Positions 1 to 64,000 of a stretch of 64,000 nucleotides of DNA are shown here, piece by piece. Position numbers and translations under genes: made by a program. Under the pieces are notes generated by a model. It saw only the letters and a program-made list of their open reading frames with translations, did no database searches and was not told the origin of the DNA. The DNA is taken from NCBI GenBank assembly GCA_976551045.1, contig CDPCPM010000275.1, forward strand, positions 4,960,001 through 5,024,000, in the 5' to 3' direction. Within the stretch, counting starts at the first letter, position 1; every line of letters begins with the position of its first letter. This DNA comes from Glaucostegus cemiculus (lineage: Eukaryota).

Positions 1-500
1 GTGAAAGGTGAGAACTATATCTTTGTACTGTTTGGAGGGAATGGGGTATGAGAATAGAAGTCTGTGAAATTTTGGAAATGCAAGAAAGGGCTCCATCAAC
101 CACAGGAGAAGGGAAGCCACGTTGCCTGAATAAGTACATTTCCTGGAATAGAAGGCGTCATCTAGAGAGCAGATGCAGCGAAGAAGGAGACACTGGGAAA
201 AAGGGATAACATCATTACAAGAGACAGGGTGAGAAGATTATAGTCTAGGTAGCTGAGAGTGTTGGTGGGTTTATCATAGATAGTGGATAGTTTGCTCCTG
301 AAGTGGAGACAGAGGCTCCAGAAAAGGGAGAAAATTCTCAGAAGTGGTCCAAAGGAATTTGAGAACTGGGTGGAAGTTAGTAGTGAAGGTGGTAAAATTG
401 ACAAGTTCCACCTGGATGCAGGAAGCAGCACCAATGCAGTCACCAATGTAACAGAGAAAGAATTGGGGAGTGGTACCAGAGAAAGTTTGGAACAAAAGGG
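1..500 (-). mobile_element. Penelope-like element (PLE) reverse transcriptase remnant, runs off window start
   Basis: Minus-strand ORFs read FFLCYIGDCIGAASC (decayed YIDD), FTTNFHPVLKFLWTTSENFLPFL and STIYDKPTNTLSYLDY, typical of the PLE RT C-terminal half; frameshifted. Confidence 0.85.
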
Positions 501-504
501 TAGA

Positions 505-655
505 TGCTTTGAGACTGTTCTGGGGTTGATCAGGGACTATAAAGGAACGGTTGAGGACAAGGATGTATAGTGTTAAAATAAAAGGCCAGCCATTTTAGAC
601 TGAGGTAAGGAGGGACTTATCTCTCAGAGGGTTGTAAATCTTTGATATTCTCTAA
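505..655 (+). mobile_element. short CR1 LINE 3' fragment
   Basis: ttttagactgaggtaaggagggacttatctctcagagggttgtaaatcttt resembles CR1 ORF2 end seen at 20400 and 40720. Confidence 0.5.
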
Positions 656-657
656 TC

Positions 658-1020
658 CACCAGTGCTCCATCTACAAAATGCACTGCAGTTAAGTATCAA
701 TTACTTCCAAACCCACAATGTCTACAAGAACAACAAGGCATGGAACCTTACCAACCAGACAGTCCCTTCTAAACCACAGCGTCCTAACTTAAAAACATAT
801 CACCTTTCATTCATTGTCACTAGCTCTAAATCCTGTAACACCTTTTCCAGCAATGAAGTGCGAGTACCATCACCAGAAGGATTTATAGACTCTCAGACTT
901 ATTATAGCAGAAAAGTTCAAAAAGGCTGCTCCCCACCAGGTTCTCAAGGGCAATGAGGAATGGGCAACAAATGCTGGTTTTGCTAATAATGCCCACAACC
1001 CTTAAATCAGTAACAAATAA
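658..1020 (+). mobile_element. 3' end of a second CR1-group LINE family ('family B')
   Basis: Ends ...ttctcaagggcaatgaggaatgggcaacaaatgctgg...gcccacaaccc then A-rich; related tails at 55165-55385 (+), ~6560 (-) and ~60000 (-). Confidence 0.6.
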
Positions 1021-1554
1021 ACTTGTGTTACTCCTCAGCTATTCTAATGGAAGAGAGAATGTGAGGCTGCCATGAATGCTGTCATCCTCTTTGCAAATCA
1101 AATTCATGATTCACTGAATTCATGCCACTTACCTAAAATGATACCTCAGTAACCGTACTGAAGGATGGATTGATGAAATAGTGCAAAACTCATAAACCTG
1201 AATTTTCTTGACAACAACTTGAACTTGCTTAGAGTCTGAGCTTCCACTACTGTATTGGGAGGCTTGTGCTTGAGTTAAGATGACTACTTGATAGTTTGGT
1301 CAATAAGTATGCAAACAGACCTCCCCACCAACTTAATTCAAAAGGAGTGGGTGCAGGCTCTGCAGAGAGCTCTGTGCAAGGTGACTGCTGATCCTTTCTA
1401 TATTGCTTCATACAGCCTTTCATTTTATCTCACAACTGACCAGTTGATCATTCTTTAAACAAATTTGATGTGAATATGTTTACTCTTTGGACCTGATTAT
1501 TCATTAGTGCTCTGTTCCATCAACTATATCAACAGAAAATAAAGCATTGGAAAT

Positions 1555-2230
1555 AACAAAAATGCTGACGCTCTAAATCTAAAACAAAAACAGAAAATCC
1601 TGGAAGTATTCAGCAGAGCAGGAGGACAAGACCAAAAGATAAGGCTGGCCTTATCCACTACTCCCAGAGAAAATCGGAGAAATAAAAGGGGAAGAAAGGA
1701 ACCTCAAGTTATTTTCAGAGGATGACTGATGCAGGCTGAGAAATCAAGCTACCTGAAGTTATAAAATTCAGTATCGAGTTCAGAAGGCTGCAACATGCCC
1801 AGACAGAAGATGAGCTGCTGTTCCTCAAGTTTGCATTGGGCTTCACTGTGACAGACCAATAGGTAAAAATGGGAAGGTGAATTGAAGTGGCAAGCAAAAG
1901 AAAGTAGACTGAATGCGGGTGTTCTGCAAAGCACTCACCCAATCTGTGTTTGGTTTCTCCAATGTAGAGGACACCACATTGTGAACACTGAGTACAGCAC
2001 ACTAGATTGAGAAAAGTCCAAGTGAATTGCTGCTTCATCGAAAAACACTGGGTCACTGGATGGTGGAAAGGGGAGAGGAGAAAGAACAAGTGTTGCATTA
2101 CTTGTGTTTGCAAGGAAAAGTGTCGTAAGAAGGAGGGTGGTTGGTAAGTATGGAAGAATGAACCAAAGAGAACAATCCCTACAAAATGCTGAAAGGGGAG
2201 GAGAGGGGAAAAGGTGTCTATGACGGAATC
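1555..2230 (-). mobile_element. PLE 3' part: GIY-YIG endonuclease remnant plus terminal repeat
   Basis: ORF 1715..2266 has CSQCGVLYIGETKHRLGECFAEH; ORF 1749..1934 has KLEEQQLIFCLGMLQPSELDTEFYNFR; repeat end at ~1555-1620. Confidence 0.9.
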
Positions 2231-2250
2231 TCTTTGAAAATGCTCTGCAA

Positions 2251-2530
2251 TTTGCAACTCTCTCATTCTTTTGTCTATGTTCTTTTGGCTATGTTCTTAC
2301 TTTCTAACTGCTCTCATTCACTCATTTACCCAATAACTTTGTTTACAGTTTATTGTCATCCCAGTTTCACCATATCAGAGACAACCCCTTTCCCCGACCC
2401 ACCCTGCAGCTTTACAAGCTGCTTCTGTCTCCTTTTCAATTCTAACAAAGAGTCTTCGACCTGAAACAAACTCTGTTTCTCTTTCCACAGATGTGGCCTG
2501 ACCTGCTGAGTATTTCCAGCATTTTCTGAA
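2251..2530 (+). mobile_element. PLE terminal repeat (pLTR), inverted relative to adjacent PLE body
   Basis: gacctgaaac...ccacagatgtggcctgacctgctgagtatttccagcattttctg is the reverse complement of the repeat at 1555-1620. Confidence 0.75.
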
Positions 2531-2848
2531 AATAAGACCTTAAATTACTTCATTATATTGAATGATATTTTATGTGATAACAATGATAATTCCATAAATT
2601 CACTGTTCTTTTATATATATGTATCCCAATGATAAAACAACAAGCACTATAATATTGCTTTGTGACACAGCATGAAGAAATGGAAGCAACCACAGAATTT
2701 TCAAACTTCAAGCAATGTTGAGATGTTGGGTTTCTATTGCAATAAAACTTGCATTTTATAATCTTCTCAATCACAATGCATTTCATTAATGAACATAAAA
2801 AAAGTTACAATGATATGTTTTGTCATCTAGCATTAAAAATGAAACTTA

Positions 2849-3010
<162 letters not shown>

Positions 3011-3541
3011 TCATGTGTCACCAAGTAATTCACAAAAACAATATATGCAACAAAACTTTAAAATAATAGTTACAAAGTTTTAACTATGAATTATAAATTT
3101 GGGAAGTGCCTTTTGTCATTTCATATATTAGCAATGCAAGTTCTACTTAAATCTGAACTTCATCTTGTGAAGTTGAAGGATGCATTCACTGTGATCAAAA
3201 CAGTTTCACTGCAGTCTTCTGTTGATTTACAAACACAGAAAACATCATATACTGACAATAGTTATAGCACAGAAGACCATTCAGTCCACTGAGATTATGC
3301 TGGTCCCCAGGGCAATTCCATTCCACTATACATTTCCCACAACTCTGCAAAGTATTATTTTTCAATGGCAAATATGCTGCCCCACCCAAAAAGAACATGG
3401 CCCAAGATCAGGACTAGATACTTGCATCTCTTTCTCTTAAACGTGTACTTCTACATTAGCACAGATGGAAAAACAGGCAGTACTATTTTGACTTTTACAC
3501 CCAACTCAACTCAAAGACTATTTTGCATGACAAATATATGT

Positions 3542-3645
3542 TTTGCAACTCTCTCATTCTTTTGTCTATGTTCCTTTGTCCATGTTCTCACTCTCTAACT
3601 GCTCCCATTCACTCACTGACCAGATAACCTTGTTTACTGTTTATT
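3542..3645 (+). repeat. ~105 bp diverged direct copy of 2251-2354
   Basis: Both start tttgcaactctctcattcttttgtctatgttc and stay alignable to tgtttac.gtttatt. Confidence 0.9.
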
Positions 3646-3764
3646 CCCACTATCAGCACCAGCTCATACCTAAATTTCACAGCTTTACAAACTGCATGTT
3701 ATAGAAGCCATAAACATATTCTAACTCATAAAAATCACAGAAACTTAATTTCAACAATTTATCT

Positions 3765-5895
3765 GAGGTAATCATGGAGAAGGATAGGACTTTCCTTGGG
3801 TTGAGACTGAGTAAGGCCAATTTTGATGGCATCAGAAGGGATCTGGCTGGCATGGATTGGGATAGGCTGCTTTCCGGCAAAGAGATGCTTGTTAAGTGCA
3901 AGGTTCTCAAAAGTGAAATATTGAAAGTATAGAATCTATATGGTCCTGTTAGAATAAAAGACAAGGATAACAGGTTTAGGGAACTTTGGTTATTGAGGGA
4001 TATTGAAGCCCTGGTAAAGAAAAAGATGGCACATATGAGGTACAGGCAGTTAAAATGAGGTGCTCGGGGAGTACAAGAGCTACAAGAGAACACTTACGAG
4101 AGAGATCAGGAGGGCAAAAAGAGGCCATGAGGTTGCTCTGGCAGACAAGGTAAAAGAGAATACCAAGGGTTTCTATGGTTACATTTAGAGCAAAAGGGTA
4201 GAAAGGGACAAAATCGGTCCTTTTGAAGATCAGCATGGTCATCTATCATGAAGCCAAAAGCGATGGGGGAGATCTTAAATTAATTAAATACTTAAGTGTT
4301 TTTACTCTGGAGACAGACACAGAGACGATAGAACTGAGGCAAAAGAGTAGTGAGGTCATGGGCCACATCTGGATTTGGAAGAGGAGGTGCTGGCTGCCTT
4401 GATGCGAATGAAGGTGGATAAATCCCCAGGGCCTGACAAGGTGTCCCCTCGGATCTTGAAGGAGGCTAGTGCAGAAATTGCAGGGGCCTTAGCAGAGATA
4501 TTTAGAACATCCTTAGCCATAGGTGAGGTGCTGGAGAACTGGAGGATAGCTAATGTTCCGTTGTTCAAGAAAGGCTCCAAGAATAAGCCTGGAAATTACA
4601 GGCCGGTGAGCCTGATGTCAGGCATGGGTAAATTATTGGAAGGTATTCTAAGGGACAAGATATATGAGTATTTGGATAGACAGAGCCTGATTAGGGATAG
4701 TCGACATGACTTTGTGCGTGGTAGATCATGTCTTGGTAGAGTTCTTCAAGGAGGTTACCAAGAAAGTCGATGAGGGAAAGGCAGTGGATGCTGTCTACAC
4801 GGACTTCAGCAAGGCCTTTGACAAAGTCCTGCATGGAGGGCTGGTCCAAAAGGTTAAGTCACTTGGCATTCAGGATGAAGTAACCAATTGGATTCAACAT
4901 TGGCTGAGCAGGAGCAGCTAGAGAGTAGTAGTAGATGGTTGCCTCTCTGAGTGGAGGCCTGTGACTAGTGGTGTGCCGCAGGGATCAGTGCTATGTCTGT
5001 TGTTGTTTATCACCTATATTAATGATTTAGATGATAATGTGGTAAACTGGACCAGCAAACTTGCAGATGACACCAAGACTGGGGGTGTAGTGGACAGTGA
5101 GGAAGGCTATCAAAGCTTGCAGGGTGATCTTGATCATCTTGGAAAATGGGCTGAAAAATAACTAATGGAATTTAATGCAGACAGATGTGAGGTGTTGCAC
5201 TTTGGGAGAACCAACGAAGATAAGACTTGCACAGTGAATGGTAGGGCTCTGAGGTGTGGCATAGTTCTTTGAAAGTGGCATCACAGGTAGATTGGGTCAT
5301 AAAGAGCTTTTAGCACTTTGGCCTTCAAAAATCAGGGCACTAAGTAGAGGAGTTGGGAAGTTATTGATGAAGTTGTACAACACGTTGGTGAGGCCGAGTT
5401 TAGAGTACTGTGTACAGTTCAGGTCACCTACCGACAGGAAATATTAATAAGCCTTAAAGAATTCAGAGAAAACTTACAAGAATCTTGCAGGGACTTGAGG
5501 ACCTGAGTTATAGGGAAAGGTTTAATAGGTTAAGACTTTATTCCTTGGAGCACAGGAGAATGAGGGGAGATCTCATAGTGGTATACAAAACTATGAGTGG
5601 TATAGATAGGGTGAATGCCTGCAGGCTTCTTCCCCCTAATGTTAGTTGAGACTAAAACTAGAGGACATAGGGTGAAAGGCAGAATATTTAAGGCGATTCT
5701 GTTCACTCAGAAGGAAGTGCGAGTGGTAGATGCAGGTTCAATTGTAATATTTAAGAGCGATTTGGATAGGTACATGAATGGGAAGAGTTTGGAGGGATAT
5801 GCTCCAGGTGCAGGTACATGGAAACAGGCAGAAGATCAGGTCGGCATGGACTAGATGAGCCGTAGGACCTGTTTCTGTACTGTAGTACTCTATAC
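3765..5895 (+). mobile_element. CR1 LINE, 5'-truncated, decayed ORF2 (RT) and 3' tail
   Basis: KSPGPD, NKPGNYRPVSL, DFSKAFDKV, TSGVPQGSVL, SKLADDTK in order across several frames; tail gacctgtttctgtactgtagtactctata. Confidence 0.95.
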
Positions 5896-5909
5896 CTCAA
5901 ATTCATGAA

Positions 5910-6535
5910 CCCAATGGCACGTACACCAAGTTTTCAAATTTTAGATAACCTCTGGTGTGTCCCACTCCTCCCATTTCCCACCATCCCCTCCACACTCCCC
6001 ATTTCCATCCCCCGCTCCCTCCTACACACACAGTTCACCGACAAGCTTCTTCTCTCCCCTCTCCTGCTCTTCCCCCATCTTGTTCTGATTCCATCTACCA
6101 TTCTCCTCTCCTTTAACACTCCCCATTATCACCTCCCTTACTTATCAGATTCCAGCACTGGTAACCTTTGTGTTCTTGCTTATCACCCTCCAGCAGCTGC
6201 CTCCACCTCCACCCTCTCCTCCCACCTCATTCCATCTGCCCCTCCTGTTTTCCTCTCTGTCTCCATCCCTGATCCACTTGCCTCTGTGTCCTAACTACAC
6301 CCCTTCCTTCCTATACTTAGTTTGACCTTCCTGTCATCTTTCACCCTCCTCAGTCCACCAATCACCTCGGATTCCTGTTTCACCACTCACCCTCTCCTCT
6401 TCATACTCTCAGTCCTGATGCAGTTTTGACTTGAAACAATCCCTCCCCGCCCCCCAGAGATGCTGCTCAACCCACTGATTTCCTCCAGCAGACTGTTTGT
6501 AACTCAAGATTCCAGCATCTGCAGTCTCATGTCTT
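5910..6535 (+). mobile_element. PLE 3' end: pyrimidine-rich UTR and pLTR with decayed hammerhead
   Basis: ttttcaaattttagataa (FSNFR* ORF end), long C/T tract, cagtcctgatgcag...ttgaaac, gattccagcatctgcagtc. Confidence 0.75.
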
Positions 6536-6559
6536 CAAGCAATTCATTTCTTTTCAAGT

Positions 6560-7590
6560 TAACCAAGTACGAATATTGTTGGCAAACCACACACTTATTG
6601 TACTTTAAAGTAGCAGTGAGCCACCTTGTACTCTCATCTTATTAACATCTCAGTGTTCCAGGAATATGCCCCAGTGAGAATGAAGGTTACATGTGTTAGT
6701 TAGGATAATGTGCAACATGCAGGAGATGGTATTTCATTGCGCCTACATCTCTTGATCTTCGAATAGAGGAAAACCCAGGTCTCAGAAGTGTTGTCAAATC
6801 AGCTTTGGCAAGTTACTTCACTGCACCTTGCAAATGATACATACTGGACCTACAATACACTAACAGTGCAAAGAAATAATGTTTAAGATGATAAATGTGG
6901 TGCTGTCAGCTGGGCTGCTTTGTCTTGTGTGATGTCAAGATTTGAATTTTATTGGGACTGTAATCATAAAGGAATGCAGAAAATGTTCATTTGCACTCAA
7001 GATTTGAGCCCTTTTACCAGTTGGACAGACTGTGGGAAGTCAGGACAATCAGCAGCTGGAAAGTGGCACAGTGGTAGCAAGGCTACTGCTTCAGAGCCCC
7101 AGCAACTTGTGTTCGATCCTGATTGCTGGTTCTGCCTGTGTGGAATTTGCACATTCTCCCTGTAACCCGTGGGTTTTCTCTGGATGCTCCTGTTTCTTTG
7201 CACATTCCAAAGATAGGCAATAGTTAACTGGCCACTGTAAATTGCCCTGAGTATCGTTATTAATAGATCTTGGAGCAATTGATGGAAATGTAGAGAGAAT
7301 GAAATGGCATTCGTATAAATAGGTGCTCGATGGTTGGAGTGGGCTCAGTGAGCTGAAGGACTCATTTCTTTACTATATGACTCCATGAAAATCTAAGAAT
7401 CTGTGAGTGAATCACTCTTCCCCATTCCACCCTGAATAACCAATATTTAGGTGGCTGGTCGAGTTAAGTTTCTGGTCAATGGTAAAATTGCTTGTGGAGG
7501 AATTTTGCAGTAGTCAAGTGTCAACTGTTAAGCCAAGGTGATTAGACACTTGCCTTAATAATAGATTAGACACTGTCTTGCACATTTATG
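6560..7590 (-). mobile_element. family B CR1-group LINE 3' region, interrupted by a SINE
   Basis: Partly reverse-complementary to 658-1020; LINE-like sequence resumes after the SINE at ~7400. Confidence 0.55.
7060..7392 (+). mobile_element. tRNA-derived SINE (HE1/V-SINE-like) with CR1-type tail
   Basis: A-box-like gtggcacagtgg, B box gttcgatcc, central tgtggaatttgcacattctccctgt, tail gctgaaggactcatttctttactatatgactccatga. Confidence 0.85.
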
Positions 7591-7765
7591 TGGCATAGCA
7601 GCATTGTGGTTGTATGATTAGACAAGTAATGCAAATTCCTGGACCAATGACCCAGCGATAAAAGTTAAAATTCTATCACAGCAACAGGAGAATTTAAATT
7701 CAGTGAATTTAATAATCTCAACAGTGACTTGAAAACTGCTGAACTGTCTTCAAATTCCTTCTGGC
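7590..7765 (+). mobile_element. decayed tRNA-derived SINE of a different family
   Basis: Degenerate head then ggagaatttaaattcagt; reverse relative at ~39395-39495. Confidence 0.4.
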
Positions 7766-8032
7766 TTACAGACTGTGGTAGAATAGAATTCTGTTGCTGT
7801 GCCTTGCTCAGAGTATCTCATGGATATGTTGTGCTTCCAGATCTGTTCTGAATCCATCCTGTTTAGGTCAACAGTAGTACTACTGGGAGTGACCATCACA
7901 AAGTCCAAAAATAAAACTTCTGTCTTTACAGCAAGGACACCCTTTATTTCCAACAACTTCCAAACCTGAATTGTTAACTGTTTCTCTTTCCATAAATGCT
8001 GCCTGATCTAATGATTCACTTTCAAGTTCAGC

Positions 8033-8280
8033 TAACATAGAACAATACAGCACAAAACAGGCCCTTCGGCCCACCAAGTTGTGCCGTCCTTCAAACGTCT
8101 CACAATCTAACTCTTTCCTCCCACATATGCTACTATTCCACATTCTTCCATGTGCCTATCTAACAATCTCTTGAACCTGTCCAACGTATCTGCCTCTACT
8201 ACCACCCCAGGCAGCGCATTCCATGCACCAACCACTCTCTGGGTGAAAAACTTCCCTCTGACATCTCCCCTGAACTTTAA
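8033..8280 (-). mobile_element. CR1 3' end
   Basis: ORF KFRGDVRGKFFTQRVVGAWNALP...DRH; tail catagaacaatacagcacaaaacaggcccttcggccc. Confidence 0.9.
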
Positions 8281-8339
8281 CGTCAAGCACACAACTGTTT
8301 ATTGTATCATTTTAAATTTATTTATTATGCTTCAATAAG

Positions 8340-8635
8340 AAGGCTATTCCTGATTGCCATTTTTCCTTGTTAGATGTCAGCTGCAAATCTGGAAATTTGT
8401 CCAAGTCATTAATACATATTAATAAAAACAGTGGGCCCAGCATCAACCCCTGGTGAACACTTTCTTTCAGTCTGAAAAACAATAATTCATGACAACTTCC
8501 TCTTTCCTGTCACCAAGTGGATTTTCTTTAGATGCTGCAACTGTCTGTTTTATCCAATGAGATTCAGTCTTGATAACCAGTCTCTGATGGAGCACTTTAC
8601 CAAATGTCTTCTGAAAACTTAAGTCCAGATCTGAA
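8340..8635 (-). mobile_element. old CR1 RT fragment
   Basis: ORF 8467..8682 LSFQKTFGKVLHQRL resembles LDFQKAFDKVPHQRL. Confidence 0.6.
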
Positions 8636-8640
8636 ACATT

Positions 8641-10272
8641 CAAGTCAGGTGACCCTAACCTGTACAAGAAATCGAGGTACAACCTTCACAAAGCCATCAG
8701 GAATGTCAAGTGACAAAACCAGTCCAAGCTTGAGTCCCAGAATAGCCATCGATTGTGACAAGGCTTGCATGCTATAACGGGCTACAAAGAAAACTCTGGC
8801 AGTATCAGTGGCAACAGCATATCTCCCCCCCATGAGCTCAATGCATTCCATACTCATTTTGTACAGATGATCAGTGAAATGACGTCACCCACCCCAACAA
8901 CTTTGATGCAACTGTACCCACGGTCGCAGATGTCAATCGGCCTTCCTGAGGAAGGACCTGCAGAAAGCAACTGGCCTAGATAGAGCCACGTCCTCAGATC
9001 CTGTGCAGACCAGCTGGCAGGAGTATTCGCTGACATCTTTAACCTCCCCCTACAAAACAAGGATCACACCTGCTTTACGAAGACCACTATCATTCTGGTG
9101 TCAAAGAAAAACAAGACAATATGCTTTATTGACTACCGCACAATGACTCTGACCTCCATCATCATGAAGTGCTTCAAGAGGGTGGTCATGGCACACATCA
9201 ATTCTAGCCTCCCAGACAAGCTCAGTCCACAGCAATTCGCCTACCACCAAAATTGGTCCACAGCAGATGCCATCTCCCTCGTGCTACACTCATCTCTGGA
9301 TGATCTGGACTCCTAATTGACTATAGCTCCGCCTTCAACACCATAATTCCGAACAAACTCATCTCCAAACTCCTAGACCAAGGACCCTGCAGCCCTCTCT
9401 GCAAATAGATCCTTGACTTCCCGAGCAACAGTCTGTACAGATAGGCAACAACACCTCCACAATTGGCCTCAACACCAGTGCCCAGCAAGGCTATGTCCTC
9501 ACCCCTTATTATACTCCCTATACACTTACAACTGTATGGACAAATTCCTCTCTAACTCCACTTAGAAGTTTGCAGATGAAACCACCTTAGTGGACCGGAT
9601 CTCAAACAATGACAAGATGGAGTACAGGAAGGAGACAGAGAGTCTAGTGGCATGATGACATTCTTTCAATGTCAGAAAGATGAAGGAGCTGGTTATTAAC
9701 TTCAGGAAGCAGGATGGAGTACACACCCCTATCTGTATCAATGCTGCTGAGGTGGAGATGGTTAAGAGCTTCAAGGTCCTAGGTGTAAATATCATCAACA
9801 ATCTTTCCTGAGAAATAGCAGAGAGTTGTGAATGCAGTCCAGTCCATCATGCAAACCAACCACCCCTCCACTGTCTTCGTCTACACTTCCTGTTCCCTCA
9901 GAAAAACAGTTAACATAATCAAGTCATTCTCTCTTCTCCCCTCTCGCTTCAGGTAGAAGGTATGAAAGCCTGAGAGCGTGAACCACCAGAATCAAAGACA
10001 GTTTCTATTCCACTATTATCAGACTTTTGAACGGGCCTCTCATATGGTAAAGCATGAACTCTTGAATTCCCAATTCATCTCGTCATGGCCCTTGCACTTT
10101 ATTTGTCTACCTGCACTGCATTTTCTCTGTAACTACAACACTATATTTAGTATTGTTTTCTTTTCACAACTTCAATGTAATTATGCATGGCATGATCTGT
10201 CTGGATGGCACACAAAATAAAAGCTTTTCACTGTATCTCAGTACATGTGACAATATTAAACTAATACCAATC
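8641..10272 (+). mobile_element. Rex1/Babar LINE, 5'-truncated, decayed
   Basis: DYRTMTLTSIIMKCFKRVV, QQFAYHQNWSTADAISL, KFADETT; 3' UTR ends tttcactgtatctcagtacatgtgacaatattaaactaataccaat. Confidence 0.9.
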
Positions 10273-11319
10273 CCAAAAAATAAATTAATCTAACTGCCCT
10301 GGTGTAATTCAAATTCACATCTCTGCATGAATGGTCCAGACCTCTGACTGCTAATACTGTAAGTTATCCACTATTCTCCTGTGCCATGTCCAAACTTAAA
10401 TTCCCCAGGCACTGACGTGGGCCTTGAGTGCTTGTCTTGAATAACAGTTCAGGCCTCCAAATAGTCATCATCATCTAATCATTATGGTTCTGCACCTTGG
10501 GATTATTCTGCTACTTTAAAGATGCTAGACAAATTAAAGATATTGTGGTCGTTGTTGGTTAAACTTGACCTGCACCTGCCATCATGAGAGATGCCAGACT
10601 GCTAATCATCGTGAGTGACAATTTTTATGCTATGGGGTTATTTCAGGCAAATTTAGAGAGCATCATTATTGATGGTTATTTGTACATGACTAATTAAACT
10701 AATAATTGAAAAATTATTTGGTTGATCATTTTCTTTTCAAGAAAAATTGCAAATTGCTGAAAGATTAAGTGACAGAATCCTCCATTTTAATATATTTTAC
10801 CCATACATATTGTTCTCCTTTCATCAACCTCAATAATTGCACAATCAAAAAAATTCCATTCACTCAATCTCTAATATGTCTCTGATCAACATTACATGTG
10901 TTCCAAAATGCAATGATTCTATTAAGTATCAAAGTATTAAACCAATCTTCTAAAAAGTTCAATGCTATCTCCTCCAAGCCATTTGATATTATGTGTGCAT
11001 TTTTCAAGATGCAAGCTGGGGTCCATAATGAGATTCCTTCTGACACAAGTATCGTCCTCCAGCAAATATAGGGATTATCAATTATATTTCAAGTGACTGG
11101 CTCAGCCACATGTTGTTCTGCCATAACATCCACATGTGGAAGATGTTCCTCATAAAAAGGCCTCAGTACACCACAGAAAGACCACGTGAGATGAAAAGTT
11201 GAGAATGAGTCCAGCGAAGCAATGTTCTCTTTTGACTTGCAGAAGGAACAGCTCAATCACCTCGCTACCTGACAGTTTTTGTCCGCCTCCCCAGCAGTCC
11301 CAAAATTGAGATTGGGGCC

Positions 11320-11893
11320 TGTAGTGTGAAAGGTCATGGCTGTCACATGACACCATTGCGCATATGGTCTAAAGCAACACTGCTGTCAATCAAGGGCTGG
11401 CTCCACCCTCCCATTAGTACACACGCTTGACCACTGGCTCCTGTACACACCTTTATACCTGGCCGTGAATCACTGGCTTGTTTGAATTACCTGGGCTAGT
11501 TCCACCCAGCCTTCCAGCACTATAAAGAATGCCACATGTGCATGGTTCGCTCTCTATTGATTGCTCCAGGAATCAAAAAATGCCGAAGGTACCATTGGTA
11601 AGAGTGTGCACTTCCACAGGGGTTAGGAGTGTCCTAAGTAGATTCCCGTGAGCATGGAGCCGATGCTTGCACCGAGTCGGCGGTGGGGGGGGGGTGTCAG
11701 GGTCAGGCATTGTATTATTTCTTCCCTGATCATTTGTAACCAGTTTGTTTTGTGTGTGTGTGTGCACGCGCGCCTGCATCTGTTCCCGTTCATTCTGTCC
11801 TGCGTTTGTCTTTGTGAATAAATCATTTTAAACTCCAAAGGCTGTGTCCAAAGTCCTTGCCCTTTGAAACCTCAAAGAACCTTTCTTACAACA
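11320..11893 (+). mobile_element. solo LTR (574 bp)
   Basis: TG...CA ends, imperfect inverted termini TGTAGTGTGAAAGG / CCTTTCTTACAACA, 5-bp TSD GGGCC (11315-11319, 11894-11898), TATAAAG at 11521, AATAAA at 11817. Confidence 0.9.
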
Positions 11894-11924
11894 GGGCCAC
11901 TACCCAATTTAAATCTGTAGTTTT

Positions 11925-12010
11925 AACCACAGAACAATACAGCACAAAACAGGCCCTTCGGCCCACCAAGTTGTGCCGTCCATCAAACCTCACACGATCT
12001 AACTCTTTCC
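11925..12010 (-). mobile_element. very short CR1 tail
   Basis: Nearly identical to 8037-8120 (agaacaatacagcacaaaacaggcccttcggcccaccaagttgtgccgtcc). Confidence 0.85.
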
Positions 12011-12757
12011 TTCTATATTCAGAAAGATACAGACATGATAAATGTCTTCCAAGTTCCATCAGATTACCACAATCAGTGGTTTCATATATTTGAAGAAATA
12101 CGTGCAGGTGACAGTTGAGTTACTCAAATGATAAGCAGAATCTCCTGTACATTTTTGTTAAGTTTCTGAAGCATTTCAACACAGTTAAAGGCAGCTTAAG
12201 TAACAAACATGTTTAGTGCACACATAAATGATGCGACTAACTTCTATCACTTTGCTTGACTTTATTCGGTTATCGGATCTATTTTTTGAAAGACTAGTAG
12301 GTTGCAAGATAGTAGCAACCAAGTGAGACACTCCTGCTTCCACGCGATGAATCAATGATCACCAGCCAGCAAAACACACCAGAACACACTGAACAACAGT
12401 GCCAGGATGACCATAGCCTACCAAGAAGTAGCATCAAATGGTTGACTGACAGCTTTCCTAGGGTTTGCTGGAGAATGTTCAGGGAGAAACTTTGGGAAGC
12501 CACAAGCCTCAGGTGCTGAAGTTGCAATGACAGGGAGGAGCAATTGTTGGCAGGGGATGGAGAGACTGTATACCACTGTTTGATGACTTCTGCCTTGGGT
12601 ACAAAAGATTGTGCATTGTGTATTTTAATGCTGGTTTTGTCCTTAGTTCTCCGGTCAAAACATCTGCTCTATGGACAACAGGTTAATTATTAGACCAATT
12701 GGGCCCACTGTGAGGCTGAAGTGGGATTGGCAGTAGGATACAAATAAATGAAAATCA

Positions 12758-13160
12758 GTAAGTGCAGATGCTGGAAATCTGAAATAAAAATGGAAAATGC
12801 TTAATGTACTCAATGGGTCAGGCATCACATGTAGAAAGAGAAAAGGTTAATGGTTCAAGACCAAGACTCTTTGCCAGAACTGGGAAAGAGAAAAGTTAAA
12901 TTTTAGTCGAAGCGTAACTGGGGAGGAACCAGTAGAACTAAAGGAATATCTCTGATAGGGCAAGACCAAATGAGCTAATGCAGTAGTTAAAATCAGATTA
13001 TGCTTCCTGGTTACATGTTGCTGAAAGTAAATTTCTTGGATATGCCCAGCAAGCCAGATTATACTAATAAAAAGAAAAACTGAGCCAAATGATGACAGGC
13101 AGAATGGGCAGTTCTGATACAGACAGAAAAAAGTGTTGCCTCAAGTTAGAGATTCAGTAT
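12758..13160 (-). mobile_element. PLE 3' UTR and pLTR
   Basis: tgcagatgctggaaatctgaaataaaaatggaaaatgct... pLTR with decayed hammerhead at ~12845-12882. Confidence 0.7.
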
Positions 13161-13407
13161 CAATGAAAGGACTCAAGGATTGAGTACCATCTTGAATACT
13201 CCTTCTCAGTTTTGAGAGGTCTAGGGTCAGGATTTCTCATAAGTCAGAGGGGTTGTTATCCTTGGAGCTTTTCCTTTGTCTGCTTCATAATCCCTGGCAA
13301 TGATGGAGCTTGGAGTAGCATGCTTGCTTTGGGGGTCTGGCTTTGGCCACGGAATTTGTTTATGGTAACTAACTGAGTGTAATTAAAGCCTCAGTGATGG
13401 GTACATT
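13161..13407 (-). mobile_element. RTE LINE 3' fragment (continuation of 14730-15749)
   Basis: Reverse complement aligns to 24510-24740; junction hexamer TACATT matches 15744-15749. Confidence 0.75.
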
Positions 13408-14465
13408 CTGACTAACACACCTCAACCAGCGAGGATAGGCAGCAACACCTCCAGCATGATTAATCTCAATACTGGTGCCCCACAAGGCTGCGTCCTCAGC
13501 CCTCTACTCTGCTCCCTTTATACTCATTACCACGTGACCAGATTCTGCTCTAACTCCATCTATGTAAGTTTGCAGACGATATCACCATTGTAGGCTGTAT
13601 CTCAAATAACGATGTGTCGGAGTACAGGAAGATGATAGAGAGCTTAGTGACATGGTGTCACGACAACAACCTTTCCTTCAATGTCAGCAAAACAAAAGAG
13701 CTGGTCATCAACTTCAGGAAGGGGGCAGTGCATATGCTCCTGTCTACATCAACGATGCTAAAGTCAAGAGGGTTGACAGCTGCAAGTTCCCAGGAGTGAA
13801 CATCACCAATAGCCTGTAGTGGTCAAACCACTTAGACACCACAGCCAAGAAAGCTTACCAGTGCCTCTGCTTCTTCAGGAGGCAAAAGAAATTTGCCATG
13901 CCACCATTGACCCTCACCAATTTTTGTTGATGCACCATAGAAAGCATCCTATCTGGATGCATCATGGCTCGGTATGGCAACTGCTCTGCCCATGACTGCA
14001 AGAAATTGCAGAGAATTGTGGACACAGCTCAGCACATCATGGAAGCCAGCCACCCCACCTTGGACTCTGTCTATACTTTTCACTGCCTCAGTAAAGCGGT
14101 CAACATAGTCAAAGACCCCACCCTCCCTAGGCATTCTTTCTTCTCCCCTCTCTCATCAGGCAGAAAGTCTGAAAGCATGTACCATTAGGCTCAAGGACAG
14201 CTTCTATCCCGCTATTACAAGAATATTGAAATGGTTCCCTAGTACGATAATATGGACACTTGACCTCACAATTTCCCTCATTATGGTTTTGCACCTTATT
14301 ATCTACCTGCACTGCACTTTCTCAGTAGCTGCTACACTTTATTCACATTCTGTTATTATTTTACTTTGTACTGCTTTGAATGCACTGTGAATTGAATTGA
14401 TCTGTATGAACGGTATGCAAGATGAGTTTTTCACGGTACATATGACAATCATAAACCAATGCCAA
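13408..14465 (+). mobile_element. Rex1/Babar LINE 3' half (copy R1)
   Basis: [49 protein letters not shown]-type motif; tail tgacaatcataaaccaatgccaa. Confidence 0.92.
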
Positions 14466-14729
14466 TTCTACCTGTGTGGAATTTCCACATTCTCCTTGTG
14501 ACTGTGTGGATATTCTGTTTTTCCTCCCACAGCCCAAGGACCTACTGGTAAGTTAATTAGCTACTGTAAATTGCCCTTGGTTTCTGTGGGTAGCAGTTGT
14601 TGATGAGCACATGAGAGAGAATAGTTACTGGGAAATAAATAGGGAAAAGGGACGGATCAGAATACATTGAGACCTCACATAAACTCGAGGTGCTAAATGA
14701 CCTCAGTGTCATATAAGGTAATATGAAAA
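14466..14729 (+). mobile_element. headless SINE body (head lies inverted at 17690-17734)
   Basis: Begins mid-element at tctacctgtgtggaatttccacattctccttgtgac, alignable with the SINE at 7130 onward. Confidence 0.8.
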
Positions 14730-15749
14730 ATAATTAGCACATGTTAAAAAGTGTCTTGACTTCTCTATTACAATACACTAAGACTGCCTAAGACTGCTTT
14801 GATGAGAATGACCAGGAGATCAAAGAGCTATATGAAGTCCTTGAATTCAAAACTCCACTACATCTCACAAAGAAAGTAACAGGTTTGCAGACATTTGAAA
14901 GCCTTCTTCCAAAAGAAAATCTGTAATCTAAAGAACACATGAAAAGAATCAAGGAGATCCAGAAAATGGCTGATAACAATGATATAGGTCAATTGTTTAG
15001 CAGTGTGATAAATGCCTATTGTCCAAGTACCCACAACTTGCTCTATTGAGAGTCAAGAACAGAGGAAAGCTTATCAAAGAGAGATACCATTATGGAACAC
15101 TTCAAATAATTCCTCAACCATAACTCTGTTCTCAACATGAGTGTCTTTGATTCCACCCCACAGAAAATTATCTTGTCAGTCTATGATGGCAGTGAGCAAT
15201 AAGTTCAATGTCAACTAAAAAAAAGACCTCAGGAGCAAACTTCCAACGGTTCTAAAACTTCATGGAGATGAACTTCAGTCACAAATTTGCAGCCTCATTT
15301 CCCACATCTGGGAAGATTAAGATATTCCCAGGCACCATAATTGTGACCCCCTTAAAGAAAAGAGACAAATCCAATTGTAGCAGCTGGATTGGTGTTAACC
15401 TACAGAACAAATGGAAACCAACCTATATCACTTTCATTCCAGAACCTAGGTCTCTCCAACCTCACTCTCTGTGCTGCAGTATGCAGACAGCTCTTAGATA
15501 TGCATGCATTCACACACCGAACTTCAAGTGACTCACTGAAGTGTATGAAAGAATGGGCCTTACACTAATTATCCTCAATACATAGGCCCTCCACCAACCT
15601 GTTGAGCTGTACAAGCACCTCATGACAATAAAGATCTTTGATAACACCCTGGAAAACATGGAACAACTTTGCATATCTCAAACTTAGAACAAAAATAGAC
15701 ATGGATGGTGAAACTCACAAATGTCAGTGACCTTGCCCAGGCTAATGTA
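14730..15749 (+). mobile_element. RTE LINE linker and internally deleted RT
   Basis: DCFDENDQEIKEL, KKRDKSNCS joined directly to YRTNGN, LQYADS (YADD-like), TLENMEQL. Confidence 0.8.
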
Positions 15750-16706
15750 TTGGTATTGGTTTATTATTGTCAGTTGTACTGAGGTATAGTGAAAAACATG
15801 TCTTGTATACTGTTTGTACAGATCAATTCATTACAAAGTGCATTGAGGTAGTACAGGGCAAAAACAATAACGGAGTACAGAGTAAAGTGTCACAGCTACA
15901 GGGAAGTGCATTGCAGGTAGACAATAAGGTGCAAGGTTATAACAAGGTAGGTTGTGAGGTCAAGAGTCCATCTCATTGTATAAGAGAAGCGTTCAATAGT
16001 CTTATCACAGTGGGATAGAAGCTGTCCTTGAACCTGGTGGTATGTGCCCTCAGGCTCCTGTATCTTCTGTCTGGTGGGAGAGGGGAGAAGAGAGAATGAC
16101 CCGGGTGGGTGGGGTCTTTGTCTATACCTCTCACTGCCTTGGTGAAGCATCCAGCATAATCAGAGTCCAAGGAGGGGAGGTTGGTTTCCATTATGTACTG
16201 GGCTGTGTCCACAACCCTCTGCAGTTTCTTATGGTCCCAGGCAGAGCAGTTGCCATACCAAGCCGTGATGCTTCCAGATAGGATGCTTTCTATAGAGCAT
16301 CGATAAAAGTTGGTGAGTGTCAAAGGGAACATGCCAAATTCCTTTAGCCTCCTGAGGAATTAGAGGTGCTGGTGAGCTTTCTTGGCTGTGGTGTTTATGT
16401 GGTTGGATGAAGACAGGCTATTGGTGATGTTCTCTCCAAGGAATTTGAAGCTCTCCACCTCAGCACCATTGATGTAGACAGGTGCACGTACGCCACCCCC
16501 TTTCCTGAAGTCAATGACCAGCTCTTTTGTGGTCTGTTGGTCAGGAAGTCAAGGATCCAGTTGCAGAGGGAGGTGTTGAGTCTCAGGTCTAGGAGTTTGG
16601 TGATGAGGTTGCTTGGAATTATGGTATTGAAGGAGGAGCTGTAATCAATAATAGCCTAATGTAGATGTCTTTACTGTCCAGGTGCTCCAGAGATGAGTGT
16701 AGGGCC
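15750..16706 (-). mobile_element. Rex1/Babar LINE 3' half (copy R2)
   Basis: ORF 15973..16332 LTNFYRCSIESILSGSITAWYGNCS...TTRFKDSFYP; tail (ccaata)n at 15750. Confidence 0.92.
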
Positions 16707-17689
16707 ATTGAGAACAAAGTTGGTGAACTAAGGGCAAGACTAATCTACCAAAGAGAACTAAGGGACTGCTGTGTGCTATGTCTCACCAAAAGCTGGCTTA
16801 CACCTACTTCACCTGACTGCACCATGCAACCTGAGGGCTTCTCAATTCACCGGATGGACCATACAGCATCCTTGGGCAAAGTCAGAGACAGAGGTGTCTG
16901 TTTCTTAATTAACACCTTGTTGTGTTCAGACATGATGGTCCTGGCAAGTTCTTGCTTACCCAGCTCAGAAATATCTAACAGTGAAATGCCGCCCATACTA
17001 TCTGTCATGGGAGTTCACTTCAGCTATCCTAATGGCAGTCTATATCCCACCCCAGGCAGAAGTCTTTCTGTCTTTGTGTCTCTCATTGTTTTTTTTAATG
17101 TGACTAGCACCTTGATCTGTGGAGTACAGTATTTTGCTGCTATGCATGCTGAATGTATATGTGGAAGTGACAATAAAACTGATACTGATTCTGATTCTGA
17201 AGTGAATCCTGCACTTAATAAACTATACTCTATGGTCAACAGCTTTTAAATGGGATACCCTGAGGTCCTCTTCCTCATTGCTGGTGACTTCAATCAGGCC
17301 AACTTCAAGAGCATGTTACCAAAATACTACTACCATGTGTCCTGTCCCACCAAGGGCCCCAAACACCCTTGACTATTGCTATACAACCATCAAAGACGCC
17401 TAATGAGCCACCCCCCGCCCATACTTTGATAAATCAGACTACCAGGCTGTACTCCTTCTCCCCACATACAAACAGAAACTGAAACGGGAGGACCCACTAC
17501 AGAAAATCATATAGTGCTGGTCTGAGGAAATAGATGATCTTCTATGTGACTGCTTTGAGTTGGTAGACTGGTCCGTGTTCGAAGACTTAGCTGCCAGCCA
17601 AGATGAGTACATCACCACCATCACAGACTTTATCAGCAAGTGTGTTGAGGACTGTGTACCAAAGAGAACAATTGGAGTGTTCCCAAACC
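16703..17689 (+). mobile_element. Rex1/Babar AP-endonuclease segment, inverted relative to R2
   Basis: IENKVGELRARL...CCVLCLTKSWL, IAGDFNQANF, LDYCYTTIKDA, FDKSDY (GKSDH-like). Confidence 0.88.
17064..17198 (+). mobile_element. 135 bp LINE 3' UTR with (TTCTGA)n tail nested in the Rex1 endonuclease
   Basis: Ends gtgacaataaaactgatactgattctgattct; flanked by GAAGT (17059-17063, 17199-17203). Confidence 0.8.
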
Positions 17690-17734
17690 AACCAAGGTGA
17701 GGATCAAACCTGGGTCACTGGAGCTGAGTGGCAG
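17690..17734 (-). mobile_element. SINE head fragment (B-box region)
   Basis: Minus strand ctgccactcagctccagtgacccaggtttgatcctcaccttggt. Confidence 0.75.
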
Positions 17735-18300
17735 TTATGGTGGACTTCAGGCCATCCAGGCACTGTGGACACTCTACAGTTCACTTGATTTGAGGTCATT
17801 AGTTTGTCTGTGAGGGACTCTGAGAAGAGCTACCTTAGTGGAGTTTTTGACGTTTTCAACGTTGATTCTCTTGCAGCAGCAGCATTTGTGTTGCCACTGT
17901 TGTTTTGGAGCCAAGCTGATAACAAGAGCAGTATATCGGGGAGAGGTCAGTCCAAAAGTCATTGGAACTGGGTGATGTAGATATCCTTGCCATCTGTCGC
18001 TCGATGATGACATACTTTCACAGAATTCGGATGTTGCCTTCAAACAGAATATTAATAATGACAAGCTAATGTTCCAAGCATTTTGTCTAAGGGAGGATTC
18101 CATTAGATTTAGCTTTCCTTACTCCTTCCTTGTTGGTCACGCCTTGCCAGATTGTTTCATCCTTTCCAGGTCTGACACTGAAGATGCCCAAGAGGATCAT
18201 ACCAGGGGTTTTCCAAGATTGCAGCAAAAATCCTTCTTGGCTATAACCATGTCTTTCAGGATGAGGGTTTAAGGACTGATAACCATAGAGCACTAATTTA
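17735..18300 (-). mobile_element. RTE LINE AP-endonuclease fragment
   Basis: Minus strand MILLGIFSVRPGKDETIWQGVTNKEGVRKAKSNGILP*TKCLEH*LVIINILF resembles LLGDFNARVG...GVGKxNSNG...LVITNTLF. Confidence 0.8.
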
Positions 18301-18344
18301 ATGTTACAGTGACCTCCTTGCATTGGTGCTAGAGATACAGAGAA

Positions 18345-19725
18345 CAATTAAGTAAAATGTAAATAGCAAAAGGGTAGTACACAGAGAAGTGTGATCCATT
18401 AAAATCAAAAATGGAAACTTGCACAAGAATGCTGAGGGCCCTGTTAAACTACTTTGCATCCGTTTTCACCAGGAAAGGTGGTTCTTCAAAAGTAATAGCA
18501 TAAAGGGGATGGCTGAGACATAAGAATTTGTAAAAATTATTAACACATTGGCTTTAGAAAAGGTGGCTGAACTTTAAGTAGCAAGTCACCGGGATTGATG
18601 GGACGCATCTGACATTTTGAGGGAAGTATATGAATAAATCATGGGGTCACTGACTGTGATCTTTCAGTGTTCTTTGGATTTGGAGGAAGTGCAAGGGAAC
18701 TGGAGGTAGCAAATGTTATTCTGTAGTGCAAGGGAATGAGGATAAACCTGGCAACTACAGGCCAGTTAGTTTAATCTCAGTAGTAGAAAACATTTTAAAA
18801 ACATTGATGCAGGACAGGAATAATAGTCAATTAGAGGCAAGACAGGATGGCTTGGTTTAGGCAAATTGTGTTTGATCATTTTAATCAAGTCTTTTGATGA
18901 GTTAACGGATAGAGTTGATGAGAGTAATGCAGTCTCATGTGTACGTGGACTTCCAGAAGGGTTTTGATAAGGTGCCACAATAAAGTTGAAGGACATGGCA
19001 TAAAAGGACACTGATTACATGGATACAAAATTAGCTAAGTAACAGACAACAGACTTGTGGTGAGTGGTTGATTTTTTTCAACTGCTGGAAGGTGAACACT
19101 TGCGTTTCCCACAGGCTGGTGTTAGGGCTCTTGCTTTTCTTGATCTACATTAATGACCTAGATTTGCGGGTGCAAGTCACAAGTTCTAAATTTTGCAAAT
19201 GACATAAAACTTGGCAATGTGAACTGTCAAAGAAGATAGTGATAGCTAGAAACAGACAGCTGAAGAAGCATTCACAAGGCAGATGAAGTTTAATGTGGAG
19301 AAATAAAGAAAACTGTTCTCAAAGGAATACAGAATGCAGCGACCCAAGATTGTATGTGCACAAATCATTGAAAGTAGCAGAGCAGGTTGAAAAAGTGGTA
19401 AATAGGACATTCGCATTTCTGACATTAGAGGTATAGAGTATAAAAGCAGGGCAGTGATATGGAACTGTTATAAAACACAGGTCTGGCAACAACTGCATAA
19501 CGTGTTTACTTTTGGTTATAACATTATGGGAAGAATGTGAAGAAGATGCAGGAAAGATATATTCGACAATGATTCTTGTGATGACATATAAGGATAGATG
19601 AGAGATGCTGAGGCTGATTTTTTGAGATGGCTGTGGGGAGACCTGATAGAAATGTTTAAAGTGATAATGTGTCCGGGCAGAGTGGTTAGTGACAGGCTAT
19701 TCCTTTTGGTGGAGTGCTCATGATC
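18345..19725 (+). mobile_element. old, heavily decayed CR1 ORF2
   Basis: gataaacctggcaactacaggccagttagtttaa (DKPGNYRPVSL), gacttccagaagggttttgataaggtgcca (DFQKxFDKVP). Confidence 0.8.
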
Positions 19726-20299
19726 GTTTTCATCTTCATAGATGAAAAGTAAAGAGGAAAAAAAACAACTGGTGAAAGTGGCAATATCTTAAATTTTTTT
19801 AACATCTTGAGCAAGCTATACTGACATTCTAGCCTGTTCTACATGCTGTGGGATCATGGTTGATCTTTGGCCTCAACTCTATTTTCTTACAACCATAACT
19901 TCTGATTAATCTGAATATCTGTCTTTGCCTTAAATATGTTGAATGACAGCATCCAAATATGTGTGCCAGAGCATTCCAAAGATTCACAACTCTCAAAGAA
20001 GAAATACCTCCACATATTTTCTGAAGATCAATCCCTTATGATATCTCTAATCTTTGACATGTCAAATCTTACATGTTAACTGGAATCTTAAATGAAGGAG
20101 TCCATCCACGATTACTCCTTCGATTCTGGAATTGTTCCATCAGGCTTCCAACCCATTCAGCTCCTCAATTAGAATTCAGATTTCCCATCTTCAATTCCCT
20201 GCCTCAGAGGTCTTGCCTAACAGGTTAGTATTGGGCATTTGGTTTTAATTCTGTCTTAATGTTAAATATTATGTCAGTTTAGAGCAAGGTTATTTGATC

Positions 20300-20376
20300 C
20301 ACTGGTGTTAGTGTTCGATAGGAGATTCTTCCACCCTACATGTATACATGAAAGTGACAATAAACTGATTCTGATT
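20300..20376 (+). mobile_element. short (TTCTGA)n-tailed LINE 3' end
   Basis: catgtatacatgaaagtgacaataaactgattctgatt nearly identical to reverse complement of 60740-60777. Confidence 0.75.
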
Positions 20377-20384
20377 TGAACCCA

Positions 20385-20630
20385 TTCCAGGGTAAAACCT
20401 TTAGGACTCAGATGAGGAGATATTTCATCACTCAGAAGCTGGTGAACCTGTTGAATTCTCTTCCATAAAAACTGGAGAAGGACAGGCTATATTTCAGAAG
20501 AAGATGATTTCCAGACTCAAATAGGATAAAAGGGGAGATCAAGAATATGACTTTGAGACAGAGGATCTGCCATGATCACACTGAATGGAGGAGTGGGTTC
20601 ACCCTATTCCTGTTCTTATTTTCATGATTC
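20385..20630 (+). mobile_element. CR1 3' end
   Basis: Alignable with 40715-40982 (gatgaggagatatttc...gccatgatc...ctattcctgttcttatttt). Confidence 0.7.
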
Positions 20631-21072
20631 TGTCAAAGTAGTCTTCTATTTTTTTCTTCCTTATGTAGCTAAACCTTTTAATATACATCTGATTTGTTCA
20701 CCTCAACAACTCTGTGTAATAGTGAAAAGCAAATCACAGAGAAAAGCAATTTCTGAATTCTCCGGATTTATTAGCGACTCATTTATTTATCATTAGTTTT
20801 GTCAGCACTACAAGTGAAAACAGCATCTGTATGTCAATATGATAAATAGATGGTTAGATCGTGGTTGATAATGTTGGAAAGGATTCTTCAGATAACAACT
20901 GTAAACATGATGCCTACTACATTATCTTTTTAAATACCAATTTTACTTATTTTTAAGATCCCGAGTACATTGATTAAGTTTTTATTTCCTGTGCAGCTCT
21001 TTCAGCTGATTTTATATTTAGGATTTTATGGGACCATGCATTCCAGTTTACAAATATCAACATTCAATTGTA

Positions 21073-21270
21073 AGCAAAAGAAAATGCTGGATGCCCTCAG
21101 CATGTTAGGCAGCACCTATGGAGAAAGAAACACAGTTAATATTTCAGACTGAAGACTCTTGGACCTGAAATACTAACTTTTTTTCTCTTTCCACGTTCTC
21201 TGCCTGATCTGCAGAGTATTTACAGCATTTTCTGTTTTTATTTCAAATTTCTAGCAAAGGCAGTTTTTTT
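21073..21270. mobile_element. fold-back mini-element made of two inverted PLE pLTR ends
   Basis: Arms 21077-21147 and 21165-21237 are imperfect reverse complements of each other. Confidence 0.75.
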
Positions 21271-22959
21271 TTAATTTTGATTTTAAATAGCTTGGCTCCA
21301 AGTTATAGATCACACAGTTATGTCAAATAATTGTTTTTCATCATCTAATTACTCAACTGAATAACCTTTCTCAAAAAATGGAATATCCAAAGGTGCATAA
21401 AATGGCCTGTTGGCATTCCTGACAAGAAAAAACTCTAGAATTGCTGTGTGAGGAATGGATCTCAGTGAAAACGTGATCAGGTGATTTCCCTGGTTGCAAG
21501 ACCAGCTCATGGGATACATATGTTCGCCCTTCCTGAATAACTTTAATATTTCTAGCAGACTATGTTTTATCACACAAGATTAGGACACATATTTGGGCAA
21601 CCTTTTAATTATTATTTTGTGTCATAATAATTTGCGTAACATTAAATTGAATGACAGTCTTGCTGTTTATAATTTGCAATTAATTTACAGTAGCTACAGT
21701 GAACATATGGCTTTTGATAGAAATTGCAGCGTCAGCCACTTAAGTGTATGAAAAATTTAAGCACTCAGTTTAGTTCAATTATAATGTGATGCACAGATTG
21801 TTTCTAAGATACCTTGCCTAACCATATGGAGTATGAGTATAATAATGTAATATTCTGATGCTCAGAAACTTTCAGATTAAATTGTCAGGAATATTATAAT
21901 AACAACATAAAATTGAGAGGAAAAAACTAAAATCCTATTAATCCATTGCACTGCAAGAGATACAAATCATTTTTAGAAAAAATGTGAAGACCTGTCATAA
22001 AAGACCTATGCAACAGTTACATAATATGACTGATGTCAATATATTTAGTGATAACACTCAGCTGCTCACTTTATTGGTACTGTACTGTCTAAACTCATCA
22101 GCTGTATAGAGCAGAAATAGATTGAGGAAAATATGTTCAATTGGTTTTATATTTCTGTAAACCACAGCAGTCAAAACATTTACGTGCTTTGGTCAGCATA
22201 CGCAAGAGCATAAACCACATAGCCTGTCTTTTTCTGGTTTATTCAACAAAGAGATGCTTTGTTCATTAGCCTTTCTAGATTTATTCAGTTTTCTTTTTAC
22301 ACATACAACTTTAAATTACTATTACGTTATTGCTCACGTTTCTCATAATAAAAGCCCATGAAAGCAATGAGCTGCATTAGTAGCTAGTGTATTCAATGTA
22401 AAACAAACCTTAATGAGATTTGCATCTTTGCTATGTTAATCTGTTTTGACACAGGTTTATTTCTCTTGTGTAGAGAAGAATAGCATAAGCTGCAAAAAAA
22501 GGTTCTTGGTGTGCAGATACACTATCTTGCAATGGCATGTGTGTGTGTGTGGCGCACGCGCATCCGTTCATTCTCCTTGGAGAATTCCCAATTTCATATA
22601 CCATCCACAACACAAGGAATCCCATGTGCTGCAAATACTCACCTGCCATATTTGTATAATGTGTTACTCTGTGCTTTCAGTTCCACTGAATATACACACC
22701 AGCTGGATGTACAAGACTAGGATGTGAAGCGTCATTGTACATGTGGTCACAGTACATGTAATGTTATATATTGTGTACATATCTGTGCATGGGCAGCACT
22801 GGGGGAGTATCAAAACACTATGCCTAGAAATTGGATTGCACAATGTCATATTTTTGAACACTACATAATTTAAAGGAAAAATACTGTGAGTTCCAAGAAC
22901 TGCATATCTTTTCTGCTTGCTCCTCTCTGTTAATGCCAGGCAGAGCCCAGCGAAGCAGC

Positions 22960-23690
22960 AGAAGTTGAACAGCTCTTCCTGTAGATTAATCAACTCAAAT
23001 GAAAAGCTAGTTGGAATTGATGAGCAGTATTGCAGTGAGGAAGTTTGAGATGAGGGTTGGAGCAATGACATATCCTAGCTGGACTCCAGTCTGCACTTGA
23101 TTGAATTTGTGCTGAATTATTTGGTTAGGACCATGGCTTGCATGTTATCATGTAGCGTGATAGAATTGCAGTGTATTTCTGGGGATAGTCAAACGTTGGA
23201 GTCAAAGGCTTTTGTAAGTTTGAGAAAGGCCATGAACATGGTTAGTGCTGCTCTCTACATTGGTCATGTGGTGAAGAGCATGTCCATTGTGCCTCTTGAT
23301 GGGACAAATCTGCATTAAGAGTTTGGGATAAAACTCTTCCCCCACTGGAAGAAAGTGGTTGAGAACAATGCATACAATGACATTACGAATGGCAAAAATC
23401 AGGGAGACTTGCCTGTAATTACATCAGTAGAACAAATCTCCTTTGTTGAAGATGGTCATGATTAAAGCAGCTCTTTAGATTTCAGATGAGAGAGATAAGG
23501 TCATGAATTTGCATCAGAAGTCCTTCTCTACAATGTTTTAGTACTTCAGCTGTGACTTTTCCTGCTCTGGAAGCTTTGTTGTTTTTCAACTTTTAGATTA
23601 CTTTTTCAACTGCCTGTAAGCTGGGTTAGTACCAGGACTGTATGCTAAAAGATGGAGTCAAAGATAGATTCTCAATTCAGGACACCTTTC
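22960..23690 (-). mobile_element. RTE LINE RT remnant
   Basis: Minus strand LKNNKASRAGKVTAEVLK, CRFVPSRGTMDMLFT, MAFLKLTKAFDS. Confidence 0.8.
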
Positions 23691-23699
23691 AAATGTACC

Positions 23700-24895
23700 T
23701 TCTAGCAAGCACTGACTGCCAGACTGTCCTTCGTAAGCCCTTATCCAACTTCTATGGTTCTAAAACTTTGTGGAATGGAACTTGAATCACAAATTCACAG
23801 CCTCATCTCCCACATCAGGGAAAAGGAAGATATTCCAGGGAACCTGAGACACACTGTAATTGTGACCATCTTCAAGAAAAGAGACAAGCCCAGTTGTAGC
23901 AACTGGAATGGAGATAATTGACAGAACAAATGGAAACCAATCCATATCACCTTCATTCCAGAACCAAGGTCTCTCTAACTTCACTCTCTGTACTGCAGTA
24001 TGCAGACAGCTCTTGAACATACACATGTTCAGACACTGAACTTCAAGCCATTGTTGACTCATTCACTGAAGTGTAAAAGAGAATGGTCTTTATACTAAAT
24101 ATCTGCAAAACATAGGTCCTCCACCAACCTACTGAGCTGCACAAACACCTCATGACAATGAAGATACACTCTGGAAAACATGGAACAATTTCACACATCT
24201 CAGGAGACACCTTTTAACAAAAACAGACATGGATGATGTAATTCATCATGGCCTTCAGTGTAGGGGCAGAGAATTTGACCATCAACAAAAAAAAAAGGTT
24301 TTGAAGATCAAGGCATCAAACCCAGGACAAAGTTCATGATTAATCAGTTGGTGTTAATCTCACCTTCCTGGATGATTCTGTGCTTATGACAAACTGCAGC
24401 AGGCACCTTTAAGCACCAGAAAGGTAACACCGACACTGTCTCTAAAAAAAAATCTTTCAAATCTAATTGCAGAACAAATGAACCAATGTTAGTGACCTTG
24501 CCCACGCTAATGCCTCTTTAGTTACACTACGTCAGTTCCCATGAGCAAATTTCATGGCCAAAGCCAGATCTCCAAAACAAACATACTACTCCAACCTCCA
24601 TCATTGCAAAAGATTACCAAACAGACAGAGGAAATGATCCAAGGATAACAACCCCTCTGACTTCTGAGAAATCCTGACCCAAGATTTCTCAAAACCGAGT
24701 ATTCAAGATGATACTTGATCCTTGGGTCCTTTCACCGATACTGAATCGCTAACTTTAGGGAACACTTTTTTCCTGTCTGTACCAGAAGTGCCTATTTCTG
24801 CCTGTTATTATTTGGGCTTAGTTTTTCTCTTTCTATTAGTATAATCTGGCCTGCTGGGCATATCCAACAACTTTCCTTTCAGCAACACAGAACAA
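23700..24895 (+). mobile_element. internally deleted RTE fused to PLE-like 3' sequence (paralog of 14730-15749 plus 13010-13407)
   Basis: Directly alignable with 15240-15747 and with the reverse complement of 13010-13395. Confidence 0.85.
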
Positions 24896-25127
24896 ATAAG
24901 TAATTTCACAAGTTTGCACTTCTGGCCTGTATTAGTATATATCATAAGTTAAGACCCCAGCTGGCCACTTCAGTTCATAGTTGGAAACTTAAGTCTGAGT
25001 TTCTTAAATATTCTTCCACAAAATCAAAGTCAGTAAATTTTTGAAGGCCTCAGTCAACACAACGCAAAATATTACAATATCTGTATCCAAACGCTTTCCT
25101 TCAATTTTTTAAGAAAATAACTGCCGT

Positions 25128-25290
25128 TAGAAATACAAAACAGGAGCACCAGTCAGTCATTCAGACCTGCAAGCCTGCTCTGTTATTCAGTAAGATCATG
25201 GCTGATCCTCTAGTTCAAAAACATATTCCTGCTCTCTCTGCATATCCCTTGATGCCTCTGGCATCTAGAAACCTATTTCCTTCTTAAGGC
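25128..25290 (-). mobile_element. CR1 3' tail
   Basis: caggagcaccagtcagtcattcagacctgcaagcctgctctgttattcagtaagatcatggctgatc is the reverse of the tail at 40900-40980. Confidence 0.7.
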
Positions 25291-25544
25291 ATCAATGTTC
25301 ATAGTTTTGTTATGTAATGATGCTTCAGCTATTGAAAATTATTTGCCAGAAGTATTGAAATTTAGTTTAGCATTTTATTCTGCTGCTTGAAAATCATTAA
25401 AAGCACAGCCAAATATTGTTTCAGGTGGTGCTTCTACAATGACGTACAAGGAAGATTCGATAAAGTATATGCTCACTTTTCATATGGGAGCAATCTAGGA
25501 ATAAAGCAGAACTGTCAAATTATATATTTCATATTCCCTTAAGC

Positions 25545-25862
25545 CATTCAGCCCACTGAGCCAGCTCTTAGTGCAACCTCGACATTCCCATTCCAACGGT
25601 ATTTCTGGGAAACCTATTCTCCCTCGAGTGCCCATCAACTCCACCCTGATTCTCCCACCGCCCATCTACATAGCAGTAATTTACAATAGCCAATTAATCC
25701 AACAGCCAGCACGTCTTTCAGATGTGGAAGGAAACCAGAGCACCTGGGGGAAACCATTCCACTTCTATCACAGGGAGAACATGCACACGTCATACTGGCA
25801 GCACTAGAGATTAATGGAGCTACAAGACAGCAGCACTATCTGCTGAACCACTCTGCCACCAT
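25545..25862 (-). mobile_element. tRNA-derived SINE
   Basis: gatgtggaaggaaaccagagcacctggggga...cacagggagaacatgcaca...ccactctgccacc is the reverse of the 7060 SINE. Confidence 0.75.
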
Positions 25863-26696
25863 AATGATAAGGAGCACAAGGAAAGAATCTGCTAATAAAG
25901 GATACAATTTTGAACCAGGTGGAGGTGGGCTACGCACAAATATGCTGACATACAAATATTAACAAACCTTTGATGTTGACAGGATGTCAAAGAAAGAGGG
26001 TCAAATGCCTTGTGAGATCTCAAGCTTTAAACAAAGGCAACATGTACAAAAGTGAGATTTTTTTAAAATCTCTGTAGAACAGTGGCTCATCTGCAACTTG
26101 GGTAATGTATCCAATTCTTTTGCACCACATTTTAGGAAGTAAGTGGAAGCCTCAGAAAAGGTGCAGGAAAATTTACTGGAAAGGACCCACTGACGTGAAA
26201 ATTCAGTACGAGGAGAGACTTGACAAATTAAGTTTCTCATGACATTCAAACAGAAGTGGAAAAATACTTCAAGGAGAAAAACCTGGAAGGGAAATGGGAA
26301 TAAAAGCAAGCAGACGGACTATCTAATTCGTCCAGAGCACATTCATTGCCTACACTTTTTTCTGCTCCATTGTCCAATGAAAATCAAAGCCTCACTGCCA
26401 TAGATGTCCCCTCAGGCAGAGTAGTCCATGAGCAAAAACTAGGTCTCAGGCAGTGAATCCGGTGGCCCAGCCCCCAGAACATGGTTCTGACCTCCAACTC
26501 ATTCTTAAATTAAATGCTGCAATGTATAGATATGAAATAAAGGAACTTGACCTGTGCAATGTAGCTAATCAGTGGTTCTGAATCATCAGCCAAATGGCAG
26601 CATGTAATTGCCTAAACACTCAGAAATAAGTGGTAGACAATCATTGGCCAAATGGCCTGTTTCCCATGATGATTCTGGTGATGCTTCAATGAAGAA

Positions 26697-28070
26697 GCAA
26701 AGGGCTGCAGATGCTAGAATCTAGGTGAAAAACAGGATGATGCTGGAGGAACTCAAGAGGCCAGGCAACATCCATAGAGAAAAGCAAGCAGTCAACGTTT
26801 CAGGTCAGGACCTTTCTTCAGAACTGAAGATAGGAAAAAGGGGAAGCCCAGTATATAGGAGGGAAAAGTAGAGCAGTGATAAGTGGACGAAAGGTGGGAG
26901 GCAGGGTGGGCATAAGGTGGTGATAGGTAGATGCAGTTAAGAGATAGTGATAGGCAGGTGCGGGGTAGGAGACAGCAGATACACCGGAGGATGTGTCAAA
27001 GGTAAGGAGGAAAAAGGTGGGTAGAAAAAAAGAGAAAGGCTAGGAAAGAAGAGTCATGGTTGGGGGTGGGGGTGGGGGAGGAGCTGTGTGGGGATTACTT
27101 AAAGTGGAAGAATTCGATGTTCATGCCGTAAGGCTGCAAGGTTCCAAGACGGAAAATGAGGTGCTATTCCTCCAGTTTGCGCTTGGAATTCTCCTGGCAG
27201 TGGAGGAGGCCGAGGACTGACATATCTATGGTAGTGTGGAAGGGGGAGTTGGAGTGACTGCTCAGGGATATGCAGATCACAGTTACAGACAGAGCGCAGG
27301 TGTTCTGCGAAACGATCACCTAGTCTGCGTTTGGTCTCACCAATGTAGAGGAGACCACACATGGAGCACCAAATACAGTAGATGATATTAAGGGAGGTGC
27401 AGGTGAACCACTGTCTCAGCTGAAAGGACTGTTTGGGTCCCTGGATGGAGGTGATGTAGGGGCAGGTGTTGCATCTATGTCAGGGACAGTTTCCGGGGTG
27501 AGAGCGGGATGGGTGTGGTGGGGGGGTAGGAGGAGTAAGCTAGGGAGTCGCAAACTAGGGAGTTGCGGAGAGAGTGGTTCCTGCAAAAGGCAGAAAGGGG
27601 TGGGGAGGGGAATTTCTTGGTGTTGGGGTCCTGTTGTGAAGTGGTGAAGAATGATTTGTTGGATACGTGGCCTGGTAAATGAAATGTGAGGACAAGGGGG
27701 ACCCTATCCCTGCTGAGTCTGGGAAGGGTGGAGGTGAGGGCAGAGGTACAAGAAATGGCAGAGATACAGGAAATGGCAGAGATACAGGTGTGAGCTCTCT
27801 CGACTACAGTAGGGGGGAAGCCACAGTTGGTAAATAAGCTGGACATCTCAGATGTCCTGGAGTAGAAAGCCTCATCATGGGAGCAGATGCAGCGGAGGCA
27901 GAGAAAACGAGGAAAAGGTCCTTGCAAGAGACAGGGTGGGAGGAGCTGTAATCAAAGTAGCTGTGGGCATCAGTGGGTTTGCAGATGTTGGTGGATAAGG
28001 AATCTCCTGAGATGGAGATGGAAAGATTGAGGAAGGAGAAAGGTGTCAGAGATAGTCCAGGTGAATTAAA
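26697..28070 (-). mobile_element. PLE, 5'-truncated: RT C-terminus, GIY-YIG endonuclease, UTR and pLTR
   Basis: KPTDAHSYFDYSSSHPVSCKD, RDRVPLVLTFH, CGLLYIGETKRRLGDRFAEHLRSV; frameshifted; small tandem duplication at ~27752-27788. Confidence 0.93.
26789..26826 (-). ncRNA. minimal type-I hammerhead ribozyme motif
   Basis: Minus strand CAGUU CUGAAGA A AGGU-CCUG-ACCU GAAAC GUU GACUG: CUGANGA and GAAA cores, helix II, palindromic AACGUU helix III, helix I CAGUU/GACUG. Confidence 0.8.
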
Positions 28071-28800
28071 GAGCTTTAGTGACTCTATATAATCTTTAAC
28101 CATACTTGGCAAGACACTATCAGATCAGAATTCTGTTAGGATCAGAGGATTTTCCTTTAGTGAATCAACTAAGTATACCTTAAGAATTCTATGTTGATGT
28201 GAGAATTGCATTTGAATTTGGTCTACATTCTTCAAAGCTGACAGTTTTTCTGGCAGACAAAATATAATCTGCAAAGTATATGGATCCTTTAAGAAAATAG
28301 TGCTACGTTCATTGACAATCATTCTGAAATTCGCTCTCATGCAGCAAAATGCCATAGCCAATTTTATGAGATTTTGCTTAAGCTTGCCTGTTAATAATCA
28401 CTGTTGTTAAATCATTCAGTTTAACTAAGCAGCATTTTACCACAATTCAATGGAAAACTTAGCAGAGCACAAACAGAACTCTTCATCTTTTGTTGTCAAA
28501 GCAATATGTTTACATACCTCTTGGGCAAATTTTATTTTACAATTAAACTTCACAGCCAAAAAATTTCTTTCTAATAATCAACCACACATTGGTTAAGATA
28601 TACCACAATGATGATTAAAGGTGCATAATGATTGAAAATGCTACTATAATACAGGGACCAAATAAACCATTTCAGCTATAACAATGTTGACAGGCAGTTT
28701 CATTACAAGGGTTGAATACCAATGCTTTTAAACTGACTTTCCAAAATATTATCTATAGTAGCAAATGTTAACATTCTTCCACACTCTCTCTCTTCTCAGA

Positions 28801-29385
28801 ATTGGTTTATTATTGTCACTTGTACCAAGATCCAGTGAAAAACTTTGTTTGGTGCCATCCAGGCAGATCATGCCATACACAAGTATATTGAGGTAGTAAA
28901 AAGAAAACAAATGCAGAATATAGTGTTGCCGTTACAGAGAAAATGCAGTGCAGGTAAACAAATAAACTGCAAGGGCCACAATAAGATAGATTGGGAGATC
29001 AAGAATTCATCTTCAGCATATGAGAGGCGAGTTCAAGAGTCTGAGAACAGCAGGATAGATGGTGTCCTTTAGTCTGATGGTACGTGATTTCAAGCTTTTT
29101 TATCTTCTACCTGATAGGAGAGTGAGTGACTAGGGTGGAAGGGGTCCTTGATAATGTTGGCTGCTTTCCCGAGGCAGCAGCAAATGTAGATGGAATCAAT
29201 GGAAGAGAGGCTGGTTTGCACAATGGACCAGGCTGTACTCACAACCCTTGCAATTTCTTTTGGTCTTGGGCAGAGCAGTTACCAAACCAAGGTGTGATGC
29301 ATCTGGATAGTATGTTTTCTATGGTGCATCTGTAAAAATTAGCGAGAGTCATTGGGAACATGCTAAATTTCTTTTCTCCTGAGGG
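28801..29385 (-). mobile_element. Rex1/Babar 3' fragment
   Basis: attggtttattattgtcacttgtaccaag... alignable with 15756-16360. Confidence 0.88.
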
Positions 29386-30889
29386 GTCATGAAAGTATCT
29401 AGATTGGATCACACTTCAATGGCCACCAATTCCCCTCTGGTATCTTGCCATTATGTTTATTGTTTATGGATACTTTGTTCGTGCATGCTGCCAAAATATT
29501 TGACGTGTACAACTGCAAGGACATCAAAGTGAATTCAAAGCAAAACATGTCAATGTAATATCCCCATTCTTCCAGCAGGGGTCAGCAGAAAACTATCAGA
29601 AGCAAAAATGCCTACTCTTCCATGGATACCAGTCACCTTCCAATATCTCACATGGCTATCATCCACCTGTGAAGACTGACACTGAATTACAGTGCTCACT
29701 GCAGGGATGCCACAGGAAAGCAAGTTCTGTCCTCACACAAAGTCTAAAAATGTGCACTTTCAGCAGAGGTCAATGAATAGAGATCAAGAACAGAAATCAT
29801 AGCTACATTTTCCCCCTGAGGAGTTTAGATTAATTTTGTTTCATCGCACATAAATCAGTTGACTAAACACAACTGAAGATTGAATCTGGGAACCGCAAGG
29901 TCTGTAGCAGAAGAACTGCTAGAAATATTTGGCAAGAAATGAAAAAAAAATGCAGGGCAGATTATATAATTGTTCAGCTGAATAAATTTACTGTTCCCAT
30001 CTAGATAGAAACTGAGGAAACTGAAGTGTTATTTACGCTTTTAACACTTAGCAGCAAAAGACATGATAATTACATTACCTTGTGACATTTAAATTTCCAT
30101 GCATAGACCTAGATAACTTGCAATCCATTACTATCTTGTTGCTTGGATTACATTTAATATTTTAACCAAAATTTTGTGAGAAATTATTCATTATTAAAGC
30201 TAATTATTTTCTGCAGCAAGCTATGGTTAGATACTCAGACAGTACGTGGACATTGGTACTGTGGCAAAAAATGTGACATCAAAGGCAGATGATACATTGA
30301 TGCATGCGTCACCCTGCAGAGGGGGGAATGATTCAAATTGGCACTGATGCTTTGCAAGAAAACACACTAATAAGGCTATAGCAAATATGTTCATGGCAAC
30401 TGGAAATTATGACCAATACAAATCTCTCAAGAAGCTTGCAGAGCCCAGACTTTTATTTTATTCCTTACAAATAATTGTGCAGTGACATTAATGCTCCAAA
30501 ATTTCAATGATACATTAATGAAATATTTATGATGGTTTTGAAACTCAGTTTCATATTTGGTCCAATAAATAGATTACCAAATAATATTTTGGTTATATAG
30601 TGTTTCTTTATAAAAAAAAATACTACAGGAGATCTAAGTATAGCTTTTCAATATTTAGAACTCCTGTAGCATTTTAGGAGATCTAAATTTTGATAAGCTA
30701 TACATAGATCACCCTTGGGATTCTTCAAGCTGTTAGTGGGTACATTATAACAATTGGAGTATTAACAATGTGCAATGACACAGTTAATTAGGCAAATTGG
30801 CATTTACAAGAAAACAAATTCAAGTATTCCAATTATCAGTTGATTTCCTATCCTATTGCTTGTAATGAATCAGAAAATACACCCAAATA

Positions 30890-31110
30890 AAAACAAAAAA
30901 TGCTGGAAATAGTCAGGAGGGCAGGTGGTAAGAAAATCAGAGTCAATGACCCACATCATAGACAAGTAAAGGATCATTGGTTCTGAAGAAGAGTTATTGC
31001 CTGAAATTTATTCTTTTTCTCTCTCCACAGGTGCAACCAGAGCTGATGAGTATCTCCAGCACAGTTTTTATTTCTGAGTTCCATCATATGCAATCTTTTG
31101 GCTTCTCAAA
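30890..31110. mobile_element. fold-back PLE pLTR mini-element
   Basis: aaatgctggaaatagtcagg arm, then opposite-orientation ttctgaagaagagttattgcctgaaa...gctgatgagtatctccagca. Confidence 0.65.
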
Positions 31111-31261
31111 AAAATCCTTTTTTTTGCAATAGTTACACACCATGTTATAATATAGTGATTTAAAGGGGAAGAATTTCAGTTTATTTTCGGCTTGATCATT
31201 GAATTCCATTATTCTGTCCATCCATTTTGAGAAATTTATAATCAATGGCCTTAAGTTCTTA

Positions 31262-31395
31262 TTTAATTCTGATGAAACGTGATTGACCTAAAATGTTAAT
31301 TCACTTTCTTCATGGCTGTTCCCTGGCCTGCTGAGCATTTCTTGCATTTTTCTTTTTTATTTCTAACGTCTTGGATCCAAAATATTTTGCTTTTG
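31262..31395 (+). mobile_element. solo PLE pLTR with decayed hammerhead
   Basis: aatt ctgatga aacgtgattgacct aaaat gtt aatt ... ctggcctgctgagcatttcttgcattt. Confidence 0.7.
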
Positions 31396-31404
31396 ATATT
31401 CTAT

Positions 31405-32596
31405 GGTGATCAATAAAGGTAGAGCAGTGGGAGTTGTCCAGATGGATTTTAGTGAGGCATTCCACAAGGTACCTCATGGGAGGCTCATCCAGAAGATGAA
31501 GATGCATGGGATTCACGGTGACTTGGCTGTTTGGATTCGGAATTGGCTTGCCCACAGAAGAGAGAGGGTAGTGGTTGATAGGTCTTATTCTGGTTTGAGG
31601 TCTGTGACTAGTAGTGATTATATATTATGACTTGGATGAAAACATGGATTGGTAGGTTAGTAAGTTTGCAGATGACAAAGATTGGTAGCGTTGCACATAA
31701 TGTGGAAGGTTGCCAAAAGATACAACAGGGTATACATCAATTGCAGATATTAGTGGAGAAATGGCAGATGGCATTTAATCCAGGCAATGTGAGGTGAGGT
31801 GTTGCACTTTGGGAGTTCAAATGTAAAGGAAAATACAGTTAATGCAGGACCCTTGGCAGTGTTGATGTACAGAGGGATCTTGGGGCCCAAGTGCATAGCT
31901 CCCTGAAAGTGTCAAAACAAGTAGATGGCAGTGGGGGGGGGGGGGGGGGCAGGGGGTAAAGGTAGCATATGGCATGTTTGCCTTTATTAGTTGAGGCATT
32001 GTGTTCAATAGTCAGGAAATTATGTTCAGCTTTATAAAACTCTGGTTAGGCCACATATGGAGTATGCATTCATTTCTGATCACCCCATTATAGGAAGGAT
32101 GTAGAGGCTATTGAGAGGGTGCAGAAGGGGTTTACCAGGATACTGCCGGGATTAGAGGGCAAGTGCTATAAGGAGAGGTCACACAAACTTTGGTGGTTTT
32201 CTCTGGAGCGGCAGAGGCCAAGAGGAGACCTGATAGAAGTTTATAAAATTATGAGAGGCAGAGATAGAGTAGATAGACGGCATCTTTTCCCTCCAGAGTC
32301 ACAATGTCTCATTCTAGAGGGTATGATTTTAAAGTGAGAGAAACAAAGTTCAAAGGAAATGTGCAGGCATGTTTTGTTTTACACAAACAGAGAGTGGTGG
32401 GTGCCTGGAAGGCACTGCCAGGGTTGGTGGTGGAGGCAAATACAACAGAGACATTTAAGAGGCTTTCAGATAGGCACATGAATGTGCAGAGATTGGAGGG
32501 ATATGGACCATGTGCAGGCAGAAGGGATTAGACATCTTTAGCTTAAATGGTTAGGCACAATTTTGTGGGCCAAAGGGCCTGTTTCCATGCTATGAC
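31405..32596 (+). mobile_element. CR1 LINE 3' half
   Basis: MDFSEAFHKVPHGRL, SKFADD, RGDLIEVYKIMRG; tail gggccaaagggcctgtttccatgctatgac. Confidence 0.92.
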
Positions 32597-32597
32597 T

Positions 32598-33655
32598 TTA
32601 GTATAGCACACAAACAAACCCACAATGTCTGCACTGAACATGATGCCAAATTAAACTAAATCTCATACCTGTACATAATCCACATCTCTCCATATTCATG
32701 TGCCTATAGAAAGATTTAAATACCATCGTCATATCTGCTTTCACCACTGCCCTTGGCAGCCCAGTCCAGGAACCTACCACTCTCTGTGTATGAAAAAACT
32801 TGCCCTGAACTACTTCTTTAAACTTTGCCCCTCTCATCTTAAATGCAACTCCTCCAGTATTTGACGTGTCTACCCTGGGGAAAAGATTCTGGCAGTCTAC
32901 CCTATCTATGCCTCTCATAATTTTATAAGCTTCTATCAGGTCTCCCCTCAGCTCCAATACCCCAGAGAAAACAACCCAAGTTCATCTAATCTCTCCTTAT
33001 AGCTCATACCCTCTAATCCAAGCAGCATCCTGGTAAATCTCTTCTGCATCCTTTCCAAAGCCTCCAAATCCTTCCTCCAATGGGACGACCAGAATTGCAC
33101 ACAATACTCCAAGAGCAGCCTAACCAAAGTTTTATACAACTACAACATTATTTCCTTAGTCTTAAACTCAATGCCCCAATCAATGAAGGCAAGCATGCTA
33201 TATGCCTCTTTACCACCCTATCAACTTGTGTGGCCACTTTCAGAGAGCTGTGGATTTGGACCCAAAGATCCCTCTGCACATCAATAGTTAAGGGTCCTGC
33301 CATTAACTGTATACTTTCCCCTTACATTTTACCTCCCAAAGTGCAACATTTCACACCTGATTGAACTCCATCTGCCATTTCTCCGCCCATATCTGTTAAT
33401 GATCTATATCCTGCTATCTCCTTTGATAGCTTTATAAACTGTCCACAATCCCACCAATCTTTGTGCCTTCTGCAAACTTACTAACCCACCCATCTACATT
33501 TTCATCCATATAAACACACACATCACAAATAACAGAGGCTCCTGCACTGATCCCTGCGGAACACTGCTCGTCACAGACCTCAAGCCAGCATAATATTCTT
33601 CAACCATTACCCTCTGTCTTATGTGGGCAAGCCAATTCAGAATCCAAACTACCAC
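32598..33655 (-). mobile_element. CR1 LINE 3' half, tail-to-tail with the previous copy
   Basis: SVTSSVPQGSV, LYKTLVRLLLEYCVQFWS, RGDLIEAYKIMRG. Confidence 0.92.
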
Positions 33656-33664
33656 AGCAATGCA

Positions 33665-34310
33665 ACCTAGTAGAGCACTAGGAAGTATAAGGGAACAGAA
33701 GCACCTCTGAGGACAAGGGAACACTTCGTTGAAAGCAGCGTAACAGGTTGACAGGATGGTGAAAAAGGCGCTTAGTACATGGCCTTCATCAATCAGATCA
33801 CTGAGTATAGGAGTTGGGACATTATGTTATGGTTGTATAAGTTGTTGGTGAGGCCACACTTGGAATACTAGTGTACAGTACTCCTGAGTTATGGGGTGAG
33901 GTTGGCCAGGCAAGGTCCTTATTCCTAGGAATGCAGAAGAATGAGGTATGGCCTTAAGAAATGTTTAAAATTATGAGAGGCAAAGATAAGGTGGACAGTG
34001 ACAGTCTTATCCCCAGGGTAGGGGAGTCTAAAACTAGGGGGCATAGATTTAGGGTGAGAGGGGATAGGTTTACAAGGAACCTGAGGGGCAATATTTTTAG
34101 GCAGAGGATGGTGAGTATATGGAATGAGTGGTTGAGGCAAGTACAACAGTATCATTTAAGGAGTACTCAAATTGGTACATACAAAAGCAGGGCTTAGAGG
34201 GATATGGGCTGAAGACAGAAAATTGGGAATAGCTGGGTGGGCACTGTGGTTGGCATGGACTCACTGGGCCAAAGGGCTTGTATCCATGCTGTATTGCTCT
34301 TTGACTCTAG
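33665..34310 (+). mobile_element. CR1 3' fragment
   Basis: FKIMRGKDKVDS...KTRGHRFRVRG; tail gtattgctctttgactctag. Confidence 0.88.
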
Positions 34311-34797
34311 TACTGCAATGTAATGCATAAATTCTCAGGAGCTAGGCATGAGTAATGGATGGCTTCTGTCTTGCAATAGTGAGACTTGGATAATGACCAC
34401 AGACAGCCCTGTGCCCAGCTTCAGACTGCACAGCCTTGATAAGAGTGAGATCATGCAACAAGTCCGCTTGCACAGTGGTTGGGGTGGGATCATGAATGTT
34501 GACAAAGTGAGAGGATAGCATATTTGTGCTAAAACCACAGCTACTTTAATTACCCTTTAGCTCACTTCACTTCTTTGCAATGACTCTCATTCTCCCAGTT
34601 TTTCGATCTCCATTATCACTACTGTTATGATTTGACCTTGTGTTTCAGTGCTTCCTTTCTCCTCAACCAAAGATTCCCTTCTAGCTTGAAAGACGTCGCC
34701 TTCTACTGTTAGTTCCCTCTTCGGTAGGTACTCAAGAAGACCACCAAGGGCAAATGGAGATCTCTTAAAGACCCACAGAACATATAGTATGGAATAA

Positions 34798-35130
34798 TGG
34801 GTTGTCACAGTGGCTCAGCAGGTTATGCTGCTGCTTCACAGTTCCGGTGACCCAGATTCAATCCTGACCTCTAGTGCCGTCCATGTTCTCCCTCTGACCA
34901 TGTGTATTTCCCATGGATTCTCCAGTTTCCTCCCACATCCCAAAATTAATCAGTTACTGTAAATTACTCCTGATGTTGGTAGACTGTAGGAGAATCTGGG
35001 TGGAGTTCTTGGACACGTTAGCGAGAACAGAAAATTTCATTTTAGTTGATTTCAGCTCAGCTATCTTCACAGGGTATGGAATAGAAACTCTGCTGACAAT
35101 GTAAACAAATGACAAGTATACTGGCAAAGA
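34798..35130 (+). mobile_element. tRNA-derived SINE
   Basis: A box tggctcagcagg, B-box-like agattcaatcc, body gttctccctctgaccatgtg. Confidence 0.75.
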
Positions 35131-35734
35131 AAGTGCAAAGCAAGAATGGTGTTATTTTGATTTCAGCATAGATGTTTATGGTTTGTGATTTGGTTTTTAA
35201 AAAAATCTAGACAAATATTCAATTGGCAGAGATACAGAAAAATGCTCCAATGATGCATAGCTTTGTTTCCGACAAGTAAGAGTGATTGTGAAAAATGGAG
35301 ACTTCCACTCCCATTTACCAAACAATATATCTTGAGGCCACTATTCAATTAGTGATGCAAGGTAGTGTTAGTGTTAGCATATTTACTACAAATTGCCCAT
35401 CGTGGCCTATAAACAAGCTAGATAATAGTTGACATCTGGTCACTTATTATCATGAATTAAATTCTGTCAAGCCAGCTTATCCATAAGTGGTAAAGGAAAC
35501 ACAGCTTTGTTATCCCAGTTAGCAACTTTTTCCCAGGTATTTCTCCATCCTGGATATTGCCACTTGAGTTTGGAATATTTCCATTAAAGATCAGGATAAA
35601 ATCTCTCAAGACCTTCACTATGTACCAACATGTTTCAAAACCAGAAGGCCATAGAAACCACCCCCAACCCACCTCTGCTGAGGTGAGAGAGAAATATGAG
35701 CTGTACATCATTCCCCCCCCCCCCCTTAATCCTG

Positions 35735-36225
35735 ATATGGGAATAGACAATAAACTGCAGGATACTGAGTGGTGTGGAGGAACAAAAGAACCTTTGCAGT
35801 GTATATCTACAAATCCTTAAAGGTAGCAGGACAGGTCAATAAAATGGTTAAAAAGGCATATAGAAGTTTCCTTTATTAACCAAGGTACAGAACATATAAA
35901 TAGGGAGGTCAAAGTGTGAAATGGTACATTTTGGTAAAATCAGGAGGGGATTAGATTGAATAATGACAAACTTTTTCCAAAGGCCAAACAGCTGATAACC
36001 AGAATGTACAGAATTAAAGTGACTGGTAGAAGCAACATGGTTAGGAAAAACATTATTACAGCTTGATTGGTTGGAGTTAGAAATTCTAAGTAGACTAGAT
36101 TAAAAGCTTAGGAAAAGCTGTGTAATGATAGTAAAAAGTGGGCTCTGGGATTCAGCAAAACATCTGGAAGAACCAGTGGAGACTCAACTGGGTAAATAGC
36201 CTTCTACTGTGTTGTACCATTTGAT
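35735..36225 (+). mobile_element. decayed CR1 3' region
   Basis: aaatccttaaaggtagcaggacaggtcaataaaatggttaaaaaggcata (KSLKVAGQVNKMVKKAY). Confidence 0.6.
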
Positions 36226-38054
36226 GATACATGACAATTGATTGAAAAAACAAATTTCGCTCATATGTATGCTCAATAGCAGATAAGTTCTGACTTCCCC
36301 TCTTAAAATTCTGCTGGGGTCCTTATTAAACCATTGAGCCCCAATTTGTAAACAGACATGAGAAACGTACTTCCCTCTGGATGACACTATAGCATTTAAA
36401 TGCCAAGCTGTTAAAATGGTGGCCAGCTCAATTACAAACTGATCATTTTTAATGTCACCTTCCTTGCACCCACCAGGTAGAGCAAATTGAAACAGACCCA
36501 ATATTTTCCTCCCAAGGATCTATTGTTTGTGCACTCTCATGTGCCATTTGTCCTATACTTAACGAATATGAATGATAAAACCACAGTGGGTGCAATTGCA
36601 GTGTAACTGTCTTCTTGATATGAATTTAATGGAATATTTAAATCGTTAGTGTCTCTGAACTTGACCTATAGCCATGCTTGTGTAGACCACTTAAGCATTT
36701 GGAAACTCAAAATATGGCTTTATTTAATGAGATCCATTCATCAATTAAGGGCCTTAATTACTGACAGCTTTAGAAACACTGCAAATGCTTAAAAGCAACA
36801 TTGGGAACCTCTGTTGTGTACTGTTCTGGTGTCCAGGTGCTGTGCACTGCTATCTAAATTATTTATACTGAAACTGAGTTTCAATCACAACAATTGCATC
36901 AATATGCATTTCTTGCCTGTTGACTTAAATAGTATTTTCATTGCATTATCAGTTTGATTATGCTCTTTGGAAGTACACATTATTTTTAACCATGATAGAT
37001 AATTCTCAATGACCAGAGGTCAAGAGCATCAATTCATGTATATAACTAAAAATAAAACAAGTTGTATATTTTCAATAATCCATTATTAATCAAAATTACT
37101 TGACAGGCTTGTGTAATTATCTGCATTATCTTTATTAAGCATTTCAGAGGTGACCAAATGCATCATTTACATTTATGGATTAGTGCAATATTACATTAAC
37201 AGTTATCCTCAAACAAATCTGGAGGCTACCCAAGCAAACAGAAAATGCTAGAAACATCCAGCAAGTCGGGTGGCATACGTGGGGAATAAAGACTTGACAT
37301 TTCAGGTCATTTAAAAGGAGTAACTCAGCTTGAAGGCAAGTGGGCCTGCACATCACCTCTCTCTGCCCCCACTCAGACTGCCATGACACATTCCAGTTCT
37401 TGTGTTCCCAGCAGGTGGTGCTCTCAGCCAAGAACACAAGATTTAAATTCAATCGTGTTTTTTTTGACTCTGTAAACTTTACATTTCCCAGTTCCACTAG
37501 TGTTTTCCAACAAGCTCTGGTAGTGAATAACTGAATTTAACCTTTTCAGTATCGTTTCCAACAGAAGCAAAAACATTTGTAAGCCAGATCAATAGATTGT
37601 TACCAGAAACAATCTACAGCAAACCCTCACTTTTTGCAGAGTTAACTTTTATTAAATATTGTGTTAAATTTACAAACAGTTGGTGCAATTTGTTTTTAGT
37701 TTCCAAAAATAATTTTATAAGTAACATTTATAAATTTCAAGTAAATACATACAACTACTGACAGCAGCTAACAATGTAGTAACAAGCCACTGAAATAACA
37801 AATACAGATTACATTTATAAAGATATGCAATATGTTTAGCAGTCAATGAAATCTATGCTTACCAGTCAATGAAGTCTTCCTGAAACTTTGCACGAGAATT
37901 AAAAGTATTCTATTCAGCACCTTGTCCCTGTTCTTCCATTAAGATCGCAGCTGAGTTTTTAATCTCAGTGCCACTTTCCCATGCTAACCTCTATATCCCT
38001 TGGTTTCGAATATTTTCCATCACTTAACCGTTGATCGTGAGTTGTACATATTCA

Positions 38055-39390
38055 ATAATCTGATTGGTCAGCAATTAGCCGGATTGGATTTCTCCTGCTT
38101 TTCGTGAATAGATTGTACCTGGTCAATTTTCCACACCATCAGGTAAGATGCAAACATTGCAATGGAACTAGAACAGCTTGTCTCAGGGCACAGCTTGTTC
38201 TGGCATGCAGATCTTCAGTACGATAGCTGGTATGTTCTCCAATCCCATAGCCTTAGCTGTATCCAGTGCTCTCAGCCATTGCTCAACATCATAACTCAAT
38301 CAAAATTGGTTGAAGATTGGCTTCTCTGATGTGGGGATCTCACAGAGAAGCTGAGATGGATCATTCATTCTTCATTTCTAGCTGAACATGATTGTGCATG
38401 CTTCAGCCTCATCTTTAATACTAGTCCATTAGGATGGGGATGTCTATGCTTTTTCCTCCTTTTAGCTGCTCAGTTATTCATTACCATTCACAAGTAAATG
38501 TGGTGGGACCTCAGAGATTTCACTTATTATGAGATGGCATAGCTTTGACCATTGCATGCTGTTGAGCAAACAGTCCAGTGTTGCAGCTTCACCACATTTT
38601 TAGCTATGCTCTTTGCTGCTTCGAGCATGCCCTTGTGCCATCTCACTGAATCACAATTGATCCCATGGCTTGACAGTTATGGTGACACGAAGGATATTCT
38701 GGGCCCTGACATTACAGAATATGGTGTTGTGTCACATCTGCTGTGAATGGTCCATGGTTTTGAGCTGCCAAATGTGTTGAGTCTTTCATAAATCAACACT
38801 GATATAATGCCACACAACACAATCCAGAGTGCCCTTGGTGTGAAGACGTGACTTTCTCTCTCCAATCACTGTGCAGTAGTCATTTCTACCAATGCTATCA
38901 AGGACAGATGCATCTACCAAAGACATATTGATAAGGAATAGATCAAATTGGTTAATCCCTTGGCTTGGCTCACTCGCCACCGGCCAACAGATTGTATCTG
39001 CAACAAGGCCAGGCCACTCACTGGTGGTTCTCAAGGTATCATCAAACCCCTCAGTGACAGTACTTAAAGTTACCCCACCAGAATACATTCTGTGCCTTTG
39101 GTACTTTCCATAACTTCTCCAAAAGTGTCATTCAACATAGAGAAGCTGTTCATCAGCTGAGGGAGGGCAATAGATTACGATCTGCTCATGTTTGCAGACC
39201 TTGGGTAGTCCGAGTCAATGCTGAGGACGCCAAAGGCATCTCCCTCCCACCTGTACGTCACTCTACTGCCTGCCTCTTGAGATCTGTCCTGCTGGTGGCC
39301 CAAGAAATGTGATGGGGAAGTCTGGCACATTGTAGGGTTTGATTCTGAGAGTAACTTGTTGTTGCAATAGGCTCTCCCAATTTTAGACAC
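38055..39390 (-). mobile_element. family B CR1-group LINE, endonuclease to RT N-terminus
   Basis: Minus strand LRALDTAKAMGLENIPAIVLK...KQEKSNPAN; ORF 38786..39088 DASVLDSIGRNDY (GxSDH-like). Confidence 0.8.
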
Positions 39391-40269
39391 TAATCTATCT
39401 GAACTTAAATTGCACTGCCACTACAGTTGATTTGAATTCACACCTTTTGTAATCTAGATCTCTAAATTATTAATTCAATCTCTGCACCACTACCTTAACT
39501 GTGATAAGGAAAATACATCATTTTTGTTAGTGTTCTATCCATCTATCTCATTAGGTGCATTCAATTGCTTTGCAGAAGTCTGTTGAGATGGAAGATAATC
39601 TATAATATTACAGAAAGGCGGAAGCAAGCTCAAAGAGTTACTAGTTCCCTCTCCTACAAAATAATTAGATCATATGCTTCGTCTCCACCCCCCACCCCAC
39701 AAATTGAAATATGCAAGCTCATGGGAAACATGTCAGCATGTACAGAAATTCTGATGCAAAAAAAACTACACAATGAATTTTGGGAGGAATAGCTGGATAG
39801 GAGCCAAGTCCAAACCTTAGTATTAAAATTGGAAAAGGAAACAATCAGAGAAAAAAATATAAAAACAATTAGAAAGAACTTTTATTTTGTACAATTGTCA
39901 ATGCACCAAGTTCTATTTCTTCAAAACAATGATAAACCAATCAAGGCTAAATTGTGCTGGAGTATCAGGCTTCAGAATAAAACTTTCATATGCCTAATGT
40001 TTACAGCTATTATTTTAAAAACACAGCACTTATGCAAATATGTACAGTGACCATAAATTCCTGAAAAAATTCTGTCAAAAAGCATTGACATCAATAACAT
40101 GTCAAAACTTCCTACTATTACTGTTGCCTGATTGAAATATGATAATCAACATGAATGCTTAAATAAAAAAGGTGAAGCTGTATCATTGACAACACGATTA
40201 TCATTTAATGTATTAAAAAATACCCTTGGTGCAAACAAATAACCCTCTATCCTAAGTTACATTTTCATT

Positions 40270-41865
40270 GTTATACAGCACTGAAATAGGCCCTTCAGGC
40301 CACCATGTCCATGCTGACCATCAAGTCCAATCTCTACTTATCAGCACTGGGTCTATAGCCTTGGCAATTCAAGTGCCCATCTAGATGCTTCTTAAATGTT
40401 ACGAGCGTGCATGCTTCAACCACCTTCTCGGGCAGTGTGTTCTAGTGGATGAAAAAGATCTTTCTCAGATCCCCTCTGAACCTCTTAAATCCTCACCTTA
40501 AGCATACATCCTCTGGTCTTAAACACATGGAGGAAAGCTTCTTACTATCTACCGTTCCATTCCTCTCACAATATTGTACACATATATTAACCTACTCTGC
40601 TCCAAGGAAAACAAACCCAGCCAATCTAGTCTCTTCTCATAATTGAAACACTTATTCCCAGGCAACAGCCCAGTGAATCCCTTCTGTACCCCCTCCAGTA
40701 CAATCATTTCCTTCCTTGGTACAGAGATGAGGAGGAACTGCTTTTCATTAGAAGCAGTGAATCTGTGGAATTCTCTGCTCAAGGAAGCAGTAGAGGCTAC
40801 CTCATTAAATATATTTAAGACACAGTTAGATCAATTTTTGCATAGTAGGGGAATTAAGAGTTATGGGGAAAAGGCAGGTAGCTGGAGCTGAGTCCATGGC
40901 CAGATTAGCCATGATCTTACTGAATGGCGGAGTAGGCTCAACAGGCCAAATGGCCTACTCCTGCTCCTATTTCTATGTTCTAATGGTCCTATAGTGTGGA
41001 GACCAGAACTGCACAGAATATTCAAGCCGTGGTTTAACCAATGTTATAAAGTTGTACCATAACTTCCCTTTGCCTTGGCTAATGAAGGCAAGCATCCCAA
41101 ATGACTATTTTCACCATCCTATCTATCTGTGCTGTAAAATTCAGGGATCTTTGGACGTACACCAAGGTCCCTTTGTTCCTCAGTGGACACTAGGGCCCCT
41201 ACCATTCATGGTATATGTCCTACCCTTATTACACTTCCTCAAATACATCACCTCATGCTTAATCAGGATTAAATTCTACCTGCCATTGTCCACCCTATTT
41301 ACCACCTGATCAATATTATCCTGTAAACTATGACCACATTCTCCACAATCAGCAACACCATCAATTTTCATGTCAGTTGTAATCTTACTAATCACACCTC
41401 TTACGTTCCCATCTAAGTTATTAACGTACATAACAAACAGTCAGGGACCCAAAACCGATCCCTGTGGCACACCACTAATCACAAACTTCCAGTCACAAAC
41501 ACAAATCTCCACCTTCACCCTCTGCCCCCAATTACCAATCCAATTTTTCCAATTTGCCTTGAATCCCATGGGCTCAATCTGTGGGACCAGCCTTTCACAG
41601 CCTCATCAAAGTCTTGACTGAGGTCCTTATAAAACACATCAACCACACATCGATTATTTAGCTACCACTTCCAAAAAAAACACTCAATTAGTCAGACAGG
41701 ATCTCCCACCAACAAATCCATGGCAACTATGCCTAATCAATTCCAGGCTAAGTGTAGATTATTTCTGTTCCTTAGAATTTTTACCAATAATTTCTTGATC
41801 ACTGATGTGAGACCAACTGGCCTATAATTAACTGCCCTTCGTGAATAAAGATACCACTGATGCTA
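40270..41865 (-). mobile_element. CR1 LINE 3' half containing a nested opposite-strand CR1 end
   Basis: ORF LEGVQKGFTGLLPG...LGLFSLEQ; ggacccaaaaccgatccctgtggcacacc (GVPQGSVLGP reverse). Confidence 0.85.
40715..40982 (+). mobile_element. well-preserved CR1 3' end (nested)
   Basis: TEMRRNCFSLEAVNLWNSL...IFKTQLDQFL; tail ggcctactcctgctcctatttctatgttct. Confidence 0.9.
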
Positions 41866-43814
41866 CATATACAAAATAAAAACAAAAATAAGTTTCAGAA
41901 AGATAATAAGAGTTTCAGAAAGACATCCACAAAACTATGGTTCTGTCTCAGCGATAAAAAAGAAATTTATGTTGAATGTATACTTCAGCTGCCTTATAAA
42001 ATCTGTAATTATGAACTATGCAAATAAGTACTAGTTTATTTTGTAAAGAGCACCACAAAGTATCATTACGATCCTGTACTCGGTCATTTAAAAGATTAAG
42101 AACCTTGTGCAGTAACTTGTACTGCCGTACACAAAATCTAAAATTACTTAAGGTCTTTTTAAATTCAGGCCTGATGTAATCAATTATCCTTTCATTCTGT
42201 GCTCTATTTAATATCATAAATTGTTTAGTACAACACCAGGAAGATATAGTCAATGGCCCACATTTTGTCGTTAGCAGCAAACAAATAGACTAACTGTTAA
42301 TCACACCTTAGTTTACACTTGTACACACATTTTCTGTGGGATTCTGCACTCCAGCTTCCAATTCTCAGATAGCCAAAACAGCAAGGAATCATCTACAAGG
42401 CTTTTATTAACTGTGTGAACAGGAAAAACAGTGGTGTGTCTCTTATTCAATCAGAATGAACAAGGAGGTATACAAAGCTTAAATTAAGTATTAGAAAAGT
42501 TAATTCAATATCAAGCAATGAACTAAAAAACAAATCAAAGAATGAAAAAATTAAGATCAACAGAAAAAAAGATAGAAAGTAAGAAATTGAAGCAGAGTAG
42601 TCCATTCAGCTCCTTGCATTTTTCATTCTATATGATCATGGCTGATCTATTATCTCAGTGACACTTCCCTGTACTCCATATCACTTGATTACCAAAATAT
42701 CAAAAAACTGAACTGAGATAGGCATCCCATTTGCCCACATTGGACTTGCATCTATCTATACTTTTCCTGTCCAAGTACCTGTCTAAATCCCTTTAGCAAT
42801 GTTGTAACTGTATCTGCCTCCAACACCTCCTCTGGCAGCTCATTCCAGATATTCACCATTGTTTGTGTAAAAAAATCAACCCTCAGATCTCAGGGTGCCA
42901 TATAATTGGAGCAAGATGTCACTACATTTGAACTCAAATCTTCTTGTAACAAAGGATAACATACCGTTTATCTTTCCTAATTGTTTTTGTATCTGCATCT
43001 TAATTTTCAGCAATTCATGTACACCCAGGTCCCTCTGAGCAGCATAATTTTCAAAATTTCATGATTTAAAAGAAATATTTTGCCTGGCATTTCTTCTATC
43101 AAAGTGGATAACCTCACCCTTTTCCATATTTTATTCCATCTGCCATGTCCTTGCCATTTATTGAGTTTGTCTATATCCTCCTGAAGCCATTTTGCATCCT
43201 CCTCACAACCCACGTTTCCACCTCGTCATATATCAGCAGCAAATTTAAATATGTTACACTTCGTCCCCTCATCCAAATAATTTAAATGGATTGTGAACAG
43301 CATCGGTCAAGGTTTGTCCTTATCTATTCTGCTAATGCAGCCACAAAAAAATAGCAGACTTCTCAAGCATGATTTTACTTTAATAACACTACATGATATT
43401 GTGCAATCTTATTATTATTTTCTAAATGCCCTGTTATCACTTCCCTAGTAATAGGTTCCAGCATTTTCCCTGCAACAGATGTCCACCATACTGATCTTTC
43501 TCTCTCTGTATTTTTTTCTCTCCTTTCAGAAAGGGTGAGATTACATTTACTGCCTTCCTATATATGGGAACCATTATAGAATTTATGGAAATTTGGAAGA
43601 TGGCAACAGGTGCATCCACAATCTCCATAATCATCTCCTTCAAAATCCCAAATGCGAGTCATCAGGGCTGGGATTTTTCCTCTTTAAGTCCCATCAATTT
43701 CTTCCTGGTATTTTTTTAACTATAGCCTATTTATGAAAGCTCCTCAGTTGCCCTAGATCTGAAACACTACTACTTTTGGCAATTTTCTGTATTTTCCCCA
43801 ATGAAGTTGTTGAG

Positions 43815-45147
43815 AGCATAGAACAGTCTATCACAGTAACAGGCCCTATGGCCACAATTTCCACGCTAACCATGATGCCAATCCATACTACTCCCATCTG
43901 CCTGCACTTGGTCTGTAACCCTCCATTGCCTGCCTATTCATGTGCCAGTCTAAATGCCTCTTAGACATTGCTGTTGTATCACTTCCTCTGGCAGTGCCTT
44001 CCCAGGCACTTACCACTTCGTGTTTAAAAAAAAACTTGGCTCAATCTCCTTAAAGCTATGCCCCCTAGTATTTGACATTGCCATGCTGAGAAAAAGACTC
44101 TGACTACCCTATCTATGCCATTCATAATCCCAAATACTTCTATCAAGTCTCCACTCAGCCCCCGATGCGCCAGAGGAAATAGCCCAAGTTTACTCAACCT
44201 CTCCTTATATCTAGTCCTCTCCAATCCAGGCAACATCCTGGTGAATCTTCTGCACCCTCTCCAAAACCTCCACATCCTTCCTGTAACGTGGTGACCAGAA
44301 CTGCACACAATACTCCAAATGTAGCCTGATCAAAGTTATATAGAACTGCAACATGATTTCCCAACTTTTATACTCAACACCTTATCAATGAAAGCAAATA
44401 TGCCATATGCCTTCTTTACCACTTTATCCACTTCCGTTGCCACTTTCAGGGAGCTATGAACTTGCACCCAAAGATCCTGCTGTACATCAATGCTCCTAAG
44501 GATCCTGTCATTTACGGTATTTCACCTTGTATTTCACCTCCCAAAGTGCAACACCTCACACTTGTCTGGATTAAACTGCATCTGCCATTTCTCTGCCCAC
44601 ATTTCCAATTGGTCTACATCCCGCTGAATCCTTTGGCAACCTTCCTTGCTATCCACAGCTCCACAAATGTTTGTGTCATCTGCAAACATACTAATCAGAC
44701 CACCTACATTTTCACCCAAATCAGTTATATACATCACAAACAAGAGGACGCAGCACTGATCCTTGTGGAACACCACCTGTCATAGACCTCCAAAATAACA
44801 CCCTTCCACCACCACCCACCGTCTCCTATCGCTAAAACAATTTTGAATCCTAAGTCTACATGGATCCCATGTGCATTAATCTTCTGGATCAGCCTACCAT
44901 GCGGGATCTTGTTAAAAACTTTTCCAAAGTCCGTGTATACAACATCCACTTCCTGCCCTCATTTATCACCTTTGTCACCTCAAAAAACTGAATCGTTTGT
45001 AAGACATGACCTTCCCTGCACAAAGCCTCCTGACTATCCCGAACAAATCCATGCTTCTCCAGATGCAAGTAGATGCTATCCCTAAGAATCTTCTTCAATA
45101 ACTCCCCTATCACTGATGTGAGGCTCACCGGCCCATAATTTCCCAGT
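43815..45147 (-). mobile_element. CR1 LINE 3' half (nested)
   Basis: VSLTSVIGELL, DFGKVFNKIPHGRL, ISMFADDT, WQMQFNPDKCEVLHFGR, GDLIEVF. Confidence 0.92.
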
Positions 45148-45258
45148 TAATTCTTTTGCATTTGCTTATGCCCAATATAAATTTTTTTCTATCTTAGTTT
45201 GGAAGGGACATTAACTAAGGTAATCTTTTCCTTATAACATAACAACATAATAACTATA

Positions 45259-46558
45259 TCACTTAGAGAAGAAGGACTCATACTGCCGACTGCTATTCAT
45301 CGACTTCAGCTCCGCTTTCAATACCATCATCCCGCAACAGCTAATCAGGAAGTTGAGCGCTCTGGGCATTAACTCTCCTCTCTGCAACTGGATACTGGAT
45401 TTTCTAACTTGCAGGCCGCAGTCAGTCAAAATTGGTGAAAACACCTCAAGCACCATCACACTGAGCACTGGCTCCCCACAGGGTTGTGTGCTCAGTCCGC
45501 TCCTGTTCACCTTGTTGACTCACGACTGTGAGGCCAGATCCAGCTCCAACTGCATTGTTAAATTTGCCGATGACACGACAGTGGTGGGTCTTGTCACGAA
45601 TGACGATGAGTCGGACTACAAAGAGGAGGTGAAACAACTAGCCGTGTGGTGCCATGACAACAACCTCTCCTTGAATGTGGATAAAACCAAGGAGATGATA
45701 GTGGATTTTAGGAGGGGTCACCGTGTGCACATCCCGCTGACCATCAACGGGTCTGCTGTGGAACAAGTACGCAGCACCAAGTTCCTGGGGGTGCACATCA
45801 CCGATGACCTGACCTGGTCCACTAACATTACGACCCTCACGAAGAAAGCTCAGAAACGCCTCTACTTCCTGTGGAGACTGAGGAAAGCGTACCCCCATCC
45901 CTCCGTCATGAAAACCTTCTATAGGGGGACCATTGAGAGCATCCTAACTCAATGTATCACTGTTTGGTTTGGAAGCTGCTCAGCTGAAGTCCCTCCAGAA
46001 GATAGTTAGGGCTGTGGAGTGGATCATAGGTGTCTCGCTTCCATCCCTCGCAGACATATACAAAGACCGTTGTGTGAGGAAGACCAAGAGCATAATGGCC
46101 GACCCTTCTCACCCCTCCCACCACCTCTTCACAATTTTGCCATCAGGGAGGAGGCTTAAATGTATCAGGGCAAGAACGACCAGGCTGAACAATAGCTTCT
46201 TTCCGCAAGCCATCAGAACTGCAAACTCTCTCATCCCTCCATCTTCCTTTGTTAACACTAAGAGATGCTAGGTGCACAGAAATGCACCAGCACTTTAAAT
46301 GCCCGACACCAGCCCGTTCACTTTAATAACTATTTATTTATTTACTGGCCATTTTTAATTTCATCTGCGTACTAATTTAATTTTAACTTCCGTAGCTTTT
46401 AATGTCTAATGTTTTGTAATGTTTATTCTGTCAAGTGTGTATGTGTCTCTCTGTTGGTTGTTATGTTATTTTATGGGAAGAGCACCTGAGGAGGACGGTA
46501 TCTCGCTCCTATGCATACTATGTATGTATATGGTTGTGACAATAAAAACTGATTCTGA
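45259..46558 (+). mobile_element. young Rex1/Babar LINE, 5'-truncated
   Basis: Open frame from [23 protein letters not shown] through [14 protein letters not shown] and [10 protein letters not shown] to 46009; one frameshift near 45986; tail gtgacaataaaaactgattctga. Confidence 0.95.
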
Positions 46559-46759
46559 ACAGAAGGAACTTCTAACAATCTGTTTTTATGTTACTTGCTG
46601 ACCTGCTCTTATAATCTACTTTCCCTTTCCTCATCATTTTCTTGCCGTCCTTTGCTGAATTCTGCAATTTTCCCAGTCCTCAACCTTATTGCTTTTTTTT
46701 TGGCAACATAAAATGTTCTGATAAAGGGTCCTCAGCCTGAAATGTTTTTCTTCCCACAA

Positions 46760-47600
46760 GACCAAGCTCCATTAACAACTAGCCCCTTTGGACTACACTA
46801 CCCTCTCACTATTGTTCATGGCGAAACTCAAAAAATATAGACCTCTTTTCCACATATTATAAACCTCCCCTCAGGAAAGGCAAGCATCAATGATAATATT
46901 CATCATCAACTTCAAAGCTCCAGCACAGCCATTGGTCCATTAAGGAAAAAGGATATATGAAAATCAAGAGCTCAGACCTGACACAAAACTCATGGTCCAC
47001 AAGGCAACAGTGATCCCTGCCCTTGTTTATGCTTCTGAAACCAACCTGAACTACATACAGTGTACAGTGGCATCTCAAGGCACTGGAATGATAACTCCAC
47101 AAAATTCTTCAAATTTACTGGAACAATATGTGAACCAACATCAATGTCTTTTCCCAGACCAACACGAATTGCATTGAGACCAGAGTTCTGTTCTGTCAGC
47201 TCCAATGGACAAGCCGTGATGTTCCAAGCCTGACACCAGACTGCTAAAACAGACAATATTCTGAACACTCACAGGAAAACATAACCAGGCCGGAAAGAGG
47301 AAGATGAAAAAATTCAGGGATGTTTTCCTTGGGGGGAGAAAAAGACATTAAGAATCTCTGACCCAAAACCAGTCAAAAGGAACACATAGGATGTTGAAAA
47401 CCTTGAATCTGTTCATTCAGAGCACACAGAAAGAAACTGTCCGTAAACAAGGAAAGGAATATCACTACCTTATAAACTACTAACCCACCCACATTATCAA
47501 GCATTTCCTGTGAGGAAGAGTCTGTGGTTCACGTATTGTTCTCCTCAGAACCCACAAAATTGGAATGAAAGCAAGGCATCCTTGTTTATCTGCCTAAAAA
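46760..47600 (+). mobile_element. RTE LINE 3' remnant
   Basis: TKLMVHKATVIPALVYASET motif (ORF 46992..47177). Confidence 0.75.
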
Positions 47601-48779
47601 GAATGCAGTTTCCCAATCTATCACAGCCATCTCAATCTTGTGCCTTCAAAGGGAACTTGGAAAAAAACTTTTTGTTTAAATCTCACATGTTTAATAACAT
47701 CTGGACAAATAAGACTCCACACATGAGAAAGTAAATTCTGAATAACATAAAGGATATTTGACAGTAAATTACACTTAACATGCTACTAGAAGTATACTTA
47801 CTGGTAAGCTTAGTGGGTATCAACCATGAAAGTACAGCAATGTTTTAACATGGTGAAAAAGCAAAGCTTTTATAGAAGCAAAGTGGTTCCAACAACAACC
47901 TTTTGATTTTCATTTGTAATTGCACATGCAAGAATGCTGGGAAGTGATAGCCTCCTCCTATTCTTATATCCAACCCTATATTGTATCTAGATGATAATAT
48001 TCAGCAGCCAAATCAAGACGTTTGCCTTAATTATCAGAATAATTTAGCAAAGACAGGAGTGCTACAAGTGAGTTATTTTCACTTGCAAGAAAGATAAAAA
48101 TCTAAAATAACTTGCAAACATTTTGAGAAAGAATTTCTCACTATTTGGAGTAGAGAACAGATTTAGAGACTGTCTTTTAAACACAGGTTCATGAAAAACA
48201 GTAACATTTAACAGTCTTTTGACCGAGTTCATGTGAAGGAATCTGCAAAATAAACAAGCTTTTTAAAATGTGGGGAAAAAACTCATTTGAGCACCTGTCT
48301 TCTAGCAACTTAGCCACTGGATGAATGACTTGCCAGTTTTAGCTTTTTAAATCAAGCATCCTTATTGGGATCCGATTGACCAAAAACCATCTTTCCAGTT
48401 TTGGTATCTGGAGCTGAATTCAGGCCAGAACGTTGAATTAAACATCACTCTTTCTCTGTTGGTTGCAGGGATGCTATGTGCAATAATTTTTAAGAGTTTG
48501 AAATTAAATCCTTATGACTGAAAATCTAAATCTGTTTGAAATTAGGTACTAGCTTTTATGATATCAGTGTACATAAGGACATTTAGTTTGGAAATGAAAA
48601 TGTCACTTCTGCTTTAGTTCAACATAGCTCTATTGAAAGAGTCAAGCAATATTATTGAGCAATGTAGAGAGGACTTTATTCTACATCCAGGTACTTGATA
48701 CAAAAAAAAGAACAATATTTATTTTTCCACTGCTAATATCCTTTACCTTATTAGGCATATAGTTCAGAGAGGTCCTGGA

Positions 48780-49950
48780 TTCAATTTCTACGCTATCCTC
48801 TCCATCTATAAACAAATCCTCACCAATTGTCTTCCACTGCAGAAACCTCCTCTCCTCAGGTGCCAAATGTGAAGAGCACTCATGAGGTCATTTTTATACA
48901 AAACTGACAACTTTCATCACAGCCATCCAGCTCAAAACCAATTCAGGACTCAATTTGCAGTTATTTTGCATCATCACAATCGCTCTTGCACAAAAACCTA
49001 TAGACTGATTCTTTTAGCTGTTTGCACCAGCACCTGGTCACTTTACTTCCATTTTTCAGTCTAACAATCATATTGTTATCAATTTGTCCCTTTCCTCGGC
49101 TTTGTCACTTGACCCTTAAAAAACAGGGTTACATTCAAGATTAAACATGGAAAACAATCACTAATAAAAAAGAGAAAAAAAACAGAAAAGAGAATAAAGT
49201 ATACTATCCACAAACATTTGATAAACATCAATTGTAAATGAGGAGACCACTGGGGAGACTAATGATCTGAAGGCCTTGAATCTTTAAATCTACAAGTCAC
49301 AAAATGGAAAATATTTTCCTCCAGCTCCAATGACACAACCAAAAAACATAACCTTGGTGGAATCAAACTACGAAAAAATATAGGACTTAATATTTATCAA
49401 CTTGAACTATGTCACTTCAAAAGACTCTCAAAACTTTTATTCAACAAGTAATGCCTCTCAACAATGTTTAAATTCTGAAGTACTAGCAACTTCACAGCCA
49501 TGCAAGTGTGATCTCTTCCTTCAAAGTCTTTCCATGCGGTTTCTTATCTGAAAAGGGGTTACACTGTAACAAAGCCACCATCAGTTCTCTGGTCAAGCTG
49601 CACTTGACTTCATCGTCACAGAGAACAAATTACAAGAACTATCAAATCTTTCTATTCTCTTGGTCTCCTACTTCTATGTTTTCTTCCAGACTCATCACTA
49701 CCAAAAGCAACCATCTTCTTATTCCACATTATCTCCACTCCATCCTCATCCATTCCTTCACTGACTTTGATTCTGTCTTCTGAAGCTCTATACCAGCACC
49801 AATACTTTGACTCACCATTTTAGCATTTTAATTTGGTTTCATTATTTTGTCATTCCTTTCCCTCATTGACACTTTTGCCCAACCTCAACCATTGATTTGT
49901 GCCCATTTTCTATCCAACAATCTCTAAAGCACTTCACTTACTCAATGCAA
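48780..49950 (+). mobile_element. very old L2-like LINE remnant (patchy)
   Basis: C/T-rich plus strand; ctgcagaaacctcctctcctcaggtg resembles the LLILGDFN region; only patches recognisable. Confidence 0.35.
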
Positions 49951-49955
49951 TGCAC

Positions 49956-49998
49956 GAGTGAGTGAGTGAGAGAGTGAGAGAGTGAGAGAGTGAGAGAG
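49956..49998. repeat. (GAGT)/(GA) microsatellite running into the assembly gap
   Basis: gagtgagtgagtgagagagtgagagagtgagagagtgagagag. Confidence 0.95.
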
Positions 49999-50162
49999 NN
50001 NNNNNNNNNNNNNNNNNNNNNNNNNNNNNNNNNNNNNNNNNNNNNNNNNNNNNNNNNNNNNNNNNNNNNNNNNNNNNNNNNNNNNNNNNNNNNNNNNNNN
50101 NNNNNNNNNNNNNNNNNNNNNNNNNNNNNNNNNNNNNNNNNNNNNNNNNNNNNNNNNNNNNN
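49999..50162. other. assembly gap (164 N)
   Basis: run of n. Confidence 1.
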
Positions 50163-50289
50163 AAAGCTTTGATTAATGTGTTTATAGTAACAATTAAGTA
50201 CTAATTGTCTTCATATTATCTCTACATTGATTTCTTCTTATGCATAGCAAGTGCAGTAGAAGGTTAAGTAACCACATACAAGTGAGATG

Positions 50290-50530
50290 AAATAACAGTT
50301 GTTTTCTAAATTGTTTTCAATGTGCCCAGGCTGATTTTTTTTCACCAATGTTTTGTTTTGCAGTCTTTTTATTCTTTTATCTATCATATAATTTATGTAT
50401 ATTTTTTGTATAATATGTTGTATGTGTTATCTGAATCTACATGTCCGTGATGCTGCTGCAAGCAAGTTTTTCATTGTACCTGTAACCTCACCATAATTGT
50501 ACACATGACTATAAACTCAGCTCGACTTCA
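50290..50530 (+). mobile_element. Rex1-type 3' UTR fragment
   Basis: gctgctgcaagcaagtttttcattgtacctg...gtacacatgactataaactc resembles the other Rex tails. Confidence 0.55.
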
Positions 50531-50864
50531 ACCTAGAGTTGGAACATCCTGGTCAGTCAATCATTTGGGATTATTCAAATCTTTAGAATGAATGTTTTCC
50601 CTATGTGCAAATTTAACCTTCTGGCAGTTTTCTCACCCATTGGGAATAATGCAGTTCAGACTGTATTGGAGCATCACCTGAAAATCATAAACATTTCACC
50701 TTGAAGTGTGTCCCATTTTCTATATTGTGTGCAGTAGAAGCTTAAAAAATTTCTAGATCAAGCACATATTCATCTGGTTCAACTGATAACTGTTATTTTA
50801 GGGGTCTTTGTTATGCTTTTACATGGGGCTATCATCCAGGCAAACCACAAATTATATGCTTTAG

Positions 50865-52080
50865 TAACCATACACCTTCTTCACCACCCTTCTCTTCCTG
50901 TGTTGCCACTTCCAGGGAACTACATACATGTACAACCAGGTCTCGCTGTTCAATAACACTCCCCAGGGCCCTACCTGTGGAAGTAAAGGGAAGGTTGATG
51001 TTTCGGGCCAAGACCCTGCTGCAGTTTATTTTTTGCTCCACATTCCAGCATCTGCAGTCACTTGCATCTCCAATGTTTCACACAGCTGTATCATAACCTC
51101 CCTGCTTTTAACCTCTCTGCCCCAAATAATGAAGGCAATTATCCCATAAGCCTTCTTCTTCACCTTATCCACCTGTACTACAATCTTCATGGATCTTTAG
51201 TCTTGCATATCAAGGTTCCCTATTTCCTCATTACTCCCTAGAGCCTTGTATATGGTCTGTCGTTCCAAAGTGCATCATGTTACACTGATCAAGATTAAAT
51301 TCCATCTACCATTATTCTGCCCGTCTTGCCAACTGATCAGTATCTCTTGTAGCCTAAGGCTATCCTCCCCACTATCAACAACACCATCAATTTTGGTATC
51401 ATCTTTGAACTTGTTAATCATGCTTCCTATATTCATATCCAAATCATTAATGTATTTAATGAACAGTAAGGGTCCCTGAACCAATCCTTATAGTACACCA
51501 CTGGTCACAGCTTCCAATCACAAAAAAAAAATCCACCATCACTCTCCGCCTCTTATTATCGGTATTAGCATCCATTTATTATTGTCACTTGTACTGAGGT
51601 ACAGTGAAAAACTTGTCTTGCATACAGTTTGTACAGATAAATTCATTACACAATGCACTGAGGTAGCACAGGGTAAAAGCAATTACAGAATACAGAGTAA
51701 AGTGTCATAGCTACAGGGAAGTGTATTGCAGGTCGACAATAAGGTGCAAGGTCAAATAAGGTAGATTGTGAGGTCAAACAAGGTTGATTGTGAGGTCAAG
51801 AGTCCATCTCATCACATAAGGGAACCGTTCAATAATCTTATCTCTGTGGGATAGAAGCTGTCCTTGAGCCTGGTGGTATGTGCCCTCAGGCTCTCATATA
51901 TTGTGTCTGATGGGAGAGGATAGAAGAGAGAATAGTCCAAGTGGGTAGGGTCTTTGATTATGCTGGCTGCTTCACCAAAGCAGTTTGGATCCAATTTGCC
52001 AAATTAACTTGAATCTCAACTACTCTTACTTTTTGGACCAGTTTCCCACATGGGACCTTGTCAAAGGCCTTACTGATGCC
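50865..52080 (-). mobile_element. CR1 fragments with nested PLE scrap (50985-51070) and Rex1
   Basis: GPLLFIKYINDLD...NKFKDDTKI; ISKAFDKVPCGKL. Confidence 0.8.
51561..51982 (-). mobile_element. Rex1/Babar 3' end (nested)
   Basis: Close match to 15760-16150; ORF AASIIKDPTH...TTRLKDSFYP. Confidence 0.92.
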
Positions 52081-52224
52081 CACAATGTGGAATTTGCATG
52101 TTCTCCTTGTGACTGCATGGGTTTCTCCAGGGTGCTCTGATTTCATCTTAGAGGTAAATTATTGATTCCTGTAAATTACCCCAGCGTAGGTGGATGGTAA
52201 AAGATTCAAGATGTTGAAGGGTGT

Positions 52225-53900
52225 AATAATATAAGGTACACCCGAGTGCAAATGCTTCAGAATAGCTGATCTTCCCTATAATGGAATGGTGAGTCTGCAT
52301 CCCCAAAGAATCACTCCACTCCGGGCAATTAACTCATGCTTTTCTCTGTACCATGACAATAAGATGCCATCTTCACATTTACCTTCTTATCCATGCTGGA
52401 TGTACTCATACACCCAAAAGGTTAGCATCACATCTCAACATAGTGGCAGGCTGTTCAGTTGTAAGTACAATATTCTCTCTGATGTTCCAACAGTGATACA
52501 ATCTCACATGGAACAAGTGTCCCACATGGAAGTGCACCCACCTCAAGTCAATACAGAGTATCCACATTTTGATTGTACTTTCCCATCTTTTTTGCTCAGA
52601 ACATAGTCACATGAAGAGTGTAAATGCTCATCTAACTATACTTTACTGAGTCACTGAAAAGTTGCATCATAGAGGAGGCTACAAGGTCTATAATATCTGC
52701 ACCACTTGAAAATGAGCTACTCAATCTAATTCCATCTTCCAGCACTAGCTCCTTAGTCTTGCAGCTCATAACTCATCAAGTACACATCCATGTGCCTTTC
52801 AAACGTTATGAGAGTTTCTGCCTCTACCACCTTCTCAGGCTGGTATTTCCAGACAAATATTCCTGGGAGATATTTTCTTTACCTCCACTCTAATCCTACC
52901 AACTACTTTAAATCTATGCCCCCAGTCACTGACCCCTCTGCTTATGGCACTTGTGGAACTTCTTCACTCTAGACAATACCTAAGCCTTCTTGGTCCAGTT
53001 GTAACATTTGGTTTGGATCAAGGTTCCTTTCCAAGTGACAGCACTCATTGCCAGTCTCAACACGCACAAAGCAACAGCTTCAATGGATCATAAAGAACAA
53101 CAAACTACAAGTTCAGCAGCTACTGTTCTTACCCTTGGAACACACTCTTGTTTCTACTTTTCATGAAGTAGCCAATGTAGAGTTCCTAGCCTAATACTTA
53201 AAAATGGCGGGAACCAGTCACAGTAGCTGAGAAGTCCTAAGTATGCCTTCTATTCTGTTACATTGGTTGGACTAAATGTATTCAATATTACTTAAAAATT
53301 GTTCTCATTTGGATGGAATCCTGCAGCATCCGTCTTAGAAGCAATTTGTTTTTGTTCAACCAAGTTCCTGCCTCTCAGAATCATCAAAATACACGTCTCT
53401 TGATTTAGTTCTTGTTCTTTCTTCTAGGTAGCCTGTGAAAGCCAGCCTGTACACTATACATTTGCTTGTCTGTTGATTGCTAACTTACAATCTCCTGAAA
53501 TCCTAAAGCTATGATCTGCCTTCACTACAAGACTGTCCAAACAGACAACATATTCATTTCAATGACACCTGCTTCCTGTTGTCTCTTCAATTCTTCCCAA
53601 ACTTTTTTTCTCTTCATTTTATGTTAAGCATTGTGAATGAAGAACTGAAGGGTAGCATCATTCTTCAGGTGAATCTTGGCTTCCATAGCTTGAAAGCTTC
53701 CACATTCATTACAAAACATCCTGACTTACAAACTGGATACTTGCCCTTGAAGAATCAATTCAGAAAAAAATGCTTCACTCCCACTCATTTACCCCTATAA
53801 CCTCACATAGCCACATCACCTTAATTCTTACCCCAGTGTAGTATGAAGAAATTAAGATGACTTATTGAGTTTCACTGTACCGCCTAGTTAATGCCACTTA
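52225..53900 (-). mobile_element. decayed Ty3/Gypsy pol (RT to integrase Zn-finger), interrupted by a CR1 tail at ~52645-52950
   Basis: Minus strand EELKRQQEAGVIE, KADHSFRISGDCKLAIN, PTNVTE*KAYLGLLSY, QLDQEGLGIV, HELIARSGVILWGCRLTIP...LKHLHSG. Confidence 0.75.
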
Positions 53901-54067
53901 AATTCCTGCTCAGTTTTTTTTTGAAGTTGCACTGTTTCACCTGCTGTACCATGAACTGAGTTTTGCATAGCTTCTCTTTAGACAGTTTGATTGGAGGCCT
54001 CTTTCCTGTGATTAACATTCATTTTAATGCCAAATTTTATTTTTGCAGTGATTAGTGACACAATACA

Positions 54068-55060
54068 TGAAGGGCTGTGACTAGTGGTGTTCCGCAGGGA
54101 TCGGTTCTGGGACCTCTACTTGTGATATTTATTAATGACTTAGATGAGGGGGTGGAAGGGTGGGTTAGCAAGTTTGCAGATGACACAAAGATTGGTTGTG
54201 TTGTGGATAGTGTGGAGAGCTGTCGAAGCTTACAGAGGGATATTGATAGGATGCAGAGCTGGGCTGACAAGTGGCAGATGGAGTTCAATCCAGTGAAGTG
54301 TGAGGTGGTACACTTTGGAAGGACAGAATACAAGGTAAATGGCAGGATTCTGGGCAGTATAGAGGAGCAGAGGGATCTGGGGGTTCATTTACACAGATCA
54401 CTGAAAGTCGCCACACAGGTGGATAGGGTAGTTAAGAAAGCTTATGGGATGTTAGCATTCATAAATCGTGGGATTGAGTTTAAGAGTTGCAAAGTAATGA
54501 TGCAGCTTTACAAAATTCTGGTTAGACCACACTTAGAGTGCTGTGTCCGGTTCTGGTCGCTTCATTATAAGAAGGATGTGGAGGCGTTGGAGAGGGTGAA
54601 GAGGAGATTTACCAGGATGCTGCCTGGATTAGAGAGTATGGATTATGAGGAGAGACTAAGGAAGCTAGGGCTTTACTCTTTGGAGAGGAGGAGGATGAGG
54701 GGAAACATGATAGAGGTATACAAAATATTAAGATGAATAGATAGAGTGGACAGCCAGCACCTCTTTCCCAGGGCACCAATGCTCAATACATGGCTTGGCA
54801 TAGCTTTAAGGTAATGGGTGGCAAGTTCAAGGGAGACATCAGAGGGAGGATTTTCACCCAGAGAGTGGTTGGTGCATGGAATGCACTGCCTGGGTGGAGG
54901 TGGAGGCTGATACTTTGGTCAAATTCAAGAGATTGTTAGATAGGAGGAATTTAAGATAGAGGGCTATGTGGGAGGAAGGGGTTAGATAGTCTTAGAAGTG
55001 GTTTGAAGGTTGGCACAATGTGGCGGGCTGAAGGGCCTGTATTGTGTTGTATTGTTCTAT
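54068..55060 (+). mobile_element. relatively young CR1 3' half
   Basis: 219-aa ORF TSGVPQGSVLGPLL, SKFADDTK, WQMEFNPVKC; tail gggctgaagggcctgtattgtgttgtattgttctatg. Confidence 0.95.
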
Positions 55061-55164
55061 GGTAACCAAGAAGGTCAATGAGGGCAGGGCAGTCGTTGTA
55101 GTGTACATGGACTTCAGTAAAATACAAGCAGCTTTGAAATATTTGCCACAATTAATAAACTGGC

Positions 55165-55385
55165 ACTTGAGAACACCTACATGTTCCTCTCCAAGTCAGA
55201 AACCATCCTGTTGAAAATATATCATTGCTCTTTGATCATCGCCAGGTCATAACCTGGAATACTTTCCCCATCAAGGTGGTGGGATAATCTTCTCCAGAAG
55301 GATAGCAGTGGTACAAGAAGGACCACCTTACCAGTAAATGCTGGTGTTGCCAGTAACAGCCAGATCCCAAAAATGACCAAAAAAG
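55165..55385 (+). mobile_element. family B LINE 3' end
   Basis: cagtaaatgctggtgttgccagtaacagccagatccc then A-rich; alignable with 750-1020. Confidence 0.6.
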
Positions 55386-55779
55386 TGGTTAAATATATTT
55401 CCATATTTGAAAATTGTAAGTAAAATATGAACAGTTATTTTCATAGTAGAGAACTCTTACCAATTCAATCATTATATTTTTTTCTTTCAACCCCTGTGCA
55501 AACAACATTATACTGAAAAAGTAGTCAAAATCATTGACTGCTGCATGACTTATGTCCTCGTGAATATTTAATTACAGTGTTATTTCAGCACTGCTGAGGT
55601 GTTCATTCTGGCTCATCATAAGTTCAAAAAAGCAGCACTAAAAGGAGTAATGGAAAACTTGTAGAAACTGTCAACATGCTGATGATACAATTAGTACTCA
55701 TGGTCACTGGATTTACAGCACACCCAGTGCTAAATATACCTCAGAACTCAAGTAATAAATAACTCAGCTTTCAGGGAAA

Positions 55780-56638
55780 AGCCATCATCCAGGGTACTGA
55801 CCAAACAAGTCATTTTCCGAGAGCAGGAAATCTTACAGCAAGCGCTATTGAATATTTTTCTGCAACCTTCAGCACAAAAAATATTTTGAGCTCCAAAAAG
55901 CTTAAAGTGGAGCACCTGGGATCTCAGTGATTGGTGGGACTTATCTATTTCAATGTAAAGGATGACAGAGATAGAAGGCTAATTCACATTGTGAGATACC
56001 AAGAATTAAAGCAAAGGAAAGAGATGGAAGGGAAAAATAAAATCCTTCATAAGTTTAAAATTTCTAACAGCAATTTACTCCTGGCAAAATAAGGCAGAAG
56101 AGAAACTACCAACAATTGCATCTTGCACACTAAATGAAAGTGAGCAGAGCCATGCCCAAATAAAATGAGAAATATTGTCCTTGAACTTAAGGGCTAGAAA
56201 GTTACGAAAGCATCTGCATAGTTGTAGGTTTACAATTCTAACTAACCATACCCCACTGACAGCTATTCTGAATCCAAAATAACCAGTTCCTATGTTCAAA
56301 GCAGGTCTTTAATGCCTCAAGCATTCAGTACAGGTCTGATCACAGCAATGCTGATGCTACATTAAGGTTGCAAGCACCAGTACAAATTATTCCAAGTAGT
56401 TAAGTACTGTTTTACTAATTATTCTTGTTTGCATTGATGGTTGCTGCAGATGATATTGGCAGGGCAATATGTTTCAATTGCAAGAATGGGTTATCTGTTG
56501 ACAAAGTATATGCCGTGAGGGGTTACAGAATCGTGATTCCCAAGAAACACAGATCTCTTCTGTTACAGGATCTACACGATCAACATCTTGAGATGGGTCT
56601 GACAAAGAATCTGGTATGGAACTACCTATGATGGCTGT
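55780..56638 (+). mobile_element. decayed Ty3/Gypsy pol (RNase H to integrase Zn-finger)
   Basis: SCTLNESEQSHAQI, RFTILTNHTPLTAIL, HSNADA, GYRIVIPKKHRSLLLQDLHDQHLEMGLTKNLVWNYL*W. Confidence 0.8.
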
Positions 56639-56871
56639 AAGTTGGGAAAGTTGTTACAACTAATTCGACTGATATAATAGGATAGCTCTTCTGTCGTGCT
56701 AATGAGTAGGTGTACGTGATACCAGTTTGTGAACAAAGAGACAACATCATTTCCCTGCCACTGATGATCTGTTATGGTCATTTGTGTGGCAATAGCCATA
56801 CAAGGGTTTTACAGCAACAATTATTTACCACGGTAGATATCCAGCCACTTTCACAGCATCTCTTGCAACAA

Positions 56872-57158
56872 CATAGATACCTTCATTCGTCACATATACA
56901 TTGAAACACACAGTGAAATACATCTTTTGTGCAGAGTGTTAAGGGGGCAGCCCGCAAGTGTCACCACGCTTCCGGCGCTAACATAGAATGCCCACAATTT
57001 CCAAACCTATACATCTTTGGAATGTGGGAGGAAACCGGAGCACCCGGATGAAATCCACGCAGTCTGTACAAACTCCGTACAGACGGCGGCCAGAATTGAA
57101 CCCAGGTCACTGACGTTGTAATAGTTTTACGCTAACCACTATGCTACTGTGCCTGCCC
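56872..57158 (-). mobile_element. tRNA-derived SINE with Rex1-type tail
   Basis: A box tagcatagtgg, B box ggttcaattc; 3' end tttcactgtgtgtttcaatgtatatgtgacgaatgaagg. Confidence 0.85.
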
Positions 57159-57459
57159 ATGCCACATTTTCACACCACCTTAGTAAATAGATGAATTTTT
57201 TCAAAGTTTCTGCATTCACACTTTTCTACAAGAACCCTGACACAAACTCAAAAAACAGCAAACAATGGTGGGCTTTTCTTTCCCCCACAAAGACAATACA
57301 TAACATTAAAAATGCACTTTTCTAAACACAAGTCCTTTAAGATCTACACTTCGCATTTCCAACCCACAACCCAACTTGCTACTAACACAGTTCTTGCATC
57401 TGTTAGCTTTATGCAGATACTCTATTAATACAAGGAATGAACTTCACAAAACTTAGCAA

Positions 57460-58120
57460 GGTCTTCCCTCAATTCAGCTGGTGGAGGCATAGCACAGTGT
57501 CAGTTTTTAATGAGGTTAATGATTGGCAGAGCATACCAATTACCTGCCTGTCCAAGAAGCAAAGAAACAGTGACAATTTTGAGGCTTAGCATTCAATTAA
57601 ATAAAACCAGCAAGCTGCCTTTCCCAAACGAGCATCCCAATCAAGTTCCCCAGATTAAAGGCCATGAAATAGCAGACTGCCCTAAGAGCATTTTTCTGGA
57701 GGCTGGAGAAATACTCCTTCACCTTCACTTATTGTTACAACTAATTTGACTGATATAATAGGATAGCTCTTCAGTCATGCTAAAATGGCTGGCTGCTACT
57801 TCCTGTGTAGTTCAGGGCAGCGTCTTCTGCTGAGCATGGCTTATAGCACGTCAGCAAAGTTCAATGTAGCAGAGAATAATGCTGAGCCCCTATCAGCAAA
57901 ACTAGCTAGCTGCACTGACAGAACAGCTTTGACAGCCAATGAGGGCCTGCCCCCGGTCTCATACAAAATTAATTCAGTTCAAATGTTTCCAATTATTAAG
58001 ATCAAGAAAGAGACTCAGAAGGCCTGGCTTCAGCCTACGCTGAAGAATAATCTTATATTGTGACTGTCTGACAGCAAATCTGGTCAGAGTGCTGCAGATC
58101 TGCCTTCTCCAACATAAGTA
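57460..58120. promoter_or_regulatory. candidate enhancer / conserved non-coding element
   Basis: No TE recognised; four TGCTGA/TCAGCA half-sites within 71 bp, ACTTCCTGT, three TGACAG; motif inference only. Confidence 0.35.
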
Positions 58121-58139
58121 GAACATATCAAGATGCTTT

Positions 58140-59210
58140 ACAAAAGTGTTATCAAACAAAATAAAAGAAATGGGGATAGACAGATAGAGAATTGATCACA
58201 AAATTAGGTCTTAGGAAGGTCTGAAAGGAGGAAAGATGGGTAGCAAGTCTAAGAGGATATTCAAGAGCTTGGGACCTCCGTAGCAGAAGTTACAGAGAAA
58301 TTAACCTGAAATCTGAAATGAACCATTCTACCTCTGTATCAAAGGTAGAGTAGTTAATTTCAGGGATGAGCAAGAGTCCAGAATGGAAGCAGTGCAGATA
58401 TATTGAAGAGTTACAGAGCTGAAGGAGATGACAGAAATGGAAAGGGGCAAAATTTAAAAATAGAGGAGATGCTTATCCAAGACCCAGTGCAGGTCAATAA
58501 TCTCAGCAGCCTCTATGAACATGACATAAAAGTTATGGAAAGTAGAATGAGGGAGGGTAACCAGCACTCACTGGGAACATTGCAGTCCAGGGATAATAAA
58601 GATAGGTGAGGATTTCAGCAACAGCAGAGTTTGTACAATATCAGAGGCAAGTAATATTATGGCAGCAGATACAGGAGGTTTTACAGATGGCATAGATGAG
58701 TTCCAAAATTCAGCTCAGGGTCAAAATGACACCAAAGTTTCAAATAGTTTGACTCAGCTTCTGACAGTTGCCAGGGAGAAGAGTAGGAAGGAATAGAGTT
58801 TATGCCGATAACGAAAGACATCGGTTCAGTCATCCAGATATGGGGGAAATTTTTGCTTGTGCAGTCCTATGTGTCAATGAAGGGACAAATAGGGATGGTG
58901 GTGTGGTGAAGTTGGGCAGCATCGATAGCCATGTAAATTGACATGGCATTTTTGAATAACTGTTGAGAGGCACATATGTGGAAAATAAAGTGTGGAGCTC
59001 AAGATATTTCATTGGGGAACATGAGAGAAAACCACATAGGTGCATGAAGAAAAACCAGTACTGGTGAGTCTCTGGCCATGACCAAATAATCAAGAATCAG
59101 AGCCATTTCACCAAGTTGTATGATAATGCAAAGCACCAGAGGAAAAGAGTGCACTATGTGAAAGGCCGCAGATAGATCATGATGACACGGAGTGATAGAT
59201 TACCTCTTTG
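58140..59210 (-). mobile_element. old L2-like LINE 3' half
   Basis: Purine-rich plus strand; minus strand DLSAAFHIV (LDLSAAFDTV-like) near 59150-59180. Confidence 0.6.
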
Positions 59211-60735
59211 TACATTATCAATAAAGTACATTGCGTAAAGAAACTTTGCTTCATTTTCAAAGTGTCAACAAGAGAACTCAAATGTGTAGAAAGTGAAGCA
59301 CATAACAAGAAAGCAGAACAAAAGGATGGAAAACAGCAGACCAAATAAAGAGTAAAATATAAAATTAACTTATTTCACCAAATATAAATGAGGGTAGATA
59401 GATATATAATTGAATATAATATGAATGAGTGTTCCAAATTTTGCAGAAATTAGATGAAGAGAGCAGATTGAGAAAAAAAAATAATGTGAGCAAATTTACA
59501 GAAAGGTTATTTTCCATTAGATTATTGCAAGAGCAAAATTTTAAAATGCTGTTAGTAACATTGGACAAAGTGATACTACTTAAATGAATTTGGTGCAGAA
59601 AGTAGAGCTGTAGGTAGTACACACATAAAGGAGAGGAAAATTATTTTGCAAATGGAGCATGCCTAAAGGAAACTATAAATGTTGAAAGTAGTGTCTGTTC
59701 TACAAACAGTATGGCCAATAGACAAAATGAAAGATTCTAATGACAATTGAAATTTTATTGAAAAGAGGGATTAGTGGCAATGGATTAACGATCTGGTCTG
59801 ATATCATACAGCGAGGGCAAGAGAAAAAGTACAGAGAGCTAATGGAAGATCAGGAAGAAAAAAATAAAAGCATTTAGAGATCAGAAGTAGGAAGGGAAAG
59901 ATCAGAGCAAAAATGGAAGTGAGGGAAAGGTGAAAAGGATGAGAGAGAGAGAGAGAAACCTTAGCTGCTCAGTCATGGCAGGGCACAAGAGTTTTGGTTT
60001 TTAATCAGATGTCATCATCAGTGGCAAGGTTATCATTTATTTCCTGCCCCTAAACCTCCTTGAACTGAGTATTTGTTAGGCCATTTCAGAGTGCAGTTAA
60101 AAGCCAATGACATTATCGTGGGTCAAGCATGGACAGCAAAATTTCCTTCCATTAAAGAAAGTGTAATCCAGCCTATTCAGTGCTCTCAATTTCTGATGTC
60201 ATTAATTTACATCCCTGTGATATAGTGTTGCATTACCTTTCTTATAATAAATTCCTACAAAGATGCAATAAAAAAAATCTTTCTTGTGCATGACAAAAGC
60301 CCAGTTCACTATCCAGTATATTGTTTCTTAAACATCAATGGCCTAAATTTTAATATCACAGACATAGGAATGACACTGCCCACTAACCTACTGATAGCTC
60401 CCCACTAAATTCTTATGGGCTTTACAACAAAGATTCAGTCTAATCCAGTCTTTGATGCAGCACATACCATCAACAGGAAAATGTGTCACAGAATCATTGA
60501 GCAGGCCTTTTAGCCACTACTTCATGTCTACAGAGCTAACAAATCAATTCCATTCCCCTGCTCTACCAGGTAGCCCTGCAAGTTTATTTCCCTTGTTCAG
60601 TTTCATTTTGAAATTATTATCACCAGTTCCACCAGCCTCAAAGGAGACTTCCAGATCATTACCAGGAGAAAAGTACTTCCTCATAGCCTTTCTGTATTCC
60701 TTACTTAAAACTTTAAAAATGTGTCCCCTATGAAC

Positions 60736-61208
60736 CAGAATCAGAATCAATTTATTGTCACTTTCACGTATACATGAAGGCGAGATATCGTTTCTCTACA
60801 GGCCAATGTGCAAAAGACATCAAAGACAACAAACATCAAAACATTAACAGCCCCCAGCCTCACCCCGCACCGACGACAACCTCCAACCCCCGCAGTCCCA
60901 CAACCTCAGGGCCCACAGTCCATCAACAACCTCCGGCCCGCAGTCCGACAGTCCGACCACCTCCGGCCCCGCAGTCCGACCACGACCACCTCCAGCTCCT
61001 TCGCCTCCGGCCTCGCAGTCCGACCACCTCCGGCTCCTTCGCCTCCAGCTCTGCAGTCCGATGACCTCCAGCCCCGAATTCCGGCTCCGCAGTCCGACGA
61101 CCTCCAGCCCCGAATTCCGGCTCCGCAGTCCGACGACCTCCAGCCCCGAATTCCGGCTCCGCAGTCCGACGACCTCCAGCCCCGCAGACCGGCTCCGCAG
61201 TCCGACGT
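60736..61208 (-). mobile_element. GC-rich VNTR joined to a (TTCTGA)n LINE tail
   Basis: Tail cagaatcagaatcaatttattgtcac at left, CpG-rich tandem repeats at right. Confidence 0.75.
61053..61207. repeat. 36-bp minisatellite, ~4.3 copies
   Basis: Unit gcagtccgacgacctccagccccgaattccggctcc; shorter degenerate subunits from ~60885. Confidence 0.97.
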
Positions 61209-62899
61209 GTTTAACCAGTGGCTAAAGAGGTTTCTTTTATTTTTCTGTCTTATCCAAAGCAGTCATAATTTTGTACAGCTCTATCAAATCTCCCCTCAAT
61301 CTCCTTCCCAAGTTCTTCACCCCCATCCTTGTACTTAAAAATTATTCATCCCTGGAACCATTCTGGTAGATCATTTCTGCATCTTCTCAAAGACCTTCAC
61401 GTACTTTCTTAAAGTGTAGAAACCAGAACAAGAGACTGATCTAACTCGTATGTTTAAAGTTTAGTGTAACTTATCTGTTTTTGAACTAAATACCTCTACA
61501 AAGCCCATATACTTTGCTAACTATTCTCTCAGTACACATTGTTACTTTTAAAGATTGTGCACATTAATCTCCAATTCCCTCTGTTCCTGCACACTGTTTA
61601 GACCTATTCCATTAAGTCCAAAATCCACCTTGACATAATCCAATTTCTTCCCTTCATCAGCTATTTTGGTAGTTCATCAAACAATTCAATTGGTTAGCAA
61701 AACAAAATCTGCCTTTTACAGATGCATGCTGGCTCTCCTCAATGAACTCTAACTTGGTCAAGAACATATTAATTTTTTTTCTTTGATTATTGTTTCTACA
61801 ACCTTCAAGCAACAGCAATATTAGAATAACTCATGATGAATGAGAACAAAGATAAAGGCACTTCCACCAAGTTTGAAAATTCCTTATTAAAACATCAAAA
61901 GTTTAAATCAAGAGAAATAATGCACAAAATATAAATTAGATTTCACTGATATAAAAAAATCAGCAAGGACTACAACGCTAACATCTGTGTTTCACTGACA
62001 GCTAACAATGACTGGATTGCCACATTTAACTGTACATGTGCAGACTCTAGGCAGGTGGTGGGATGCTGATAAAATTCGTCTTCGTTCATTAGCATTTGAC
62101 ATGTTCAAGAGTATCAGCCCACCATTCTACTCGCCACAAAATACTTGGTTCCATTGACTTCATAAGTGAGTACAATATGCTGCTGATACTTTGCCATCTA
62201 TTTAGCATTAGTGGACAAAGACCACTCTCCCCTCTTCTCCCCTGAAGTTATCAGAATTTCTCTATTACAATGAGCACTGGTAAGCCTACAGATTGATTAT
62301 AATTCCACATCCCCACCCCCAATGAATCATAATTGAAAGTGGTTCACAACATAACATTCTTCCCACACTGAGAAGCAGGTGGTACACATTGGTTGTTTAC
62401 TGCTCGATCAATTGATCGAGTAAGTATCCTTTGTCCCTTCCTTTTAAGGAAGCTTTCATCCCTTTGCAGATCCTTCTCTTTCTCCTTATTCTCCTTCCCC
62501 CCCTTTTCATTTTTGTTTGATACTTCCAACATTTCTGCTGTTACACTTCCATCTCCTCCTTATCACTTTTCCCTTCTTTCTCCCCTTCCACTCATCGCCA
62601 TACTGTTTGAGAATTGCATGCAGACTTTTGGAGCTTTCCGAGCCAAAGAAAAGCAGATGTCAACACTCATGTTTGCTATGCAATATAATTTTATTACAGG
62701 CAATTCTATCTCACTATGTAAAATACTATCTAACCACTTACACTGTACACAACAATTTCATAAAGAAATTAGTGTGCTTAATTATTGCCAGGTATCCAGA
62801 TGTCCTTCTTCAATATATACACTACTCTGCAATATCCTGTAGTTTGCCACTGTCAAAACAAAAATTACCCTTCTGATCTACTTAAAATCTTTCCTTCCA

Positions 62900-64000
62900 G
62901 GACTTCAAAGTATGAGTTGAAAAGTATAAATCTCAAGAAAGATATATTGACAGACAGGAACAGGAATTAAATATTGCGAAAACTTACAAGGTGACAATTA
63001 GAGATTTGTGACAAAATAATAGAATCTTGGATTTCTGATAACTAACATAAATTTGCTCATGCTTTTCTGTGACATCAGTACAATCTCCTCTGCAAATATG
63101 CAGAGAGTCAGTGGGTTTGTAAACTGGGGGTGGATTTGTAATTAGGATAAAGATCTAAGAAAAAAAAATGAAGATTTGGACTACTGAGTGAACAAAAGCT
63201 AAACATTACTATCTCAAAAGGAATTTAAATACATAGAAAGCAAATATAAATAAATGGTCATCCAAGAGATACTGAAATATTTGAATCTGGAGGAAATAAA
63301 GACATAGGTAAGAAGGAATATAGATGAGCTCAAGCAAGGGTGGAAATGGAGACAGATATTGATGTGGAAATGGGCAGTCTTTATAAAGTAGGATATACTG
63401 TTTGCACTTGAAAGACCAGTTCAAGTTTTAATAGAATTCCTCAACAATGCAATACAAACTGAAACTGTGACTAGTTACTGAATTTGTGGAGAATCAATAA
63501 TGCCAATTTAGGTTTTCCCTTTCTTCTGATTACAAATCAAGATTAGATATTGGACAATCAATCTGACAAAGGTTATGGAAAAATTGAGAAAGATAGTGGA
63601 AAGGAAGAGTTCAAATATCAATGTGCAAGTGGACATACACATAGATGATTCACCAAAGGTATGTAAACAAGGAAGGAGTGGAAGAAATATACTTGGGGCA
63701 CTTTAGGATAATTTCTCAGGGTGGAAAGAGAAGAAAGAATGGAAATTGTTAAAACTGTCATAATGAACAGACAAAATGTAATCAAGTGAGGACAATCTAG
63801 TCCAACTGGAAAAGAAAGAAGAAACAGGAGGATAGAATGATTGACCACCACCCAGATTTCAGAAAGTCTCAAAAGGATGAGGAGGGTTACTACATAATTG
63901 TGACAGTCTCAGAAATTTTCTTTTGTGACTTTGGTTTAAGGCTATTTTGATGCAGTGATAGGGAGAACACAGATGGAAAGAATCAAACATGGAATTGCAG
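62900..64000 (+). mobile_element. very old CR1-like remnant
   Basis: Purine-rich with faint CR1 ORF2 patches only. Confidence 0.3.

Follow-up and report, generated by a model that had tools for sequence, protein, structure and literature searches.

Inversion of a spacer between two head-to-head Rex1-type elements in Glaucostegus cemiculus and a probably RNA-edited copy from the same locus

Described inversions and retrocopies compared with this locus

The closest described class of event is retrotransposon recombination-mediated inversion (RRMI), for which Lee et al. 2008 (PMC2603318) report deletions at 12 of 49 human-chimp inversions. As in RRMI, the two breakpoints of the locus studied here lie in inverted copies of a single family, the products are chimeric, the size is in the kilobase range and part of one element is deleted. 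Unlike the L1 and Alu cases of that study in primates, it involves Rex1-type LINEs in Glaucostegus cemiculus. Polarity is read here from elements nested in one another, from subfamily markers and from a paralogue with an empty site, whereas RRMI was polarised with outgroup genomes. For a second set, TE-mediated inversions, Balachandran et al. 2022 (PMC9675761) give complex breakpoints in 4/7 Alu and 0/8 L1 cases, read as MMBIR or replication slippage. Small inversions, moderately similar inverted repeats and deletions (38–251 bp there) are common to those cases and ours. In contrast to them, the pair found here consists of LINEs, with one junction in register and the other carrying a deletion.

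Synchronous L1 insertions, as portrayed in a preprint (bioRxiv 10.1101/2024.08.27.596794), also show split TSDs. They are coeval, whereas the two Rex1-type insertions of this locus, X and Y, differ in subfamily and apparent age. Y resembles L1 twin priming as outlined in the same preprint: its 5' part is inverted, an internal stretch is missing and the inner junction shows micro-complementarity.

A copy of part of the locus on another contig, C12, has parallels of its own. L1-made ADAR-edited retrocopies were described in cultured human cells (3/235 pseudogene insertions, inverted Alus; PMC11702581). The C12 copy shares with them clustered T>C changes that keep to the repeat portion, of a retro-inserted RNA there and of a putative one here. 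Unlike them, it stands fixed in an assembled genome, about 12% diverged from its source, and it would stem from inverted LINEs in non-exonic RNA, the partner arm having since been lost. It is also similar to LINE chimeras (bioRxiv 10.1101/2025.02.02.635956), in which a cellular RNA copy precedes the 3' end of a truncated LINE. Those chimeras are of L1, and the searched text of that preprint mentions neither editing, ADAR nor CR1; the C12 copy has a CR1-type end and may be a chimera or the result of a later insertion. Among titles and starts of abstracts of openly accessible papers, none had germline-fixed ADAR-edited retrocopies as its subject.

Split markers around the inverted spacer

The window analysed is a stretch of 64,000 nucleotides, and all positions refer to it. 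A Pfam scan of 29 of the 39 long frames revealed no host exon or gene, only retroelement domains. The Rex1-type homologue at 45254–46009 carries RVT_1 and PF09004, which identifies it as a non-LTR RT element. Rex1, RTE, CR1 and the SINE type are the labels which we take to apply to these elements.

The spacer between the two head-to-head Rex1-type copies R1 and R2 is inverted: comparison with the RTE, the SINE and paralogue P revealed that it is reversed relative to the ancestral state. The arms of the two copies (13692–14466 against 16530–15749) are inverted and 76% identical, with a longest identical run of 21 bp.

An earlier sequence-only reading had proposed that three markers are split by this block, and each of them was recovered. 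One TSD is divided between two elements, with TACATT at 13402–13407 and AATGTA at 15744–15749. The former is the left copy of the duplication of insertion X and reads AATGTA on the RTE sense (minus) strand. Its firm core is only 4–5 bp, since on the R2 side two of its six bases may be part of the Rex1 tail repeat and the C12 copy has GACGTT at this place.

The SINE has its head on the minus strand outside the inversion (17690–17734) and its body and tail on the plus strand (14466–14733, terminal ATAA at 14730–14733). Of 19 genomic SINE copies, 11 join the head (17734→17691) directly to the body from 14466, with a weak head match (E 0.1–0.4) in three of the 11.

A single RTE-type LINE lies in three pieces: A, the 5' part (minus, 18312→17735); B, inverted (plus, 14730–15749, with the right TSD copy at its end); and C, the 3' part outside the inversion (minus, 13161–13407). 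The pieces are joined in intact copies elsewhere. By our reading of the table of 47 RTE loci, A is followed by B on one strand in 17 and B by C in six. RTE copy L014 runs without a gap across the end of B and the start of C and contains the hexamer once. The SINE's ATAA duplication, which had been put forward as a candidate TSD, has its second copy in TTAT at 17735–17738: in locus L064 the matches to A and B overlap by just the four bases ATAA, and L065, L051 and L022 have ATAA once. When 14466–15749 is flipped, the TSD, SINE and RTE markers fall back into line. Two further loci, L018 and L066, show pieces in other orders and are likely separate copies.

Paralogue P (23747–24900, plus strand) is an older duplicate of RTE pieces B and C and the next repeat. 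It is without insertion X and retains the ancestral order. Its empty site (24482–24887) joins 15717–15747(+) to 13388→13016(−) with only a local deletion of about 10 bp, and compared with P, piece B lacks 237 bp at 15717. That P is a mere sibling RTE was rejected, as it has the same junction between RTE and next repeat at 78–90% identity. Other RTE copies match at about 67–86%, in short patches only. Divergence amounts to 14.5% between P and the window, 14.1% between P and the C12 copy and 11.9% between the window and the C12 copy. Thus, P would have split first.

Chimeric elements and the site of exchange

The sequence-only reading had suggested looking for a switch of diagnostic markers within R1 and R2. 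Such a switch was found at about 13642–13719 (plus strand), a probable exchange interval of 77 bp which is approximate by a few bases and in which R1 and R2 agree over 17 consecutive bases (13692–13709). The 5' part of R1 (13408–13642, plus), the 5'-truncated start of X, has the S2 state at 10/10 diagnostic sites in +24..+235. The 3' part of R1 (13719–14465, plus) corresponds to the 3' half and tail of Y and is S1a at 7/7 scored sites from +312. In R2 the 3' part (15750–16530, minus), X from +283 to the tail, is S2 with 0/7 S1a middle markers. The segment R2a (16531–16707, minus; Y about −167..+18) is of S1a type with both S1a alleles (−46T, 0C).

An all-S2 5' part was found in 0/24 family copies with an S1a-like middle, and the −46T/0C pair in 13/23 S1a-middle versus 0/50 S2-middle copies. 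Best matches (S1:S2) were 15:8 for R2a and 4:19 for the R1 5' part (p=0.002). The marker sets were picked post hoc from the copies that also served as the test. Upstream of +290 the subfamilies differ at just 13/290 majority positions. In this region a leave-one-out analysis gave an S2-like score for 4/13 S1a copies, S1b copies reach −8.6 versus −9.6 for R1, and the R2a call depends on two to three sites. There is no run of rare alleles shared by R1 and R2, and hence no conversion tract that would mark the exchange site.

These sequence comparisons support the view that R1 and R2 are reciprocal chimeras and not the original insertions. Since the exchange would lie inside the two elements, the flipped block should extend over about 13690–16530 and not 14466–15749. 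Ectopic recombination between R1 and R2, as proposed before, is therefore upheld by the marker switch; the proposed inverted spacer of about 1.3 kb gives way to one of about 2.8 kb. The splitting of RTE, SINE and TSD over the flipped block, together with the reciprocal chimeras, makes it likely that this inversion of some 2.8 kb arose by recombination between two inverted Rex1-type copies, which were likely inserted at different times.

R2 is more than a simple Rex1 copy: a 5' inverted segment of Y (16703–17689, plus) of the twin-priming type is attached, its −879 end lying at the SINE head. At the inner junction the segments overlap by five bases (GGCCA, 16703–16707) and about 700 bp of the element are absent between them; at the outer junction, examined for a TSD and primer complementarity, at most one to two bases are in common. 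The inverted segment is broken at about 17062–17200 by another repeat. R2 further contains a 42-bp micro-inversion (16120–16161, plus) whose ends form an imperfect inverted repeat of 8 bp (6/8).

At 16527–16533 (minus) element positions +19..+282 are missing from R2 at a 4-base microhomology, ACAA. With these 264 bp gone, the junction in R2 departs from what a clean reciprocal exchange would leave. The loss ends at +283, inside the exchange interval, and inversion and deletion may therefore be one event. We put this coupling at about even odds. The deletion end may fall there by chance, the interval making up 77 bp of about 1 kb. The recombination reading also covers a two-step variant, in which the crossover at +235..+312 was clean and reciprocal and R2 lost the 264 bp independently afterwards. 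This variant predicts the same marker switch, and the 237-bp loss at 15717 and the 42-bp micro-inversion testify to independent lesions at the locus. The place of the deletion end and the company of deletions in 12/49 such primate inversions (PMC2603318) speak against it, and we give it clearly less than an even chance.

Private changes in the 3' parts amount to 31/583 (5.3%) for X versus 58/601 (9.7%) for Y (p=0.006). Elsewhere the load is 7.6% in the R1 5' part, 4.2% in R2a and 7.9% in the inverted segment, and over whole elements all-X versus all-Y gives p=0.057. The load alone fails to locate the switch, and an exchange in the short tail repeats fits it about as well. Such an exchange would flip exactly 14466–15749 and leave R1 and R2 as whole insertions whose mixed markers pre-date insertion; the equally even loads within R1 (7.6/9.7%) and R2 (5.3/4.2/7.9%) and the S2-like 5' part of S1b copies agree with this. 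However, two natural mosaics of a kind seen in 0/24 and 0/50 copies would have to lie side by side, and an X of 9–10% age would pre-date P, yet P is without X. Furthermore, R1 and the C12 copy have only two derived bases in common. We regard a tail exchange as improbable.

Split TSDs alone would not tell recombination from two synchronous insertions with second strands completed in trans, by which the spacer would be inverted at insertion as with L1 in tumours. Split TSDs plus a twin-priming element are the hallmarks stated in the preprint on such events (bioRxiv 10.1101/2024.08.27.596794), and both tails point to the spacer. But the 3' parts of X and Y differ in subfamily (S2 versus S1a) and load, and the edited copy described below requires an intact inverted partner after insertion, which renders synchronous insertion very unlikely. 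An assembly flip at the inverted repeats is hardly credible. In its favour, contigs of the related organisms B, C and E, with unique flanks at about 93–95%, stop 20–35 letters into the Rex1 edges, and none of the contigs of four runs on 12200–18400 crosses a Rex1 copy (organism A is near-identical there, at low depth), but R1 and R2 at 76% identity, with identical runs of 21 and 17 bp within a 5.36-Mb contig, would offer little for a long-read mis-join.

The copy on C12 and the proposed history

The stretch 12199–13697 (minus) is duplicated on another contig (G000:C12:23155138-23156622, L047:138-1622) in a copy which matches at 84% over 1508 columns and adjoins a 523-bp CR1-type 3' end. The Rex1 part of the copy shows T>C at 24/61 sites, A>G at 2/83 in the same segment, and T>C at 20/323 in the remaining copy. 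T>C occurred at 16/24 sites with a 5' U/A versus 8/37 with a 5' C/G (p=0.001). ADAR enzymes favour a 5' U or A and avoid a 5' G. Seen from the edited strand, this is an A>G cluster on one strand, confined to the pairable segment and with the neighbour bias, and it likely results from ADAR-like RNA editing.

The changes cover +29..+264, entirely within the +19..+282 now absent from R2. R2 is the only inverted partner found in 114 kb, and no further minus-strand copy of this segment turned up there. The C12 copy would likely preserve the state of the X/Y pair prior to this partial loss. Among 145 family copies no similar editing was detected, the highest values for a 290-bp window being 16% T>C and 15% A>G, nor was any other edited copy present among the 29 nearest matches to the edited piece. 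The C12 copy has no TSD of at least 6 bp around it, and a CR1 tail is present. The CR1 part differs by 5.2% from the 11 copies closest to it, which accords with an age of about 6% for the C12 copy.

We infer that the RTE came first and that the SINE then entered it with the ATAA duplication. The older Rex1 element Y (S1a) would next have entered the SINE via twin priming, followed by the duplication that produced P. The younger X (S2) would then have inserted into the RTE at a distance of 1.3 kb from Y, pointing the other way. A minus-strand transcript spanning both elements may have folded back, been A-to-I hyper-edited and been partly retrotransposed to C12. Later, X and Y would have exchanged near element +283. 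The in-register left junction suggests a homology-guided event; at the right junction, the loss of Y +19..+282 at the microhomology would fit template switching or one-ended repair better than a clean crossover. On a tentative reading that falls somewhat short of an even chance, CR1 RT captured hyper-edited germline RNA that had been made across a newly formed inverted LINE pair, the pair was later rearranged in one inversion-plus-deletion step, and the retrocopy is a dated fossil of the lost duplex.

The inversion belongs to an ordinary, known class of event which is unusually well recorded here, and no effect on a gene is apparent. The case is valuable because all its steps can be put in order from a single genome. 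With it, inversion between paired LINEs, including an asymmetric junction with a deletion and twin priming, is now described for a Rex1-type family of non-mammals. More unusual is the edited copy on C12, whose inherited A-to-G scars would stem from non-exonic RNA and point back to a partner arm since deleted. It suggests a route to finding vanished double-stranded RNA structures and dating rearrangements. If the fossil-duplex reading is true, edited retrocopies can order structural changes without an outgroup.

Split markers and ancestral order

Contig C275, which carries the window, comprises 5.36 Mb of a 2.85 Gb genome, and the window consists for the most part of old non-LTR repeats, whose families we take to be Rex1, RTE, CR1 and SINE. 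These repeat types point to a probable cartilaginous fish. Two inverted Rex1-type copies, R1 (13408-14465, plus strand; element position +1 = 13408) and R2 (15750 to about 17689), flank the block under study. A homologue of R1 contained RVT_1 and PF09004 in a Pfam scan. A minus-strand frame at 27099-27951, related to a piece at L049:3125-3636, matched GIY-YIG weakly (E 0.0012, below the cut-off) and is perhaps a Penelope-like remnant.

The sequence-only reading had proposed that 14466-15749 was inverted between R1 and R2, splitting a target site duplication (TSD), a SINE and an RTE. All three split markers are present. In the RTE paralogue P (23747-24900) piece B (14730-15749, plus strand in the window) is joined to piece C (13161-13407, minus strand) without Rex1 in between. 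Of 47 RTE loci, by our own reading of the locus table, 17 have piece A (17735-18312, minus strand) continuing on the same strand into B, and six have B continuing into C. ATAA occurs once in intact RTE copies and twice in the window. The SINE head (17690-17734, minus strand) and body (14466-14733, plus strand) are continuous in 11 of 19 SINE copies. Paralogue P and the order in the RTE and SINE copies indicate that the block is inverted relative to its ancestral state. P itself, 8 kb away, is a local duplication in inverted orientation, and its start is joined to a different RTE copy (22974-23720) in opposite sense. Four RTE copies (L005, L006, L026, L052) carry internal inversions of their own, which suggests that this family is frequently subject to 5' inversion.

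Site of exchange and lesions in R2

R1 and R2 are 76% alike. Five queries collected 145 Rex1-type copies in all; those that could be typed fall into two 3'-end types, S1 (n = 35, including 13 S1a copies) and S2 (n = 61). R1 carries the S2 allele at 10/10 sites up to +235 and is S1a from +312; R2 has S1a alleles at -46 and 0 and is S2 from +283. Thus, the switch of diagnostic markers proposed as a check on the inversion was found in both copies. The all-S2 5' part of R1 occurs in 0/24 family copies with an S1a-like middle. Both alleles of R2a (16531-16707, minus strand) were found in 0/50 copies with an S2-like middle versus 13/23 with an S1a-like middle. Best matches (S1:S2) were 15:8 for R2a versus 4:19 for the R1 5' part (p = 0.002). 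Marker switch and nearest matches suggest that the original insertion in the RTE (X, subfamily S2) would comprise R1 5' and R2 3', that in the SINE (Y, S1a) R2 5' and R1 3', and that about 13690-16530 was flipped. The inversion is confirmed, but by these markers it is larger than the 1.3 kb first proposed. Against this placement count the choice of markers on the same copies on which they were tested and a leave-one-out analysis, in which 4/13 S1a copies look S2-like. An exchange in the element tails rather than within R1 and R2 fits the private-change load about equally well.

R2 lacks +19 to +282, with the ends joined at ACAA. The deletion end falls within the exchange interval, next to a 17-bp run identical in R1 and R2. 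Inversion and deletion can both be explained by a single event that left one junction in register and the other at a microhomology, or by two separate events. It is established that pairs of inverted retrotransposons can give rise to inversions whose ends are chimeric elements; 12/49 such inversions carry deletions (PMC2603318), and small TE inversions with deleted junctions are interpreted as products of replication-based repair (PMC9675761). In Y the 5' segment (16703-17689) is inverted; its inner junction shows a 5-base overlap and some 700 bp of the element are absent, the pattern of twin priming as described in bioRxiv 10.1101/2024.08.27.596794. This segment contains an inserted short repeat of about 140 bp (17062-17200), with other copies at 46436-46558 and on C12, another contig of the same genome. 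A 42-bp micro-inversion in R2 (16120-16161), between imperfect 8-bp inverted repeats, is a template-switch pattern.

A probable edited copy on C12

Window 12199-13697, including the RTE/R1 junction, is matched by C12:23155138-23156622 (L047:138-1622). In the Rex1 part this copy reads C at 24/61 majority-T sites and G at 2/83 A sites; outside it, T>C was found at 20/323. On a minus-strand RNA these T>C changes are A>G, at 16/24 sites after U or A versus 8/37 after C or G. No other edited copy was found, as none of the 145 family copies exceeded 16% T>C in any 290-bp interval, and the 29 nearest matches each share at most four of the changes. The edits (+29 to +264) lie inside the segment deleted from R2, of which no further minus-strand copy was found within 114 kb. 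The C12 sequence is likely an ADAR-edited retrocopy; edited retrocopies made up 3/235 L1-made insertions in cultured cells (PMC11702581). In the simplest reading, X would have folded against a still-intact Y in a minus-strand RNA, followed by A>G editing, which would make the copy older than the loss in R2. Alternatively, its source RNA may have paired in trans with Rex1 RNA.

The copy adjoins a 523-bp CR1-type 3' end (L046:8615-9137), itself 5.2% from the nearest CR1 copies. This junction may reflect chimeric reverse transcription or a later insertion; no flanking TSD of 6 bp or more was found. One A-rich motif is common to the edited copy 5' end (+290; L047:1622, window 13697), the R2 deletion end (+283) and the exchange interval, and could be a shared microhomology or nick-prone site. 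A repeat with a GC-rich 36-bp tandem array (60741-61223) recurs on C12 (L047:4083-4800), 2.5 kb from the edited copy.

Order of events

Divergence is 14.5% between P and the window, 14.1% between P and the C12 copy and 11.9% between window and C12 copy. X is absent from P and present in the C12 copy. Together with the private-change loads, this suggests that the events would have followed the order RTE, SINE, Y, P, X, C12 copy, deletion. Synchronous insertion of X and Y is argued against by this order and by the private changes in their 3' parts (5.3% in X, 9.7% in Y), although for the whole elements the difference in load reaches only p = 0.057. Contigs from three other organisms contain the flanks and Rex1 edges, with breaks inside repeats; consequently, both insertions are old. 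The inversion is real and of a known kind, and the record of its prior state is uncommon.
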